Part shown: positions 1 to 64,000 of the stretch, piece by piece
Position numbering within the stretch: position 1 is the first letter of the stretch
How the letters are laid out: every line of letters begins with the position of its first letter
Origin: Deltaproteobacteria bacterium
GTDB lineage: Bacteria > Myxococcota_A > Polyangia > Haliangiales > SHYZ01
NCBI GenBank assembly: GCA_016210055.1
Contig: JACQUZ010000126.1
Span: forward strand, 33,586-97,585
Reading direction: 5' to 3'
DNA length: 64,000 bases
Notes under the pieces: model-generated
The model's database searches: none
Told to the model about the DNA's origin: nothing
What the model saw: the letters and a program-made list of their open reading frames with translations, nothing else
Position numbers and translations under genes: made by a program

Positions 1-681
1 CTCGTCACCGCGCCGATTTCAAAGGCCCAGGCGCGCGCGGCTGGGTTCCCGTTTCCCGGTCACACCGAGTTCCTGGCGGCGCGGCTCGGAGCGGCCGAGC
101 ACGCCATGATGTTCGTCGGCCCGCGACTTCGCGTAGTGCTCTCGACCATCCATGTCCCGCTGGCCGAAGTTGGCCGCGCCTTGTCCTCCGAGGCTGTCGG
201 GCGCGCCATCTATCTCGGTGGACGATCGCTGGCCATGGATTTCGGCATCGACCAGCCGCGGATCGGCGTCGTGGCGCTCAACCCCCATGCCGGTGAGAGC
301 GGCTTGCTCGGTAACGAGGAGGAGCTGGTGATTTCCCCAGGCATGGTGATCGGCCGCTCCCGCCTCGAGCGGGAGGGGATCGCGGCTACCCTAGGCGGTC
401 CCTTGGTGCCCGACGCGGCATTCCGTGCTGCCGTCCATGGGGCATGGGACCTCCTCGTGGCCATGTACCACGATCAGGCGCTAATCCCAATCAAGCTGGT
501 GGATTTCGACTCGTCGGTGAACATGACACTTGGGCTTCCGATCGTGCGGACTTCGCCAGATCACGGCGTCGGCTACGACATCGCCGGGACCGGCGTCGCG
601 CGTCATGAGAGCTTCAAGGCCGCCCTCGACCTGGCGTTTACCCTTGCCGCCCACGTCGGCCGCATCTCCCACTCCGATTAG
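1..681 (+). CDS. pdxA: 4-hydroxythreonine-4-phosphate dehydrogenase PdxA, 5'-truncated at window edge
   Basis: Frame 1 is open from nt 1 (LVTAPISKAQARAAGFPFPGHTEFLA) and runs into ORF 106..681. Conserved PdxA blocks GHTEFL, NPHAGE, YHDQALIPIK and RTSPDHGV are present. Confidence 0.85.
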   Translation, partial: LVTAPISKAQARAAGFPFPGHTEFLAARLGAAEHAMMFVGPRLRVVLSTIHVPLAEVGRALSSEAVGRAIYLGGRSLAMDFGIDQPRIGVVALNPHAGESGLLGNEEELVISPGMVIGRSRLEREGIAATLGGPLVPDAAFRAAVHGAWDLLVAMYHDQALIPIKLVDFDSSVNMTLGLPIVRTSPDHGVGYDIAGTGVARHESFKAALDLAFTLAAHVGRISHSD

Positions 682-782
682 GCCTTATTTCCAAGGCGCA
701 TTTGATGTTACGATAAATTTGCCCCCGAGCGCGCAGAACCGCAGGTAGGGGGCTCAGGTGGTCTCCCTCGGGGCTGAGGCGA

Positions 783-3632
783 ATGGACAAGATCGTTGTA
801 AAAGGAGCGCGGGAACACAACCTCAAGAACATCGACGTGGAGATTCCACGCGATCAGCTCGTCGTCATCACGGGCCTCTCCGGTTCTGGAAAGTCGTCCC
901 TCGCGTTCGACACCATCTACGCCGAAGGACAGCGGCGTTACGTGGAGTCGCTCTCGGCATACGCCCGGCAGTTCCTCGAGCAGATGGCCAAGCCGGACAT
1001 CGATTCCATTGAGGGGCTTTCGCCGGCCATCTCGATCGAGCAGAAGACCACGTCGAGGAACCCTCGCTCCACGGTGGGAACGATCACCGAGATATACGAT
1101 TTCCTGCGTCTCCTCTACGCCAGGGTGGGAACGGTCCACTGCTGGTCCTGCGGGCAAAGGATCTCTTCCCAGACCGTGCAGCAGATGGTCGATCGGATCC
1201 TCGAGCTCCCCGCGGGCGCTCGGTTCTCGGTGCTCTCGCCCATGGTGCGGGATCGAAAAGGGGAGTACAGGCGTGAGCTCGAGCAGCTGAGAAAGGACGG
1301 CTACCACCGCATTGCGGTGGATGGAGAGCTGATCGATCTCACCGAATCGATTCCGAAGCTGGACAAGAACAAGAAACACACCATCGAGGTCTACATCGAT
1401 CGGCTCGTCCTGAAGGACGGCATCCGCCAGAGGCTGACCGACTCCGTGGAGCTCGCCCTCAGGCTCGCGGACGGAGTGTTGAAGGTGTCCTTCCTCGAGG
1501 GGGACGACATGATTTTCTCGGAGCGGTTCGCGTGTATCACGTGCGGGACGTCGTACCCCGAGATCACCCCCCGACTCTTCTCGTTCAACAACCCACACGG
1601 CGCTTGCCCAGCGTGCGACGGCATTGGCGCCAAGATGTTCTTTGACCCCGACCTGGTGGTGCCCAATGAGGACCTCTCGCTCAGGGAGGGCGCTATTGAG
1701 CCGTGGGAAAAGCGAAATGCCCCGTTCTTCCAGGGGATCCTCGAGTCCATCGCTGCGCATTTCCAGATCGACATGAACACTCCGTGGGCCAAGCTTCCTG
1801 CAGAGGCCCGAAAGGCCGTCCTGTTCGGCTCCAAGGGGGAAGAGATCGAGTTCTATTTCGAGAAGAACGGGCGTCGGCAGTCCTACAAGAAGGAGTTCGA
1901 AGGGGTCATCGCGAACTTGGAGCGTCGGCTCTCCGAATACGAGCGGCGCCGTCGCGAGGAAGGGCGAAACCTCGAGGAGTCGTTCGAGGCGGTCTACGAG
2001 GAGTTTCACCGGTACATGAACCGGACGCCTTGCGAGGAGTGCGATGGGACTCGCCTGCGCAAGGAGAGCCGGTTCGTGAAGGTCGGCGGCAAGACCATCA
2101 CCGAGGTGACCAGCCTGTCGATCCAGCACCTTCACTCCTTCTTCCAGTCCCTCGAGCTGGAGAAGAGAGAGAAGGAGATTGCCGACCGGATCTTGCGTGA
2201 GATCGTGGACCGAGTGGGCTTCCTGGTGAGCGTCGGCCTCGACTACTTGACGCTGGATAGACCCACGGGGACCCTCTCTGGTGGGGAGGCGCAGCGGATC
2301 CGGCTGGCCACGCAAATTGGCTCCTCCCTGGTCGGGGTGCTCTACATCCTAGACGAGCCTTCGATCGGCTTGCACCCGAGAGACCACACCCGTCTCCTCG
2401 AGACGCTCAGGCGCTTGCGAGATCTGGGAAACACGGTGCTCGTCGTGGAGCACGACGAGGAGACCATCCGCGCGGCCGACTACGTCTTGGACATGGGTCC
2501 GCGGGCAGGCGTTCACGGGGGGCGGATCGTGGCGTGCGGGACGCCCGACGAGATCCAGTCCTCGACGGCGTCGCTCACGGGCGCATACCTCTCGGGGCGT
2601 CGTTCCATCGTGGTGCCCAAGAACCGCCGGGTGCCGTCGCAGAAGTACATCACCGTGCGCGGGGCCGAGGCGAACAACCTCAGGAAGATCACGGTCCGAT
2701 TCCCGGTGGGCCTCCTCACGTGCGTGAGCGGCGTATCGGGATCCGGCAAGTCGACCTTGGTCATCGACACGCTTCTCCGGGCGCTGCAAGGGCGTCTCTA
2801 TCACTCCAAGTTGCCTGCCGGGGAGCATGCGGGCATCGACGGAGCGCAGCACATCGACAAGGTCATCGATATCGACCAGGCGCCCATCGGCCGCACGCCG
2901 CGATCGAACCCAGCGACCTACACCGGCCTGTTCACTCACATCCGCGACCTCTTCGCTGCGCTGCCGGAATCGAAGGCGCGCGGATACAAGGCAGGGCGGT
3001 ACTCGTTCAACGTGAAGGGCGGACGATGCGAGAGCTGCCAAGGGGACGGCATCTTGCGCATCGAGATGCACTTCCTCCCAGACATCTACGTGCAGTGCGA
3101 GCAGTGCGGTGGGCGAAGGTACAACCGCGAGACCCTGGAGGTGGAGTACAAGGGGATGAACATCGCGGACGTGCTCGACATGACGGTCGCCCAAGGGACG
3201 GAGTTCCTCGCGCACATCCCCAAGATCAAGCAGAAGCTGGAGACGCTTAGGGAGGTCGGCTGCGGCTACATCACGTTGGGGCAGTCGGCCACCACGTTGT
3301 CCGGCGGTGAGGCGCAGCGCATCAAGCTCTCGCGAGAGCTCGCCAAGAAGGCGACTGGGCGCACGCTCTACATCCTGGATGAGCCGACGACCGGCCTGCA
3401 TTTTGACGACATCAAGCAGCTCCTCGATGTGTTGCATCGCCTCGTCGAGCAGGGGAACACGGTCATCGTCATCGAGCACAACCTCGACGTGATTAAGACA
3501 TCGGATTATGTCATTGACCTAGGTCCCGAGGGTGGAGACGCCGGGGGGGCGGTTGTCGCGGTCGGTAGCCCCGAGGAGGTCGCCCGTTCCGCCCAATCGC
3601 ACACCGGGCGCTACTTGCGAAGGGTCCTTTAA
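783..3632 (+). CDS. uvrA: excinuclease ABC subunit A
   Basis: 949 aa. Two ABC modules ([14 protein letters not shown] and [10 protein letters not shown] Walker A; two LSGGEAQRI signatures). CxxC zinc modules ([25 protein letters not shown]). Typical UvrA length. Confidence 0.97.
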
Positions 3633-3641
3633 CGAGTTGGC

Positions 3642-4388
3642 ATGATCCGATTTCAGGGATTGGAGAAGCGTTTCGCGGATGTCCGTGTGCTCACGGGGAT
3701 CTCGCTCGAGGTCAGCCAGGGGGAAATCTACGGGCTCATTGGCCCGAACGGGGCAGGGAAGACGACCACGTTCCGGATCGCGGCCGGGCTCCTTCGCCCC
3801 ACTGCCGGCACCGTGCAGGTGGCCGGCGTGGACGTCGCCGCTGCCCCCGAGCAGGCGAAAGCTCGACTCGGGTTCTCCACTGGCTCGGCTGGCCTCTATG
3901 GACGACTCACGGCGCGGGAGCAGCTCGAGTACTTCGGCGAGCTGCACCGCATGTCCGCAGCGCGGCTTCGGCAGCGAATCGACGAGGTGGCAGAGGCGCT
4001 GGACCTGGGTCGCCTGCTCGACCGTCGCTGCGAAAGGCTATCTACCGGCGAAAAGCAACGCGTCGCCATCGCCCGGGCCATGCTGCACGATCCGCCCGTG
4101 CTCATCCTCGACGAGCCCACGTCCGGACTCGATGTGCTCGCGGGCCGTTTCCTTCGTGACTACGTGCTTAGGGCGCGCGACCAAGGGAAGGCCATCCTTT
4201 TCTCCTCCCACTACCTCGCCGAGGCGGAGCTCTTGTGCGATAGGGTTGGCTTCCTGCACAAGGGTAGCCTGGTGAGGGAAGGGCGTCCTCTTGACCTAAA
4301 GACCGAGCTCGAGGCGGCGACCCTCGAGGAGACGTTCCTCAAGCTGATCGCTGGGGCTTCGTCGTCCCCAGGCCCGGCTTCACCATGA
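3642..4388 (+). CDS. ABC transporter ATP-binding protein (NatA/ABC-2 type)
   Basis: Walker [10 protein letters not shown], signature LSTGEKQR, Walker [12 protein letters not shown]. Its stop overlaps the next start (ATGA at 4385-4388). Confidence 0.9.
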
Positions 4389-6463
4389 CCGTGCGGGACG
4401 TCCTCACGGTCTACCGCAAGGAGCTCCGGGAGACGCTTCGCGATCGGCGGACACTGGCCGTCATGATCCTCTTGCCCCTCGTCCTGTACCCGATCACGAC
4501 CGTGGTGATGTCCGAATGGTTTCTTTCGCGTGAAATGGCGAGGCAAGCCCGGAGCTCGCGGGTGGAGCTCTGGGGGCAACCCGACGATACTCGGTCTCTC
4601 GAAGAGTCCTTTCATGCGAGCGATCTCATCTCGCTCGAGGTGCATGGCGAGCCTCTCCCCAAGTCACCACCCCCTGCCTCGCGCCTCAAGGACGCCGACG
4701 TCATCATCGACGTGCCAGGTGGGTTCAAGAGCGACATGGCGAGCGGCCGCTCCGTGGCGATCGAGGTCTATTTCGACGGAGCACGTGACGACTCGGAGCT
4801 CGGCCGATCCCGCGCCGAGGAGATCCTCGCCAAGTTCGGCGAGGCGGAGAGGAGCAGGCGCCTGGCCGATCGCGGGCTGGACCCCGGCCTCACCGTGCCG
4901 GTCACGCAGATCTCCATCAACGTCGCGTCCAAGGCGCAGCTCGGGCGGGCCGAGCTTGCCAAGACAATTCCCTTCTTCGTGGTCCTGATGGCGCTCCTCG
5001 GCTCCTTTTACCCAGCCATCGATCTGACCGCTGGCGAAAAGGAGCGAGGCACCCTCGAGTCCCTTCTGGCCACGCCCATGTCCCGGAAGGCCATCGTCGC
5101 GGGGAAGTACCTGACCGTGTCGACGATTTCGGCCTTGACCGCGCTCCTCAACGTGATCTGCGTGGCCGTGTCCGCCCTTTGGATTGCCCGCGTCGCGGCG
5201 CAAGCCGGCGGCGATGTCCTGTCCATGCCGAGCGTGGTTCAGGCCGTGCCGTGGGTCGCAGTATCCCTGGCGCTCCTTGGGCTCCTGGGCGCGACGTTAT
5301 TGTTTTCCGGCATCATGATGGCAATTGCTGCCCTTGCCCGAAACTTCAAGGAAGCACAAAACTTCCTCACCCCCGTGCACATGGTGTTGTCGGTCCCGGC
5401 CATGGCCGCTTTTCTCCCCGGAACGCAGCTCGACCTTGGCAACGCGCTCATGCCCGTCGCCAACGTGACCCTTCTCATCAAGGGGGCGATTTCGGGCCAC
5501 CTCGAGGCGGGGCCCACCGCGCTCGCGCTCGTCGTGATCCTGGTCCTCGCGGTGGGCTCCATGCTGCTCGCTGCTCGGGTATTCGACAGTGAGCGCCTGC
5601 TCTTCGCCCCCGACGACCCCGAGGTAAAGGGGAACATGCGTCGCTGGTTACGACGCATGATAGGACTCCGCTCGAAGCCCGAGGGTGAGGCTCCTCCCGA
5701 GCTCCTCCCTGCCGAGGCGCTCGCCCTATACGGGCTCGTCCTGGTGCTGATGATCTCGATCGGGACCGGCCTGCAGGGGAATGGACTGTGGGGCTTGGCC
5801 TGGTCCCAGTGGCTGCTCGTCGCCATGCCGACGCTGCTCCTCGCGCGGCTCCGCGGTGGCGTGAAGGAGTGCCTTTCCGTAAGGGCTCCGACGCCACGAC
5901 ATCTCCTGGGAGCGGTGCTGTGCGGTGGATCCGCGTGGTACGTCTTGGGCTGGGCGATCCTGCCGCTCCAGGAGTACTTGGCGCCGACGCCCAAGGAGCT
6001 CAGCGAGTCGCTCGAGCAGCTCATCGCGCCCGATGGGGAGTCCCTCTGGCTCATGTTCTTCGCCGTGTCGATCACTCCTGCGTTTTGCGAGGAGCTGCTT
6101 TGTCGCGGGGCCCTGCTCAGGGCATTTCGGGGCACGCTGGGCGCGTCTTTTGCGGTCTTGGTGTCGGCGCTGCTCTTTTCCGCCCTTCACATGTCGGCGT
6201 ACCGATTTGTCCCGACGTTTCTTCTCGGGCTTCTGCTCGGTTTCTCGGCGATCCGCTCGGGCTCCCTCGTGCCGGCCATCACGATCCACGCGCTGAACAA
6301 CGGCGCCGTGGTGCTGCTCCAGACCCATTCCGGTCAGTCCGTGCGGACGTTGCTCGAGGAGCACTCGCATTCCTTCGGGTTTCTGTCGCTCGGATGCTTT
6401 TTCCTCGGCCTCCGCCTGATGACTGGACGAGAGACAGGAATACGCAGGTTGCCCGGAAGGTAA
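4385..6463 (+). CDS. ABC-2 (NatB-like) membrane permease fused to a C-terminal CPBP/CAAX-type intramembrane protease domain
   Basis: The N-terminal ~420 aa has one TM, a large loop, the EKERGTLESLLATPMSR block typical of NatB/ABC2_membrane_3, and multiple TMs. The C-terminal ~250 aa carries the CPBP motifs EELLCRG (EExxxR), FSALH (FxxxH) and HALNN (HxxxN). Confidence 0.8.
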   Translation: MTVRDVLTVYRKELRETLRDRRTLAVMILLPLVLYPITTVVMSEWFLSREMARQARSSRVELWGQPDDTRSLEESFHASDLISLEVHGEPLPKSPPPASRLKDADVIIDVPGGFKSDMASGRSVAIEVYFDGARDDSELGRSRAEEILAKFGEAERSRRLADRGLDPGLTVPVTQISINVASKAQLGRAELAKTIPFFVVLMALLGSFYPAIDLTAGEKERGTLESLLATPMSRKAIVAGKYLTVSTISALTALLNVICVAVSALWIARVAAQAGGDVLSMPSVVQAVPWVAVSLALLGLLGATLLFSGIMMAIAALARNFKEAQNFLTPVHMVLSVPAMAAFLPGTQLDLGNALMPVANVTLLIKGAISGHLEAGPTALALVVILVLAVGSMLLAARVFDSERLLFAPDDPEVKGNMRRWLRRMIGLRSKPEGEAPPELLPAEALALYGLVLVLMISIGTGLQGNGLWGLAWSQWLLVAMPTLLLARLRGGVKECLSVRAPTPRHLLGAVLCGGSAWYVLGWAILPLQEYLAPTPKELSESLEQLIAPDGESLWLMFFAVSITPAFCEELLCRGALLRAFRGTLGASFAVLVSALLFSALHMSAYRFVPTFLLGLLLGFSAIRSGSLVPAITIHALNNGAVVLLQTHSGQSVRTLLEEHSHSFGFLSLGCFFLGLRLMTGRETGIRRLPGR

Positions 6464-6512
6464 GGATCGCTACTGTATTGCCGGGGAATGCAAGCGGTGA
6501 TACATTTGCGAC

Positions 6513-7202
6513 GTGCATGACGAAAAGCGGGTCCTCTGGTACCTGAAGAAGGTACCCATCTTTTCCGATTTAGGGGCCGAGGCACTTACGCGGCTGGCAG
6601 AGAAGGTGGAACTGCGGGAGATCCAGCGCCGCCACGTGATCTACCTGCCGGGAGACCCTGGTTCTTCAGTCTTCATCCTGAACGGTGGGCGAGTGAAGGT
6701 CTCCAAGGTCACGCGTGACGGCAAGGAGCTCACGCTCCTTTATTGCGTTCCGGGAGACGTATTCGGCGAGCAATGCATGATCGACGGCGCTCCACGCCAG
6801 GAGATGGCCGAGGCCGTGGAGAACGCGCTGATCACGGTGATGGACCGAGGCGACTTCGAGCGCCTCGTTGCGCAGCACGCCCAGCTCGGCCTGAAACTGG
6901 TTCGCATCCTGGCGATGCGGCGGTTGGAGCTCGAGGCCAAGATAGAGAACCTCATTTTCAAGGACGTGAATTCGAAGCTCGCGGACTTGCTCTTGCGCCT
7001 GTGCGACGAGCACGGCGTCGAGGACATGCGCGGCACCCTGGTCGCGCTCAAGATCACCCACCAGGAGATGGCCAACCTGATTGGATCTACCCGAGAGACC
7101 GTCTCTTTGACCTTGGCTCAGTTCAAGCGGAAGGGGCTCATCCACACCGATGGGCGCAAGGTCATCGTCAGCGATCGGGAGGCGCTGCGCGCCCTGGCGT
7201 AA
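6513..7202 (+). CDS. Crp/Fnr family transcriptional regulator
   Basis: 229 aa. N-terminal cNMP-binding beta-roll (GDPGSSVFILNGGRVKV..GDVFGE). C-terminal HTH (THQEMANLIGSTRETVSLTLAQFKRKGLI). Confidence 0.85.
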   Translation: MHDEKRVLWYLKKVPIFSDLGAEALTRLAEKVELREIQRRHVIYLPGDPGSSVFILNGGRVKVSKVTRDGKELTLLYCVPGDVFGEQCMIDGAPRQEMAEAVENALITVMDRGDFERLVAQHAQLGLKLVRILAMRRLELEAKIENLIFKDVNSKLADLLLRLCDEHGVEDMRGTLVALKITHQEMANLIGSTRETVSLTLAQFKRKGLIHTDGRKVIVSDREALRALA

Positions 7203-7208
7203 CGAGGC

Positions 7209-8363
7209 CTATTCACAGAAATCGCCGTCTAGGCTGCACGCCTTGTCCATGAGGCGCTTGGCGAGCTCCGTGTCCTTGGGCACGCCCTTTCCTTGGGTGT
7301 AGATCTGTGCGGCACCGTGGCATCCAACAGCGCTCTTCGCGTCGCACGCCTTCCTAAAGAGGGTCGCAGCACGGGCGGGCTTGCGGGTCTCATAGCGCTT
7401 GGCCAGGCTCAGGCAGATCTCGCCATTCTTGGCCTCTTCACACGTCTCGCTGTAGAGAGTCTCGACGCGCCTCTCCAGCTCCGAGGCGCGGGCTTCGTCT
7501 CTTGGCACCCGAGTCCCGGCGGCAAAAAACGAAGCGAGGACCAGGCAACTGTCCGCCTCGCCGCGGTCGCATTCCATCTCGTACCGGGTGACCGAGCGCT
7601 CGCCGTCTGCTTCCATGAGGCGTGCGAGGCTCTTGCAAGCGTCCATGTGGCCCGCGGTGCAGGCACGGCGGAATAGCGCCAACGCGAGAGCCCGCGCGGC
7701 CTCGTTGCCCTTGGACGAGCTCTCGCTCGTCATGGCAAGTGAAGCGCAGCCGCTCATGTTTCCGAGCTTGCACGCCTTTTCGAAAATGGAACGCTGATCG
7801 ATGCTCGATTGCGCGCTCACGTCGGGCGCCGCTGGACCCGCGGCAGGCGACCCAGAGGCCCCTTTAGAGCCCCCCCGACCACCCGATCGACCGAGGCCAC
7901 GCGTGCCACCGCCGGCCGACCCTGCGCCCGGCCTCGAGCTCATGGCCCGGACAAACAGCTCGCGCGCCTTGGCGGGATCGGGCGCAACGCCCATTCCACG
8001 TTCAAACATGACGGCGACACTCATGCAGCCGAGGGAGTGTCCCTTTTCACAGGCTTTCGTGTAGAACGCCATGGCCTGCTGGTAGATGGTGTTCCGAAGA
8101 GGCCCGTCGATTCGGCTCGCCCTCGACTCGAGCTCGGTCCCTGCCCTGATGCACGCATCCCGATCGCCGCTCCCACAAGCCTTGGGATCGTCTGGCTCGT
8201 TCTTCTGGGCGTAAGCTGGGGCCGGCACCACCTTGGCGGGCGGGCAGCAGCCGTAGACGTCCTGGAATGGCCTAGGACAGTCACGGTTGCACGACTGCGC
8301 GTGCGCCCAGGGAGCCACGTACATGCAGCCAAATACCAACGCCGAGGGCAGCCACCCGCGCAC
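7209..8363 (-). CDS. secreted Sel1-like repeat (SLR/Hcp-like) cysteine-rich protein
   Basis: Repeated A-x-x-x-F-x-K-A-C-x-x-G-x-x-x-G-C units (KACEKGHSLGC, KACKLGNMSGC, RACTAGHMDAC, KACDAKSAVGC) ending in GKGVPKD. An internal Gly/Ser-rich linker is present. The ORF track starts at 8447, but a GTG at 8363 (VRGWLPSALVFGCMYVAPWAHAQ signal-like) avoids a 50-nt overlap with nadE. The start is uncertain. Confidence 0.7.
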   Translation of the reverse strand: MRGWLPSALVFGCMYVAPWAHAQSCNRDCPRPFQDVYGCCPPAKVVPAPAYAQKNEPDDPKACGSGDRDACIRAGTELESRASRIDGPLRNTIYQQAMAFYTKACEKGHSLGCMSVAVMFERGMGVAPDPAKARELFVRAMSSRPGAGSAGGGTRGLGRSGGRGGSKGASGSPAAGPAAPDVSAQSSIDQRSIFEKACKLGNMSGCASLAMTSESSSKGNEAARALALALFRRACTAGHMDACKSLARLMEADGERSVTRYEMECDRGEADSCLVLASFFAAGTRVPRDEARASELERRVETLYSETCEEAKNGEICLSLAKRYETRKPARAATLFRKACDAKSAVGCHGAAQIYTQGKGVPKDTELAKRLMDKACSLDGDFCE

Positions 8364-8397
8364 GTTCCTCGATCTTGCTCTTCCGCCTGCCCAGGTG

Positions 8398-10047
8398 TCA
8401 ATTGCCGCGCCATCTCTGCGCGATGGGCATCCTTCTCCCCGGGCCAAAGGCCTTGGACGTGAGCTTCAATCCAGGGGCCGCCTGCCTCCGCTTGTACTCG
8501 TTCACCCGCACCATGCGGAGCACGTCATTGACAATGCTGGGGTCAAAGCCGCGAGCCACGATATCGGGTGCTTCGAGCTGTTCCTCGACGTGGAGCTCCA
8601 GCACCTGGTCGAGGATGTCGTAGGGAGGCAGCAAGTCCTGATCGACTTGTCCAGGGCGAAGCTCGGCGCTCGGTGGCTTGGTCAGCGTGCTCTCCGGGAT
8701 CACCACGCGCCCTGCCTGTTCATTGACCTTGCGTGCCAGGCGATAAACCATCGTCTTGGGCACGTCGCTGATGACGGCGAGACCGCCTGCCATGTCGCCG
8801 TACAGCGTGCAGTAGCCGACCGCGAGCTCGCTCTTGTTGCCGGTGGTCAGGAGCAAGTGACCGAACTTGTTCGAAAGGGCCATGAGGATCACGCCGCGGC
8901 AGCGCGCCTGGATGTTTTCTTCGGCTACTCCCGGCGCAGTCCCCTTGAATGCTGGCGCGAGGGCGTCCAAGAACGCCGAAAAGGGGCCCTCAATGGGAAT
9001 CGTCTCGAACGCGATGCCCAGGTGGCGAGCGAGCTCCTCAGCGTCGTCTTTAGAGTGCTGCGACGAGAAGCGCGACGGCATGGAGACGCCCAGCACGTTC
9101 TTTGGGCCGAGCGCGCGAACCGCGATGCTGGCCACGAGGGCCGAGTCGACGCCACCCGAAAGCCCGATCACCGCGGAACGAAAGCCGCACTTGTGGGCGT
9201 AGTCTCGCGTCCCCATCACCAGCGCGTCGAGCGCGGCTTCCGTGTCGTCCTTGAGGTCGCGTATCGCGCCCGTGCCCTGGGCAAGATCCACGATGACCAA
9301 GTCCTCCTCGAACTCGCGGGCGCGGGCGATAATCGTTCCACTCGCGTCAAAGGCTAGGGAGTGCCCATCGAACAAGAGGTCGTCGTTTCCTCCGACCTGA
9401 TTCACGAAAACGAGGGGCCGTCGGTGCTTTCTCGCCTGCGCTGCGAGCATTCGAGGTCTCAGCGTGCGCTTGTCCATCGTGAACGGCGAGGCCGAGATGT
9501 TGAGGAGCACCTCCGCGCCCCGCTCGACCAGGGTGGCAATCGGGTCGAGCGGGTAGAGGCGCAGCTTCCAGAAGTCGGGATCGTTCCAGATGTCTTCACA
9601 GATCGAGAGCCCCATGCGACGTCCCATCACCGCTACGGGGACAACGTCCGCGAGGAGCGCGGGCTCGAAGTGGCGGTGCTCGTCGAAAACGTCATAGGTC
9701 GGAAGGAGCGCCTTGTGGTGAATGGAGACTACCTTGCCTCCTCCCACCAGCGCTGCCGCGTTGTAGATGCGCCGGCCCACTGTCCTCGTGGGATCGTGAT
9801 CCACGAAGCCGACGATGGTGTGGATCGAGGCGCGCTGCGCCACCTCTTCGAGCGCAGCCTTCCCCGCAGAGACAAACCGATCTCGCTCAAGGAGGTCCTT
9901 GGGTGGGTACCCGCACAGGGACAGCTCACTGGTCACTGCCAGGTCGGCGCCAAGCGCCTTGGCCTTCTCCACCGAGGAGAGGATCTTCTCGACATTCCCC
10001 TGGTAGTCGCCGACGACGAAGTTGCGCTGGATCATGCCGATCTTCAT
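8398..10047 (-). CDS. nadE: glutamine-dependent NAD+ synthetase
   Basis: 549 aa. N-terminal CN-hydrolase (nitrilase-like) domain, then a C-terminal NAD synthetase PP-loop (GLSGGVDSALV). Size fits the fused NadE type. Confidence 0.93.
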   Translation of the reverse strand: MKIGMIQRNFVVGDYQGNVEKILSSVEKAKALGADLAVTSELSLCGYPPKDLLERDRFVSAGKAALEEVAQRASIHTIVGFVDHDPTRTVGRRIYNAAALVGGGKVVSIHHKALLPTYDVFDEHRHFEPALLADVVPVAVMGRRMGLSICEDIWNDPDFWKLRLYPLDPIATLVERGAEVLLNISASPFTMDKRTLRPRMLAAQARKHRRPLVFVNQVGGNDDLLFDGHSLAFDASGTIIARAREFEEDLVIVDLAQGTGAIRDLKDDTEAALDALVMGTRDYAHKCGFRSAVIGLSGGVDSALVASIAVRALGPKNVLGVSMPSRFSSQHSKDDAEELARHLGIAFETIPIEGPFSAFLDALAPAFKGTAPGVAEENIQARCRGVILMALSNKFGHLLLTTGNKSELAVGYCTLYGDMAGGLAVISDVPKTMVYRLARKVNEQAGRVVIPESTLTKPPSAELRPGQVDQDLLPPYDILDQVLELHVEEQLEAPDIVARGFDPSIVNDVLRMVRVNEYKRRQAAPGLKLTSKAFGPGRRMPIAQRWRGN

Positions 10048-10069
10048 GCAGGCGGCATTGTATCAGCGC

Positions 10070-11743
10070 TCATCGCTCACCGCTCACCGCCGGTGCCAAG
10101 CGCTCGCTGCCCGGCGTCGCGGCGACGACCTCATGCGGCCCGTACGGCATGTCGATGGGAACCGTGAGCTCGACGGAAAACCGACCATGGTCGTCGGTGA
10201 GGACATGACCGATAAGGCGAGCGCTCCGTCCGGCACGATGCGCCTTGGCGAGGTAGAGGTATACCTGGATGCTCGCGGCGGCCGCCGGATCCTCGGCCAT
10301 GAGCTGTCCGGTGACGCCGAGCGTTTCACCCACGTAGCCGTGTGGGTCGGAGCTTTCGACGATGAGACGAGACCTGACCTTTCCCACGAGATCCGACGGG
10401 GTCACCCGGGGAAGTTCCTCCTCGCGGGAACCGGTGGAAAAGGACGTGGATGGGTCGGATTCGCCCGCGTGGGCCCGCGACGCGGCTCGTTGGGCCTCGG
10501 AGAGCCCGTGCACGACTCCTCCCAGTCGGCTGTAACTCCGCGCGAAGGACGGTGGCTTGGGGAAAGGATCGGGATTTCGGGGGTGGTGCATCGCCTTGCC
10601 AGCCGCGTTGGCCACCCCGAGCTCGAGGGCGGCTCCCCCCAGGTCCACTCGGATCCACCCCACGCCTGGCACCCAGATCTCCACGAACGCGTGCGCCTCG
10701 TTGCTAACGTACCGAGCCGGGATGCCGAGGGCGTTGGCGGTGACTATGAAGGCGAAGGCGCGGTGGCGGCACGCCCCCCGGCGGGAGGTCGTGAGGTCAA
10801 CGTAGATGTCATCGCTCACGCTGGCTAGCGCGCCGACCTCGAAGGAGCGGAAGGCGTCCACCAACCGATCGATGACCACATGGAGAGGAAGCGCCGCCGT
10901 CACGTTCAGGGATGGAAGCATCGCGAGGACGGCTCGGTGCGCGCGGGGAGGGACGGGGCGCACGAGATCCGAGGCAGTCGCCTCATCTATCCGAAGGCCG
11001 CGAGGGATGGCCGAGCTGAAGTAGCTCGCCGGGGCGTCGACGAGGAACACGAGGCGCAACCGCGTCTCGACGCGCAAGCCTTCGGCCCGAACGTAATAAC
11101 TGTCCGCACCATCCTTGGAAAAGACGAGGTTCGCCGCGGGCTCCGTTTCATAAGAGAGGACGCGCATGTCGGGCGCCACCGACGGTATCGCCACGTCTTC
11201 TCCCGGACGCAGCTCCAAGAGCAGGGAGCCCCAGAACAGGTCACGATCGGCACTCGCGGCGCCGCCCACTGGAACGTGCCGAAGGTGCTTGTCGTGCACG
11301 CGAAGCACGTAGTCGTTCCCCACGGCATCGAAGACGTTCATGCGCTTGAACGGCAGGATCGAGGGGTTGAAGACCTCGGCGTAGTCGAGCCGCCCGTCGA
11401 CCCGCGTCTCTCGATCGGGGCGGACCTGGGTGTCCCTGTCCACGGGCGAGCCCTCACGCCCGTGCAGTGGCTCCGCCTTGGCCGGAGGTGCGTCCTTGGA
11501 CGGCTTGACGAGGAGCATGTCGTTTTGGCGAAACGCGGCCGGGCCCAGCCCGGCCAGAGCGCCGCTTCGAACCAGGGTGGGCGGGACCGCGACTTGGCGC
11601 TCGCCTGGCGTCGCCAGGACCTGGGCGCTCCGTTCCCGTGGCGGCGCCACGTACTCGTGGAGGACCGGCTCCGAGTCGCCCAGCGCGAGCGATCCTCCCA
11701 GAATCAAGAGAGTCGCCAACGCGAGCCTGGAAGACCAGCGCAC
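10070..11743 (-). CDS. secreted transglutaminase-like domain protein with C-terminal CarboxypepD_reg-like beta-sandwich
   Basis: Signal peptide MRWSSRLALATLLILGGSLALG. Transglutaminase-core Cys/His/Asp context (RGACRHRAFAFIV..NEAHAFVEIWV..WIRVDLGG). C-terminal GVTGQL..HVLTDDHGRFSVELTVP motif. Confidence 0.75.
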   Translation of the reverse strand: MRWSSRLALATLLILGGSLALGDSEPVLHEYVAPPRERSAQVLATPGERQVAVPPTLVRSGALAGLGPAAFRQNDMLLVKPSKDAPPAKAEPLHGREGSPVDRDTQVRPDRETRVDGRLDYAEVFNPSILPFKRMNVFDAVGNDYVLRVHDKHLRHVPVGGAASADRDLFWGSLLLELRPGEDVAIPSVAPDMRVLSYETEPAANLVFSKDGADSYYVRAEGLRVETRLRLVFLVDAPASYFSSAIPRGLRIDEATASDLVRPVPPRAHRAVLAMLPSLNVTAALPLHVVIDRLVDAFRSFEVGALASVSDDIYVDLTTSRRGACRHRAFAFIVTANALGIPARYVSNEAHAFVEIWVPGVGWIRVDLGGAALELGVANAAGKAMHHPRNPDPFPKPPSFARSYSRLGGVVHGLSEAQRAASRAHAGESDPSTSFSTGSREEELPRVTPSDLVGKVRSRLIVESSDPHGYVGETLGVTGQLMAEDPAAAASIQVYLYLAKAHRAGRSARLIGHVLTDDHGRFSVELTVPIDMPYGPHEVVAATPGSERLAPAVSGER

Positions 11744-11768
11744 TAGCGGATATTAACCCAGTTCTACC

Positions 11769-14700
11769 CTAGTTCTTCTTCACGCACGTCCCGCAGTCGG
11801 TTGCGCAGCTCGCGCAGCTTTCCCCCTCGTCGAACTGGCAACGGGCGTCACTGCAGGCGCCGCCGCAGGTCAAGCCGCAGTACTCCTGCACCTGCCAGGC
11901 GCACGTGGCGTCCCACCCCGTGACGCAGCAGTACGAGTCCACGTCGCAGATCTTCTTGACGCACGGATCGCACAGCGGGCTGAGCGGGACGCCGAGGGCG
12001 CACAGGGAGTGCGAGCAGGTCGTGGCCCCGCAGTCTGCCTCGCAGGTTCCCGGGGTCTCGTCCATGTCGCATTGCCCGTTGCCGCACTTGGTAGCCTGGT
12101 CGGAACAAGCGCCGCAATCATCTGGGCATGAGCGACAGCTCTCGCCGCTGAACGCGTCGCACAGCTTGTCGCCGCACGTGGTTGCGCAGGGCTGGCAGTC
12201 GAGGGCGCAAGTGCTGCAGGTCTCCGACTCGCTGCACGTGCCGTCTCCGCAGCCTTCCGGGCATGTTCCGCAGTCTGCCGGGCAGTTGCCGCAGGATTCT
12301 CCCGCCCAGGCATGGCAGCTGCCGTCCCCGCAGATGCGCGCGCATGGCCCGCAGTCGTACGGGCAGGTGGCGCAGCTCTCGGAGAGCTCGCACGAGCCAT
12401 TCCCGCACGTGGCCTGGCAGGTGCCGCAATCGGAGGCGCAGCTGGAGCAATTCTCATCCGCGCTGCAGGTACCGTCTCCGCAGGTCGCGCAGCTCTGGTT
12501 GCATGCCCACTGGCTTACTTGGGCGCACACCTCGTCCCAAGAGCCGCTGCAGCAGAATGGGTCGAGCCCGCACACGATCGTGACGCACGGGGAGCACGTG
12601 GCCGGGAGCGGGCCACCTGTCTCGCAGGTGGCATGCGGGCATGGACCACAGGTGCCACAGTCCCCAGGGCACGTGGCGCAGCTCTCGCCGGCCACCTCCT
12701 CGCACGTGTGGTTGCCGCATGTCGCCTTGCACTGGCCGCAGTCACCGGGGCAGGTGAAGCACGTCTCCGGGCCGGCACAGGTGTTGTCGCCGCACACGGG
12801 ACAGGCGCCGCAATCGACGCTGCACGCGCTGCAGGTCTCGGTCGGCGAGCACGTGCCGTCGCCGCACGTCGGGGTGCACTCGCCACAGTCCCCCGCGCAG
12901 GACGTGCAGGTCTCCGATCCGTTGCAGTCGCCGTCGCCGCAGTAGACCGCGCACGCGCCGCAGTCGCCGGGACAAGAGACGCATCCTTCGGCGCCGTTGC
13001 ACGTTCCGTCGCCGCAGGTCGGGGCACACGCGCCACAATCCGTCACGCAGGACGCGCAGGTCTCGTCGCCGTTGCAGTCGCCATCGCCGCACGAGGCCGG
13101 ACAGGGGCCACAGTCAGCCGGGCACGCGTTGCAGTCCTCGGCGACGTCGCAGTTGCCGTCGCCGCAGGCGGGCGCGCAGGCGCCGCAGTCGACGCCGCAG
13201 GTCCTGCAATCCTCGGTGCCGTTGCAGTCACCGTCGCCGCACGCGGGTGCGCACGTGCCGCAGTCGATGGCGCATGTCGTGCAATCCTCGGTGACGTCGC
13301 AGGTACCGTCGCCGCAGGCCGGGGCGCAGGGGTTGCAGTCCAACGGGCAGGTGCGGCAGTCGTCGGTACCATTGCACGCCCCGTCGCCGCATGAGGAAGG
13401 GCATGGCCCACAGTCGTCGGTGCACGTGGCGCAATCCTCGACACCGTTGCACGTGCCATCGCCGCACGTGGGCGCGCAGTCGCCGCAGTCGATGGCGCAT
13501 GTCGCGCAGCCCTCGGTACCATTACACGCGCCGTCGCCACAGGCGGGCACGCAGTCGCCGCAATCGCCTGGGCAGGATGAGCAGGTCTCGATGCCGTTGC
13601 AGGTGCCGTCGCCGCACCTGGGCGGGCAGGGGCCGCAGTCCTTCTCACAGGTCGAGCAGGTCTCGTCGCCGTTGCAGTCGCCGTCGCCGCACGCGGGCGC
13701 GCAGCTCCCGCAGTCAGTGGGGCAGGAGTTGCAGTCCTCGGTGCCGTTGCAGGCGGCGTCCCCGCATGCCGGTGGCGGGCACGGGCCGCAGTCCGCCTCG
13801 CACGTGGAGCACGTCTCGGTGCCGTTGCAATCTGCGTCTCCGCAGCGAGGCGGGCAAGGGCCACAGTCAAGCGGGCAGTCGGAGCATGTCTCGCTTCCGT
13901 CCGTGCAGATGGCGTCGCCGCACGTGGGCGGGCATGGCCCACAGTCCGCCACGCACGTGGAGCAGGACTCGCCGGCGCCTGTGCTGCAGAGCGCGTCGCC
14001 GCAGGTCGGCGCGCATGCTTGGCAATCCTCGGGACAGCCGCCGCAGGTCTCGGTGCCCTCGCACTTGGTGTCACCGCAGACCGCCTGGCACAGGCCGCAG
14101 TCGATGGAGCAGGTGGTGCATGACTCGCCGATACCGGCTTGGCAGGCCGCGTCGCCGCAGAATGGGCAGACGCCGCAGTCCTCTGGGCACGCCCCGCAGC
14201 TCTCGGTCGGATCGCAGGTCTTGTCGCCGCAAGTGCCGGCGCAGGTGCCGCAGTCGATGCAGCCGTTCCCGAGCCCGTCCGCGCACGACTCGCCCCACGA
14301 GCAGGTGCCGTCGCCGCAGACTGGGCAACCGCCGCAGTCTGCCGAGCAGCTGGTGCAATTCTCGCTAGCTTGGCAAAGACCGTCGCCGCAGCCGCCCGTG
14401 CACGTGCAGTCTACGGCGCAGGAGAGGCAGCTCTCGCCCGGGCCGCAGAAGCCGTCGCCGCATGCGCCGGTGCATGGACCGCAGTCGAGCGGGCAGCTCC
14501 CGCACGTCTCGCCCGCAGCCGCGTCGCACGTGTTGTCCACGAGGCAGCTGCCGCAGGTGAGCCCGCACTCCTTGACCGCCTCGCCCACGCATGCGGCGTC
14601 CCAGACCTTGGTGCAGCAGGTCGGGTTGATCGCGCACACGATGGCGGCGCACGAGTCGCAGTAGGCTTTGAGCGGCGTCCCGGACTCGCAGGCGCTGTGG

Positions 14701-15653
14701 CTGCAACCGCCGCTCGGGCAGCAGTCGGCCTCGCAGGTGATGTAATTCTTCGGAGGCGTCGTCGAGCAGGTTTCCCTGTCGCCGCAGATGCCATCCCCGC
14801 ACGACTTGGCCTTGCAGCCGATGAGCTGGCCCTTCCTATTATAGTCGCTGCAGTCACCCGGGCACGTGACGCAGTCCTCGCTCCCCGTGCAGCTATTGTC
14901 CCCGCAGGTCTCGCACGCGCCGCAGTCCACTGCGCAGGTGGAGCAGGACTCTCCGCCAAAGCACGTGCCGTCGCCGCAGAATGGGCAGGCGCCGCAATCC
15001 GCTTGGCAGCTCGCGCAGTCTTCATCGGGGGTGCAGAACCCATCGCCGCAGTATGGGCACGTGCCGCAGTCGGCCGCGCAGCTCGAGCAGGACTCGGTAG
15101 GGACGCTGCACGTGCCGTCGCCACACCCGCCACTGCCACCGCACTTGCCGCAGTCTGCCTCGCAGTTGGTGCAGTCCTCGCTCCCCTGGCACATGGTGTC
15201 GCCGCAGAAAAGGCACTTGCCGCAATCGGCCTCGCAGGTCGCGCAGTCCTCCGCGCCGAAGCAGACGCCGTCGCCGCACTTTGGACACGACCCGCAATCG
15301 GCCTGGCAGGTCGAGCAGTCCTCATTCCCGTCGCAGGTGCCGTCGCCGCAGATGGGGCAGTCGCCGCAGTCTTCCGGGCACGAGGAGCAGTTCTCCTCGC
15401 CGCCGCCGCACGTGCCGTCACCGCACGACGCGCAGCGGCCGCAGTCTCGTCGGCAGGTGGAGCAGGATTCGTTCGGATCGCAAATCCGATTGCGGTTGCA
15501 GACGTGCGTCGCCGATGACGTCGAGTCGATGAAGTCGTCGTCAGGCGGCGCGTCGGTCGGCGGTTTCAAGTTGCATGCACTGAGCCAGAACGCGACGTGA
15601 ATGATCGAAAGGAACCCGATCCATGTTCTTCTATCGCTTTTTTTGTAATGCAC
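11769..15653 (-). CDS. giant cysteine-rich tandem-repeat lipoprotein (function unknown)
   Basis: 1,294 aa. Lipoprotein signal ([11 protein letters not shown]). About 42 repeats of consensus CGDGxC-x(5-8)-C-x2-C-x2-DCG-x-C-x(2-3). Three interspersed ~50-aa 10-Cys modules are also present. Confidence 0.85.
11850..15500 (-). repeat. coding tandem repeat array, ~72-81 bp period (24-27 codons), ~42 units
   Basis: Periodicity is directly visible in the translation. The most regular 75-bp units fall at about 12.9-14.1 kb (CGDGxCNGxExCxxCxxDCGxCxPx). Confidence 0.85.
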
Positions 15654-15792
15654 CCTTCAATGCTAACGGAATTTTGACGGTGCATGGTCAAATAAATGAC
15701 TATTTCTTTAATAGTTTTGGCTACTTGTGGTTATTGCGGGGTCGATGTAATACGACTGCCAATGATTGGCGCGATTGTGCGTGGATCCGCTC
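15654..15792 (-). promoter_or_regulatory. AT-rich intergenic island, probable promoter/5' leader of the Cys-rich lipoprotein gene
   Basis: Conspicuously AT-rich stretch (tttttttgtaatg, aaataaatgactatttctttaatagtttt) in an otherwise GC-rich window, immediately upstream of the 15653 start. No specific -35/-10 elements are assigned. Confidence 0.35.
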
Positions 15793-17739
<1,947 letters not shown>

Positions 17740-17798
17740 GCGCTGGAGTTTATGACGCCCGCTGGGCGCGTTCAGCTGAAAACGAGGAGAGCTTCAGG

Positions 17799-20078
17799 TC
17801 ATGCCCCGAGCGCGTTGAGCGCCGAGCCTGCGCGGAACCACCCGATCTGCTCCTGATTGAACGTGTGGTTCAGGGAGATGACGTCGATCCTGCCGTCTAC
17901 CTGATGAAGCCTGGCCGTAACGGGCTTTCCAGGCGTGAGGCCCGCGAGGCCTACCAGGCTAATCCTCGTGAGCTCGCCGACCTTGTCGTAATCGGCAGCG
18001 CTCGTGAAGGTGAGAGGAAGGATCCCCTGTTTCTTCAGGTTTGTCTCATGTATCCGCGCGAAGGAGCGAGTAATGACCGCCGCGCACCCGAGGTGCCTCG
18101 GGGACATGGCCGCATGCTCGCGGCTCGAGCCCTCGCCATAGTTGACGTCGCCAACTGCAATCCATCTCATGCCGCGCACCTTGTAATGGCGCGCGATTTC
18201 GGGGAGGAGCTTCCCCTTTTCACCGGTCTCGACGTTCGTCCCTCGTCCCGCCTCCGCCGCGAAGGAGTTCTGCGCGCCGGTGAACATGTTGTCGCTGATC
18301 TTGTCCAGGTGCCCGCGGTACTTGAGCCACGGCCCTGCCGGCGAGATATGGTCCGTGGTGCACTTCCCCTTGGCCTTCAAAAGGACGGGCAGCTCGACGT
18401 AGTCATTTCCATCCCAACGGCCAAACGGCACGAGGCGCTGCAGGCGCTCGCTGTTCTCCGCGATGTTCACCTGGACCTTGTCTCCGTTCTCGGCGGGATC
18501 CGCGTACCCCGACTCGCCGGGGGCAAACCCCAGCGTGGGGACCTCGGGCGCCTTGCCTGGGGGCTCAAGCTTGAACTTCTGCCCGTTATTCCCCTCGAGA
18601 ACGTCCCCTTGCGGGTCAAACGAGAGCCTGCCCGCGAGCGAGTACGCAATCACGATCTCGGGCGAGGCGATGAACGCGGAGGTCTCGGGGTTGGAGTCGT
18701 TGCGAGCCCTGAAGTTCCGATTGAACGACGTGATAATCGAGTTCCTATCCCCCTTCTTGATATCGTCGCGCTTCCACTGGCCAATGCACGGGCCACAGGA
18801 GTTGGAGAGGACCACCGCACCGATCTGCTCGAGGGCGCGGAGCTGCCCGTCGCGGGTAATGGTGGCGCGAATTTGCTCCGACCCTGGTGATACGAAGAGG
18901 GTGGTCTTGGCCTTGAGACCGAGCGCGCTGGCTTGCATGGCCACGTCGGCGGCGCGGGCGAGATCCTCGTACGAGCTGTTCGTGCAGCTCCCGATGAGCG
19001 CCGAGGTCAGGTTGTCCGGGTACCCTTCGCTCGCCACCGCCTTGGCGAGCGCCGAAATCGGGCGTGCGAGATCGGGCGTGTGGGGACCGACGACGTGGGG
19101 CTCCAGCTTCGCGAGGTCGATTTCAATGACCTTGTCGAAGAACTTTTCTGGATGCTCCTCGACCTCGCGATCGGCCCGGAGCATGTCTTGGTGCGCCTCG
19201 GCGAGCTCGGCCAGCTTAGGACGTCCGGTCCCTCGCAGGTAGGTCGCCATCTTCTCGTCAAAGGGGAAGATCGACGTGGTGGCCCCGAGCTCGGCGCCCA
19301 TGTTCGTGATGGTTCCCTTGCCCGTGCAGCTGATGTTGCGCGCCCCGGGACCAAAGTACTCGATGATCCGGTTGGTGCCGCCGGCCGTGGTGAGGAGCCC
19401 GAGGAGGTAAAGAATGACATCCTTGGGTGCCGTCCAGCCGCCGAGCTCGCCCGTCAAGCGAACGCCGATGAGCTTGGGTTGCAGGACTTCCCACGAGAAA
19501 CCGGCCATCACGTCGACAGCATCCGCCCCGCCCACGCCGCAGGCGATCATGCCGAGCCCACCGGCGTTCGGCGTGTGGGAGTCGGTCCCGATGATCATGC
19601 CGCCGGGGAACGCGTAGTTCTCGAGGACGACTTGGTGGATGATTCCTGCACCGGGCTTCCAGAATCCGATGCCGTACTTCTGCGATACCGAGGCGAGGAA
19701 GTCGTATACCTCGCCATTTTCGGTCAGGGCGAGCTCGGTGTCCTTCTGCGCACCGAGCTGGGCGCGGATCAGGTGGTCGCAGTGCACGGTCGACGGCACG
19801 GCCACCCGTTTTCGCCCTGCGGACATGAACTGCAGGAGCGCCATCTGCGCAGTGGCATCTTGCATGGCCACCCGGTCGGGTCGGAGCTGCAGGTAGGACT
19901 CGCCAGCTCGGAGCTCGGCGCTCGCAGGGTCATCGAGATGTGAAAAAACAACTTTCTCGGCGAAAGTAAGGGGACGACCCAAGCGCTTGCGGACAACCGC
20001 GAGCTTCGCGTCCATGGTGGAGTAAACGCGCGTGACAAGTTCGGGTGAAGACTCAGTGGTGTGCACGAAAACCTCCAT
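17799..20078 (-). CDS. acnA: aconitate hydratase (mitochondrial-type, ~755-aa class)
   Basis: 759 aa. Fe-S ligand contexts (GTDSHTPNAGGLG, IGSCTNSSYED, NSCGPCIGQW). C-terminal swivel domain (GDVNYGEGSSREHAA). Confidence 0.93.
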   Translation of the reverse strand: MEVFVHTTESSPELVTRVYSTMDAKLAVVRKRLGRPLTFAEKVVFSHLDDPASAELRAGESYLQLRPDRVAMQDATAQMALLQFMSAGRKRVAVPSTVHCDHLIRAQLGAQKDTELALTENGEVYDFLASVSQKYGIGFWKPGAGIIHQVVLENYAFPGGMIIGTDSHTPNAGGLGMIACGVGGADAVDVMAGFSWEVLQPKLIGVRLTGELGGWTAPKDVILYLLGLLTTAGGTNRIIEYFGPGARNISCTGKGTITNMGAELGATTSIFPFDEKMATYLRGTGRPKLAELAEAHQDMLRADREVEEHPEKFFDKVIEIDLAKLEPHVVGPHTPDLARPISALAKAVASEGYPDNLTSALIGSCTNSSYEDLARAADVAMQASALGLKAKTTLFVSPGSEQIRATITRDGQLRALEQIGAVVLSNSCGPCIGQWKRDDIKKGDRNSIITSFNRNFRARNDSNPETSAFIASPEIVIAYSLAGRLSFDPQGDVLEGNNGQKFKLEPPGKAPEVPTLGFAPGESGYADPAENGDKVQVNIAENSERLQRLVPFGRWDGNDYVELPVLLKAKGKCTTDHISPAGPWLKYRGHLDKISDNMFTGAQNSFAAEAGRGTNVETGEKGKLLPEIARHYKVRGMRWIAVGDVNYGEGSSREHAAMSPRHLGCAAVITRSFARIHETNLKKQGILPLTFTSAADYDKVGELTRISLVGLAGLTPGKPVTARLHQVDGRIDVISLNHTFNQEQIGWFRAGSALNALGA

Positions 20079-20210
20079 TCTTCCACTTATATCAGGACGG
20101 ACAGCCCTGGGCCACGGGTCTGGCGGCGTGCGTCAAGAAAAATGCGGGGGGAACCCATGCGCTGGGGGACAGTCGCTCTGCGCTTGAGGTATCATGCTCG
20201 ACGAGGGCCC

Positions 20211-20408
20211 ATGAGACGACTTCGGGTATTTTCCCACGCGTGTCTCGTTGTCGCCGTTCTTGTGAGCGGGGGCTGCGTGGTGGTCGACCGACACCACCAC
20301 CAGCGGGGACCAGGTCGGTGCGCGACGCACTGCCACGGGCGAGTGTGCCATGACCACTGCCACGGTCATGGTCACGGTCACGGTCACAAGCACGGGCACC
20401 AAAAGTGA
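20211..20408 (+). CDS. small His-rich putative lipoprotein
   Basis: ATG at 20211 gives MRRLRVFSHACLVVAVLVSGGC (lipobox-like) followed by HHHQRG..HCHGRVCHDHCHGHGHGHGHKHGHQK. 65 aa. The longer track ORF (from 20061) has no supporting features. Confidence 0.5.
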   Translation: MRRLRVFSHACLVVAVLVSGGCVVVDRHHHQRGPGRCATHCHGRVCHDHCHGHGHGHGHKHGHQK

Positions 20409-20464
20409 CACGCCAGTCCTCTTGGAGCGGGGACTCTACTTGGGGGCTCGCGTTCGCGAGCTAG

Positions 20465-20905
20465 GTGAGGGGACCATTGCGGGCACTATCGATCCTTCAC
20501 ACGCAGGCCGAGGAAGCATGGCGCGGCAGGGACCAAGAAGGCTGCCAGGTCTTGGTTATCGACGACGACCTGGACATCCGAGAAACCCTCGCGACCGTCT
20601 TGGCGGAAGAGGGCTACGCGGTAGCGAGCGCGGCCAACGGCGAGGAGGCCTTGGGCTACCTCGCCCGCGCGCCGGCTCCGCGCTTGATCCTTCTCGACTT
20701 GATGATGCCGGTCATGAATGGATGGCAGTTCTGCGCGCGCCAGCGAGAGCTCCCTGAGCTCGCCTCTATTCCGGTCGTGATCATCTCGGCCGACGGGAAC
20801 CTGCAAAACCATGTGAAAGAAATCAAAGCCTGCAGCTTCCTCAAGAAGCCGATCCACCTGAACGAGCTTCTCGACATCGTGGGACGATTCTGCCCCCGCT
20901 CGTAG
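20465..20905 (+). CDS. single-domain response regulator (receiver only)
   Basis: VLVIDDD..LILLDLMMPVMNG..VVIISA..FLKKP receiver motifs. GTG start at 20465. No output domain. Confidence 0.85.
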   Translation: MRGPLRALSILHTQAEEAWRGRDQEGCQVLVIDDDLDIRETLATVLAEEGYAVASAANGEEALGYLARAPAPRLILLDLMMPVMNGWQFCARQRELPELASIPVVIISADGNLQNHVKEIKACSFLKKPIHLNELLDIVGRFCPRS

Positions 20906-20914
20906 ACGGCTTGC

Positions 20915-21745
20915 CTACATCGCGTCGATATCAGCAAGGCGCATCATGAACGCGTCCGTGACGATCTCGGGATCCGCGCCGCCGAGGAAATCGGCGAGGG
21001 CGCCTTTTTGCACCTTGTCGAAGCTCGCTCCCATTTGGCACATGGCAGAGAGCTCGTCGGCGGCTGCCACGAGGACGAGAAGAGGGTCATTTCCCCCGGC
21101 ATGATGATCGGCGATGACCTTGAGGACCGGCTCGGGGAGCTCCCATCGGGCCGCGATCTTTGCACCCGCCTTACAGTGAAGATGGGCCACCACGTTGTTC
21201 AGGGACGTCTCGTTCGCCAAGAGATCCTTGAATTGGGTGGCCTTGTCGGTGACGAACTTGAACACCGCCGACGCGCCCAGGTCGTGCACGAGGCCTGCCA
21301 AGCTCGCGTCGTCCGCGTTGATTCGCTTGTACTGGGCCAAGTAGGCGCAGCCCGCCGACACGGCCAAGGTGTGGTTTCTAAGCTTCTTCATCGCGGGTCC
21401 GAGCTGCTTGGACGTGAAGAAGGATTTCTCCACGGCGGCGAAGACGAGGAGGTCGCGGGCGGCGATGAGGCCCATCCGGGCGAGGGAGGCTTTCACCGAC
21501 GTGGCGGGCGCGCCGCGTCTATAGAGCGACGAGTTTCCCACCGAGAGGAAGCGGGCCGCCAGCGCCGAGTCCTTCTCGATGATCGTCGCCACCGTCTGCA
21601 AGTCCAAGTCGGGATCCTTGGAGATCTGCAGCGCCTCTTGCGCCACTGCAGGAAATATGGGGGGCTGAAACGAAGGCGACTCCATCCCCTTCATGATTTG
21701 CTCGGCGACTTGTTGTTCCATTGGGGAAAGCTCGGAATTCTCCAC
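20915..21745 (-). CDS. HDOD domain signalling protein
   Basis: 276 aa. HDOD hallmarks ([41 protein letters not shown]). Confidence 0.8.
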   Translation of the reverse strand: MENSELSPMEQQVAEQIMKGMESPSFQPPIFPAVAQEALQISKDPDLDLQTVATIIEKDSALAARFLSVGNSSLYRRGAPATSVKASLARMGLIAARDLLVFAAVEKSFFTSKQLGPAMKKLRNHTLAVSAGCAYLAQYKRINADDASLAGLVHDLGASAVFKFVTDKATQFKDLLANETSLNNVVAHLHCKAGAKIAARWELPEPVLKVIADHHAGGNDPLLVLVAAADELSAMCQMGASFDKVQKGALADFLGGADPEIVTDAFMMRLADIDAM

Positions 21746-21780
21746 CTTGTCTACCTCCGTGCCGCCTGTTGCTTGTGCCG

Positions 21781-22668
21781 CTACAAGGCCTCGACGTCGA
21801 CCAGTCTCATCATAAACGCGTCGGTCACCACGTCGGGGTCAGCGCCGTCGAGAAAACGGGCGAGCGCTCCTTCTTGAGGCCTATCGAACTCCACGCCCTT
21901 CTTGCAAAGTAATGCCAGCTCGTCAGCCGCAGCGATGAGGACCACGAGCGGGTCGGTCAGCTCCTCGTCGTGGTGCTCGGCAATGACTTTTCTTACGGGT
22001 GGCGGAAGCTCCCATCGCTCGGCGAGCTTGGCGCCGGCCACGCTGTGGAGCTCCCAGAGCACGTTGCACAGCGCTTTCGCGTTGGACAGGAGATCTTTGA
22101 ACACGCTCGTGCGGTCCGAGATGTACTTGAGCACCGCGGACGCGCCCAGGTCGTGGACCAAGCCGGCGAGGCTAGCGTCCTCGATGTCGATGCGCTTGTA
22201 CTGGGCCAGGTATCCGGCGCCAGAAGACACGGCCAGGGAATGGTGGCCCAGCGCCCTCACGGTGGGCAAGAGCGGCTTGGCGATCACGAACACCTTCTCG
22301 AGCGCCGCGTAGATGAGGAGGTCGCGGGCAGCCACCAGGCCCATGCGCGTGAGCGCCGACTTAACTGACGTCGCAGGTCCTCCACGCCGGTACAGCGCCG
22401 AGTTTGCGACAGAAAGGAAACGCGCGGCCAGCGAGGAGTCCTTCTCGATGATCGACGCGACTTGGCGCAGGTCGAGGTCCGGGTTCTTGGAGATCAGGAG
22501 GGCTTCATGGGCAACCGCGGGGAGGATCGGTGGTTGGAAGGACGGCGACTCCATCCCCTTGGAGATAAGCTCAACAGCGCGTTTCTCTGCCGCAGTCAGC
22601 TCCGGTTTTTCCACCAGCTCACCCTCGCACGCAACCCCCGCCGCGTGGAAGACACCCCACACGTACAA
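21781..22668 (-). CDS. HDOD domain signalling protein (tandem paralog)
   Basis: Aligns by eye along its whole length with the 20915..21745 product (roughly two-thirds identical). The start is uncertain: ATG 22668 or GTG 22614 ([11 protein letters not shown]). Confidence 0.8.
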
Positions 22669-22798
22669 CAGATCGATCGTAGAGAAGCATGGAGGGCAGG
22701 GTCAAGGACGGTTTTTTGACGGCATCCAAGCGACTTTCCTTGGTACCGTGCAGCGCCAGGCCTTGACCGTTCATCAAAGTTCCAGAGAGGTTGACGAA

Positions 22799-24475
22799 AT
22801 GTCCGAAAAGCGCCGAAGTCGAGCGGTAACCCAAGGGGTTTCCAGGTCTCCGAACCGAGCCATGCTGCGCGCCGTGGGTTTTGGCGACACGGATTTCGAG
22901 AAGCCCATCGTGGGCGTGGCGAGCGCGTACAGCACCATCACGCCGTGCAACATGGGGCTTGACCACTTGGCGAAGCGGGCCCAGGCAGGCCTGCGGGCGG
23001 GCGGGGCGATGCCCCAGCTGTTTGGAACAATCACCGTCTCGGACGGCATCTCAATGGGGACTGAGGGGATGAAGTACTCCCTTGTCTCACGCGAGGTCAT
23101 CGCCGACTCCATCGAGACCGCCTGCTGCGCCCAGAGCATGGATGGCCTGGTCGCCATTGGCGGCTGCGACAAGAACATGCCCGGGGCGATGATTGCCATC
23201 GCCCGCATGAACATCCCGGCGATTTTCGTGTACGGAGGGACCATCAAGCCGGGGCACCACGATGGGCGGGACCTGAACATCGTGAGCGTGTTCGAGGCCG
23301 TGGGGGCTCATGTAGCAGGAAAGTTGAGCGACGAAGAGCTCCTGGCGATTGAACGAAAGGCGTGCCCGGGGCCAGGGTCCTGCGGCGGGATGTACACCGC
23401 CAACACCATGTCCTCGGCGTTCGAGGCCATGGGGATGAGCCTCATGTACTCGTCGACCATGGCAGCCGAGGACGCCGAAAAGGCCGACAGCGCCGAGGAG
23501 TCTGCCCGCGTGCTCATGCAAGCGATGTCGCGGGACCTAAGGCCCCTGGACATCCTTTCGCGAAAGGCGCTCGAGAACGCCATTGCCGTGGTGATGGCCA
23601 TCGGCGGCTCGACGAACGCGGTGCTCCACCTCCTGGCGATCGCCCACGCGGCGCGCGTGCCCTTGACCCTCGAGGACTTCGAGGCCATCCGAGCGCGAGT
23701 GCCGGTCCTTTGCGACCTCAAGCCGAGCGGCCGCTACGTGACCACTGACTTCCACCGCGCAGGAGGCGTGCCCCAGGTGATGAAAATGCTCCTCGCGGGT
23801 GGGGTCCTTTGCGGCGAGGCGATGACGATTTACGGAAAGACGCTCGCCGAGCTCTTGGCCGATGTCCCACCGGAGCCACGCTCGGACCAGGACGTGATCC
23901 GTCCGTGGCACAGGCCACTCTACCCGCAAGGGCACCTGGTGGTTCTCAAGGGAAACCTGGCGAGCGAAGGGGCCGTGGCCAAGGTCACAGGGGTCAAGAA
24001 CTCGCAGATTACAGGTCCGGCCCGGGTGTTCGACTCCGAAGAGGAGTGCATGGAGGCCATCCTCGAGAACAAGATCCGGGCGGGCGACGTCATCGTGATT
24101 CGCTACGAAGGGCCCAAGGGTGGCCCAGGCATGCGGGAGATGCTCGCCCCGACGTCCGCCATCATCGGCGCAGGGCTGGGCGATTCCGTCGGGCTCATAA
24201 CCGACGGCCGTTTCTCGGGCGGGACCCACGGAATGGTCGTGGGTCACGTGGCCCCAGAGGCTTTCGTGGGCGGCATGATCGCGTTGGTCGAGGAGGGGGA
24301 CGCGATCACGATCGACGCGGCGTCGCGTCTCCTGGTGCTGCACGTGCCCGAGTCGGAGCTTCATCGCCGGCGGGTCGCTTGGAAGCCCAGGGAGAGCAAG
24401 TACACGCGAGGCGTTCTCGCCAAGTACGCGCGCCTCGTCTCCTCCAGCAGCGTGGGCGCGGTGACCGACCGGTAA
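22799..24475 (+). CDS. ilvD: dihydroxy-acid dehydratase
   Basis: ATG at 22799 ([28 protein letters not shown]) gives 558 aa. IlvD blocks CDKNMPG, SDGRFSGG (here TDGRFSGG) and GPGMREML are present. The track ORF's 162-aa N-terminal extension is antisense to the HDOD gene. Confidence 0.95.
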
Positions 24476-24530
24476 GCCCCGCGCAGAGTCGCTTGCGCTT
24501 CCTCGGATTTCACGTGAAAAAGGGCGGGTC

Positions 24531-25880
24531 ATGAAAACTACCCTAGATGAAGCGACCTTTAATGGCTTGCTTTCGCGCCTGCGTGACGTCCAAGAGGCGT
24601 TCGTTGCCCGCTATCCTGGCGAGCTCGCACAGCGCCAGCCCGTGCACACCGTGTACGGGGGAGCGCATCTCTTCAAGGCCGACACCGCGAGGAAGTTGGG
24701 TGAGCTGGCCTTGGGCTCATTGGCCCTCCATGCTCCGGAGCCGGACGCGCTGGCGGAGGCGATCGGCATTGACCCAGCCATCGCCGCGCCGGTCTATGCC
24801 CGGGTTACGGAGAAGCTGAAGCGGGAGCCCGTGGAGGATTTCCGCATCGACTTCGAGGATGGGTATGGCAACCGCCCCGACGACGAGGAAGATCGCCACG
24901 CCGAGGTCGCCGCCCTGGAAGTCGCCAAGGGAATGGCCGGTGGCACTCTGCCCCCCTTTCTCGGCATTCGAATCAAGCCCCTGTCTGGCGACCTGGGAGC
25001 ACGGAGCATTCGCACGCTCGACCTGTTTCTGAGCGCGCTCGTGGCCAAGACCGGCGGGAACCTGCCCGGTAACTTCGTGGTCACCTTGCCCAAGATCACC
25101 AGTCCAGACCACGTCGCGGTCCTGGTCGAGGTGTTCCAGTCGCTCGAGAAGAGCTTCGGGCTCCCCGCCTTGTCCCTGCGCATGGAGTTCATGATCGAGA
25201 CGCCCCAGGTGATCCTCGATCCGAGTGGACAGAGCATGCTCCCCTCGATCCTCACCGCGGCGCGCGGGCGCTGCGTGTCGGCGCACTTCGGCACCTACGA
25301 CTACACGGCCGGCTGTAGCATTACCGCGTCCTTGCAACGCATGCGTCACCCTGCCTGCGACTTTGCCAAGCACATGATGCAGGTAGCCTATGCCAGCACG
25401 GGGATTTGGCTCTCCGACGGCGCGACGAACATCATGCCGGTCGCCCCATATCGGGCCGCCGAAGGGAAGCCCCTCAGCGAGGAGCAGGTGCGCGAGAACC
25501 AGCGCGTCGTTTACGCCGCCTGGCGAATGCACGCGGATGACATCCGCCATTCATTGCAAAACGGCTATTACCAGGGCTGGGACTTGCACCCCGCTCAGCT
25601 GCCCACCCGCTACGCGACGGTCTACGCGTTTTTCCTTCAGGGTTACAAGGCCGCGTCGCAGCGCCTCGAGAACTTCATCTCCAAGGCAGCTCAGGCCACC
25701 CTCGTCGGAGACGTTTTCGACGACGCGGCCACGGGTCAAGGGCTTCTCAATTTCTTCCTTCGGGGCGTAAACTGCGGTGCTCTCACGGAAGACGAGGCCC
25801 TGAAGACCGGGATTACCCTCGAGGAGCTGCGTGGGCGGTCGTTCCTGAAGATCCTCAAGAACCGGCGGAAGATGACCTAG
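24531..25880 (+). CDS. uncharacterized TIM-barrel protein resembling the HpcH/CitE/malate-synthase aldolase-lyase superfamily
   Basis: 449 aa. Acidic metal-site-like blocks RIDFEDGYG and EFMIETPQ resemble CitE/HpcH/malate synthase motifs. The assignment comes from motif memory only. The gene lies next to the purine catabolism genes. Confidence 0.55.
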   Translation: MKTTLDEATFNGLLSRLRDVQEAFVARYPGELAQRQPVHTVYGGAHLFKADTARKLGELALGSLALHAPEPDALAEAIGIDPAIAAPVYARVTEKLKREPVEDFRIDFEDGYGNRPDDEEDRHAEVAALEVAKGMAGGTLPPFLGIRIKPLSGDLGARSIRTLDLFLSALVAKTGGNLPGNFVVTLPKITSPDHVAVLVEVFQSLEKSFGLPALSLRMEFMIETPQVILDPSGQSMLPSILTAARGRCVSAHFGTYDYTAGCSITASLQRMRHPACDFAKHMMQVAYASTGIWLSDGATNIMPVAPYRAAEGKPLSEEQVRENQRVVYAAWRMHADDIRHSLQNGYYQGWDLHPAQLPTRYATVYAFFLQGYKAASQRLENFISKAAQATLVGDVFDDAATGQGLLNFFLRGVNCGALTEDEALKTGITLEELRGRSFLKILKNRRKMT

Positions 25881-25905
25881 CGCGATTGTCCAAGGCGGGC
25901 GCTTT

Positions 25906-26250
25906 TCACGTCCCTCGGTAGGTCGAATAGCCGTAGGGGCTGATAAGGAGCGGCACGTGGTAATGCGCGCGCTCGTCTCGGACGCGAAAGGTCACGCTTA
26001 CCTCTGGATAAAAACACTGAATCCCAATGGCGTCGAAGTACGCCCCGACTTGAAATCCAATGCGGTACGTGCCCGCCTCGAGCGGCGCGCCCTCGGGAAG
26101 CAGGGTGCGGAGCCGTCCGTCTGCGTCGGTGGTCCCGTCGCCAAGGACATGCCACTTCCCATCTTGGCAGAGGAGCTCGAGCTCGACACGAACCCCCTGC
26201 GCAGGGCGTCCACACGCTGTGTCCAGAACATGGGTAGTTATCTTGCTCAT
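25906..26250 (-). CDS. uraH: 5-hydroxyisourate hydrolase (transthyretin-like)
   Basis: ATG at 26250 gives 114 aa, MSKITTHVLDTACGRPA..., ending in YSTYRGT (the family's C-terminal Y-R-G-S/T tetrapeptide). Its start overlaps the upstream gene's stop by 4 nt. Confidence 0.9.
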   Translation of the reverse strand: MSKITTHVLDTACGRPAQGVRVELELLCQDGKWHVLGDGTTDADGRLRTLLPEGAPLEAGTYRIGFQVGAYFDAIGIQCFYPEVSVTFRVRDERAHYHVPLLISPYGYSTYRGT

Positions 26251-27785
26251 GGGTTGATCCACTTGATGAGCCGAAGCTTGGTTATCTGGGCCTGCTCTTC
26301 CATGCTCGTGCGGAGCTCGTCCGCCCGGCTGTTGTCGAGACGCGCCTTCAAGAGCGCCAAGAGCTCCTGGCCCGACTTCCCAGAGGCGCACGCGATGAAG
26401 ATGAACCCGAACTTTTTCGCATGGGCCTCGTTCGCCAGCGCCAATGCGGCCTTGACCTCTTCATCGGCGTCTTTCACGCGCGATTGCTCCTCTGCTGACC
26501 ACTGGCTCGAGGTGGTCGTATCTCTTTGCCTCGTCTCGCCGATCCGTGGATGGCCCGCAAAGGCCTCGAGCCAGTCTTTTTCGGCGAGGCCGAACCAGTT
26601 ACGGTCGGCGGCGCGAAGGAGGGCAGCCAGGTCATCATAGGGGCGTCCGTCGGTCATGGCCTGCGCCCAACGACTCGAGCTGCAGCACGCCCGGAGCGCA
26701 CGAATGGCCTCGTCCGACGTCATGCCGTTTGCGCGCTCGATCCCCGCACGCGCCGGGTGGTTGAAAATGGGGTCGCCGATTAGCCGCAGGCGGGCCACGC
26801 CGCCGTCGGGGAATACGTTGATTCGAACGTGGGTCAAAAGCCCGATGTTCCGCAGCTCCTCCTCGAAAACGTGAACCGTGTGGGGCTGGATCTTCGTTGT
26901 CCGGAGAAGGGGCCGCCATGCATGCGCATCCCCCACAAGGGAGTCGGCGGTCGCGCCGGGCGCATGACAGGCCTCGAGGGATGCCTCGCCCGGCGCGTTT
27001 CCGCGGAAGTGCGTCGTGTCGATGACGGCTCGCCGAATGATGCCGGGCATGCCGAGACGAACGATGGACCAGTCGTGCCCTGGGCCACGTCGCCTACGGG
27101 TTTCCCAGCCGTCGCTCATGTTCGCGGCGCGTCCCGGCATGATGAGGTTGTGCCGCGAACCAAAGAACATGTCGCTGCACACCACCACCCAGGCACCGTT
27201 TTCCACCGCCGCCAGGTCCACGGGGCCGCCCAGCTTCGAGAGTCGATCGAGGTCGGGAACCGCCTCGCCGTGCACCCGAAACCGCGCCACTCCACCATCG
27301 GGAAAGATGTTGAGACGCACGTGCGTGAAGCGTCGCTCGTCACGGATTGGGAACGGGTTCTTCTGGTCCCCGCGGAGCGCCGATCGAGGGAGCAACTCGA
27401 CCCAGGGTTGGCTGGGGTCGAGGATCGCCGGGAGATCGCGGCAGGTGCGGATCTCGCAGGCCTCGACGGAACAGCTCTCCGGGAAGTTGCCCCGAAAGAA
27501 GCTGGTGTCCACGACGACGCCGCGAATGATACCTGGAAGGCCGAGCCGGATGATGCAGGAGTCGTGGGCGTTGGGATCCTCTCGACCCTCGCGCCTGCGA
27601 CGGGACTCCCAACCGTCCATCCATTTCCCCCGGTCGGTATACTCATGTTCCTTGAACACCGCTGGGTGAGCGCGGAGGAGGTTGTCCTTCTCGGCGAAGA
27701 ACTCATCGCTGGCATGGAGGGCGGTACCTCCGAGTCGTTCGGAGGCGAGGTCAACCAAGTCGGTGAATGGCATCAAGTCGTTCAT
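26247..27785 (-). CDS. allantoicase fused to OHCU decarboxylase
   Basis: The N-terminal ~340 aa holds two allantoicase repeats (DRGKWMDGWESRRRR and MSDGWETRRRRGPGHDW). The C-terminal ~170 aa matches OHCU decarboxylase (CCSSSRWAQAM..AFAGHPRIGE..KFGFIFIACASGKS..). Confidence 0.88.
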   Translation of the reverse strand: MNDLMPFTDLVDLASERLGGTALHASDEFFAEKDNLLRAHPAVFKEHEYTDRGKWMDGWESRRRREGREDPNAHDSCIIRLGLPGIIRGVVVDTSFFRGNFPESCSVEACEIRTCRDLPAILDPSQPWVELLPRSALRGDQKNPFPIRDERRFTHVRLNIFPDGGVARFRVHGEAVPDLDRLSKLGGPVDLAAVENGAWVVVCSDMFFGSRHNLIMPGRAANMSDGWETRRRRGPGHDWSIVRLGMPGIIRRAVIDTTHFRGNAPGEASLEACHAPGATADSLVGDAHAWRPLLRTTKIQPHTVHVFEEELRNIGLLTHVRINVFPDGGVARLRLIGDPIFNHPARAGIERANGMTSDEAIRALRACCSSSRWAQAMTDGRPYDDLAALLRAADRNWFGLAEKDWLEAFAGHPRIGETRQRDTTTSSQWSAEEQSRVKDADEEVKAALALANEAHAKKFGFIFIACASGKSGQELLALLKARLDNSRADELRTSMEEQAQITKLRLIKWINP

Positions 27786-27827
27786 GGAGATCTGGGCTCA
27801 ATTGAGGTTAATCGGTCTAATGAGCTC

Positions 27828-29192
27828 TTAGCGCCCCAAGAGCTGTCCGAGACGCGTTTCTTCGCGTCCGCTAGCGTCGAACACCAGTTTCCCGCGCACG
27901 AAGACCCGCTGCACGGTACCGAGGAGGTCCAATCCCTGGAACGGCGTGATCTTGTGCCGATGGCGCAGGATCCCCGGTTCGACTCGAAACCGCTCCTCCG
28001 GGTTCCAGATCACCATGTCCGCATCCAGGCCCACCGCAAGCTTGCCCTTGCGATTCTCCAAGCCGGCCAGGTGCGCGGGGCCAACGCACATCCAGCGCAC
28101 GATATCGCTTAGGGTATACCCACGTCGATGTGCTTCGGTCCAGGTGACCGGCAAGCTGAGCTGAAGCCCGGCGATGCCTCCCCAGGCGCGCGCAAAATCG
28201 CCCGTATCTCCATGCTTGAGCGCCGGGGAGCAGGGCGAATGGTCGGAGGCCACCATGTCAAGCATCCCCTCACCAAGGGCCTGCCATAAGAGTTCACGGT
28301 TCTCCTGTTCACGGATTGGGGGAGCGCACTTGAAGGTGGTCGCTCCGTCGGGGATCTCCTCGGAAGAAAACCGCAGGTAGTGCGGGCAGGTCTCGGCCGT
28401 GAGGGGCAGCCCTTCCCGCTTGGCCTCCCGAAGGAGTGGGATCGCATCGCTCGAAGAGTGGTGGACGATGTGCACCCGGGCACGGGTTTCTCGGCAGAGG
28501 CCGACCATCAGCGCGATGGCTTGGTTTTCTGCAGCCCGCGGGCGCGAGGCTAGGTGCGTCGCGTACTTCTTGGGACTTCCTGGAAAGGTGAGCTGGGACC
28601 TGGCTGCTTCGTCAATGGGGCCGGGAAGCTCGGCGTGGACGAGGAGCGGAACGCCGAGCGCGGACAGAATGGGCATGCTCGTCCGCAAGTTGTCCTCGGA
28701 CACGCGTGGAAATTCGTCCACGCCCGAGTCGACGAGGAAGCACTTGAAACCGAGCACGCCTCCCTGCGAGACCATCGGTGCGAGCTCACGCTCGTTCCCT
28801 GGGACGACGCCGCCCCAGAAGCCGACATCCACGGCGCAATGGCCTTTTGCGGCGCGGTGCTTCTCGAGCAGGGCGCCGAGCGAGACGGTCGGTGGGACGC
28901 TGTTGAGCGGCATGTCGACCAGCGTCGTGACACCGCCCTTGGCCGCGGCGCTCGTGGCGGACTCAAAGCCTTCCCATTCGGTTCGTCCCGGTTCATTTAC
29001 GTGGACGTGCGTGTCCACCACCCCGGGCATGACCACGGCGTCGCCGAAGTCGAGCACGTCACATCCAACGGGTGCAACGTCGTGGGGGGCGACGGCGACG
29101 ATTCGCCCATCTCGGACGTGCACCGAGGCGGGACCGATGGCGTCGGGCATGGCCACGCGACGGCTTCGGACGACGAGCTGCGCTAGGCCCAC
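27828..29192 (-). CDS. allB: allantoinase (cyclic amidohydrolase)
   Basis: 454 aa. VDTHVHVNEPGRTEWEGF metal-binding block. Amidohydrolase fold motifs. Sits among the uraH and alc genes. Confidence 0.85.
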   Translation of the reverse strand: MGLAQLVVRSRRVAMPDAIGPASVHVRDGRIVAVAPHDVAPVGCDVLDFGDAVVMPGVVDTHVHVNEPGRTEWEGFESATSAAAKGGVTTLVDMPLNSVPPTVSLGALLEKHRAAKGHCAVDVGFWGGVVPGNERELAPMVSQGGVLGFKCFLVDSGVDEFPRVSEDNLRTSMPILSALGVPLLVHAELPGPIDEAARSQLTFPGSPKKYATHLASRPRAAENQAIALMVGLCRETRARVHIVHHSSSDAIPLLREAKREGLPLTAETCPHYLRFSSEEIPDGATTFKCAPPIREQENRELLWQALGEGMLDMVASDHSPCSPALKHGDTGDFARAWGGIAGLQLSLPVTWTEAHRRGYTLSDIVRWMCVGPAHLAGLENRKGKLAVGLDADMVIWNPEERFRVEPGILRHRHKITPFQGLDLLGTVQRVFVRGKLVFDASGREETRLGQLLGR

Positions 29193-29311
29193 GGGGACGG
29201 TTCCTCCTGATCATGGAACATGGCGCAGGATATTGCGCGACTTCGCCGCGGTCATGCAAGCGCCGACTCGGGCCATGGCGGGCATGGGCTCATCGAGTAT
29301 ACTGCGCCGCC

Positions 29312-30502
29312 GTGACCGTCCACGAGTTCCTAGACATGTTGTTTCGCTGGGTCCACATGATTGCCGGAATCATGTGGATCGGTAACTCGCTGCTCTTCAA
29401 TTGGCTCGACCGCAATCTAATCAGGCCGACGGGCGCTGAGGGTAGAGAGGGGTTCGAGGGGGAGATCTGGCTCGTCCACAGCGGCGGGTTCTACCAGGTC
29501 GAAAAGAAGTTGCTCGCGCCCCACCAGTTGCCTCCAGTGCTGCATTGGTTCAAGTGGCAAAACGGATTCACATGGATGAGCGGCATCTGCCTTCTAATCA
29601 TCGTGTATTACATGAATGAAGGGGCGCTCCTCGTCGATTCCGGCGTGTCCAATCTCACTCCCCGGGCCGCGATTCTCGTGTCGGCCGTGCTGCTCGTCGC
29701 GGCATGGTTCGCCTACGATTTCTTGTTCCGCTTTCTCGAATCGCGCCCTCGGACCGCCACTTCAATAGCGATTACGGCGCTTCTTGTGATTACCATTGGC
29801 CTTTGCCACCTCTTTAGTGGCCGTGCGGCCTATATCCACGTGGGAGTCCTCATGGGAACACTCATGACGGGCAACGTGTGGTTGCGTATCTTGCCGTCGC
29901 AGAGGCAACTCATCGCGGCAACAAGGGCAGGGCAAAAGCAGGATCCCGTGCTCTCGAAGCGGGCCAAGCAACGCTCTATTCACAACAACTACATGACGTT
30001 CCCCCTCTTGTTCATCATGCTCAGCAACCACTTCCCGAGCACGCATGGAAACGAGCTGAATTGGGCAATCCTCGGGGTCTTGACGCTCGCCGGCGCGGGC
30101 GTGCGCCATTTCATGAACATCCGCTTCACGTACCGCCGCTGGCTCATCCCGTCGCTCGGGCTCGTGGTCGCGGCCACGGTGGCACTGTTCGTGATGACCG
30201 CAAGGCCGACCGTCGCCGGGTCGGACGCCGACGCTGCGACCGTGTCGTTCTCCAAGGTGAGTTGGGTCATTAGCCAAAGGTGCGTCCCATGCCATAGCGC
30301 CGTGCCGACTGACAAGGCGTTCCCCGTGGCACCGTCTGGCGTGATGTTCGACTCTCCCGACCAAGTCCGCCGGATGGCCGCTCGTATCAAGGATCGTGCG
30401 CTGATCAACAGGACCATGCCCCTTTCCAACCGCACCGGAATGACGGAGGAGGAGCGGGCACTCCTTGGCCGCTGGGTCGACCAGGGGGCCAGGATTGACT
30501 AG
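29312..30502 (+). CDS. puuD: membrane urate hydroxylase PuuD-like (polytopic N-domain + C-terminal cytochrome c)
   Basis: Polytopic N-terminus (FRWVHMIAGIMWIGNSLLFNWLD..). C-terminal CxxCH haem motif (CVPCHS). Start is GTG 29312 or ATG 29336. The track ORF start at 29072 overlaps allB and is unsupported. Confidence 0.78.
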   Translation: MTVHEFLDMLFRWVHMIAGIMWIGNSLLFNWLDRNLIRPTGAEGREGFEGEIWLVHSGGFYQVEKKLLAPHQLPPVLHWFKWQNGFTWMSGICLLIIVYYMNEGALLVDSGVSNLTPRAAILVSAVLLVAAWFAYDFLFRFLESRPRTATSIAITALLVITIGLCHLFSGRAAYIHVGVLMGTLMTGNVWLRILPSQRQLIAATRAGQKQDPVLSKRAKQRSIHNNYMTFPLLFIMLSNHFPSTHGNELNWAILGVLTLAGAGVRHFMNIRFTYRRWLIPSLGLVVAATVALFVMTARPTVAGSDADAATVSFSKVSWVISQRCVPCHSAVPTDKAFPVAPSGVMFDSPDQVRRMAARIKDRALINRTMPLSNRTGMTEEERALLGRWVDQGARID

Positions 30503-30637
30503 GTGCAACTCGGCGATAAGCGAAAAATCACCCGTGGAATCGATGGGTTAACTGGTGGCCCAGTGTCCTCTGGGCGCTCGGGTCCTAAAAGATCGACTCC
30601 ACGCGGCGGATGGCGCCGACTCGCAAAAGGAGCTGCC

Positions 30638-31696
30638 ATGGTGGGAACTTGGATTCTATACGGAGCGAACGGATTCAGCGGAGAGCTCATCGCTGAGGAG
30701 GCAAAACGGCGGGGAATGCGCCCGATCCTAGCGGGACGTAGAGAGGAAGCCGTGCGGGCCGTCGCGGAGCGGCTCGGGCTCGAGCACCGCATCTTCCCCC
30801 TGGAGTCGCCCGAGCAGATCGCTCGTGAGCTCGAAGGAATGCGAGCGATCCTTCTCGCGGCCGGGCCGTTCTCGGCGACCAGCGCGCCCGTGGTCGAGGC
30901 GTGCCTTCGCACGGGCACTCACTACCTGGACATCACGGGCGAGATCGCCGTCTTCGAGGACTGCCACGCGCGCAGCGCGGAGGCCAAGCAGAAGGGGTGC
31001 GTCCTCCTTCCCGGTGTGGGATTCGACGTGGTGCCCTCCGATTGCCTCGCTGCAAGCCTCAAGGAGGCGCTCCCCGACGCCCGGACTCTCGAGTTGGGTA
31101 TTTCTTCCGAGGGGACCTGGAGCAAGGGGACAGCGAAGACCATGTTCCGAGAGGTGCCCCTCGGAGGAGCCGTCCGCGAGAACGGCCGGATCCGCAGGGT
31201 GCCGCTCGCCTGGAGGACCGCCGACGTCCCGTTCCGCGACGTTACCCGTCACGCGGTGACGATTTCGTGGGGGGACGTGTCGACGGCGTACTATTCGACG
31301 GGCATACCCAACGTTCAGGTGTACATGGCGCTGCCGCGGCACGTGATCCGGGGAATGCGTCTCGCCCGGCCGGTCGCGCCGATACTCCGTTTCAAGGCGT
31401 TCCAGCGAGTCGCCGCAGGGCATATCGAGCGGGCCATCAAGGGGCCGAGCGAGGAAGTTCGGCGAACCGCGCGTTGCCAGTTGTGGGGACGCGTGACGAA
31501 CGCCGCCGGGCGATCCGTCGAGGGAACCCTCGAGACCCCAGAAGGATACACGCTCACGGCGAGCGCCGCCGTGCGATGCATGGCCAAGATCCTCGACGGA
31601 AAAGTTGCCCCCGGAACGCACACCCCGGCGACCGCATTCGGGTCCAAGTTAATCCATGACTTCCCCGGCTGCGACCTGCGAATAAGCCCGAGCTAG
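30638..31696 (+). CDS. saccharopine dehydrogenase-like NAD(P)-binding protein
   Basis: ATG 30638 is preceded by AAAGGAG. Rossmann N-terminus WILYGANGFSGELIAEEA. 352 aa. Confidence 0.7.
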   Translation: MVGTWILYGANGFSGELIAEEAKRRGMRPILAGRREEAVRAVAERLGLEHRIFPLESPEQIARELEGMRAILLAAGPFSATSAPVVEACLRTGTHYLDITGEIAVFEDCHARSAEAKQKGCVLLPGVGFDVVPSDCLAASLKEALPDARTLELGISSEGTWSKGTAKTMFREVPLGGAVRENGRIRRVPLAWRTADVPFRDVTRHAVTISWGDVSTAYYSTGIPNVQVYMALPRHVIRGMRLARPVAPILRFKAFQRVAAGHIERAIKGPSEEVRRTARCQLWGRVTNAAGRSVEGTLETPEGYTLTASAAVRCMAKILDGKVAPGTHTPATAFGSKLIHDFPGCDLRISPS

Positions 31697-31813
31697 CACT
31701 CCCACCATCGGCCATTCGTACCACTCGCGATCCCCGCCTTCCTTTCTGCCGAGCGAAGACGGATTTAGCTGGCACCTAGGCATCTCGTGCGTCATGAAGA
31801 ACGGGTCTTCAAC

Positions 31814-34180
31814 ATGGGAGCCCGCGCCAGCATTCTCTTGGTCGACGACGACGCCCACGTGCGGGCTCTCGTGCGGAGGCTCCTTTGTGGCCGTGGTCAC
31901 GAGGTGATCGAGGCTGATTCATTGGCAGAGGGGCGTGCCACGTTGGAGCAGTCGTGGCCGCACCTCGTGCTCTTGGATCTCGACCTGAAAGACGGCAGTG
32001 GAGAGCGCCTGCTTGATGAGATCCGAGCGCAAGCGACCGGGCCCCACGTCCCGGTGATCGCCCTGGCCGCCATCAACGCCAGCGAGCGGGATGGCCTCGT
32101 GACGAAAGGTTTCGACGATGTGATCGTCAAGCCGTTCGGCCTGCACGACTTCTGTTTCAAGGTCGAATCGCTGCTCGTGCGCTACCAGGGCTTTGGGGCG
32201 GGGACCGTGCTCGTGGTGGATCAGGACGAAGCGCTCTCAAAGCGCGTGGCGTCGGTGCTCGCGCGGAGCGGTTTTGCGGCGCTCACCGCAGCCACTGCCG
32301 CTGAGGCGTCTGATCATGTCGACAAGGGAGGAATCGATTTGATCGTCGTCGACCAGGCGCTTCCCGACATGAAAGGGTCCGAATGGCTGGCTGGCCTGAG
32401 GTCGAGCGGGAACGCCACGAAGGCCATCCTCATAGGGCTCATGGAGGGGGATCCGACGAGTCTCGAGAAGAGCGGTCGTGAGCTCGGTGTGTCTCTTCTG
32501 CTCCAGAAGCCGGTCACGCCGGCCGTGCTGGCCGAGTTCATCGTGAAGGAGATCGCCCAGGCGGCTCCAGATCGAAGGAACGCCATGCGGGAGTCCTTTC
32601 GGGCCCAGGTTACTGCTCGCGAGAGCTTCCAGGGGCGGCTCTTGCGCGTGGCCGGTGCGCTTCATGCGGCATGCGCGCATAAGGACGTCTCGAACCTAGA
32701 GATCATGCAGCGAGAGGTGCACAACCTCGCAGGAACTGCGGGGAGCTACGGATACATGGGTGTGACCGACGCGCTCGCGCAAGTCGACAAGTGCTTGAGC
32801 TGCCTCGCCGAGAAAGACATGGGGTTCTCGACGAGACTCCGGGAGCTCGAGCACTCGGTGAGACACGCTGAGCTCGCCCTGGAGGCGCTGCACGACGCCC
32901 AGGTCCATTCGGTGGCCGAGAAGCGCCCGTTTCAGGTGATGGTGATTGGCGCCGACGAGGGACTTCGGGAGCTCGTTGCGCGTCTCGGTAATGATCGCTT
33001 GTGGGACGTGATCGCCGCGGCGAGCGCCTCGGAGGCGCTCCTCCTCTCACGACAAGCGTCTCCCGACGTCGTGATCGTGGACCACCTGCTTGGCTGTGGG
33101 GAGGATGGCTTCCACCTGGCCAGAGAGCTGCGAGCGATACCCCAATGCACGAGCGTGCCACTGATCTTCATCTCGGGAGAGAGCACGCTCGACCATCGCA
33201 TCGCCGCGGCGCACCTCGGCGCCTCGGCGTTTGTGCACAAGCCAGTGGATCCCGAGGTGATGATTGCCGCCGTGGAGAGTGTCCTGGCCATCAAGTGGGA
33301 CGAACGGCCGCGAGTGCTGGTGGTCGATGACGACTGGTCCTTCTGCCAGCTTGTCACGAGCGTTCTTTCCGACCTAGGGTTGAAGGTGCACTCGCTCCAA
33401 GATCCCTCTCAGATCGTAGACGTGCTCGACGAGACCTGCCCGGATCTCGTCCTCCTCGACGTCGCCATGGCGAACGTCTCCGGCTTCGATATTTGTCGGG
33501 TCGTTCGCACCTCCGAGAGGTGGCGCCATCTTCCCGTGCTTTTCCTTACTCGACTGACTGGAGTGGAGATCCGCACGAGCGCCTTTCAGGCCGGTGCCGA
33601 TGACTACCTGCCGAAGCCGGTGGTCCGGGAGGAGCTTGCCGCCAAGGTCACGGCCATCCTGACGCGCACCCGACTCTTGAGAGAGCGGGCAGACAAGGAT
33701 TTCTTGACCGGGCTCTACCTCCGTCGCGCGTTCCTTGACCGCCTGACCGTGAAGTTTTCCCACGCCAAGAAGACCGGGATTCCGCTAGCCTTGGGCCTCA
33801 TCGACCTGGACCACTTCAAGCAGATCAATGATACCCACGGGCACCTCGCCGGCGATCGAGTCCTAGCGACCCTGGGGAGCCTCCTCGCTCGCCGCTTCCG
33901 CGCGCAGGACCTACGCGGCCGTTGGGGGGGAGAAGAGCTGGTAGTGGCGTTTCCTGGTGAAGACGCACGCACGGTCCACGCGGTGCTCTGCCGCGTGCAG
34001 GAGGAGTTCCGAGAAATCCGCTATCAGTCGGACGAGGGGCACGCGTTCCATGCGACGTTCAGCGCTGGGGTCGCGTGTTTCCCCGACGACGGGAATACCG
34101 TCCCGGCCCTGCTCCGCGTGGCCGATGGCCGGCTCTATCAGGCCAAGGCCGGTGGTCGCGATAGGGTCGTGACCGAGTAA
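31814..34180 (+). CDS. multi-receiver response regulator / diguanylate cyclase (REC-REC-HPt-REC-REC-GGDEF)
   Basis: Four receiver-like modules (ILLVDDD, VLVVDQD, VMVIGAD, VLVVDDD). An HPt-like block (REVHNLAGTAGSYG). A C-terminal GGDEF domain (RWGGEELVVAFPG, with GGEEL active-site variant). Start is ATG 31814 or 31787. Confidence 0.85.
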   Translation: MGARASILLVDDDAHVRALVRRLLCGRGHEVIEADSLAEGRATLEQSWPHLVLLDLDLKDGSGERLLDEIRAQATGPHVPVIALAAINASERDGLVTKGFDDVIVKPFGLHDFCFKVESLLVRYQGFGAGTVLVVDQDEALSKRVASVLARSGFAALTAATAAEASDHVDKGGIDLIVVDQALPDMKGSEWLAGLRSSGNATKAILIGLMEGDPTSLEKSGRELGVSLLLQKPVTPAVLAEFIVKEIAQAAPDRRNAMRESFRAQVTARESFQGRLLRVAGALHAACAHKDVSNLEIMQREVHNLAGTAGSYGYMGVTDALAQVDKCLSCLAEKDMGFSTRLRELEHSVRHAELALEALHDAQVHSVAEKRPFQVMVIGADEGLRELVARLGNDRLWDVIAAASASEALLLSRQASPDVVIVDHLLGCGEDGFHLARELRAIPQCTSVPLIFISGESTLDHRIAAAHLGASAFVHKPVDPEVMIAAVESVLAIKWDERPRVLVVDDDWSFCQLVTSVLSDLGLKVHSLQDPSQIVDVLDETCPDLVLLDVAMANVSGFDICRVVRTSERWRHLPVLFLTRLTGVEIRTSAFQAGADDYLPKPVVREELAAKVTAILTRTRLLRERADKDFLTGLYLRRAFLDRLTVKFSHAKKTGIPLALGLIDLDHFKQINDTHGHLAGDRVLATLGSLLARRFRAQDLRGRWGGEELVVAFPGEDARTVHAVLCRVQEEFREIRYQSDEGHAFHATFSAGVACFPDDGNTVPALLRVADGRLYQAKAGGRDRVVTE

Positions 34181-34211
34181 TTGCGTCGATACGCCTCGAT
34201 CCAGGCTACTT

Positions 34212-34382
34212 TCACCGTGCCTTGACGACGATAACGATCGGCTCGTTGGTGAAGTCGCACTTGCCGCATGAGTCCTTGGGCGGTTCGGAAACCTTCTTCT
34301 TCTTGCCGCCGACAACTGTTCCAAGGGTCAGCTCCCGAATGGTTTCCTTGTTGAGGCTCAACTTGGCGGTGTTCTTGCGCAT
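34212..34382 (-). CDS. 56-aa peptide with double-glycine-type leader (candidate bacteriocin/RiPP precursor); absent from the ORF track because it is under 60 aa
   Basis: Manual translation: MRKNTAKLSLNKETIRELTLGTVVGG-KKKKVSEPPKDSCGKCDFTNEPIVIVVKAR. AAGGAG lies 8 nt upstream of the ATG (34391-34396 on the complement). The leader resembles KLxLNKETIxxL...GG natural-product leaders. Confidence 0.5.
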   Translation of the reverse strand: MRKNTAKLSLNKETIRELTLGTVVGGKKKKVSEPPKDSCGKCDFTNEPIVIVVKAR

Positions 34383-34511
34383 TGTTTTAGCTCCTTAAAA
34401 ATCGATCATGAGTTGATCAAGCTCCCCCTTTCTAATCGGGCGCCTTGGGCCCATCAACGTAAAGGTTTGGCAAAGGTTGGCATTCCGCGGGACCCCCAAG
34501 CGGGGCCTGCC

Positions 34512-34544
34512 TTGGCCAACGGGTGTGATCCCGCCCCATCGGTA
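34512..34544. repeat. IS left terminal inverted repeat
   Basis: ttggccaacgggtgtgatcccgccccatcggta. Confidence 0.8.
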
Positions 34545-34584
34545 AACCGCTCGGGCTGAGCGGGGCACGGAGGCCGAAGGGCCG

Positions 34585-35997
34585 TTGGGGGTGGAAAAAG
34601 AGACGGCGGTGAATTCTCGGTGTAGATGCGGGTTGTTGACGCCTGCAACCTACCGGGAGGACACCGCCGTGACCCAACAATACGACGCCGCGATCGAGGA
34701 AGTCACCCGCATCTTGGTGGATGCGTTATTTGCCGTCGAAAGAGAGGCTATGCATCGACCGCTGGAGTTGGATGCGCCGCTGCGTGAGGTGCTGCGCCGG
34801 GTAGGGCTTGGCGTGATGCAACGTGTGTTGGAATCGCTGTCGGCGGAGGTCACGGCGCGGGCGGAGGCGGCCGACGAGGAGCTGGTGATTCAGCGACGGA
34901 GTATCCTGCCGATGAGCACCCTCTTCGGGCCGGTGGAGGTGGAGTCTCCTTATCTGTGGAGAAAAGGGCGATCGGCGCGCCCCGTCGAGAGCGAGCTTGG
35001 ACTTGGGCGACATCAGCGCAGCGTGGCCGTCGAGCGGGCGCTGACCGACTTCGGCGCCGAGGAATCCTTCGGTCAGGCGGTGGTGCGATTCGAGGAGCAC
35101 TACGGCTGGACGATCGGCCGCACCAGCGCCCTCAAGCTCGTCGAGCGGCGAGCACGGGAGGCGGAGCAGTACGTCGCCGACCGGCTGGCCAAAACAGCGA
35201 CCGCCTTCGAGGAGCCGATCGGGGTACGCCCCGGTGCAGACACTTTGCTCACGGAGCTCGATGGCTGCGAGATCCGCACGGGCCAGCTCGTGCCCGCCGA
35301 AACCGTCGAGAAGACGCCAGTCCGGCAGCAGCCGAAACGGAAGCGCATCGAGGAGTGGCGCGACGTGCGCGTCGGCCTCGTCCGCCGCCTCGACGAGGTG
35401 GAGCGGACGTACGTGGCGAAGATGGACGCCTACCCGGCAGTCGTGGGGCAGCTGTTCCAGGCGGCGGTGGGACGTGGGCTGTCGAGTCGCACGACCACCG
35501 TCGCGGTCGCCGATGGTGGAAACGGTTTGCGCGAGGAGCTTGCAGCACAACTCCCCAACCTGCGGTTCATCTATGACCGACCGCACCTGAAACAGCACCT
35601 GTATGAAGGCGCCGAGGCGGTTGGTCTCAAGGACGCCACGCGCCATCGCTGGGTCGATTCCAAGATGGAGCTACTCGAAAAGGGGCGGTCGGATACGGTC
35701 CTCGCCGAGCTTGACGCACACCGCGGGCGCGGCAAGAAGCGCCTCCAAACCCTACGGCGCCACCTCGCGCGCTTCGCCGACGCGGTGCACTACGAGGCCT
35801 ATCGACAGGCCGGCTATCCCACTGGATCCGGTGAAATCGAGAGCGCCCACCGCTACATTCCGCAGAAACGGTTGAAGCTCCCTGGCGCAAGCTGGAAGCC
35901 GTCGACGATCAATCCCATGCTCGCGCTCCGCGTCGTCCGCGCCAACGGTTGGTGGAACGATTTCTGGCAGAGCCAACGTGATCAGGTAGCCACGTGA
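34585..35997 (+). CDS. ISKra4-family DDE transposase
   Basis: About 440-470 aa. C-terminal block GYPTGSGEIESAHRYIPQKRLKLPGASWKPSTINPMLALRV is typical of ISKra4/UPF0236-type transposases (from memory). The track start is TTG 34585. GTG 34669 (VTQQYDAAIEEV) is an alternative start. Confidence 0.8.
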   Translation: MGVEKETAVNSRCRCGLLTPATYREDTAVTQQYDAAIEEVTRILVDALFAVEREAMHRPLELDAPLREVLRRVGLGVMQRVLESLSAEVTARAEAADEELVIQRRSILPMSTLFGPVEVESPYLWRKGRSARPVESELGLGRHQRSVAVERALTDFGAEESFGQAVVRFEEHYGWTIGRTSALKLVERRAREAEQYVADRLAKTATAFEEPIGVRPGADTLLTELDGCEIRTGQLVPAETVEKTPVRQQPKRKRIEEWRDVRVGLVRRLDEVERTYVAKMDAYPAVVGQLFQAAVGRGLSSRTTTVAVADGGNGLREELAAQLPNLRFIYDRPHLKQHLYEGAEAVGLKDATRHRWVDSKMELLEKGRSDTVLAELDAHRGRGKKRLQTLRRHLARFADAVHYEAYRQAGYPTGSGEIESAHRYIPQKRLKLPGASWKPSTINPMLALRVVRANGWWNDFWQSQRDQVAT

Positions 35998-36011
35998 CCC
36001 AACCGTTGGCC

Positions 36012-36043
36012 TACCGATGGGGCGGGATCACACCCTTGGCCAA
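36012..36043. repeat. IS right terminal inverted repeat
   Basis: taccgatggggcgggatcacacccttggccaa, the reverse complement of the left IR minus one base. Confidence 0.8.
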
Positions 36044-36155
36044 CGAGACCATTGCTTGCCTTCCTTCCCCGTGCGATGGTCCGCTGCTGTCAAAGAGGGA
36101 CCGCTGGATCATGGTGCGCTCTCTCTTTGAGAACGTTCAGGAAGGAAGGAAGAAA

Positions 36156-39100
36156 ATGAGAGTTGCCGTAAAGCCACTGAGCCTGCTTGGGATCGTGCTC
36201 GTCCTTCAAGCCTGCCAAGGTGACGGCCCCGTCGAGGAGAACATCGCGACCTACGACGCCGCGAGCCGCGACAGTGCCGTTCCCGACGCAGGAGCTCCAG
36301 ATGCCTTGGTCATCGACGGGCGAGGAGCGGACGCGGTTTTCGCCGATGCAGCTGGCCCAGATGCGCCTTTGGCGGACGCCTTCGTAGCGGATGCGCGTCC
36401 GGGTGATGTGGATGCTGCCACCTCCGTGGACGCTGCCTCCGAGGTGGATGCCGAGTCAGTGGATGCTTCTTCTTGTGTGGACGACTGTGCTCTCGACCAG
36501 CGCGCGTGCGCGGAAGGCGGGGTGATCGCCTGCGGACAGCATGACGGGGACGAGTGCCTCGAGTGGTCCGCTCCAACTCCCTGCGGGCAGGCGCAGGAAT
36601 GCGAGGATGGCCAGTGTGTTGACCTGGCGCCGCCGGCCAAGATCCTCATCAACGAGGTGGTCTATGACGCGCGCGGCGAAGACACCGCGGACGGCAACAA
36701 CCTCTTCCTGGAGCTCTGGGGCGCACCTGGGCAGTCGCTGGATGGCCACGAAATCGTGGGCATTGATGGAAACGGTGGCCGGGAATACGTGCGGCTCGCG
36801 CTCGATGGGAAGGCGATTGGGCCAGACGGCTACTACCTGATCGTCCATGCCAAGGGCGATCAAGACCTCCGGTCAAAGGCGGACCAGGAGTGGGACAAGG
36901 ACTTCGAAAACGGACCGGACTCGATCCAGCTGCGGTGGAAGGGGCGCATCGTCGACGCGCTAGGCTATGGTCGATTTGAGGCGAGTCACGTGTTCGCTGG
37001 TGAAAAGCGCGCGGCGACCGGCACAAGTTCTGGAAGGAGCCTCACCCGCAACGTGGATCACCTGGACACCGACAATAACTACGACGATTTCAAATTCGCC
37101 GCGACACCCACTCCACGAGGGGCCGGGGAGTGCACGAGCGAATGTGCCCGCGTTGGCGCGACGGACTGCGAGGGGAGCCAGGTGAAGACGTGCGGGAACT
37201 ACGACACGGATGCGTGCTTGGAATGGTCCGCTCCACAGGCGTGCCCAGGGGAGAGCGAGGAGTGCCGTGGCGGGAAGTGCGAGGCGACGTGCACGAGCGA
37301 GTGCACCGCGGGCGTGACGGACTGCGACGGCGCCCAGGTGAAGACGTGCGGGAACTACGACGGGGATGCGTGCTTGGAGTGGGGGACCGCCCAGGACTGC
37401 CCCTCGGGGGAGGCGTGCATTGCCCGGCGTTGCCAGGTTGCGATTCCGCCCTCGGTGCGCCTTGCAGAACCTCGCGGCACGGTCACGACCACGCATGGCC
37501 AAAAACATCGCCTGCTCGCCAGTCCGATTGCCAATGGGGGTCGGAGTATCGCGGAGGTTCGTTTTTATGCCGACGATTCCCTGATTTCGACCGATGCGGC
37601 TTCGCCGTTTGAGGCGAGCTATGAAGTCCCACTCACCACGCCGAATGGAGCAAAGATCGCGCTTGTCGCCAAGGCGATCGATTCCGCCGGACTAGAGGGC
37701 GTATCCGAAGCTGCCACGTTGGACGTGCAGAACTCGCCACCAGTTGCTGAGTTTGGGCTCTCTATTGCCAGCCTTGGGGTGGTGAGCGTAGACGCCAGCG
37801 CGTCGAGTGACGCCGAGTCACCGGTGGAGCTGTGCTGGGATTGGGACAACAACGGCACTTGTGACACTGAATGGGGAACGGCCAGGACCACCACGCACGA
37901 TTACGCAGGCACGGGCATGTTCACCGTCAGGCTCAAGGTGAAGGACAATATTGGGCAAATATCCGAGACGACAAGGGACGTCTTTTTTGTCGACACGCAG
38001 CACGTTGGTCCGGGTTCGAGCGGGACCACGACATGGTACGGGACGATTATCGTTGGCGGTGACATCGTCGTGGAGCAGGGGCAAGTCCTCACCATTGCTG
38101 AGGGGACTCAGGTCTTGTTCTTGTACTCCGACGCCGAGGCGCCCGCTGGGCGTGGGGATTATGGCATTTCCGTGAAGGGCTCGGTCGTCGCAAGGGGCAC
38201 GGCCGAGAGGCCGATAGTGTTTTCTTCATTCGCCCCTGATGCGCGGAGGCCTGGAGGGTGGGATAGGATTACCCTTCAAGGCTCGAGCCCGTCGAGCTTG
38301 AGCTATGTGAAGGTGGAGCACGCTGACCTGGGAATTGAAATCCGTGATGGGTCCTCGTTGAGCCACGTGGATGTGACGGGGGCCGCAATGCATTGCGTCA
38401 TTGTTGAAGCTTCGATAGGACCCGGTCTTTCGCACGTATCTGCGACGCAGTGTGGTGGCGATGGGCTGGCGATCAATCGTTCCCGAAATGCCACGATTAG
38501 CCGATTCTACGCCGCGGGCAATGGCGGAGGTGGAATTACGGCCCGCTATTCGGTCTTCAGCTTGATTGACTCGACGGTAGAGGAAAACAAGTCCCACGGC
38601 ATCTTGGTCTCCGACTCGAAAGCCAACATCACGTATAGCCGTATTGAAAGAAACCAAGGCGCAGGTATTTGGGTAGAGGGATCAGAAGGAATCTTGGCGA
38701 AAAACAACCTCGTTACCGCCAACGGCGACGCTGGGGTATCACTTTGGTCCACCCGGTCATCGCCGCGATCGTCGATCGAGTATTCGAATATCTTCGAAAA
38801 TGCCATGACTGGCACGACGATGGGCAGGGTCATCAGGGGCGGATTGAACCTTAAGGCGAGAGCAGACTACCAAGCTCCGCGGGTCGGTCCGTCGATCTAC
38901 ACCGCCCCCGATGGTGAGACCATCCGCCGGGTTTTTGTCTTTGCGGACGCCCGCACGAGGGCAAGTGACCGGAGTAGCGCCGCGTGGATCACGGATACGA
39001 CACGACCTGCACAGCCGCGGTCCCTTTACCGAATTGAGCCCATGTCCGACGGAGCTAAGAGTGAGTACCAGTCGTGGGTGGTTTTTCCGGAAGGCGTGAC

Positions 39101-39395
39101 ACAAGTCGAGGTCGGGGCACAGGTAGCGCAAGTCGGCACGAACTACTATGGCGAAGCCTCCATTACGGTCACCGCCGTTGAGCTTACGCGCAAGGATCCC
39201 GAGGGGCGCTTCGAGCTAGCCTCGCATGCCGACGAAGAGACGACGATAGCTACCTCAAACTTCTGGACCCCTGTGATCACCGAAGTGCCGAGCAAGATCT
39301 ATAAAAACCGAGACGGGGCCGTGAACTTCTCCGGGGCGTCGGCCTGCGAGTACCCGTGCGGGCTCGTTCCCTCGGTAGGACCTAGGAGCGAATAG
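36156..39395 (+). CDS. large modular lipoprotein: D/A-rich linker, three 8-Cys modules, lamin-tail domain, Ig-like/PKD domain, right-handed parallel beta-helix
   Basis: ATG 36156 follows GGAAGGAAGGA. Lipoprotein signal LLGIVLVLQAC. LTD block ILINEVVYDARGED..LFLELWG..DSIQLRW..VDALGYG. PKD block WDWDNNGTCD..HDYAGTGMFTVRLKVKDNIG. PbH1-type repeats (NRSRNATISRF, NKSHGILVSDS, NQGAGIWVEGS, NGDAGVSLW). Confidence 0.8.
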   Translation: MRVAVKPLSLLGIVLVLQACQGDGPVEENIATYDAASRDSAVPDAGAPDALVIDGRGADAVFADAAGPDAPLADAFVADARPGDVDAATSVDAASEVDAESVDASSCVDDCALDQRACAEGGVIACGQHDGDECLEWSAPTPCGQAQECEDGQCVDLAPPAKILINEVVYDARGEDTADGNNLFLELWGAPGQSLDGHEIVGIDGNGGREYVRLALDGKAIGPDGYYLIVHAKGDQDLRSKADQEWDKDFENGPDSIQLRWKGRIVDALGYGRFEASHVFAGEKRAATGTSSGRSLTRNVDHLDTDNNYDDFKFAATPTPRGAGECTSECARVGATDCEGSQVKTCGNYDTDACLEWSAPQACPGESEECRGGKCEATCTSECTAGVTDCDGAQVKTCGNYDGDACLEWGTAQDCPSGEACIARRCQVAIPPSVRLAEPRGTVTTTHGQKHRLLASPIANGGRSIAEVRFYADDSLISTDAASPFEASYEVPLTTPNGAKIALVAKAIDSAGLEGVSEAATLDVQNSPPVAEFGLSIASLGVVSVDASASSDAESPVELCWDWDNNGTCDTEWGTARTTTHDYAGTGMFTVRLKVKDNIGQISETTRDVFFVDTQHVGPGSSGTTTWYGTIIVGGDIVVEQGQVLTIAEGTQVLFLYSDAEAPAGRGDYGISVKGSVVARGTAERPIVFSSFAPDARRPGGWDRITLQGSSPSSLSYVKVEHADLGIEIRDGSSLSHVDVTGAAMHCVIVEASIGPGLSHVSATQCGGDGLAINRSRNATISRFYAAGNGGGGITARYSVFSLIDSTVEENKSHGILVSDSKANITYSRIERNQGAGIWVEGSEGILAKNNLVTANGDAGVSLWSTRSSPRSSIEYSNIFENAMTGTTMGRVIRGGLNLKARADYQAPRVGPSIYTAPDGETIRRVFVFADARTRASDRSSAAWITDTTRPAQPRSLYRIEPMSDGAKSEYQSWVVFPEGVTQVEVGAQVAQVGTNYYGEASITVTAVELTRKDPEGRFELASHADEETTIATSNFWTPVITEVPSKIYKNRDGAVNFSGASACEYPCGLVPSVGPRSE

Positions 39396-40011
39396 CGGTC
39401 AGCGCGAAAATCCCCGCCTTTCCGTTGGCGCAGGCTTCCTCGTACTCGGCAATACGCTCTCTCAAGCTCAAGAGATATCCCAGCTCGTCCACCCCCCGAA
39501 GCAAGCAGGTCTTCGAGAACTCATCAATCGGGAACGTTACGCTTTCCCCGGTTGGAAGGACCATTGACTGGGACGCTAAATCAATGAGGATCTCGACGCC
39601 CGGCGAGCGGGTGACAAGGTGTACCAGGGCCTTGTGGACCGCCTTTGGAACAACGACGGGGAGCACGCCATTCTTGAGGGCGTTTCCGCGAAAGATGTCC
39701 GCAAACGACGTGCTCACGATGGCCCGGAAGCCAAAATCGGCAAGTGCCCAAGGCGCATGCTCGCGTGAGCTACCGCAGCCAAAATTATCGCCAGCAAGGA
39801 GAACCCTGGCACCCTGGGCCCCCGGCTGATTGAGGATGAATTCGGGGTTGGGCGATCCATCCTCCCGATAACGCCAATCGGCAAACAGGTGACGCCCCAT
39901 CCCGACCTTGTCGGTGGCCTTGAGGACGCGCGCCGGGATGATTTGGTCGGTCTCGATATCTGGGAGCGGCAACAACACCATTCGCGATCGAAGAGTAATG
40001 AATTGGGACAT
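39382..40011 (-). CDS. leuD: 3-isopropylmalate dehydratase small subunit
   Basis: 209 aa. GDNFGCGSSREHAPWAL block. Immediately downstream of leuC. Confidence 0.93.
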   Translation of the reverse strand: MSQFITLRSRMVLLPLPDIETDQIIPARVLKATDKVGMGRHLFADWRYREDGSPNPEFILNQPGAQGARVLLAGDNFGCGSSREHAPWALADFGFRAIVSTSFADIFRGNALKNGVLPVVVPKAVHKALVHLVTRSPGVEILIDLASQSMVLPTGESVTFPIDEFSKTCLLRGVDELGYLLSLRERIAEYEEACANGKAGIFALTAIRS

Positions 40012-40021
40012 GGCGAATCCC

Positions 40022-41431
40022 TCACGGCAAGAGCGTGCGTGGGTCGGTGATCGTTCCAGTGATGGCCGTCGCGGCTGCGGTCAGCGGGCTGGCAAGGAAT
40101 GTCCGTCCACCCTTTCCTTGCCTTCCTTCGAAATTGCGGTTGCTCGTGCTCACGGCGTATTGGCCCGGGGAGAGCTGATCGCCGTTCATGGCAATGCACA
40201 TGGAGCAGCCAGGTTCCCGCCAATCGGCGCCGGCCGCTTTGAAGATCGTGTCGAGCCCCTCGCTTTCGGCCTCTCGCTTGACGGCGTGGGAACCTGCCAC
40301 GACCATGAGGCGAACCCCGGCAGCGACCTTTCGCCCCTTGAGAAGGCTCGCCGCTTGGCGGAGGTCGGAGATTCGTGAGTTCGTGCAGCTCCCAATGAAG
40401 ACCACGTCGACGTTGCGACCGAGGAGTGGCTCGCCAGGCATAAGGCCCATGTAGGAGAGGGCCTTGTCGAGTGATGCGCGCTGGGTGGGGTCCTGGGCGC
40501 TCGCGGGATCTGGGACGCGCCCTGCGAGCGGCATTCCCATGCCGGGGCTCGTGCCAAAGGTGATCATGGGCTCGAGCTCCGCGGCGTCGATGGTGACCGC
40601 GCGATCGTAGACGGCCCCGGGATCGGACGGGAGCGACCGCCACTGGGCCATGGCGCGGGTCCACGCTTCCCCCTTGGGTGCACGCGAGCGCTTGGCCAGG
40701 TATTCGAACGTCTTGTCGTCGGGGGCGATCATCCCGGCGCGGGCGCCGGCTTCGATGGACATGTTGCAGATGGTCATTCTCTGCTCCATGTCCATCGCTC
40801 GGACCGTGGAACCCGTGTACTCGAACACGTGACCGGTGCCACCGCTCGCTCCGATCTGAGCGATCACTCGGAGAATCACGTCCTTCGCCGAGACGCCGCG
40901 CGGTAGGGCGCCCTCCACGCGGATTTCGAAGCACTTGGGCTTGCGCGCGAGGAGACACTGCGTGGCCAGCACGTGCTCCACCTCGCTGGTGCCAATGCCG
41001 AAGGCGAGGGCGCCGAACGCGCCGTGTGTCGACGTGTGGCTATCACCGCACACCAAGGTCATGCCTGGCTGGGTCAAGCCCATCTCGGGGGCGATCACGT
41101 GGACGATCCCCTGCCCGGGGCTGGAAGGACCGAAACACTCAATCCCGAACTCGCGGCAGTTCTCCTCGAGCTTTTCGATCTGCCGGGCGGCCTGCTCGTC
41201 GGTAGTTGGGAGAGCTCGATCATGAGTGGGGACGCTGTGGTCGACGGTGGCAACGGTTCGCTCGGGACGCCGAACCTTGAGCCCGCGGGCGCGCAGGCCG
41301 CTGAATGCCTGCGGCGACGTCACCTCGTGGATCAAGTGGAGGTCGATGTACAGCGCGTCGGGCGATCCTGCCTCCGCCGCCACCACGTGGGCTTTCCACA
41401 CTTTCTCAAACAGGGTCGCAGGCTTGTTCAT
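40022..41431 (-). CDS. leuC: 3-isopropylmalate dehydratase large subunit
   Basis: ATG at 41431 ([17 protein letters not shown]) gives 469 aa. Aconitase-family Fe-S blocks [24 protein letters not shown] and CSMCIAMN are present. The track ORF's 244-aa upstream extension is unsupported. Confidence 0.95.
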
Positions 41432-41488
41432 GGGTCCTTGTTTAGATGCGGGTTGCAGCCGAGAGGCTCCAAGCCTCAAAGTAGCCAC

Positions 41489-42958
41489 ATGATAGGCGAT
41501 ATTTCTTGGCGCGAGGGAACCGCCATCGTCTCCGACGGACGCGCCTATTCGTACCGGGATCTCGACACGGCCACCAAGCGCGTGGCGTCCTTTTTGCTTG
41601 CCGGGCGGTCTGATCTCGAGGAAGCGCGCGTGGCTTTTCTCACCAGGCCGAGCCTTGCGTACGTCGCGGCGCAGAGGGGCGCTTGGCGTGCCGGTGGTGT
41701 CGCGGTGCCCCTTTGTGTCAACCACCCACGGCCGGAGCTGGAATACGTTATCGCCGACTCGGGCGCCAGCATCCTCATGGCAGACGAGCACTTCCTCCCG
41801 GTGCTTCACCCCATCGCTCGTGCCCGTGCCTTGCGCTTGGTCTCCATCTCCGAAGCCTTCGCATTCCCCGCGGGGACACTCCCCGACGTGGCGCCAGGTC
41901 GCCGCGCCATGATTGTCTACACGAGCGGAACCACGAGCCGGCCCAAGGGAGTGGTGAGCACCCATGCCGCCATTCGAGCGCAGGTCCAGGCGCTCCTTCA
42001 GGCATGGGAGTGGTCGTCCGATGACTCCATCCTGCACGTGCTTCCGCTCCACCACTTGCACGGCATCCTCAACGTGCTCGGCTGCGCCTTGGCGGCAGGC
42101 GCCGAGTGCCATTTCTTGCCGCGATTCGACGCCGAGGAGACCTGGAATCGCTTCCTCGCCCATCCGTACACGCTCTTCATGGCGGTCCCCACCATTTACG
42201 TAAAGCTCATCGCTGCGTGGGACTTGGCCTCTTCGGCGCGGCAGCGTGCGCTCTCCGACGCGTGCAGGGGGATGCGCCTCATGGTTTCGGGCTCCGCCGC
42301 GCTGCCGGTGCCCGTGCTAGAGAAATGGAAAGAAATCTCCGGACACGTCCTCCTCGAGCGCTATGGGATGACCGAAATTGGCATGGCCTTGTCCAATCCG
42401 CTCCACGGGGAAAGGCGGCCGGGAACAGTGGGTGTGCCCCTCCCGAGCATGGAGATCCGCTGCGTGGACGAGGGTGGCGCAGGCGTGGAAGCAGGTACTC
42501 CCGGCGAGCTCTGGGTAAGGGGGGCGGGGGTTTTCCGTGAGTACTGGAACCAGCCCGAGGCAACGCTTGCAACCTTTACCGACGGATGGTTTCGCACCGG
42601 CGACATGGCGGTCGTGGACCAGGGGTACTATCGACTCCTCGGGCGCAGCAGCGTCGACATCATCAAGACCGGGGGCTTCAAGGTGTCGGCCTTGGAGATC
42701 GAAGAGGCGCTACGGCTGCACCCCGCCGTTGAGGATTGCGCTGTCGTGGGGCTCCCGGATCCGCAGTGGGGCGAGCGGGTAGGGGCCGCGCTGGTGCTCC
42801 GAGTCGGCCAGCCCTTGAGCCTGGAAGCGCTGCGCGCCTGGTGCAAGGAGCGCTTGGCCCCCTACAAGACGCCATCCCAGGTGCTCCTCCTAGATTCCCT
42901 GCCGCGAAATGCCTTGGGAAAGGTATTAAAGCCAGAGCTCGCCCGATTGTTTCATTAG
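41489..42958 (+). CDS. AMP-dependent acyl-CoA synthetase (MatB/ACSF3-like size class)
   Basis: ATG 41489 ([10 protein letters not shown]..) gives 489 aa. AMP-binding motif [14 protein letters not shown], plus YGMTE, GWFRTGD and a C-terminal GKVLK. Confidence 0.88.
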
Positions 42959-44146
42959 CTAATCAAACCGACAGGATTCCTGCACCCCGAGCTCGTCGAA
43001 CCTGTGGTAGTTCGTGTAGAACCCTGTGGTGCCGCTGAACCCGATATAGCCGCCCTTGAAATCGAGACCTTCGACCGGGCCGGTCATCACCTCCTTGGCG
43101 TCGATGGTCACGCGCACGTTGTCGCCCTGGATCTCGACGATGACGTCATGCCACTTGTTGTCTTCGAGATCCGGGATATTGGCCCAGAGGTAATGCTTGC
43201 CGGGATCCCCATTCAACGTAATGGCGACGTGGTCCGAGGAGGTGGGATCAGTGTGGTACTCCGTGTTGGGATTCTGGATGTTCTGCCAGGTATCGAACTC
43301 CACGTGAAATGCTCGAATGGTCATGTTCCCGTACCCGCCCGAAACGCCGTAGCCGAGCCCGCCGCCACCTTCGGCGCGGGTGAGGATCTCGCCGAGCTTC
43401 TCTGGACTCGCCGCTTCGATGATGCTCATGGCAAAGCCATCAGCCCCTGTGCCGCTGGTGCACGGACCCGGGTTGTCGCATTGACCGGTGGCGATGCGGA
43501 ACCTCAGCGTGATGTTGCCCGGCGCTATGGGCTGCCGCGTGTAGAAGATCGCGCCCTTGCGCCCGGTTAGGTTGCCGGTCATCTCGAGCCACCCCCGGCT
43601 GTCACGGTACGCGTGGCCGAAGATGGTCCACCCCGACGGGAGATCGCTGTCAAACGAGGCGACGCTGGTCCAGGTGCAGATGCCAATGACGATGCTCTTT
43701 TGCGCCGGTGCCGCGGAGGGGGCGCGTGCGGTGAGCGTGATCGTGTGATACCCGGGCGCGAGCGTGGTGCTGCTCGCCTGCGTGCTCCCACCATTACCAG
43801 GGGCACCTTTGAAGAGCACGCCATTGATGTTGGATTCCCAGGTTACCTCCACGTCACCCATTCGGCTCAATGAATCGGTAATGCGCCCGAGAAACTCGAT
43901 TCGCGTGCCCGCCTCGAAAACCGAGCGGGTGCTGGGGGACAGCACCTCAACGTCGAGCTGCCTGCCCGGAGCATCGACGCCGGAAGCATCGGCGGGAGCA
44001 CCCTTGGTGCTTCCATCCGGTGTCGGGACGAGGCTGGCGTCCCGGTCGCCCGGGCTCCCCTCTCCATCTCTCGCCGAAGAGCAACCACCGAGCGCTGCTA
44101 GAGCAGCTGCCATGCACCCAACCCACCGTTTACCGAGCCCACGCAT
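42959..44146 (-). CDS. lipoprotein with Ig-like domain and L-type (legume-like) lectin / ConA-like domain
   Basis: Signal and lipobox MRGLGKRWVGCMAAALAALGGC (start ATG 44146; the track start is 44179). Lectin-like blocks GADGFAMSI, GGGGLGYG, FHVEFDTWQN, DHVAITLNG, WHDVIVEI and GYIGFSGTTG. Confidence 0.7.
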   Translation of the reverse strand: MRGLGKRWVGCMAAALAALGGCSSARDGEGSPGDRDASLVPTPDGSTKGAPADASGVDAPGRQLDVEVLSPSTRSVFEAGTRIEFLGRITDSLSRMGDVEVTWESNINGVLFKGAPGNGGSTQASSTTLAPGYHTITLTARAPSAAPAQKSIVIGICTWTSVASFDSDLPSGWTIFGHAYRDSRGWLEMTGNLTGRKGAIFYTRQPIAPGNITLRFRIATGQCDNPGPCTSGTGADGFAMSIIEAASPEKLGEILTRAEGGGGLGYGVSGGYGNMTIRAFHVEFDTWQNIQNPNTEYHTDPTSSDHVAITLNGDPGKHYLWANIPDLEDNKWHDVIVEIQGDNVRVTIDAKEVMTGPVEGLDFKGGYIGFSGTTGFYTNYHRFDELGVQESCRFD

Positions 44147-44220
44147 GGGCGCAGCATAGAAAAACGGTGCGCATGGCACAAGGTGCCAGCGCTGGCATGA
44201 ACTTTCTCAGTGATTGCGGG

Positions 44221-44676
44221 CTATGGTGTTTTTCGGACGACCGACCATTTCCCGTGTTGCGTGATCTCGGAGCCGACCCGCCTCGTGGTGAACGTTCCGT
44301 CGATCGCGTCTCCGCTCACGCGCCCTAGGAACTCGGTCTCGACCGTGCATTCGCACTGTGGGTCGGTATAGGGGGTGATCTTCCCTTGCACCTGCCCCTC
44401 CGCTACTTGAACGAACTTGATTTGCAGGGGCTGCGGATCGGTCGTGACGGACGCCGCGTTCATCACTACCTGCCCCTCGGCCGTGTGCCTGCCTACGGCG
44501 AGGGTGAATTGAATAGACCCCTTGCGGCCGGAGTCGGTCCCTTCGTACTCCCCTCCCCAGTCCCCTGCGAGACGATTGATTTCCGTGTCCGCGCCTTTGA
44601 CGGGAACCGCTGTTGGGGTGGTCGCGCACGCGCAAGCAAGCGAGAGCAATGAGGCACGAAACAGCATGCGGAGCAT
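44221..44676 (-). CDS. small lipoprotein, function unknown
   Basis: ATG 44676 is preceded by AAGGAGG. MLRMLFRASLLSLACAC lipobox. 151 aa. Confidence 0.6.
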   Translation of the reverse strand: MLRMLFRASLLSLACACATTPTAVPVKGADTEINRLAGDWGGEYEGTDSGRKGSIQFTLAVGRHTAEGQVVMNAASVTTDPQPLQIKFVQVAEGQVQGKITPYTDPQCECTVETEFLGRVSGDAIDGTFTTRRVGSEITQHGKWSVVRKTP

Positions 44677-44770
44677 GGGTGATCCTCCTTTGCGAACCCA
44701 GCACGAGTCGGCGCTCCATTTTATCCGAGTTCTTGCGGATTCTTGTCTCGATTTTGCATGTCGTCCGAGC

Positions 44771-44953
44771 ATGGAGCGGGACAGACGCGAGCGCCGCCAG
44801 GGTGCGGGAGTTCTCGAAAATGACACGGCCTTCCTCAAGGAGGAGATCAGGCACCTCCACGCGAAGATTGAGCGGCTCGAAGACACCATCCGCCAGCTTC
44901 ACGACGAAGTGAGGCGGCTCTACGAGAGTGAGGATTTTGGAGCGAGGCCCTAG
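44771..44953 (+). CDS. possible 60-aa coiled-coil protein
   Basis: MERDRRERRQGAGVLENDTAFLKEEIRHLHAKIERLEDTIRQLHDEVRRLYESEDFGARP. Heptad-like pattern. Ends 5 nt before the next gene. No homology is recognised. Confidence 0.3.
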   Translation: MERDRRERRQGAGVLENDTAFLKEEIRHLHAKIERLEDTIRQLHDEVRRLYESEDFGARP

Positions 44954-44957
44954 CGAC

Positions 44958-45635
44958 ATGCGATTCCGCGATCGAGTTCATGCAGGTCAGCTCCTTGCCG
45001 AGAGGCTGTCGGGGTACCGTGGACGTGACGACGTGCTCGTTTTGGCCCTGCCGCGTGGAGGCGTGCCCGTGGGCATTGAGGTGGCGAAGGCGATCGTTGC
45101 GCCCCTCGACGTCGTTGTCATTCGAAAGCTGGGGCTGCCGGGGCAGGAGGAGCTCGCCATGGGCGCCATCGCGTGGGGTGGCGTGAAAGTCGTCAACCAA
45201 GACGTGGTGCGGGCACTCGACATCCCGTCGCACGTGGTTGACGCCGTCGCAAGTGCCGAAAAGGAGGAGCTCGCGCGGCGTGAGAAACTGTATCGCGGCG
45301 ACCTCCCGTTCCCGCCGGTCCAGGGCAGGTCAGTCATCGTCGTTGACGACGGGGTCGCTACGGGATCGACCATGTTGGCTGCCGTGTCTGCGGTAAGGCA
45401 CATGGTTCCAGCGCGAGTCATCGTCGCTGTCCCAGTGGCTCCCCCCTCGACGTTGAGAAAGCTCGAAGAGGCGGCCGACGAGGTCGCGTGCATCCTCACG
45501 CCCGAGCCGTTCTTCGCGGTCGGCCAGTGGTACGAGGACTTCTCCCAAGTGACCGACGAAGAGGTGCGGCAGGCGCTGCACGCGTCCAGGCGCGATCGGG
45601 AGGCGAGGATGGCCGAGGCACCCGTCCCGCCATGA
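44958..45635 (+). CDS. type I phosphoribosyltransferase-family protein (COG1926-like)
   Basis: ATG 44958. PRPP-binding loop VIVVDDGVATGSTM. LALPRGGVPVG N-terminal block. 225 aa. Confidence 0.8.
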   Translation: MRFRDRVHAGQLLAERLSGYRGRDDVLVLALPRGGVPVGIEVAKAIVAPLDVVVIRKLGLPGQEELAMGAIAWGGVKVVNQDVVRALDIPSHVVDAVASAEKEELARREKLYRGDLPFPPVQGRSVIVVDDGVATGSTMLAAVSAVRHMVPARVIVAVPVAPPSTLRKLEEAADEVACILTPEPFFAVGQWYEDFSQVTDEEVRQALHASRRDREARMAEAPVPP

Positions 45636-45650
45636 CCGAAAAAAGGAGCC

Positions 45651-46283
45651 ATGATGCCTGTCCTTCACCTTCAAGACCTGAACCTAGGTGCGGGGGATGC
45701 GCTCGTCGTCGTCGACGTGCAAAACGATTTCCTTCCAGGTGGCAGCCTCGCCGTCCCTCACGGTGACGAGGTCATCGCGGCCTTGAACAGGGCGATCGAT
45801 GTCTTCGTGGCCCGCGGGCAGCCCGTATTCGCCACGCGCGATTGGCACCCCCCAAACCAGTGCTCCTTCCGCGCTCGAGGAGGGCCTTGGCCTCCCCATT
45901 GCGTGCAGGGCACCCCTGGGGCGAGCTTCGCACCCGGGCTGCGCCTGCAAAGTGGCACGCAGGTCGTTTCGAAGGGGACGGATCCGGAACGCGACGCCTA
46001 TTCCGGGTTCCAGGGGACCGACCTTGCGGATCGCCTCCGGGCGGTGTCGGCCAAGCACCTGTTCGTGGGTGGGTTGGCCACCGATTACTGCGTCTTGAAC
46101 ACGGTCAAGGACGCGCTCGACAGGGACTTCGCCGTCTCTGTCCTGGTCGACGCTGTCCGCGCGGTCGACGTGAATCCGGGGGACGGGGTGCGCGCCCTGG
46201 ACGAGACGAGACGATGGGGCGCGATCTTCGTCGAGGCTGGACCCCACGCACGGCGACTATTATCCCCGAGCCCCCAGCCATGA
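45651..46283 (+). CDS. pncA: nicotinamidase/pyrazinamidase (isochorismatase family)
   Basis: AAAGGAG RBS. VVVDVQNDFLPGGSL, TRDWHP and GLATDYCV (catalytic Cys) blocks. Confidence 0.88.
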   Translation: MMPVLHLQDLNLGAGDALVVVDVQNDFLPGGSLAVPHGDEVIAALNRAIDVFVARGQPVFATRDWHPPNQCSFRARGGPWPPHCVQGTPGASFAPGLRLQSGTQVVSKGTDPERDAYSGFQGTDLADRLRAVSAKHLFVGGLATDYCVLNTVKDALDRDFAVSVLVDAVRAVDVNPGDGVRALDETRRWGAIFVEAGPHARRLLSPSPQP

Positions 46284-47638
46284 CCGAGACGAGCGCTCTC
46301 CTCACGGACTTCTACCAGCTCACCATGCTTCAGGCGTACTTCGAGCAGGGAATGACCGAGCGCGCTGTCTTTGAGCTGCTTGTCCGCCGCATGCCGGGCC
46401 GTCGCTCATTCCTCATGGCAGCCGGTCTGGAGCAGGCTATCGATTACTTGGAGGGCCTTCGTTTTGGCGAGTGGGAGCTGGAGTACATGGCGAAGAGCGG
46501 GCGATTCTCCCGCGACTTCGTGGACCGCATGTCGCAGCTTCGCTTCACGGGAGACGTGCACGCGATGCCCGAGGGGTCCGTCTTCTTCGCCGACGAACCA
46601 ATCCTCCGGGTGAGCGCACCCCTTCCTGAAGCGCAGCTCGTCGAAACCAGGCTCATCAACATCTTGCACTACCAGTCCTTGATTGCGTCAAAAGGGGCGC
46701 GGGTCGCGATTTCGGCGCCAGGACGACTGCTCGTGGACTTCGGCTTGAGGCGAGCCCACGGCGCCGAGGCAGGTGTCTTCGCCGCACGCGCGGCCTACAT
46801 CGCGGGCATGTCAGGCACCTCGAACGTCCTTGCCGGTGCGATGTACGGAATACCGGTTTATGGAACCATGGCCCACTCGTTCATCGAGGCCCATGAGGAC
46901 GAGGAATCGGCGTTCGTCGCGTTCGCGCGCTCGCACCCTGGAAACGTGGCGCTGCTTCTCGATACGTACGACACGGAAGCCGCCGCGCGAAAGGTCGTTT
47001 CTCTCGCTCCCAAGCTCACGCAATCCGGCATCACGATCCGGGCGGTGCGCCTGAACAGCGGAAACCACGCCCAGCACGCACGTGCCGTGCGATTGATCCT
47101 GAATGACGGCGGCCTGCCCGACGTCCGAATCTTCGCGAGCGGCGGCCTCGATGAACACGACGTGGCAGCCCTTCTCGCCGCGTCGGTGCCCATTGACGGT
47201 TTTGGCGTGGGCACGCGGTTGGTCACGTCGTCCGATGTTCCGGCCCTCGACTGCGCGTACAAGCTCATGGAGTACGCCGGCCGCCCGCGCCACAAGCGCT
47301 CCGAAGAAAAAGCCACTTGGCCAGGTGCCAAGCAGGTGTACCGCAAGATGGGGACGGGCGGCCTCATGCTTCATGACACCATTGCCCTGGCGCGCGAAGC
47401 ATGGCCTGACGACAGCGCGCTCCTCGTGCCGGTGATGGCCGGAGGGAAGCGCGTTTCTTCTCCTCCGACCCTAGCGGAAATCCGCCAGCACGCGCAAGGG
47501 CAGCTCCAAGCACTGCCGGAGCCCTTGCGCACCCTAGGCCGCACCCACGCTTATTCCGTGAAGATCTCGCACGGGCTTCTTAATCTCGCCAAGGAGTTGT
47601 TCGCAGGTGCACCACTACCGAGTGGGGCTAAGGAATAG
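46280..47638 (+). CDS. pncB: nicotinate phosphoribosyltransferase
   Basis: ATG 46280 overlaps the pncA stop (ATGA). MTETSALLTDFYQLTMLQAYF N-terminus and GTMAHSFI block. 452 aa. Confidence 0.9.
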   Translation: MTETSALLTDFYQLTMLQAYFEQGMTERAVFELLVRRMPGRRSFLMAAGLEQAIDYLEGLRFGEWELEYMAKSGRFSRDFVDRMSQLRFTGDVHAMPEGSVFFADEPILRVSAPLPEAQLVETRLINILHYQSLIASKGARVAISAPGRLLVDFGLRRAHGAEAGVFAARAAYIAGMSGTSNVLAGAMYGIPVYGTMAHSFIEAHEDEESAFVAFARSHPGNVALLLDTYDTEAAARKVVSLAPKLTQSGITIRAVRLNSGNHAQHARAVRLILNDGGLPDVRIFASGGLDEHDVAALLAASVPIDGFGVGTRLVTSSDVPALDCAYKLMEYAGRPRHKRSEEKATWPGAKQVYRKMGTGGLMLHDTIALAREAWPDDSALLVPVMAGGKRVSSPPTLAEIRQHAQGQLQALPEPLRTLGRTHAYSVKISHGLLNLAKELFAGAPLPSGAKE

Positions 47639-47640
47639 AT

Positions 47641-47796
47641 TTACCACCCTTCGCGCTTCGCTCTGTCAATCAACTCGCGGACCTTATGTCCTCCGAGGTG
47701 GCCGGCTTCCTCGACGGTGAGCGGCTCCCCCTTCTTCAGTTTTTCCTCAATACTTCTACGAATGACCTCTTCGCGATCGTCTTCTTTTCTTGCCAT
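47641..47796 (-). CDS. 51-aa charged small protein, function unknown
   Basis: ATG 47796 is preceded by GAGGAGG. MARKEDDREEVIRRSIEEKLKKGEPLTVEEAGHLGGHKVRELIDRAKREGW. Lies 46 nt downstream of the kinase gene on the same strand. Confidence 0.45.
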   Translation of the reverse strand: MARKEDDREEVIRRSIEEKLKKGEPLTVEEAGHLGGHKVRELIDRAKREGW

Positions 47797-47842
47797 GGTG
47801 ACCTCCTCGCGGGGAAACCTTGCGAGGATCTTGCCAATTCGA

Positions 47843-50800
47843 TCACGGGAACCCGGGCGCCAGCATCGCGGCCATGCGCTCGGGGTTGCGCACCCGTTGT
47901 GAAGACATCCACGCGTCGGACTCTCGTACGAGGAGCCTTCCTGCATCACCGCCGAGGAGCGTGCCCAGCCGCCGACGTGCACAAGCCGCGTGAAGAGCCA
48001 TGTCCGCCGCCTCGAAGCCCTTCACGGCGCCCTGGAGGATGACGACCGCTCTCTCGGTGTCCTGCTCGCTCTCGGCGACCCCGGCGTGCAAGAGAAGCGC
48101 CAGTGGATCCGACCAGGGCATGTGTTCCCGCTCGATCCGACGCGCGAGCCGCGCTACTTCGCGGACCTGGCGTGCGCGCGCGGGCCCTTGCGATCTTGTC
48201 GTAGCGAGCAGGCATCGGGCGCGCAAGCACAGCGCTTCGAGCCGGACTCGCTGCATGCGGAGGATCAATGAGCGCGTTAGATCTTGCCAGCGTTCATTCA
48301 CCTTGGCGAGCGCCGCTTCGCTGTCCCCCACGTACAGGTCGGCTTGTACCTGGGCAAGAAGGCCGTAGTAGTGCTGCAGGTGGAACCCGCGACGTGACCA
48401 CTTCTTCACCGCCTCGGTAGCCACGGCTTGCGCAGTCCTTGCGTCGTCCCGGGTGAGCCACGCGACGTTGGCTTGTCCGGTGTGCAAGTTGGTCACCGCG
48501 TACAGGTCGCCGCGGTCTTCTGCCTCCCGGAGGAGCAGGAACACGCGACGCTCCAGCTCGGCGAGCTCTCCAAGATAGAACAAGACGCAGGTGGAGAAGA
48601 GCTGCTCGCTGTCCCTTTCCCAGTTCAAGCCCGTGCACTCCTCGCGGATGATCTTGTCGGCCCCGTCGAGCTTCTCCAAGGCGAGCCTCCATCGCCCTTG
48701 CAGGTACGAGGCCGCCCCTTCGGCTCCTATTGCCCAGGCCCGCACCTCTGCCTGGGGCAGCTTCCTCGCTAAGGCCTGCGCCTCCTCGATGAGCCTATCG
48801 GCGCGTTCCTTCGCCGGACCTCCGCCCGTCGCCACGAACACTGCCTCGGGTCCCATGCACTTCGCGATTTGGAATGGGTCGCCGACCTTGAGGGCGAGGA
48901 GCAGCGCCTGGGATTGGAAGGCAGCGGCGCAGATGTTGTCGACCATGCCGAGCCCCACCCCAACCGACCGACACACGTCCATGCGCACCAGCTCCTCGGG
49001 CGAGGATTGGCTCACGTGGCGTTCCTGATACGACAGCCTCCGCAGCCTTAGCTGAACACGCCGGAGCAGAAGCGATGCCAGCGCCCGCCTTGGACTCTCG
49101 GGGAGCTTCATCCCCACCGCGCCCAGCACGTCCCTGATGGCCTTGAGCCCCTCGTCGATGTGGCCGCTCTTCAAGTACTCCTCGGCGGCCAGGCGCTGGA
49201 GCTCAAGGGCCTCTGCCGCACCTGCGGCTGGAACCGCCGACAGGAACATGGCTGCGGCCTCGGCGCCACGCCCTGCGTTGACCAGGGCTTGGGCGAGCTT
49301 CACCCGGAGCTCGCGCGCGCCCGAGATCGAATCGGGGTGCAGGTGAAGGGCGGTGCGATAGAGGTTGGCCGCGTGGTCAAACGCGAGGACCGCCTCGGCA
49401 TTTGCGGCCGCTTGCACGGCGTATCGGATGGTGCGCTCGCGGTCCCCAGCGCCGTTCCAGTGCATCATGAGGATGTCGGGATCGACGCCGACCGTTCCTT
49501 CGAGAGCCAGGGCGAGCTTGCGGTGCATTTCGGTTCGCGTTTCCTGACTGAGGGACACGAGGACCGCCGAGCGAATGCGGTCATGATAGGGCTCGATGGC
49601 GTCCGATCCGCGGGCGCCCGTCACGCGCGCGAGCCGGCCGGTGCGAAGCTGGGCGACTGCTCGGGAGAAGTCGCCACCGGAAAGGCGCGCCGACTGCATG
49701 ACGACATCTTGCATGACGGCCGTACCAGCGACGCAGGCTAGTTCCAGAACGACCCGCGCATGCTCCGAGACCCGAGCCAGGCGCGTCTTGAGAACCTCTG
49801 CCAGGGACAGCCTCATGGGTGCTTCCCCTGGGTGCATGGCCGCAGCACGCGCTAGCTCATCGATGAACAGCGGATGGCCTGCCGCTTCCTTCGCAATCGC
49901 CTCTGCGGTCGGGCCTGCGTTGTGACTCGAGTGGGAAAGGAGGCGCGCGGCGAGCTCGAGGGATTCTTGCTCGGACAGGTGCGAGAGGTGGACCTCCCGG
50001 AGGTCGGCAGGAACGCCCAGAACGAGGCGCCACGCCTCCTTGTCGTCCGAGCCTGCGGAATCCGGGCGCACGGTAGCGATGAGAAGGAGCGGTGGTGCTT
50101 CGGGCGGGCGAAGGATCTCGCCCAGGAGCGCGAGGCTGTCTCCGTCGGTCCAGTGCAGGTCTTCGATGACGACGACCACGGGCTTCCTGTCGGTGAGGCG
50201 CGAGAGGAGCTCACGCACGGCGCCGAACAGCCGGGTACGGGCTTCTTGGGGATCGATACGCCCGCCTGCGTGCAGATGCGGCGCCTCTGCGATGGCTTTC
50301 ACCCTTCGCAACACGGGGAACACCTGGCCGAGGAGCCCCGCCTGGCGAGGGAGCAGTGCTCCTGCTTCCAAGTCGGGGAGCCGACACATGTACCTCGCCA
50401 GGGCGTCGATCACGCCATCGAGCCCCTTGAAGGGGACCATCTCGCTTTCGTAGCAGCGGCCGTAAAGCACGACCACGCCCCGCTCGCTCGTTAGGAGCTC
50501 GTCCGTGAAACGGCGAACGAGCATGCTCTTGCCGATTCCTGCCTCCCCCACGAGGAGCGTCCCGACTGCGTGTCCATCCTGAGTCTCCTCGAAGGCATTC
50601 CAAAGCGCACCGAGCTCCGCCTCTCGCCCGACGAACAGGGAGGCCTCGGTCATGGTGGACGATCGGGATTCCCGGCGGACTTCTCCACGATCCTCCACCC
50701 CAAGGCGGGCGAGGATCTCGCGCGCGCTCGGACGAGCCAAGGGGTCGAAGCGCAAGAGCTCGATGCACAGTGCGTCGAGGTCCGGCGGCACCTTGGGGAC

Positions 50801-51601
50801 AAGGGCCCGAGGCGGCGCGGGCTCGAATTTCTGCTTGTTCATCATGACTTCCAAGGGCGCGCCTTGAAATGGAACCCGCCCCGCAAGCGCCTCGTAGAGG
50901 ATGACCCCTACGCTGTACCAGTCGGCCTCCGGTCCCACTGGCTTGGACGCGGCCTGCTCGGGTGCCATGTAGTCCACCGTGCCGACGACGTGTTGGTCGG
51001 TGGATCGCTGTCCGTTGGTAGTCCCGGTCACCAGGCCGAAATCGAGCAGGACCAAGCGCCCCTCGGGCGTGACCACGATATTGGGTGGCTTGATGTCGCG
51101 ATGCACCTTTCCAGCCGAGTGCAGGGCAACCAGTCCATTGGCAAGCTGGCCCAGGGCGTTGCGCAGGCGTTCTTCGTGGTAAGTGCCTCGCTCGGGGTCC
51201 ACGAGCCGAACGGGCTCCGGCGCGGCTCGCGGCGCCCCAGCGGGTGATTCAGCCGTGTCCGCGCTCGCCTCGTGAATGGCCAAGTCTCCAGGGCGAACAT
51301 GGGCAAGGAAACCCACGCCATTGACCAACTCCATGGTGAAGAACCACTGGCCGTTGTCCTCGAGGAGCTCCCCCAGGCTGACCAGGTTCGGATGCTGCAC
51401 GTCCTGGAGCGATCGGAACTCGTTCTTCAGGCGAAACAGGGCATGGGAATCCACCGAGTGCAGGGTCTTGAGCGCCACCCGGACGCCGCGCTCACGATCA
51501 AGTGCTTCGAACACCACTCCCATGCCGCCGGCACCGATGCGGCGGAGGACCTGAAATCGCGATGTCCCTTGGAACTCGCCCGCGTGGAAACGGGACGCCA
51601 C
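47843..51601 (-). CDS. Ser/Thr protein kinase fused to AAA/STAND-type NTPase and TPR-like C-terminal region (PknK-like architecture)
   Basis: Kinase subdomains GAGGMGVVF, VALK, HRDIKPPN, DFG and APE. P-loop GEAGIGKS with Walker B VVVIEDLHW. Long helical-repeat tail. Confidence 0.9.
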   Translation of the reverse strand: MASRFHAGEFQGTSRFQVLRRIGAGGMGVVFEALDRERGVRVALKTLHSVDSHALFRLKNEFRSLQDVQHPNLVSLGELLEDNGQWFFTMELVNGVGFLAHVRPGDLAIHEASADTAESPAGAPRAAPEPVRLVDPERGTYHEERLRNALGQLANGLVALHSAGKVHRDIKPPNIVVTPEGRLVLLDFGLVTGTTNGQRSTDQHVVGTVDYMAPEQAASKPVGPEADWYSVGVILYEALAGRVPFQGAPLEVMMNKQKFEPAPPRALVPKVPPDLDALCIELLRFDPLARPSAREILARLGVEDRGEVRRESRSSTMTEASLFVGREAELGALWNAFEETQDGHAVGTLLVGEAGIGKSMLVRRFTDELLTSERGVVVLYGRCYESEMVPFKGLDGVIDALARYMCRLPDLEAGALLPRQAGLLGQVFPVLRRVKAIAEAPHLHAGGRIDPQEARTRLFGAVRELLSRLTDRKPVVVVIEDLHWTDGDSLALLGEILRPPEAPPLLLIATVRPDSAGSDDKEAWRLVLGVPADLREVHLSHLSEQESLELAARLLSHSSHNAGPTAEAIAKEAAGHPLFIDELARAAAMHPGEAPMRLSLAEVLKTRLARVSEHARVVLELACVAGTAVMQDVVMQSARLSGGDFSRAVAQLRTGRLARVTGARGSDAIEPYHDRIRSAVLVSLSQETRTEMHRKLALALEGTVGVDPDILMMHWNGAGDRERTIRYAVQAAANAEAVLAFDHAANLYRTALHLHPDSISGARELRVKLAQALVNAGRGAEAAAMFLSAVPAAGAAEALELQRLAAEEYLKSGHIDEGLKAIRDVLGAVGMKLPESPRRALASLLLRRVQLRLRRLSYQERHVSQSSPEELVRMDVCRSVGVGLGMVDNICAAAFQSQALLLALKVGDPFQIAKCMGPEAVFVATGGGPAKERADRLIEEAQALARKLPQAEVRAWAIGAEGAASYLQGRWRLALEKLDGADKIIREECTGLNWERDSEQLFSTCVLFYLGELAELERRVFLLLREAEDRGDLYAVTNLHTGQANVAWLTRDDARTAQAVATEAVKKWSRRGFHLQHYYGLLAQVQADLYVGDSEAALAKVNERWQDLTRSLILRMQRVRLEALCLRARCLLATTRSQGPARARQVREVARLARRIEREHMPWSDPLALLLHAGVAESEQDTERAVVILQGAVKGFEAADMALHAACARRRLGTLLGGDAGRLLVRESDAWMSSQRVRNPERMAAMLAPGFP

Positions 51602-51633
51602 GACGGTATCTTATCAGCTGAGCGGGGGGTCGG

Positions 51634-52776
51634 TCATGGCACCCAGGCGACCGGCCCTTCGATCCCGTCCAGGATAATCTTCGGGAGCTCTGGGCGAACG
51701 CCAGCAATACGTCCCGCGTAAAGCGTGGTGCCCTTGCGCAGGAGCACGAGCTCAGAATCCGGCGAGAACCCGAGCGGCGCGAACTCGTTCCAGCACTTTG
51801 ACTCGCCGCCGAGCGCTCGTGTAGCGCACGCTCGTACCGTAGGGAGCGGCGCGGGCGGAGGTGGGGCTCTCTTTCGTCCCTTCGTCCTGTGCACGGGACG
51901 CCCCGGGCGCCGATGCGTCGCGGCCATGAGCCAAGGCGAACCCGCCTCGCCACGCCCTTCGGGTGCTTCCTCAAGACGATCGTCCCCTGGCTCCGACTCC
52001 GGAGTTTCGCCCGGCGTCTCTTCAACCTCCGGTTCATCTTCAGTGTCATCAGTGTCATCGCCGCTTTCGATGGTCCGGTCGGCCACCGACCCTTCGAGGA
52101 GGAGCACCCATTGCGAGTCCGGTGACCAGGCCACCGGCATCGCGGGACCGCCCAACATGCGAGGAACACCTTCACCGTCGAGAGCCGAGACCTGTACACG
52201 GGAAGTTTCCCTTTCACCGATCACCGACACGGCGCGGCCTCCGTCGGGGGAAATCATCACGTGCTTGCGCGCAGGGCCCTTGGAAAGCACCCGGGTTTCC
52301 TCGGGAGCCTTCGCCTCGAACGCGACCACGCCGTCGTCGGTAACCGCGTAAAGCCCTTTCCCTTCGCCCAGGAATCCAACGTCACGGTATGCGGCGGGCA
52401 ACTCCAAGCTGGCTTCGTGGACTGCCGAGACGAGCTGAAAGTGCTTGCCGACAGGGCATGCGAGGCACTCGCCGCTCGGGGACGGATTCGCCTTGCCGGT
52501 GCATCGGCCGAGCTTCACCTCACCGTCGACGATCCAGGCGGCCTGGTTCCCTCCGTCGAGAACGATGAGCTTGCCGTTCCGCGACACCTGGATACCGAGA
52601 GGGTTGAACCCTTCGGGGAGCACGGCGACCTGCCTGGGTGCTTCCAGCGAGCCCATGCGCTGCTCCATCACCTTGTCCTTTCGCACGAAAAGAATCCGAC
52701 CATTCTCGGCGTGCGTCGGAGTGGAGAGGAACAACAGGGCGGCCATGACCGCCAGGCGTGCTACCGCTTGAGCCAT
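51634..52776 (-). CDS. secreted PD40/TolB-like beta-propeller repeat protein with acidic insert
   Basis: Signal MAQAVARLAVMAALLFLSTPTHA. PD40-like strands (ISPDGGRAV, WSPDSQWVLL, FSPDSELVLL). Insert DDTDDTEDEPEVEETPGETPESEPGDD. The start overlaps the sdhB 3' end by 16 nt. Confidence 0.65.
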   Translation of the reverse strand: MAQAVARLAVMAALLFLSTPTHAENGRILFVRKDKVMEQRMGSLEAPRQVAVLPEGFNPLGIQVSRNGKLIVLDGGNQAAWIVDGEVKLGRCTGKANPSPSGECLACPVGKHFQLVSAVHEASLELPAAYRDVGFLGEGKGLYAVTDDGVVAFEAKAPEETRVLSKGPARKHVMISPDGGRAVSVIGERETSRVQVSALDGEGVPRMLGGPAMPVAWSPDSQWVLLLEGSVADRTIESGDDTDDTEDEPEVEETPGETPESEPGDDRLEEAPEGRGEAGSPWLMAATHRRPGRPVHRTKGRKRAPPPPAPLPTVRACATRALGGESKCWNEFAPLGFSPDSELVLLRKGTTLYAGRIAGVRPELPKIILDGIEGPVAWVP

Positions 52777-53516
52777 GCCGTAAACGCGTGCTTCGTGGCA
52801 GCTCTCATCATGTCTGCCAACGAGGTCGTGAGGGGGATCTCCTTCGGGCAGGCGCGCACGCAGTTTTGCGCGTTGCCGCAGTCAAGCACGCCGCCTTCAC
52901 CCATGATGGCTTCCACCCGTTCCGTCTTGTTCATGGCGCCCGACGGGTGAAGGTTCATGAGGCGAGCCTGGCTAATCGGCGCTGCGCCGATGAACTTGGT
53001 CTTTGAGTTCACCTGTGGACAGACCTCGAGGCACGTGCCACAGGTGAAGCAGCGGGAAAGGTCGTATCGATCCACCCACTGCTCCTGCGAATAGCGCGGA
53101 CCCGGGCCAAGGTCATGGGCGCCGTCGAGTTGAATCCAAGCCTTCACGCGCTTCATGCTCTCGAACAGCCTCGAGCGGTCCACCATGAGGTCCCTCACGA
53201 CAGGGAACTTGGTCATGGGCTCGAGCGTGATGGTCTCGCCATTGGGGGCGATCTTGTCCACGAGCGTCGAGCAGGCCTGACGCACCTTTCCGTTGATGAT
53301 CATGGTGCACGCGCCGCACACCTCCTCGAGGCAGGCGGAGTCCCATGTCACCGGCGCCGTCAACTTGCCGCCATGGGTGATGGGGTTCTTCTGGATCTGC
53401 ATCAGCGCGGCGATGACGTTGAGCCCCGGCTCCCACTTGATCTCGAACTCCTCGTAATACGGGTTCGAGCTCGGGTCTGCCTGGCGCTTGATCTTGAAGC
53501 GAATCTGCTTGGACAC
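52761..53516 (-). CDS. sdhB: succinate dehydrogenase/fumarate reductase iron-sulfur subunit
   Basis: 251 aa. Three Cys clusters (CLEEVCGAC, CFTCGTCLEVCP, CGNAQNCVRACP). Confidence 0.93.
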   Translation of the reverse strand: MSKQIRFKIKRQADPSSNPYYEEFEIKWEPGLNVIAALMQIQKNPITHGGKLTAPVTWDSACLEEVCGACTMIINGKVRQACSTLVDKIAPNGETITLEPMTKFPVVRDLMVDRSRLFESMKRVKAWIQLDGAHDLGPGPRYSQEQWVDRYDLSRCFTCGTCLEVCPQVNSKTKFIGAAPISQARLMNLHPSGAMNKTERVEAIMGEGGVLDCGNAQNCVRACPKEIPLTTSLADMMRAATKHAFTAWLKR

Positions 53517-53539
53517 CGCGTTCTCCTTTTTTTCGGGCG

Positions 53540-55378
53540 TTACGCCACCCTGGCCGGCGCGGTCTGTGGCTTTGGTGCCGCGGCCTTCTTCTCCGTGTCG
53601 TACTTGCGCTCCCTGGGCGGAATCAGCGAAATGTCGACGTCCTGGTAGTCGATTGCCGGCTCGGTGGTGTCCGGGTTGTACCTGGCGATCGTGGTCTTGA
53701 GGAATCGTGCGTCGTCACGTTTCGGGAAATCGGGCTTGTAGTGGGCTCCGCGGGACTCGTCGCGCATGAGGGCGCCCCGCACGATGACCCGCGCCATGAC
53801 CAGCATGTTCCAGAGCTGCCTTGCATACATGAGGGACTGGTTGGCGCTTCGGGATGGATCCAGGGCGCGAACCTTCTTCCAACGCCCCATGAGCTCGACG
53901 ATCTTCTCCTCGGTCTGCTTGAGCTTGTCGTTGTAGCGGACCACGGTGCAGTTGCCCGTCATCCAGTCGCCGAGCTCGAAGCCGATCATGTACGGGTTCT
54001 CGTCCCCGTCCATCTTGCCAAGCTTGTCGAAATAGAGGGCCTCCATCTTTTTTCGCTCGGCGTCGAGGAGCGAGCTCGGCACTTCGCCGAGCTTGCCCTG
54101 GGAATTGGCGTAGCGAACCGCCGACGGACCTGCCACGAACCCGCCAAAGATGCAGGAGACGAGCGAGTTGGCGCCAAGGCGATTGGCCCCATGGTACTGG
54201 TACTCGCACTCGCCCGCCGCGAAAAGACCAGGAATGTTGGTCATCTGATCGTAATCAACCCAGAGGCCTCCCATGGAGTAGTGCATGCCGGGGAAGACCT
54301 TCATGGGCACCTTGGCCGGATCGTCGCCGACGAATTTTTCGTAGATCTCGACGACGCCCTTGACCTTTTCCTCGAGCTTGGCGCGCCCGAGGTGCGTGAG
54401 ATCGAGGTACACCACGTCGCCGCCGTCGATCCCCAACTTCAGCTCGCGGCAGACATTGAAGATCTCGCGCGTCGCGATGTCCCTGGGAACGAGGTTGCCG
54501 TACGCTGGATAGCGCTCCTCGAGGAAGTACCACGGCTGTCCCTTGGGAGGGCGCTGCTTCTTGGCACGCTCGTCATAGCCGCCGTCGGACGGCACCCACA
54601 CGCGTCCCCCTTCTCCGCGCAGGGACTCGCTCATGAGGCGCAGCTTGTCCGAGCCCGGGATTGACGTGGGATGGACCTGAATGAACTCGCCGTTCGCGTA
54701 GATGGCGCCTTGTTGGTACACGAGCGACGCCGCAGTGCCGGTGTTCACGATGGAGTTTGTCGACTTGCCGAAAATGATCCCCGGTCCGCCGGTCGCCAGG
54801 ATCACCGCGGCGGCTGGGAACGCCTCCAGCTTCATGCGGTGCAAGTCCATGGCGACGATGCCGCGACAGCGGCCGTGGTCGTCGAGCATGGCGTGGACGA
54901 ACTCCCAGTACTCGAACCGCCGGACCTTCCCTTCAACTTCGTAGCGCCGCACCTGCTCATCCAGGGCATAGAGGAGCTGCTGCCCCGTGGTGGCACCGGC
55001 GAAGGCGGTGCGGTGGTGCTTGGTGCCGCCGAATCGGCGGAAATCGATGAGCCCCTCGGGGGTACGGTTGAACGGCACGCCCATGCGGTCGAGGAGATAA
55101 ATGATGCCAGGGGCGGCATCGCACATCGCCTTCACCGGCGGCTGATTCGCGAGGAAATCGCCACCGTAGATGGTGTCGTCAAAGTGCTCCCAGGTAGAAT
55201 CGCCTTCCCCCTTCGTGTTGACGGCGCCGTTTATCCCTCCTTGTGCACACACGGAGTGCGAGCGGCGGCACGGCACGAATGAGAAGACGTCGACGGGATA
55301 ACCCGCCTCGGCGATCTTAATGACGGCGGCAAGGCCAGCGAGCCCGCCTCCGACCACGATGAACCTTGGCTCAGCCAT
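53540..55378 (-). CDS. sdhA: succinate dehydrogenase/fumarate reductase flavoprotein subunit
   Basis: 612 aa. FAD-binding VVGGGLAGLAA. Covalent-FAD His context RSHSVCAQGG. HPT and RLGANSL blocks. Confidence 0.95.
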   Translation of the reverse strand: MAEPRFIVVGGGLAGLAAVIKIAEAGYPVDVFSFVPCRRSHSVCAQGGINGAVNTKGEGDSTWEHFDDTIYGGDFLANQPPVKAMCDAAPGIIYLLDRMGVPFNRTPEGLIDFRRFGGTKHHRTAFAGATTGQQLLYALDEQVRRYEVEGKVRRFEYWEFVHAMLDDHGRCRGIVAMDLHRMKLEAFPAAAVILATGGPGIIFGKSTNSIVNTGTAASLVYQQGAIYANGEFIQVHPTSIPGSDKLRLMSESLRGEGGRVWVPSDGGYDERAKKQRPPKGQPWYFLEERYPAYGNLVPRDIATREIFNVCRELKLGIDGGDVVYLDLTHLGRAKLEEKVKGVVEIYEKFVGDDPAKVPMKVFPGMHYSMGGLWVDYDQMTNIPGLFAAGECEYQYHGANRLGANSLVSCIFGGFVAGPSAVRYANSQGKLGEVPSSLLDAERKKMEALYFDKLGKMDGDENPYMIGFELGDWMTGNCTVVRYNDKLKQTEEKIVELMGRWKKVRALDPSRSANQSLMYARQLWNMLVMARVIVRGALMRDESRGAHYKPDFPKRDDARFLKTTIARYNPDTTEPAIDYQDVDISLIPPRERKYDTEKKAAAPKPQTAPARVA

Positions 55379-55396
55379 TTGGCAAGCTCCTTCACG

Positions 55397-56119
55397 TTAC
55401 GGCAGGGCGACGTCCGCCAAGCTCGGCGAGACGAACGCGTACAAGGACACGATGCCGACGACCCAAAGCAGCACCCCGAGCCCCGCACACGCAAAGCCCG
55501 AGACGCGCTGGGCCTTGGGGCCAACGGTGATCCCCCAGTGGATCATGAATCCCCATAGGCCGTTCGCGAAATGGAACACAGCGGCGCTGACCCCGAGAAA
55601 GTAGATTGCCCAGGTCGGGATTCCGAAGTGCACCGACGTGAGATAGTCGTGCATGTACCCATATGTCAGGAGGCCGCCCGATGATTCGAAAAGCTCGGGC
55701 GCGAGCTCAGGACGCAGGCGCGTCATCCAAAGGTGGTAGCCGATGTAGGCCACGAGCAAGACGCCAGAGATGCGTTGGGCGAAGAAGGCCCAGTTTCGCC
55801 CGTAGCCATAGCTCCCCACATTGTGTCGTGCTTCTCGGGCGAGAAACAGCCCGTAGATGGCGTGGTAGAGGATAGGCAATCCGATCGCAAAGATCTCCAA
55901 GTAGAGCACGACGGGATTCCCTTGGAGGTCTTCTACGACGGTGTCGAACCGATGCTCTCCACCTGGACCATAGGCCTTGAAGTTTTGGTAGAAGTGCTCG
56001 ACGAGAAATGCACCGATCGGCAAGACTCCGGTCAAGGAATGCAATCGCCTGAGCAGGAGATGTTTCAGATCTCGCGCGGGTAGCCCACGCGACGGTGCGG
56101 CGACCTCGGACTCACTCAT
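55397..56119 (-). CDS. sdhC: succinate dehydrogenase cytochrome b558 subunit (single 5-TM anchor, Bacillus/type B)
   Basis: 240 aa, about five hydrophobic segments with conserved His residues. Position is immediately upstream of sdhA. Confidence 0.8.
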   Translation of the reverse strand: MSESEVAAPSRGLPARDLKHLLLRRLHSLTGVLPIGAFLVEHFYQNFKAYGPGGEHRFDTVVEDLQGNPVVLYLEIFAIGLPILYHAIYGLFLAREARHNVGSYGYGRNWAFFAQRISGVLLVAYIGYHLWMTRLRPELAPELFESSGGLLTYGYMHDYLTSVHFGIPTWAIYFLGVSAAVFHFANGLWGFMIHWGITVGPKAQRVSGFACAGLGVLLWVVGIVSLYAFVSPSLADVALP

Positions 56120-56273
56120 GTAGCGTTACTACTGCGTTCTACACGGAGCGTCAAGCTTAGGTCGCCCCGGCTCGCCCCCACGCCTGGTCGAAAGGTTTAA
56201 CGCGCAGGTTACCTGCCAGAAACATTCGCTCCCTAGAATCACGGTAACTACACGAAACCGGGGAGAACGACTG

Positions 56274-57584
56274 ATGCCAACGATTGATACTGGGGACACC
56301 GCGTGGTTGCTCGTCTCGACGGCGCTCGTCATGCTGATGACACCCGGCCTGGCGCTCTTTTATGGCGGGATGGTGCAGGGGAAAAACGTTCTCTCCACGT
56401 TCATGCATAGCTTCTTCGCGCTCGGCATCATCACGATCCAGTGGGTCGTGATCGGGTACTCCCTGGCCTTCGGAACCACCAACTTCGGGCTCATCGGCGG
56501 GCTGGATTTCGCGTTCCTAAAGGGCGTCGGCATGGAGCCGAAGGGGACGGTGCCGCACATCCTGTTCATGATGTACCAGGGGATGTTTGCCATCATTACT
56601 CCGGCGCTGATTGCCGGCGCATTTGCCGAGCGAATGAAGTTCTCTGCCTACTGCCTGTTCACGCTCCTCTGGGCGACCTTGGTCTATGACCCGATCGCGC
56701 ACTGGGTGTGGGGGCCGGACGGTTGGCTCCTCAAGATGGGGGCGCTCGACTTTGCGGGCGGGACGGTGGTCCACCTTTCATCGGGTATCTCGGCGCTCGT
56801 GGCGGCGCTCATGATCGGCAAGCGACTCGGTTACCCGCATGCTCGTCATCAGCCGCACAACCTGACCATGACCGTTCTGGGGGCCGGGATTCTCTGGTTT
56901 GGCTGGTTTGGCTTCAACGCCGGATCTGCCTTGTCCTCGGGAGGGCTGTCGGCCCTGGCGCTCGCGAACACCCACGTGGCGGCGGCAGCCGGCGCGGTAG
57001 CTTGGGGGCTCGTGGAGCTTCTCCGTATCGGTAAGGTCACCATGCTGGGGATCGCATCGGGTCTCGTGGCGGGGCTCGTCGGGATTACTCCAGCCGCGGG
57101 CTTCGTGAGCCCGATGGCCGCGGTGGCGATAGGCGTGGCAGCGGGCGTGGTCTGCTACGGCGGCGTGCTCCTCAAGGGGAAATTCGGCTACGACGACGCT
57201 CTCGACGCCTTTGGCGTGCACGGCGTGGGTGGCGCGGCTGGGGCGCTCCTCACCGGGGTTTTTGCTTCCAAGGCGTTTAACGCCGCTGGCGCAGACGGCG
57301 TCCTCCACGGTAATCCCGGCCTGTTCCTCACCCAGCTCATCGGCGTGGGTGCGGCGGCTGCGTACGCGGCGATCGTGAGCTTCGTGATCTTGAAGGTGAT
57401 CGATGTGACCGTTGGCCTGCGCGTCGATAGCGACGAGGAACGAGAAGGACTCGACGCCGTCCTCCATGGCGAAAGTGGCTACACCCTAGGGCTCACCGGC
57501 GTGTCACAGGCCATCGATGAAGAGGAGCAAGAGCCCGCTTCGCTGCCCGCCGGCGCGCCGATCCTCGCCAAGAAGGCCTTGTAG
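56274..57584 (+). CDS. amt: ammonium transporter
   Basis: 436 aa. Amt/MEP blocks DTAWLLVSTALVMLMTPGLALFYGG, DFAGGTVVHLSSG and GVHGVGG. Confidence 0.93.
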   Translation: MPTIDTGDTAWLLVSTALVMLMTPGLALFYGGMVQGKNVLSTFMHSFFALGIITIQWVVIGYSLAFGTTNFGLIGGLDFAFLKGVGMEPKGTVPHILFMMYQGMFAIITPALIAGAFAERMKFSAYCLFTLLWATLVYDPIAHWVWGPDGWLLKMGALDFAGGTVVHLSSGISALVAALMIGKRLGYPHARHQPHNLTMTVLGAGILWFGWFGFNAGSALSSGGLSALALANTHVAAAAGAVAWGLVELLRIGKVTMLGIASGLVAGLVGITPAAGFVSPMAAVAIGVAAGVVCYGGVLLKGKFGYDDALDAFGVHGVGGAAGALLTGVFASKAFNAAGADGVLHGNPGLFLTQLIGVGAAAAYAAIVSFVILKVIDVTVGLRVDSDEEREGLDAVLHGESGYTLGLTGVSQAIDEEEQEPASLPAGAPILAKKAL

Positions 57585-57589
57585 CGCAG

Positions 57590-58714
57590 CTACTTCTGTC
57601 GGTTCTCCATCACGTACAAGCGTACTTTGAGCCCCCCCGTCGTGAGAGGGACCTCCGCGACGGAGTTGGCTTTGATTTCCCTCGCCAGGCTTGGGTCGGA
57701 TGCCAGCACGGCGAGGCGCCATCCTGGCGCGCGTTGCAAGAGGGAGCCGAGCGCGGAGTAGACCGAGCGAAGGCCCGACGGTGGGCTCACCCGCTTTCCA
57801 AAAGGAGGATTGCACGCGATGAGTCCTGGCGGACCTTCGGGGACATGGGCTTGCCGGACGTCTGCCTGAAGGAAACGAGCGGTGTCGGAAAGACCGGCGC
57901 GCTCGGCATTCCGACGGGCAATTCCGACCGCGCTCGGGTGGCGGTCGGCGCCGACCAATGATGCCCCGGGTGGGTGGATCTTGGCGCGCGCCTCGGCGAC
58001 GAGGCGCTCCCAAAGAGCTTGGTCGAACCCAGGCCAATGCGCGAAGGCGAAGGTCCGCATGAGGCCGGGCGCGATGCCCGAGGCCATTAGTGCCCCCTCG
58101 AGGATCAGGGTGCCCGAACCACACGTGGGATCAAAGAGCGGCGTGCTCGGATCCCAGCGGGCGAGGGCAAGGATTCCTGCGGCGAGGGTTTCCCTTAGGG
58201 GAGCCTTGGCAGTCTCTTCTCGGTAGCCCCGGCGGTGGAGCAGTTCCCCCGAGGAGTCGACGCTGAATTGAAACAGGTCCCTTTCGCCCCGGACGATCAC
58301 GTACATGAGCGGTGCGTCCGGGGCGTCGGTTATCACGACCGCTCGGCCAACTGCATCGCGCACGCGTTCCGCGATGGCACCCGTGTGGTAAAGGCGTGAC
58401 TTGCGCGCCGTCGCGGCGATTTCCAAGCGGACGCGTGGCGCCGCCACTCGCGACCAGGGGAGTGACGCAGCCAGTCGGTAGAGGTGCGCAAAATCGCGCG
58501 CGCGCCCCTCGCCGAGGCGCACGAGCACTCGTGACGCGGTGCGAAGCCAGAGGTTCGCGGAATAGAGCGTGGAGAGGTCTCCTTCCAGTGCAACGCCTTC
58601 AGGGAGGACCTGGACGCGTGAAGCCGACGGTAGCCTTGCGACCTCTTCGCCGAGGACCCCCTCTAGGCCGGGGAGCGAGGTGGCGAAAATCCGGAATGGA
58701 AGTCGTTTTGACAT
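57590..58714 (-). CDS. THUMP-domain class I SAM-dependent RNA methyltransferase (RlmL/COG0116-like)
   Basis: 374 aa. THUMP-like N-terminal half. SAM-binding DPTCGSGT. Catalytic NPPFG motif. Confidence 0.85.
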   Translation of the reverse strand: MSKRLPFRIFATSLPGLEGVLGEEVARLPSASRVQVLPEGVALEGDLSTLYSANLWLRTASRVLVRLGEGRARDFAHLYRLAASLPWSRVAAPRVRLEIAATARKSRLYHTGAIAERVRDAVGRAVVITDAPDAPLMYVIVRGERDLFQFSVDSSGELLHRRGYREETAKAPLRETLAAGILALARWDPSTPLFDPTCGSGTLILEGALMASGIAPGLMRTFAFAHWPGFDQALWERLVAEARAKIHPPGASLVGADRHPSAVGIARRNAERAGLSDTARFLQADVRQAHVPEGPPGLIACNPPFGKRVSPPSGLRSVYSALGSLLQRAPGWRLAVLASDPSLAREIKANSVAEVPLTTGGLKVRLYVMENRQK

Positions 58715-58794
58715 GCGCGACTTCCTTCATAGCGCGGCCGATGGCTTAACGCCGCTAGCTAGAGACCGGGCGATTAGGGTACGATAGCTTTGCC

Positions 58795-61700
58795 ATGCGT
58801 CTATCCTCCTGTCTTGGGCTAGCCCTTCCTACTGCTCTGGGACTGCTCGGCTGCAGCGCGGAGCGGACAGGACCCACGCCAAGCGTCGCGGGTCTCTCGC
58901 CCTCGCTGGCGTGCGGGGAGCAGCTCACCACGACGATCACCATCTCTGGGGCCGGCCTCTCGCCCTTGGCGATAGAAGCGGCGACGAAGTCGCCGAAGCT
59001 CGCGATCCCGGACGTCATCCTCAAGCGGACCCAAGATCTCGCTGGGGCGAGCGTGGGCGGTTCCGCGGTCACGATCCCCAACGACCCCTCTGCTCCTTCG
59101 GCTGCGCGGGTCAAGTGGATGAGCGAGACCGAAATGGCCATCGATATCTACCCTGAGCTGGCCCTCGCCCCGGGGCTCTACCAGATCACGGTGGCCAACC
59201 GCAACGGTCGCGCCTTTACCAAGGAGGCGGCCCTCACCGTCGTGCCGCGGCCCATGCTTGCGGCGGTCGAGCCCGACCTCCTGTGCGTGGCTCAGTCCGA
59301 CCGGTCGGTCACGATCAGGGGCGAGGGCTTCTTGCAGGTGGGAGATGCCTTGCCGAAGGTTCATTTTGACGGGCTCGAGCGGCCCGTGGAATCGCTGAGC
59401 GATTGTACGGACCTGCCGGGGCCCACTGCGGCCAAGACCTGCAAGACGGCCACAGCGACGATTCCCAAGGTGGCGCTCGCGCCCGGCGCGCCGGCGCTCG
59501 TCCTAACGAACCCCAGTCCAGCGGCGTGCAAGTCCGAGGACAAGGTGGAGATGGCCATCGTGCCGGCGCCCACCCTCGCGAAGGTTCAGCCCGACTTGTT
59601 TTGCTCCAAGCAGAAGGAGCGCACCCTGACCTTGACGGGGACCGGCTTCGTGCGTCTCAAGGACGAGCTGCCCTCGGTGATGGTTGGGGAGACCATTTTC
59701 CGAGCGAGCAGCGCCAGCGGTTGCACGCGCATCGAGGGGACCAAGCTTGCGGTGGCGGATAGCTGCACCGAGCTCACGGTGGTCATTCCCAAGGGTGGGG
59801 TCGATCCGTCAGTCCATGACGTCATGGTGGTCAACCCGCAGCCAGCGGGGTGTCGCACGCTCGAGGAAGTGACGGTGGTGGACGTCCCACCGCCGAGGCT
59901 CGAGAAGGTTGTGCCTGACCTGGCGTGCGTCGCCGAGGAGGCGCGTACGCTCACGCTTTCGGGCCAGGGATTCCTGGAAATCGACGGGTCTCTGCCCGAG
60001 GTCACGATCGGAACCGAGGTACTCAAGCCGGTTCTGACCGTGGCGTCCTGCTCTCCCTTGACGGGCACGCTGACCAACACGAAGCGCTGCACCGAGATGA
60101 CGGTGACCGTGACCAAGGGCCTCCTTGGGGCGGGCAAGTACGAGGTGTCGGTGACCAACCCGCTGGCGGCCGACTGCACGAGCGAGGAATCGGTGACCAT
60201 GGCCGTGACGCCACCACCGAAACTGGCGAGCATCGTCGAGGATCTCACCTGCCTTGCCGACGGTGAAAAGACCTTTACCCTGTCGGGGACCGATTTCGTG
60301 AAGATCGGCGAGGGCTTGCCGACGGTGGACATCGGAGGGAAGCCCGTGGTGCCAAGCTCTGCGAGCGAGTGCACGGCCATCGACGGCACGCTCACGGGTG
60401 CGCTGGCATGCAAGAAACTGTCCCTCACGCTGCCGCCGGGCGCCATCGATGTGGGGAGTCATGACGTCACCGTGACGAATCCGCAGCCCGCAGGCTGCTC
60501 CAGCATTGACGACGTCAAGCTGGTGGTCGTCCCAGAGCCGACGGTTGCGTCGGTCATCCCCGACCTGTCTTGCGCTGCGCTCGGGGTCACCGCGGAGGTC
60601 AAGGGCACCGGTTTCCTTGTTGTGGACACAGCGCTCCCCACGGTCCTCATTGGCACGACGCCAGTCTTGGCGGCCAGCGTCGACGAGGCGAGCTGCCAGG
60701 TGATTCCGGGAACCCTGCACGCGGCCAAGCGCTGTACCTCTCTGTCCGTGGTCGTGCCTCCAGGGGTTGATGTGGGCACGCAGAACGTCAGGGTGAAGAA
60801 CCCGGCCCCGGCCGACTGCACGAGCAACGAGACCGTGCCGGCCTTGGTGGTCGCCGCGCCGTTGATTGAAAGCGTGGCGCCAGAAGCCGTGTGCAACACG
60901 GCTCAGCCCGCCAGCATGGTCATCAAGGGAGCCAATTTCCTGCGCATCGGCGGAACGCTCCCGACGGTGGAAGTGGACGGCGTGGAGCGCGCGGTCACGG
61001 GCGCCACGTGCACGCCGATCACGGGCATCGCCACCGTCGCCGACTCCTGCACGGAGCTCACGTTCGCAGTGCCGGCTCCGGGCTTCGCCGCGGGCAACCA
61101 CAAGGTGAAGGTCTTAAACCCAGCGCCCGCAGGCTGTGCCACTGCGGCTCTCGGCTCCTTTGACGTGACCTCGGCGCCCAAGCTGGACCCGGTCGCGACG
61201 CCGCAGAAGGTTTGCTCCGCCGGAGGCCAGTTCACCGTTACCGGCACGGGCTTTGTCGCCGGGTCGCAGATCATCCTCGAGGGGACAAGTGTTCCCACCG
61301 ACTTCACGACGTCGTCCAGTATTTCGGGCACATTGTCCCCGGGCCTCGTCCCCGCCGATCTCTACGACGTCACGGTCGAAAACGGTCAGGGGTGCGCCGA
61401 CACGGTGCCGGATGCCGTGCGGGTAGTCGACCAACCCACCATCTTCTTTGCCGATCCGCCGGTCGTCTACAATGGCGTGAACCTACAGATCACGATATTC
61501 GCGTCGGGAATCACCGGGACGGTCACTGCGGCGGGGATACGCCCCACCGGATCTACCGCAGATCCCACGACGCTGAAGTTCGAATACCGGCTTTCTCGCC
61601 CGAATCGCGTCCTGGCGACCATTCCGAAGGATACCCCCGCAGGTATCTACGACGTCCTCCTCCGTGACGAGACGTGCGGCGCCGTTCTGGAGCAGGCAGT

Positions 61701-63738
61701 CCGCATCACCGAGACCCTGTCCGTCGATGTGGCGCGCATCGACCCGCCGTTCGGAACCGAGGCCGAAGACGTGGGCGTGGCGATTCGGTCAGCAGTGCCG
61801 CCGGCAGTCGGGAAGGAGAATTTCAAGCCGACTCCCCGCGCCTACCTCAATCCGACCTCACAAGGGGCAACCGCCCTTGCGACCGAAATCCGGGCGGTGG
61901 CCTACCTCGAGCCTGGGAAGATCACCGGCGTGGTCCCGGGGGTCCTCGACGCAGGCACGTATGACCTCATCGTGGTCAACCCCGACGGCGGGGTAGGGCT
62001 CCTCGCCGAGGCGTTCACCGTCGTAGTCGAGCCTCCACCCTTGATTACCGAGCTCTCGCCGAACTCCCTCGTGGGCCAGTCGGGGCAGAAGCTCAAGATC
62101 CTCGGTACCAACTTCCGCGACCCGCTCTCGTCAGTCAAGGCGACCTGCCGGAAGGCCACGGGCGACGTCGAGCTCACCGCCACCGTTGGCACGACCACGG
62201 CTACTTCCATCGACACGACCTGGGACATGTCGACCGTGACGGCGGGTGACGCGTGCGTGGTCCGGGTGACGAACAGCGATGGGACATACGCCGACTTCTC
62301 CGCCGTGTCGATCACCAACTCGTCGCTCAACCTCGCTTCCTTCAAGCTGGATGCCGACATGGTGGTGCCGCGTCGGGCGCTCGCGGCGGCTGCGATCCGC
62401 ATGAACTCCGCTTCGCGGTTCCTCTTCGCCATCGGCGGCGATTCGGGGGCAGGCACCGAGGCCCATTCGAGCGTCGAGGCGGCGCCCGTAGACGAGTTTG
62501 GCGACGTGGGCACCTGGGCGCTCCAGCGGAACTCGCTCCCGCAGGGCCGCTCCCACGTTACGGCGCAGGTCGTCGGGCGTTACGCGTACCTCGCCGGGGG
62601 CCGCGTGGGAAATCAGCCATCGAGCTCGGTTCTCAGGGCCTATCTCCTGGATCCCAAGGAGTCGCCCGAAGTCCTTGACGTAGATCTAACTCGCAGCCCC
62701 GAGCTGGGGCTGGGAGGGGGCACCTGGTACTACCGCGTGGCCGCGGTGATGCAGAATTCGGACTCCAACAACCCCGGCGGTGAAGGCCTCCCCAGCGAAC
62801 CGCTGGTGGTGCAGGTGCCCAGCCTGAAGACCGGGCGGGTTCACGTCACCATCACGTGGACAGCGGTTGCCGGCGCCGACAAGTACCGGATCTACAGGAC
62901 GCCCGAGGCGAATCAGATCCTTGGGAAGGAGGTGCTCCTCGACACGGTTTCCGCGTCCAAGCAGTCCTACACCGATACCGGAGTCGCGCCGCCCGCCGAC
63001 GCACCTGGTCCGCTTCCGCTCGGCTCCTTGGGCACTTGGCATTCGGTGGGTACCCTGAACTCGGCCCGTGAGGGGGCGGCTGTACTGGCCGTGCCCAAGC
63101 AGGGCTCGCCTGACACCGTGTACCTCTTCGTGGTTGGCGGCCTCAAAGACGCCACCGCGCTCGCCTCGATCGAGCGGGCGACCATCACCGTGAGCTCATC
63201 GAGCCAGCAGGTTGTGGGAGCCTTCGGAGTGCTGGCCGCGACCCTGCCCAGGGGCCGCTGGCAACATGGTGCGGTCTACGTGGACCAAAAGCGCGCGAGC
63301 GCCGTGGCTGCTGGCGACGTCTGGGTCTATGTCCTTCCCGGTGCGGCGGCGGATGGCACGGCGACCGTCGGCGATGTGGATGCGTTCTCCATGTCGAGCG
63401 CCGGCGATCTGACTCGCTACACGGCCGCGACCCTACCCACCAACGACGGATTCGCGGGCTACGGCTTCGTCGCCGGGAACCACCAGATCTACTTGCTCGG
63501 CAGCCAGAACGGGCAACCTTCTGCCACGGGCAATTCCACCGAGGTCTGCGACGGAACCCGGGGGTGCTCCGGGCCACCCAAGCTCCGCAACTGGAACGCG
63601 GGCTTCGCCTTGAAGATCGCTCGCTACCTGCACGCGACCGCCGTCGAGAGCTCGTTCATCTATCAGCTCGGCGGAACCGCCATCGTAGACAGCGTGAGGC
63701 AAGAAGCCACGCGCACCACGGAGCGAACCAGCCTGTAG
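58795..63738 (+). CDS. 1,647-aa lipoprotein: ~11 IPT/TIG-like Ig domains followed by a Kelch-type beta-propeller with an FN3-like insert
   Basis: Lipoprotein signal LPTALGLLGCSAE. Repeating ~105-aa units of the form P-x-L-x-x-V-x-PDL-x-C...TL-x-G-x-GF...LP-x-V...C...C-TE-L-T-V...V-x-NP-x-PA-x-C. The C-terminus has Kelch-like FAIGG, YLAGG, FVVGG, YLLGS and YQLGG strands plus an FN3-like WTAVAGADKYRIYR. Confidence 0.8.
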   Translation: MRLSSCLGLALPTALGLLGCSAERTGPTPSVAGLSPSLACGEQLTTTITISGAGLSPLAIEAATKSPKLAIPDVILKRTQDLAGASVGGSAVTIPNDPSAPSAARVKWMSETEMAIDIYPELALAPGLYQITVANRNGRAFTKEAALTVVPRPMLAAVEPDLLCVAQSDRSVTIRGEGFLQVGDALPKVHFDGLERPVESLSDCTDLPGPTAAKTCKTATATIPKVALAPGAPALVLTNPSPAACKSEDKVEMAIVPAPTLAKVQPDLFCSKQKERTLTLTGTGFVRLKDELPSVMVGETIFRASSASGCTRIEGTKLAVADSCTELTVVIPKGGVDPSVHDVMVVNPQPAGCRTLEEVTVVDVPPPRLEKVVPDLACVAEEARTLTLSGQGFLEIDGSLPEVTIGTEVLKPVLTVASCSPLTGTLTNTKRCTEMTVTVTKGLLGAGKYEVSVTNPLAADCTSEESVTMAVTPPPKLASIVEDLTCLADGEKTFTLSGTDFVKIGEGLPTVDIGGKPVVPSSASECTAIDGTLTGALACKKLSLTLPPGAIDVGSHDVTVTNPQPAGCSSIDDVKLVVVPEPTVASVIPDLSCAALGVTAEVKGTGFLVVDTALPTVLIGTTPVLAASVDEASCQVIPGTLHAAKRCTSLSVVVPPGVDVGTQNVRVKNPAPADCTSNETVPALVVAAPLIESVAPEAVCNTAQPASMVIKGANFLRIGGTLPTVEVDGVERAVTGATCTPITGIATVADSCTELTFAVPAPGFAAGNHKVKVLNPAPAGCATAALGSFDVTSAPKLDPVATPQKVCSAGGQFTVTGTGFVAGSQIILEGTSVPTDFTTSSSISGTLSPGLVPADLYDVTVENGQGCADTVPDAVRVVDQPTIFFADPPVVYNGVNLQITIFASGITGTVTAAGIRPTGSTADPTTLKFEYRLSRPNRVLATIPKDTPAGIYDVLLRDETCGAVLEQAVRITETLSVDVARIDPPFGTEAEDVGVAIRSAVPPAVGKENFKPTPRAYLNPTSQGATALATEIRAVAYLEPGKITGVVPGVLDAGTYDLIVVNPDGGVGLLAEAFTVVVEPPPLITELSPNSLVGQSGQKLKILGTNFRDPLSSVKATCRKATGDVELTATVGTTTATSIDTTWDMSTVTAGDACVVRVTNSDGTYADFSAVSITNSSLNLASFKLDADMVVPRRALAAAAIRMNSASRFLFAIGGDSGAGTEAHSSVEAAPVDEFGDVGTWALQRNSLPQGRSHVTAQVVGRYAYLAGGRVGNQPSSSVLRAYLLDPKESPEVLDVDLTRSPELGLGGGTWYYRVAAVMQNSDSNNPGGEGLPSEPLVVQVPSLKTGRVHVTITWTAVAGADKYRIYRTPEANQILGKEVLLDTVSASKQSYTDTGVAPPADAPGPLPLGSLGTWHSVGTLNSAREGAAVLAVPKQGSPDTVYLFVVGGLKDATALASIERATITVSSSSQQVVGAFGVLAATLPRGRWQHGAVYVDQKRASAVAAGDVWVYVLPGAAADGTATVGDVDAFSMSSAGDLTRYTAATLPTNDGFAGYGFVAGNHQIYLLGSQNGQPSATGNSTEVCDGTRGCSGPPKLRNWNAGFALKIARYLHATAVESSFIYQLGGTAIVDSVRQEATRTTERTSL

Positions 63739-63745
63739 GAGGCCC

Positions 63746-64000
63746 ATGCGCATGTCACGAGCAATGGTTGCCTGCATCCTCGCGCTTTTGCCCGCCACGG
63801 AGGTCGTCGCAGGAGAGCGCAAGACGCACGTGGGGCTCCACGCGGGCGTCGTCTTGCCACAGGTGTCGAGCGAGCTCAAGACGGCCCTCGGCATCAAGCT
63901 GGAGGCAGGGTTCCGCGCCTGGAGTAAGCTCGCCCCGTTCGTTCAGGTGGGCTACAGCCAACCGGTCGTGGAGAGCGCGCAGCCGGACCAGCGGCTCCCT
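63746..64000 (+). CDS. signal-peptide protein, 3'-truncated by window edge (possibly an outer-membrane beta-barrel)
   Basis: TAGGAGG RBS, then ATG 63746. MRMSRAMVACILALLPATEVVAGERKTHVGLHAGVVLP.. is open to the window end. Alternating hydrophobic pattern. Not in the ORF track because no stop is reached. Confidence 0.45.
   Translation, partial: MRMSRAMVACILALLPATEVVAGERKTHVGLHAGVVLPQVSSELKTALGIKLEAGFRAWSKLAPFVQVGYSQPVVESAQPDQRLP

Follow-up and report, generated by a model that had tools for sequence, protein, structure and literature searches.

We detected, in the window (the whole 64-kb stretch of DNA that was analysed), a gene for a 1,294-aa predicted lipoprotein, 85% of which is covered by 42 genuine tandem cysteine-rich units according to a self-built HMM. 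We consider it rather probable that the product is a lipid-anchored, acidic, disulfide-stapled surface rod of 42 beads with DUF8252 knobs, serving as a spacer or fibril. The repeat belongs to a very large family, which is nevertheless without a curated model or a solved structure in Pfam, NCBIfam and the PDB.

Gene, export signal and layout of the array

The 1,294-aa ORF is a real gene. Its frame encodes 281 Cys (21.7% of the residues) and has a GC3 of 0.859, with 0.80-0.82 in the adjacent genes, and the best homologues of the protein reach E-values down to 1e-254. A spurious long ORF or an assembly artefact in GC-rich repetitive DNA, in place of a genuine protein, is a very improbable explanation that is already largely refuted. 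Many ORFs of 300-555 aa do overlap the gene in other frames, e.g., 12997-14664(+) and 13043-14074(-), and the first of these, antisense and in phase, is likewise GC3-rich (0.87). However, the remaining competing frames have a GC3 of just 0.51-0.56, and only the Cys frame combines a signal peptide with thousands of homologues in which the Cys, E and D columns are conserved. An origin of the array as an assembly artefact is unlikely because the longest exact DNA repeat inside the CDS is 27 nt, unit-to-unit DNA identity is 84% at most, and collinear homologues are present in three independent assemblies (NCBI, ENA and JGI).

Around the gene, no site resembling a promoter or a terminator was called, and a second copy of the repeat or of the insert is absent elsewhere in the window. 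Transglutaminase-like and Trx-NHL genes adjoin the lipoprotein gene; they were not found beside the homologues P0001-P0004, so synteny offers no clue to function. Among GTDB representative genomes the transglutaminase-like neighbour has no close relative, and the aconitase reaches just 69-70% identity, with genomes of mixed phyla; the names of the homologues suggest a Myxococcota-like source.

The N-terminus, read from the sequence, has the positive n-region, the hydrophobic h-region and the lipobox ([LVI][ASTVI][GAS]C) that characterize SPase II substrates, and the GTG at 15653 is the sole in-frame start upstream of this lipobox, in agreement with the earlier recognition of a lipoprotein signal ending in L-S-A-C. 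The Tat-signal model gave no match in the NCBIfam scan of the lipoprotein, and its sequence carries no C-terminal sorting tag. A lipobox-like N-terminus was detected by a crude regular expression in about 40% of the family members examined. The best reading is predicted Sec export with N-terminal lipid anchoring at Cys27.

Table 1. Coordinates of the gene and of the parts of its product within the window.
Feature	Position	Strand	Basis
Complete CDS, 1,294 aa + stop	11769..15653	(-)	Stop codon 11769-11771, GTG start; ORF list
Predicted lipoprotein signal peptide, aa 1-27: n-region KK..RR, h-region, lipobox LSA/C27	15573..15653	(-)	Read from sequence
N-terminal array, aa 52-312: 10 six-Cys units, 24-35 aa; last two (aa 250, 285) degenerate	14718..15500	(-)	Self-HMM parse; TRF period 72 at 15147-15368
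DUF8252-type insert 1, aa 313-367	14553..14717	(-)	Insert HMM match aa 317-367, 55.9 bits; homology to PF26780-annotated proteins
Central array, aa 368-1003: 25 six-Cys units	12645..14552	(-)	Unit parse; insert 1-2 spacing vs homologues
Central-array core, aa 604-929: 13 most regular units, 25-26 aa	12867..13844	(-)	Unit list; TRF
DUF8252-type insert 2, aa 1004-1055	12489..12644	(-)	Insert HMM, 55.2 bits
Distal array, aa 1056-1211: 6 units; last (aa 1190) without C3 and C6	12021..12488	(-)	Unit parse
DUF8252-type insert 3, aa 1212-1263	11865..12020	(-)	Insert HMM, 55.7 bits
Terminal unit, aa 1264-1294	11772..11864	(-)	Unit parse + sequence

The self-built HMM gave 45 matches, three of which lay inside the inserts and were discarded as spurious; per-unit E-values reach 1e-14, and the array is far beyond chance. 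The units are 24-30 aa long, with lengths of up to 35 aa in the N-terminal array. TRF picked up periods of 75, 150 and 225 nt in the central-array core, at a match level of 67-72%. Among the 12 units at aa 630-929, mean identity is 63% in protein (maximum 76%) and 70% in DNA, and between-unit identity at third codon positions (59%) is below this overall DNA value, which fits old repeats kept by purifying selection. The sequence-only reading had proposed about 42 tandem Cys-rich mini-repeats with Cys at about one residue in five, and both figures stand. Its central block of about 14 almost invariant units holds as a run of 13-14 units with fixed motif positions, but not as near-identity, given the protein and DNA values above. 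Its description of nearly the whole protein as repeat overlooked the three inserts of Table 1.

The inserts, each about 52 aa long with 10 Cys, interrupt the array and are helical: the AlphaFold2 model of insert 3 has a core pLDDT of 91-95 and three helices. By homology to annotated proteins they probably belong to Pfam DUF8252 (PF26780), a likeness that concerns the inserts only and not the 25-mer repeat. Within the 121-protein set used for the unit statistics below, the insert was present in all 10 proteins annotated with PF26780, and the annotation in none of the 97 insert-free ones. A profile of the insert only retrieves single-domain proteins of 43-96 aa (E down to 6e-22), and seven of the eight top ones are annotated with PF26780. 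Pfam and NCBIfam scans of each insert gave no match even at E<=10; the Pfam-A set scanned reports no PF26780 even for P0002 and P0029, both of which have the precomputed annotation. No description of DUF8252 was found in the literature search, and no solved structure for the inserts by PDB profile search or Foldseek.

The distances from inserts 2 and 3 to the C-terminus are conserved in P0001 and P0004. Insert 2 lies 239 aa from the C-terminus (233 aa in both P0001 and P0004) and insert 3 lies 31 aa from it (30 aa in P0001, 29 aa in P0004). The spacing between inserts 1 and 2 is 637 aa, and 231, 157 and 305 aa in P0001, P0004 and P0003, respectively. The central array is thus expanded, with 25 units vs roughly 6-12 in the closest relatives. 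A length that varies from 6 to 25 units, with conserved DUF8252 knobs on either side, suggests that the number of repeats sets how far the protein reaches from the cell surface.

The six-cysteine unit and its family

The unit consensus is C-G-[DN]-G-x-C-x3-E-x-C-x2-C-x2-D-C-G-x-C, with six Cys at spacings of 4/5(7)/2/3/2 across the family. An HMM seeded with the lipoprotein's own units collected 1,982 units from 121 proteins, and the number of representative clusters matched by the repeat profile (E<=1e-3) is at least 5,055, mostly fusions with extracellular domains. C1, C2, C4, C5, E10 (1970/1982) and D18 (1974/1982) are near-invariant, and 1963 of the 1,982 units have D or N at position 3.

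The statistics of cysteine loss point to an intra-unit C3-C6 disulfide, and to self-contained beads, since C3 and C6 vanish together: both are kept in 1,700 units and both lost in 201 of 1,966 (25 proteins), counts that are drawn from phylogenetically related units, so that a Fisher p-value computed on them overrates their independence. Either one is lost singly in at most 65 units, mostly through artefacts of the counting rule. Loss of C1, C2, C4 or C5 is practically never seen, a result partly biased by the HMM, which leans on Cys columns in collecting units. For the remaining four, C1-C5 with C2-C4 pairing would be our guess, by comparison with DUF4215. That the disulfides form at all is suggested by the export signals and the co-loss statistics.

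These results correct the earlier count of five Cys per unit; the pattern written down at the time itself contains six. From the odd number, inter-repeat disulfides or metal ligation in a knotted array had been deduced. With six Cys per unit and exactly 280 Cys in the mature protein besides the lipidated Cys27, an even number, this argument fails, and the C3/C6 co-loss and the undefined inter-unit geometry of the AlphaFold2 model also speak against it.

AlphaFold2 modelled six units (aa 655-804) with a pLDDT of 80.6 and one 4-residue helix per unit, with zero strands. The pTM of 0.29 fits confident beads with no set orientation towards one another, and is equally compatible with a floppy chain. 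Foldseek searches with this model and with that of insert 3 gave nothing significant against the PDB, and against BFVD marginal rows alone (E>=0.07). PDB sequence searches with the whole protein and with profile A2 gave no match.

Homologues of the repeat include Myxococcota/'Deltaproteobacteria' MAG proteins and one Candidatus Staskawiczbacteria protein, as the early suggestion of the same repeat in surface proteins of uncultured lineages implied. In homologues the repeat is fused to LTD, DUF11/CLIPPER, SdrD_B, CarboxypepD_reg, OmpA, FG-GAP/VCBS, cohesin, PPC and M36-like peptidase domains, all extracellular, and several homologues are lipoproteins or have C-terminal anchors. Among the 227 family members examined, the 42-unit array is the longest. 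Pfam and NCBIfam scans gave no family at E<=1 for the whole protein, nor at E<=10 for the whole protein and a 3-unit fragment, which bears out the initial impression that no characterised family is involved. In the control for the Pfam scan, PF13948 was found in P0028 (31.7 bits) and in P0037 (21.2 bits, under the 27-bit cut-off). The literature searched on the CGDG motif and on Patescibacteria Cys-rich repeats does not describe this repeat.

Proposed role and alternative explanations

We suggest that the protein would be exported by Sec to the cell envelope and lipid-anchored at its N-terminus. The chain would be a string of 42 independently folded mini-domains of ~25 residues, each held by three internal disulfides in place of a hydrophobic core. 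Every bead would carry an invariant Glu and Asp, with short linkers rich in Pro and Ala between neighbours. The outcome would be a very acidic (pI about 4), probably protease-resistant, semi-rigid rod, interrupted by three helical 10-Cys DUF8252 domains, two of which would occupy conserved near-C-terminal positions. In other proteins the repeat may act as a spacer that separates enzymatic or binding domains outside the cell from their anchors. Since no cargo domain is present here, we read the protein as a putative structural surface fibril or spacer, in which the DUF8252 knobs are the only candidate binding modules. The reach of this protein would depend on its number of repeats, with the central array expanded to 25 units in this lineage. 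Rod-like behaviour, surface exposure and an adhesive or spacer role are all inferred. The Cys-rich module of P0004 lies beyond a large N-terminal domain, not between anchor and cargo, so the term 'stalk' may not suit every context.

A Ca2+-dependent matrix or adhesion protein is a possible but doubtful alternative, which would refine the main explanation and not exclude it. The beads would bind Ca2+ via D/N3, E10 and D18, like LDL-A, cbEGF and TSP type-3 modules, and only with Ca2+ would the rod become stiff or attach to mineral or polyanionic surfaces. The strong conservation of these positions, with E10 and D18 as invariant as the Cys, and the negative charge of the mature protein (201 acidic vs 35 basic residues; pI 4.05) are consistent with such binding. 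The sole Foldseek PDB row for the repeat model is megalin, a protein of LDL-A and EGF repeats, but this row is meaningless (E=6.8, probability 0.00), and Pfam gave no Ldl_recept_a, EGF_CA or TSP_3 match. Moreover, three acidic side chains per 25 residues do not by themselves make a Ca2+ site, and they may have another role, such as capping the helical turn or hydrogen bonding with the backbone.

We regard as improbable a metal-thiolate protein, i.e., a metal sponge or electron conduit in the envelope with metallothionein-like Cu/Zn/Cd sequestration or with Fe-S-like clusters bound by the unit's CxxCxxxCxxCP half. The high Cys content would suit it, the half C-x2-C-x3-C-x2-C-P recalls a ferredoxin motif, the homologue cluster P0119 has the UniRef name '4Fe-4S ferredoxin-type d...', and the n-region has RR followed by hydrophobic residues. 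However, the ferredoxin motif is CxxCxxCxxxCP, vs the CxxCxxxCxxC spacing here, and no Fer4, metallothionein or Tat-signal match was obtained in Pfam and NCBIfam at permissive thresholds. C3 and C6, two of the four Cys of the ferredoxin-like half, are dispensable as a pair in the 201 units noted above, which suits a disulfide and not a four-ligand cluster, and the invariant non-Cys residues (E10, D18) are acidic, not His. The partner domains in homologues are extracellular, so the environment is presumably oxidising, which also argues against metal thiolates.

A beta-helical ice-binding protein comparable to TmAFP, an insect antifreeze protein with 12-residue TCT repeats, is barely credible: the short periodic Cys-rich repeats are indeed rich in Thr, Ser, Ala and Gly, but the AlphaFold2 model has no beta strands, Foldseek matched no PDB fold, beta-helices included, and the 25-aa period with six Cys and acidic invariants is unlike TmAFP.

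Beyond the disulfide-stapled surface rod itself, we propose more tentatively, and with less than even confidence, that the 25-residue unit is a hitherto undescribed minimal fold with three disulfides and a single helical turn, lacking strands and a hydrophobic core, whose invariant Glu/Asp pair may bind Ca2+. It would form rods of tunable length and would represent one of the larger extracellular repeat families of Myxococcota and related uncultured bacteria without a curated model or structure. If so, this gene is its purest natural example and a natural construct for the fold and the disulfide map, for which the C3/C6 co-loss yields a concrete, testable prediction. Disulfide-rich tandem repeats are already known for extracellular stalks and fibres, and no new biological principle is involved; the present repeat is nonetheless absent from Pfam, NCBIfam and the PDB despite more than 5,000 representative clusters and dozens of extracellular domain partners. 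The family definition would annotate long 'hypothetical' stretches in Myxococcota and candidate-phyla proteomes and cut mis-called genes in GC-rich repeats. As a compact and presumably hyper-stable scaffold, the unit could also be of use to protein engineers.

Comparison with known systems

The repeat resembles the Myxococcus cysteine-rich repeat, DUF4215 (PF13948)/TIGR02232, in forming tandem Cys-rich repeats in secreted Myxococcota proteins and in the opening half-motif C-G-[DN]-G-x(4-6)-E-x-C, and both repeats occur together in P0028, P0035, P0037 and P0043. DUF4215 units have 4 Cys in about 30-47 aa with CDDGN...DGC, whereas the present units have 6 Cys in 25 aa with C-x2-C-x2-D-C-G-x-C and no CDDGN; DUF4215 units extracted from the matching proteins look different from the six-Cys units. 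In the hhalign comparison, the local probability was 20% (P=1.1e-3, first 14 columns only) and the global one 0.4%. PF13948/TIGR02232 was silent on the lipoprotein even at E<=10 in scans whose positive control worked, so the original distinction from the Myxococcus repeat holds. Membership in DUF4215 was not assigned, as there is no HMM match (cut-off 27 bits) and only the 14-column half-motif aligns. CysRRep (Daugavet et al., bioRxiv 10.64898/2026.06.07.730663), another Cys-rich repeat with matches in Myxococcota proteins, was rejected as a relative: its motif is Cx6-9Cx5-7Cx8-11Cx7-8CC, about 44 aa long, and its seeds are unlike the 25-mer and the insert.

Tiny disulfide-stapled modules in tandem are also found in CREMP, the Drosophila DUMPY DPY modules, Chironomus Sp185 silk and EGF arrays (octovafibrin), with no detectable sequence or fold relationship to the present protein, which is bacterial and lipid-anchored. 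NMR of CREMP gave ordered modules with no inter-module restraints, i.e., an extended string (PMC12723725), and the AlphaFold2 result of confident units with low pTM mirrors this picture. The Cx4Cx5C spacing of the first three Cys is common to EGF, CREMP and the present unit. The eukaryotic modules of the CREMP type have a beta-hairpin and C1-C3/C2-C4 pairing, whereas the present unit is modelled with one helical turn and no strands, and the co-loss points to C3-C6. EGF pairing (C1-C3, C2-C4, C5-C6) is incompatible with the unit because C3 and C6 are lost together. An EGF-like or LDL-A identity was rejected with no Pfam match, no PDB sequence match and only the megalin row in Foldseek.

The closest functional analogy within the same phylum is TraA of Myxococcus xanthus, a cell-surface protein that likewise has a tandem Cys-rich region (TIGR04201), for which the authors propose a disulfide-bonded rigid stalk presenting a binding domain (PMC3325183). 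Identity with this TraA-type repeat was excluded by the NCBIfam scan, which gave no TIGR04201 match, either with the whole protein (E<=1) or with fragments (E<=10). TraA combines a PA14 cargo domain with a MYXO-CTERM anchor, whereas the present protein has no cargo domain and carries its predicted anchor at the other end, in an N-terminal lipobox.

Lipoprotein signal and the six-cysteine unit

The Cys-rich gene has a GTG start and encodes a protein of 1,294 aa with 281 Cys (21.7%), whose N-terminus carries the lipobox L-S-A-C27 behind a basic n-region and a hydrophobic core; GTG 15653 is the sole in-frame start upstream of the lipobox. We detected 45 segments with a unit HMM trained on its 12 most regular units, three of them spurious (inside non-repeat inserts), leaving 42 real units that cover ~85% of the protein. 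According to the ORF list, the sequence and the unit HMM, the sequence-only reading had the coordinates, length, lipoprotein call, unit number and Cys fraction right. Its five Cys per unit are actually six, as in the pattern it wrote itself. The mature protein carries an even number of Cys, 280, besides the lipidated Cys27, so that there is no odd count from which to argue for bonds between repeats or for metal ligation. The central units, described as almost invariant, are regular, with a mean protein identity of only 63%, and the repeat was taken for nearly the whole protein, overlooking three inserts of ~52 aa.

The HMM was iterated over the protein and its 120 best homologues, collecting 1,982 units from 121 proteins with the consensus C1-G-[DN]-G-x-C2-x3-E10-x-C3-x-[TS]-C4-P-x-D18-C5-G-x-C6-P-x-x. 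The C1-4-C2 spacing was found in 1965/1966 units and C4-3-C5 in 1962/1966, while C2-8-C4 holds in most units and has a 10-residue variant. C1, C2, C4, C5, E10 (1970/1982) and D18 (1974/1982) are near-invariant, the conservation of the Cys positions being read with the HMM itself resting partly on Cys columns. Variation is confined to C3 and C6 and affects them jointly: both are present in 1,700 units, both absent in 201 units from 25 proteins, and one alone occurs in at most 65, mostly where the counting rule reads C6-P-D as the start of the next unit; since the units share descent, the Fisher p-value for this co-loss is inflated. Units with this joint absence show that the unit also exists naturally with four Cys, for instance as CGDGFCNGSESWATCPADCPPA in the homologue P0015. 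The simplest reading of the unit would be an intra-unit C3-C6 disulfide and two more disulfides among C1, C2, C4 and C5.

An AF2 model of six units (aa 655-804), computed from an alignment of 40 sequences, each a six-unit window in register, gave a mean pLDDT of 80.6 and a pTM of 0.29. It contains no strands, and in each unit positions 16-19 form a single four-residue helix. Independent beads on a string would be expected to give this combination of confident units and undefined overall arrangement. The Foldseek search of this model against PDB returned a single, meaningless row (megalin, E=6.8, probability 0.00).

Gene authenticity and neighbourhood

The GC3 of the called frame is 0.859, compared with 0.80-0.82 in four neighbouring genes and 0.51-0.56 in the out-of-phase rival ORFs. 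On both strands, the GC-rich repeat DNA gives rise to numerous spurious long ORFs in frames other than the called one; the antisense in-phase one also has a high GC3 (0.87) and is without homology support. Gene callers could mis-annotate such GC-rich repeat regions, where an antisense in-phase ORF even matches in GC3.

An array collapsed or expanded in assembly is unlikely, because DNA identity between units is only 67-72%, does not exceed 84% among the central units, and the longest exact repeat within the CDS is 27 nt. Unit-to-unit identity is lower at the third codon position (59%) than in the DNA overall (70%), as expected of old repeats that have been kept under purifying selection. The protein is collinear with homologues from independent NCBI, ENA and JGI assemblies, and its spacing from the last two inserts to the C-terminus (239/31 aa) is close to that in the homologues P0001 (233/30) and P0004 (233/29).

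Features of the Cys-rich gene region
Feature	Coordinates	Strand	Remark
NAD synthetase	8398-10047	-	
Secreted transglutaminase-core protein	10070-11743	-	
Cys-rich gene	11769-15653	-	
GC-rich repeat DNA	11848-15600	both	
Spurious ORF	12997-14664	+	555 aa, PQS-rich; antisense, in phase
Spurious ORF	13043-14074	-	343 aa, Ala/Arg-rich
Intergenic region	15654-15792		139 bp
Thioredoxin-fold + NHL-repeat protein	15793-17739	-	
Aconitase	17799-20078	-	

In a context of 64-70% GC, the intergenic region before the gene stands out for its high AT content close to the start codon (…aaaactattaaagaaatagtcatttatttgacc…), and a sigma-70 consensus scan called no promoter in it. All neighbouring genes lie on the same strand as the Cys-rich gene. 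The transglutaminase-core gene (PF01841, E=2.4e-10; signal peptide MRWSSRLALATLLILGGSLALG) starts 25 bp after it, and with this gap and the shared strand co-transcription is possible; the GTDB representative genomes yielded no close relative of its product. The protein encoded directly upstream (648 aa) combines an N-terminal thioredoxin-like/AhpC-TSA fold (WTYCCINC motif) with six NHL repeats; it lacks a signal peptide and so probably stays in the cytoplasm, with no part in oxidising the Cys-rich protein. None of these neighbours recurs beside the homologues P0001-P0004, OmpA-family genes were found near 3/4 of them, and we drew no functional inference from gene context. No further copy of the repeat or insert was detected within the 64-kb window.

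Insert domains and the repeat family

The three inserts (aa 313-367, 1004-1055 and 1212-1263) share the pattern C-x-H-x2-C-x2-G-x-P-L-x3-C-x2-C-x3-[IV]-C-x2-[DN]-x2-C-C-x3-W-D-x2-C-x7-C-x3-C, and an insert HMM detected 165 copies in 24/121 proteins. The insert was present in 10/10 proteins with a precomputed PF26780 (DUF8252) annotation, which was found in 0/97 insert-less proteins, and an insert-only profile retrieved proteins of 43-96 aa, seven of the top eight being annotated as PF26780. By homology to these annotated proteins, the three inserts are assigned as DUF8252 domains. AF2 predicted three short helices (pLDDT 91-95), and neither sequence nor fold search found a solved structure like the insert. 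In BFVD, Foldseek matched the model of aa 1190-1294 only marginally, to two proteins of 'Virus NIOZ-UU157' that are uncharacterised (E=0.07-0.2, probability 0.87-0.90, identity 35-38% over 34-43 columns). Some viral proteins may likewise contain the repeat or DUF8252.

The first search detected 654 proteins at E<=1e-3 among 8,000 candidates scored. When 1.84 billion cluster representatives were searched exhaustively with the profile, 5,055 proteins passed E<=1e-3, 2,092 passed E<=1e-10 and 385 passed E<=1e-30. Named sources of the matches are Myxococcota/'Deltaproteobacteria' MAGs, Polyangiaceae, Haliangium, Sorangium and one Candidatus Staskawiczbacteria protein. The fusion partners are all extracellular modules: lamin-tail domain, DUF11/CLIPPER, SdrD_B, CarboxypepD_reg, OmpA, FG-GAP/VCBS, cohesin, PPC-like domains, M36-like peptidases and DUF4215. 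Homologues consisting mostly of the repeat, for instance P0024, P0027 and P0038, lack any Pfam annotation. In several relatives, P0002 and P0029 among them, a PPC-like (pre-peptidase C-terminal) domain lies between repeat arrays (…TGSTAGLVN…TYSFTAPADGSYEFNTFGSAYDTIL…CNDD…; in P0029, e.g., aa 470-560 and 650-740); P0029 scored 25.2 bits against PF04151, just under the 25.9-bit cut-off, and the domain is absent from our protein.

Among the 227 family members examined, with medians of 13 units and 35% coverage, our protein ranks highest in both unit number and repeat coverage. Its first and second DUF8252 domains are 637 aa (25 units) apart, far above the distances in P0001 (231 aa), P0004 (157 aa) and the further homologue P0003 (305 aa), so that the regular central 25-mers are a lineage-specific expansion between conserved knobs. 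P0003 (L083:924-4628) has in its N-terminal part, at ~aa 420-590, an Arg/Leu/Pro-rich low-complexity stretch (…RRLRRLRRH…DLRRPEVRRHRDVRDLPERLRPLPELRRRH…) resembling these repeats translated in a wrong frame, a sign that its assembly may contain a frameshift or that its start was wrongly called.

Proposed rod and comparison with known repeats

The lipobox signal, 42 six-Cys beads, C3/C6 co-variation, three DUF8252 knobs, the extracellular domains fused to the repeat in relatives and variable array length are the basis of our proposal, together with the acidic invariant unit residues and a pI of 4.05. The protein would be exported by Sec, lipidated at Cys27 and oxidised to ~140 disulfides, producing a semi-rigid, protease-resistant acidic rod whose reach would be set by unit number, with DUF8252 as the sole candidate interaction module. 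Ca2+ binding by D/N3, E10 and D18 would be an attractive refinement of this rod. A metal-thiolate or Fe-S protein is disfavoured by the motif spacing, the lack of any HMM or Tat match, the dispensability of C3 and C6 as a pair, and the extracellular context. There are precedents for a disulfide-rich rod: in TraA a Cys-rich region has been proposed as a rigid stalk (PMC3325183), and in CREMP, DPY and Sp185 ordered mini-modules are strung into extended chains (PMC12723725).

The six-Cys repeat belongs to neither TIGR02232/DUF4215 nor TIGR04201: the models of both failed on our protein, and a positive control succeeded. The opening half-motif CG[DN]G...E-x-C is the only feature that DUF4215 has in common with the six-Cys unit (hhalign probability 20%). 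DUF4215-type units (CGDG..GE.CDDGN..DGC...C) share a polypeptide with the six-Cys repeat in the homologues P0028, P0035, P0037 and P0043 and in 12 other proteins, a co-occurrence that hints at common origin or at exchange as modules. The six-Cys repeat is an uncurated family, for which we found no structure and no description in the literature. Our protein, an extreme and clean example, lends itself to defining this family and to determining its fold. By analogy, it would work like the known disulfide-rich stalk and fibre repeats, and it gives no sign of a new biological principle.
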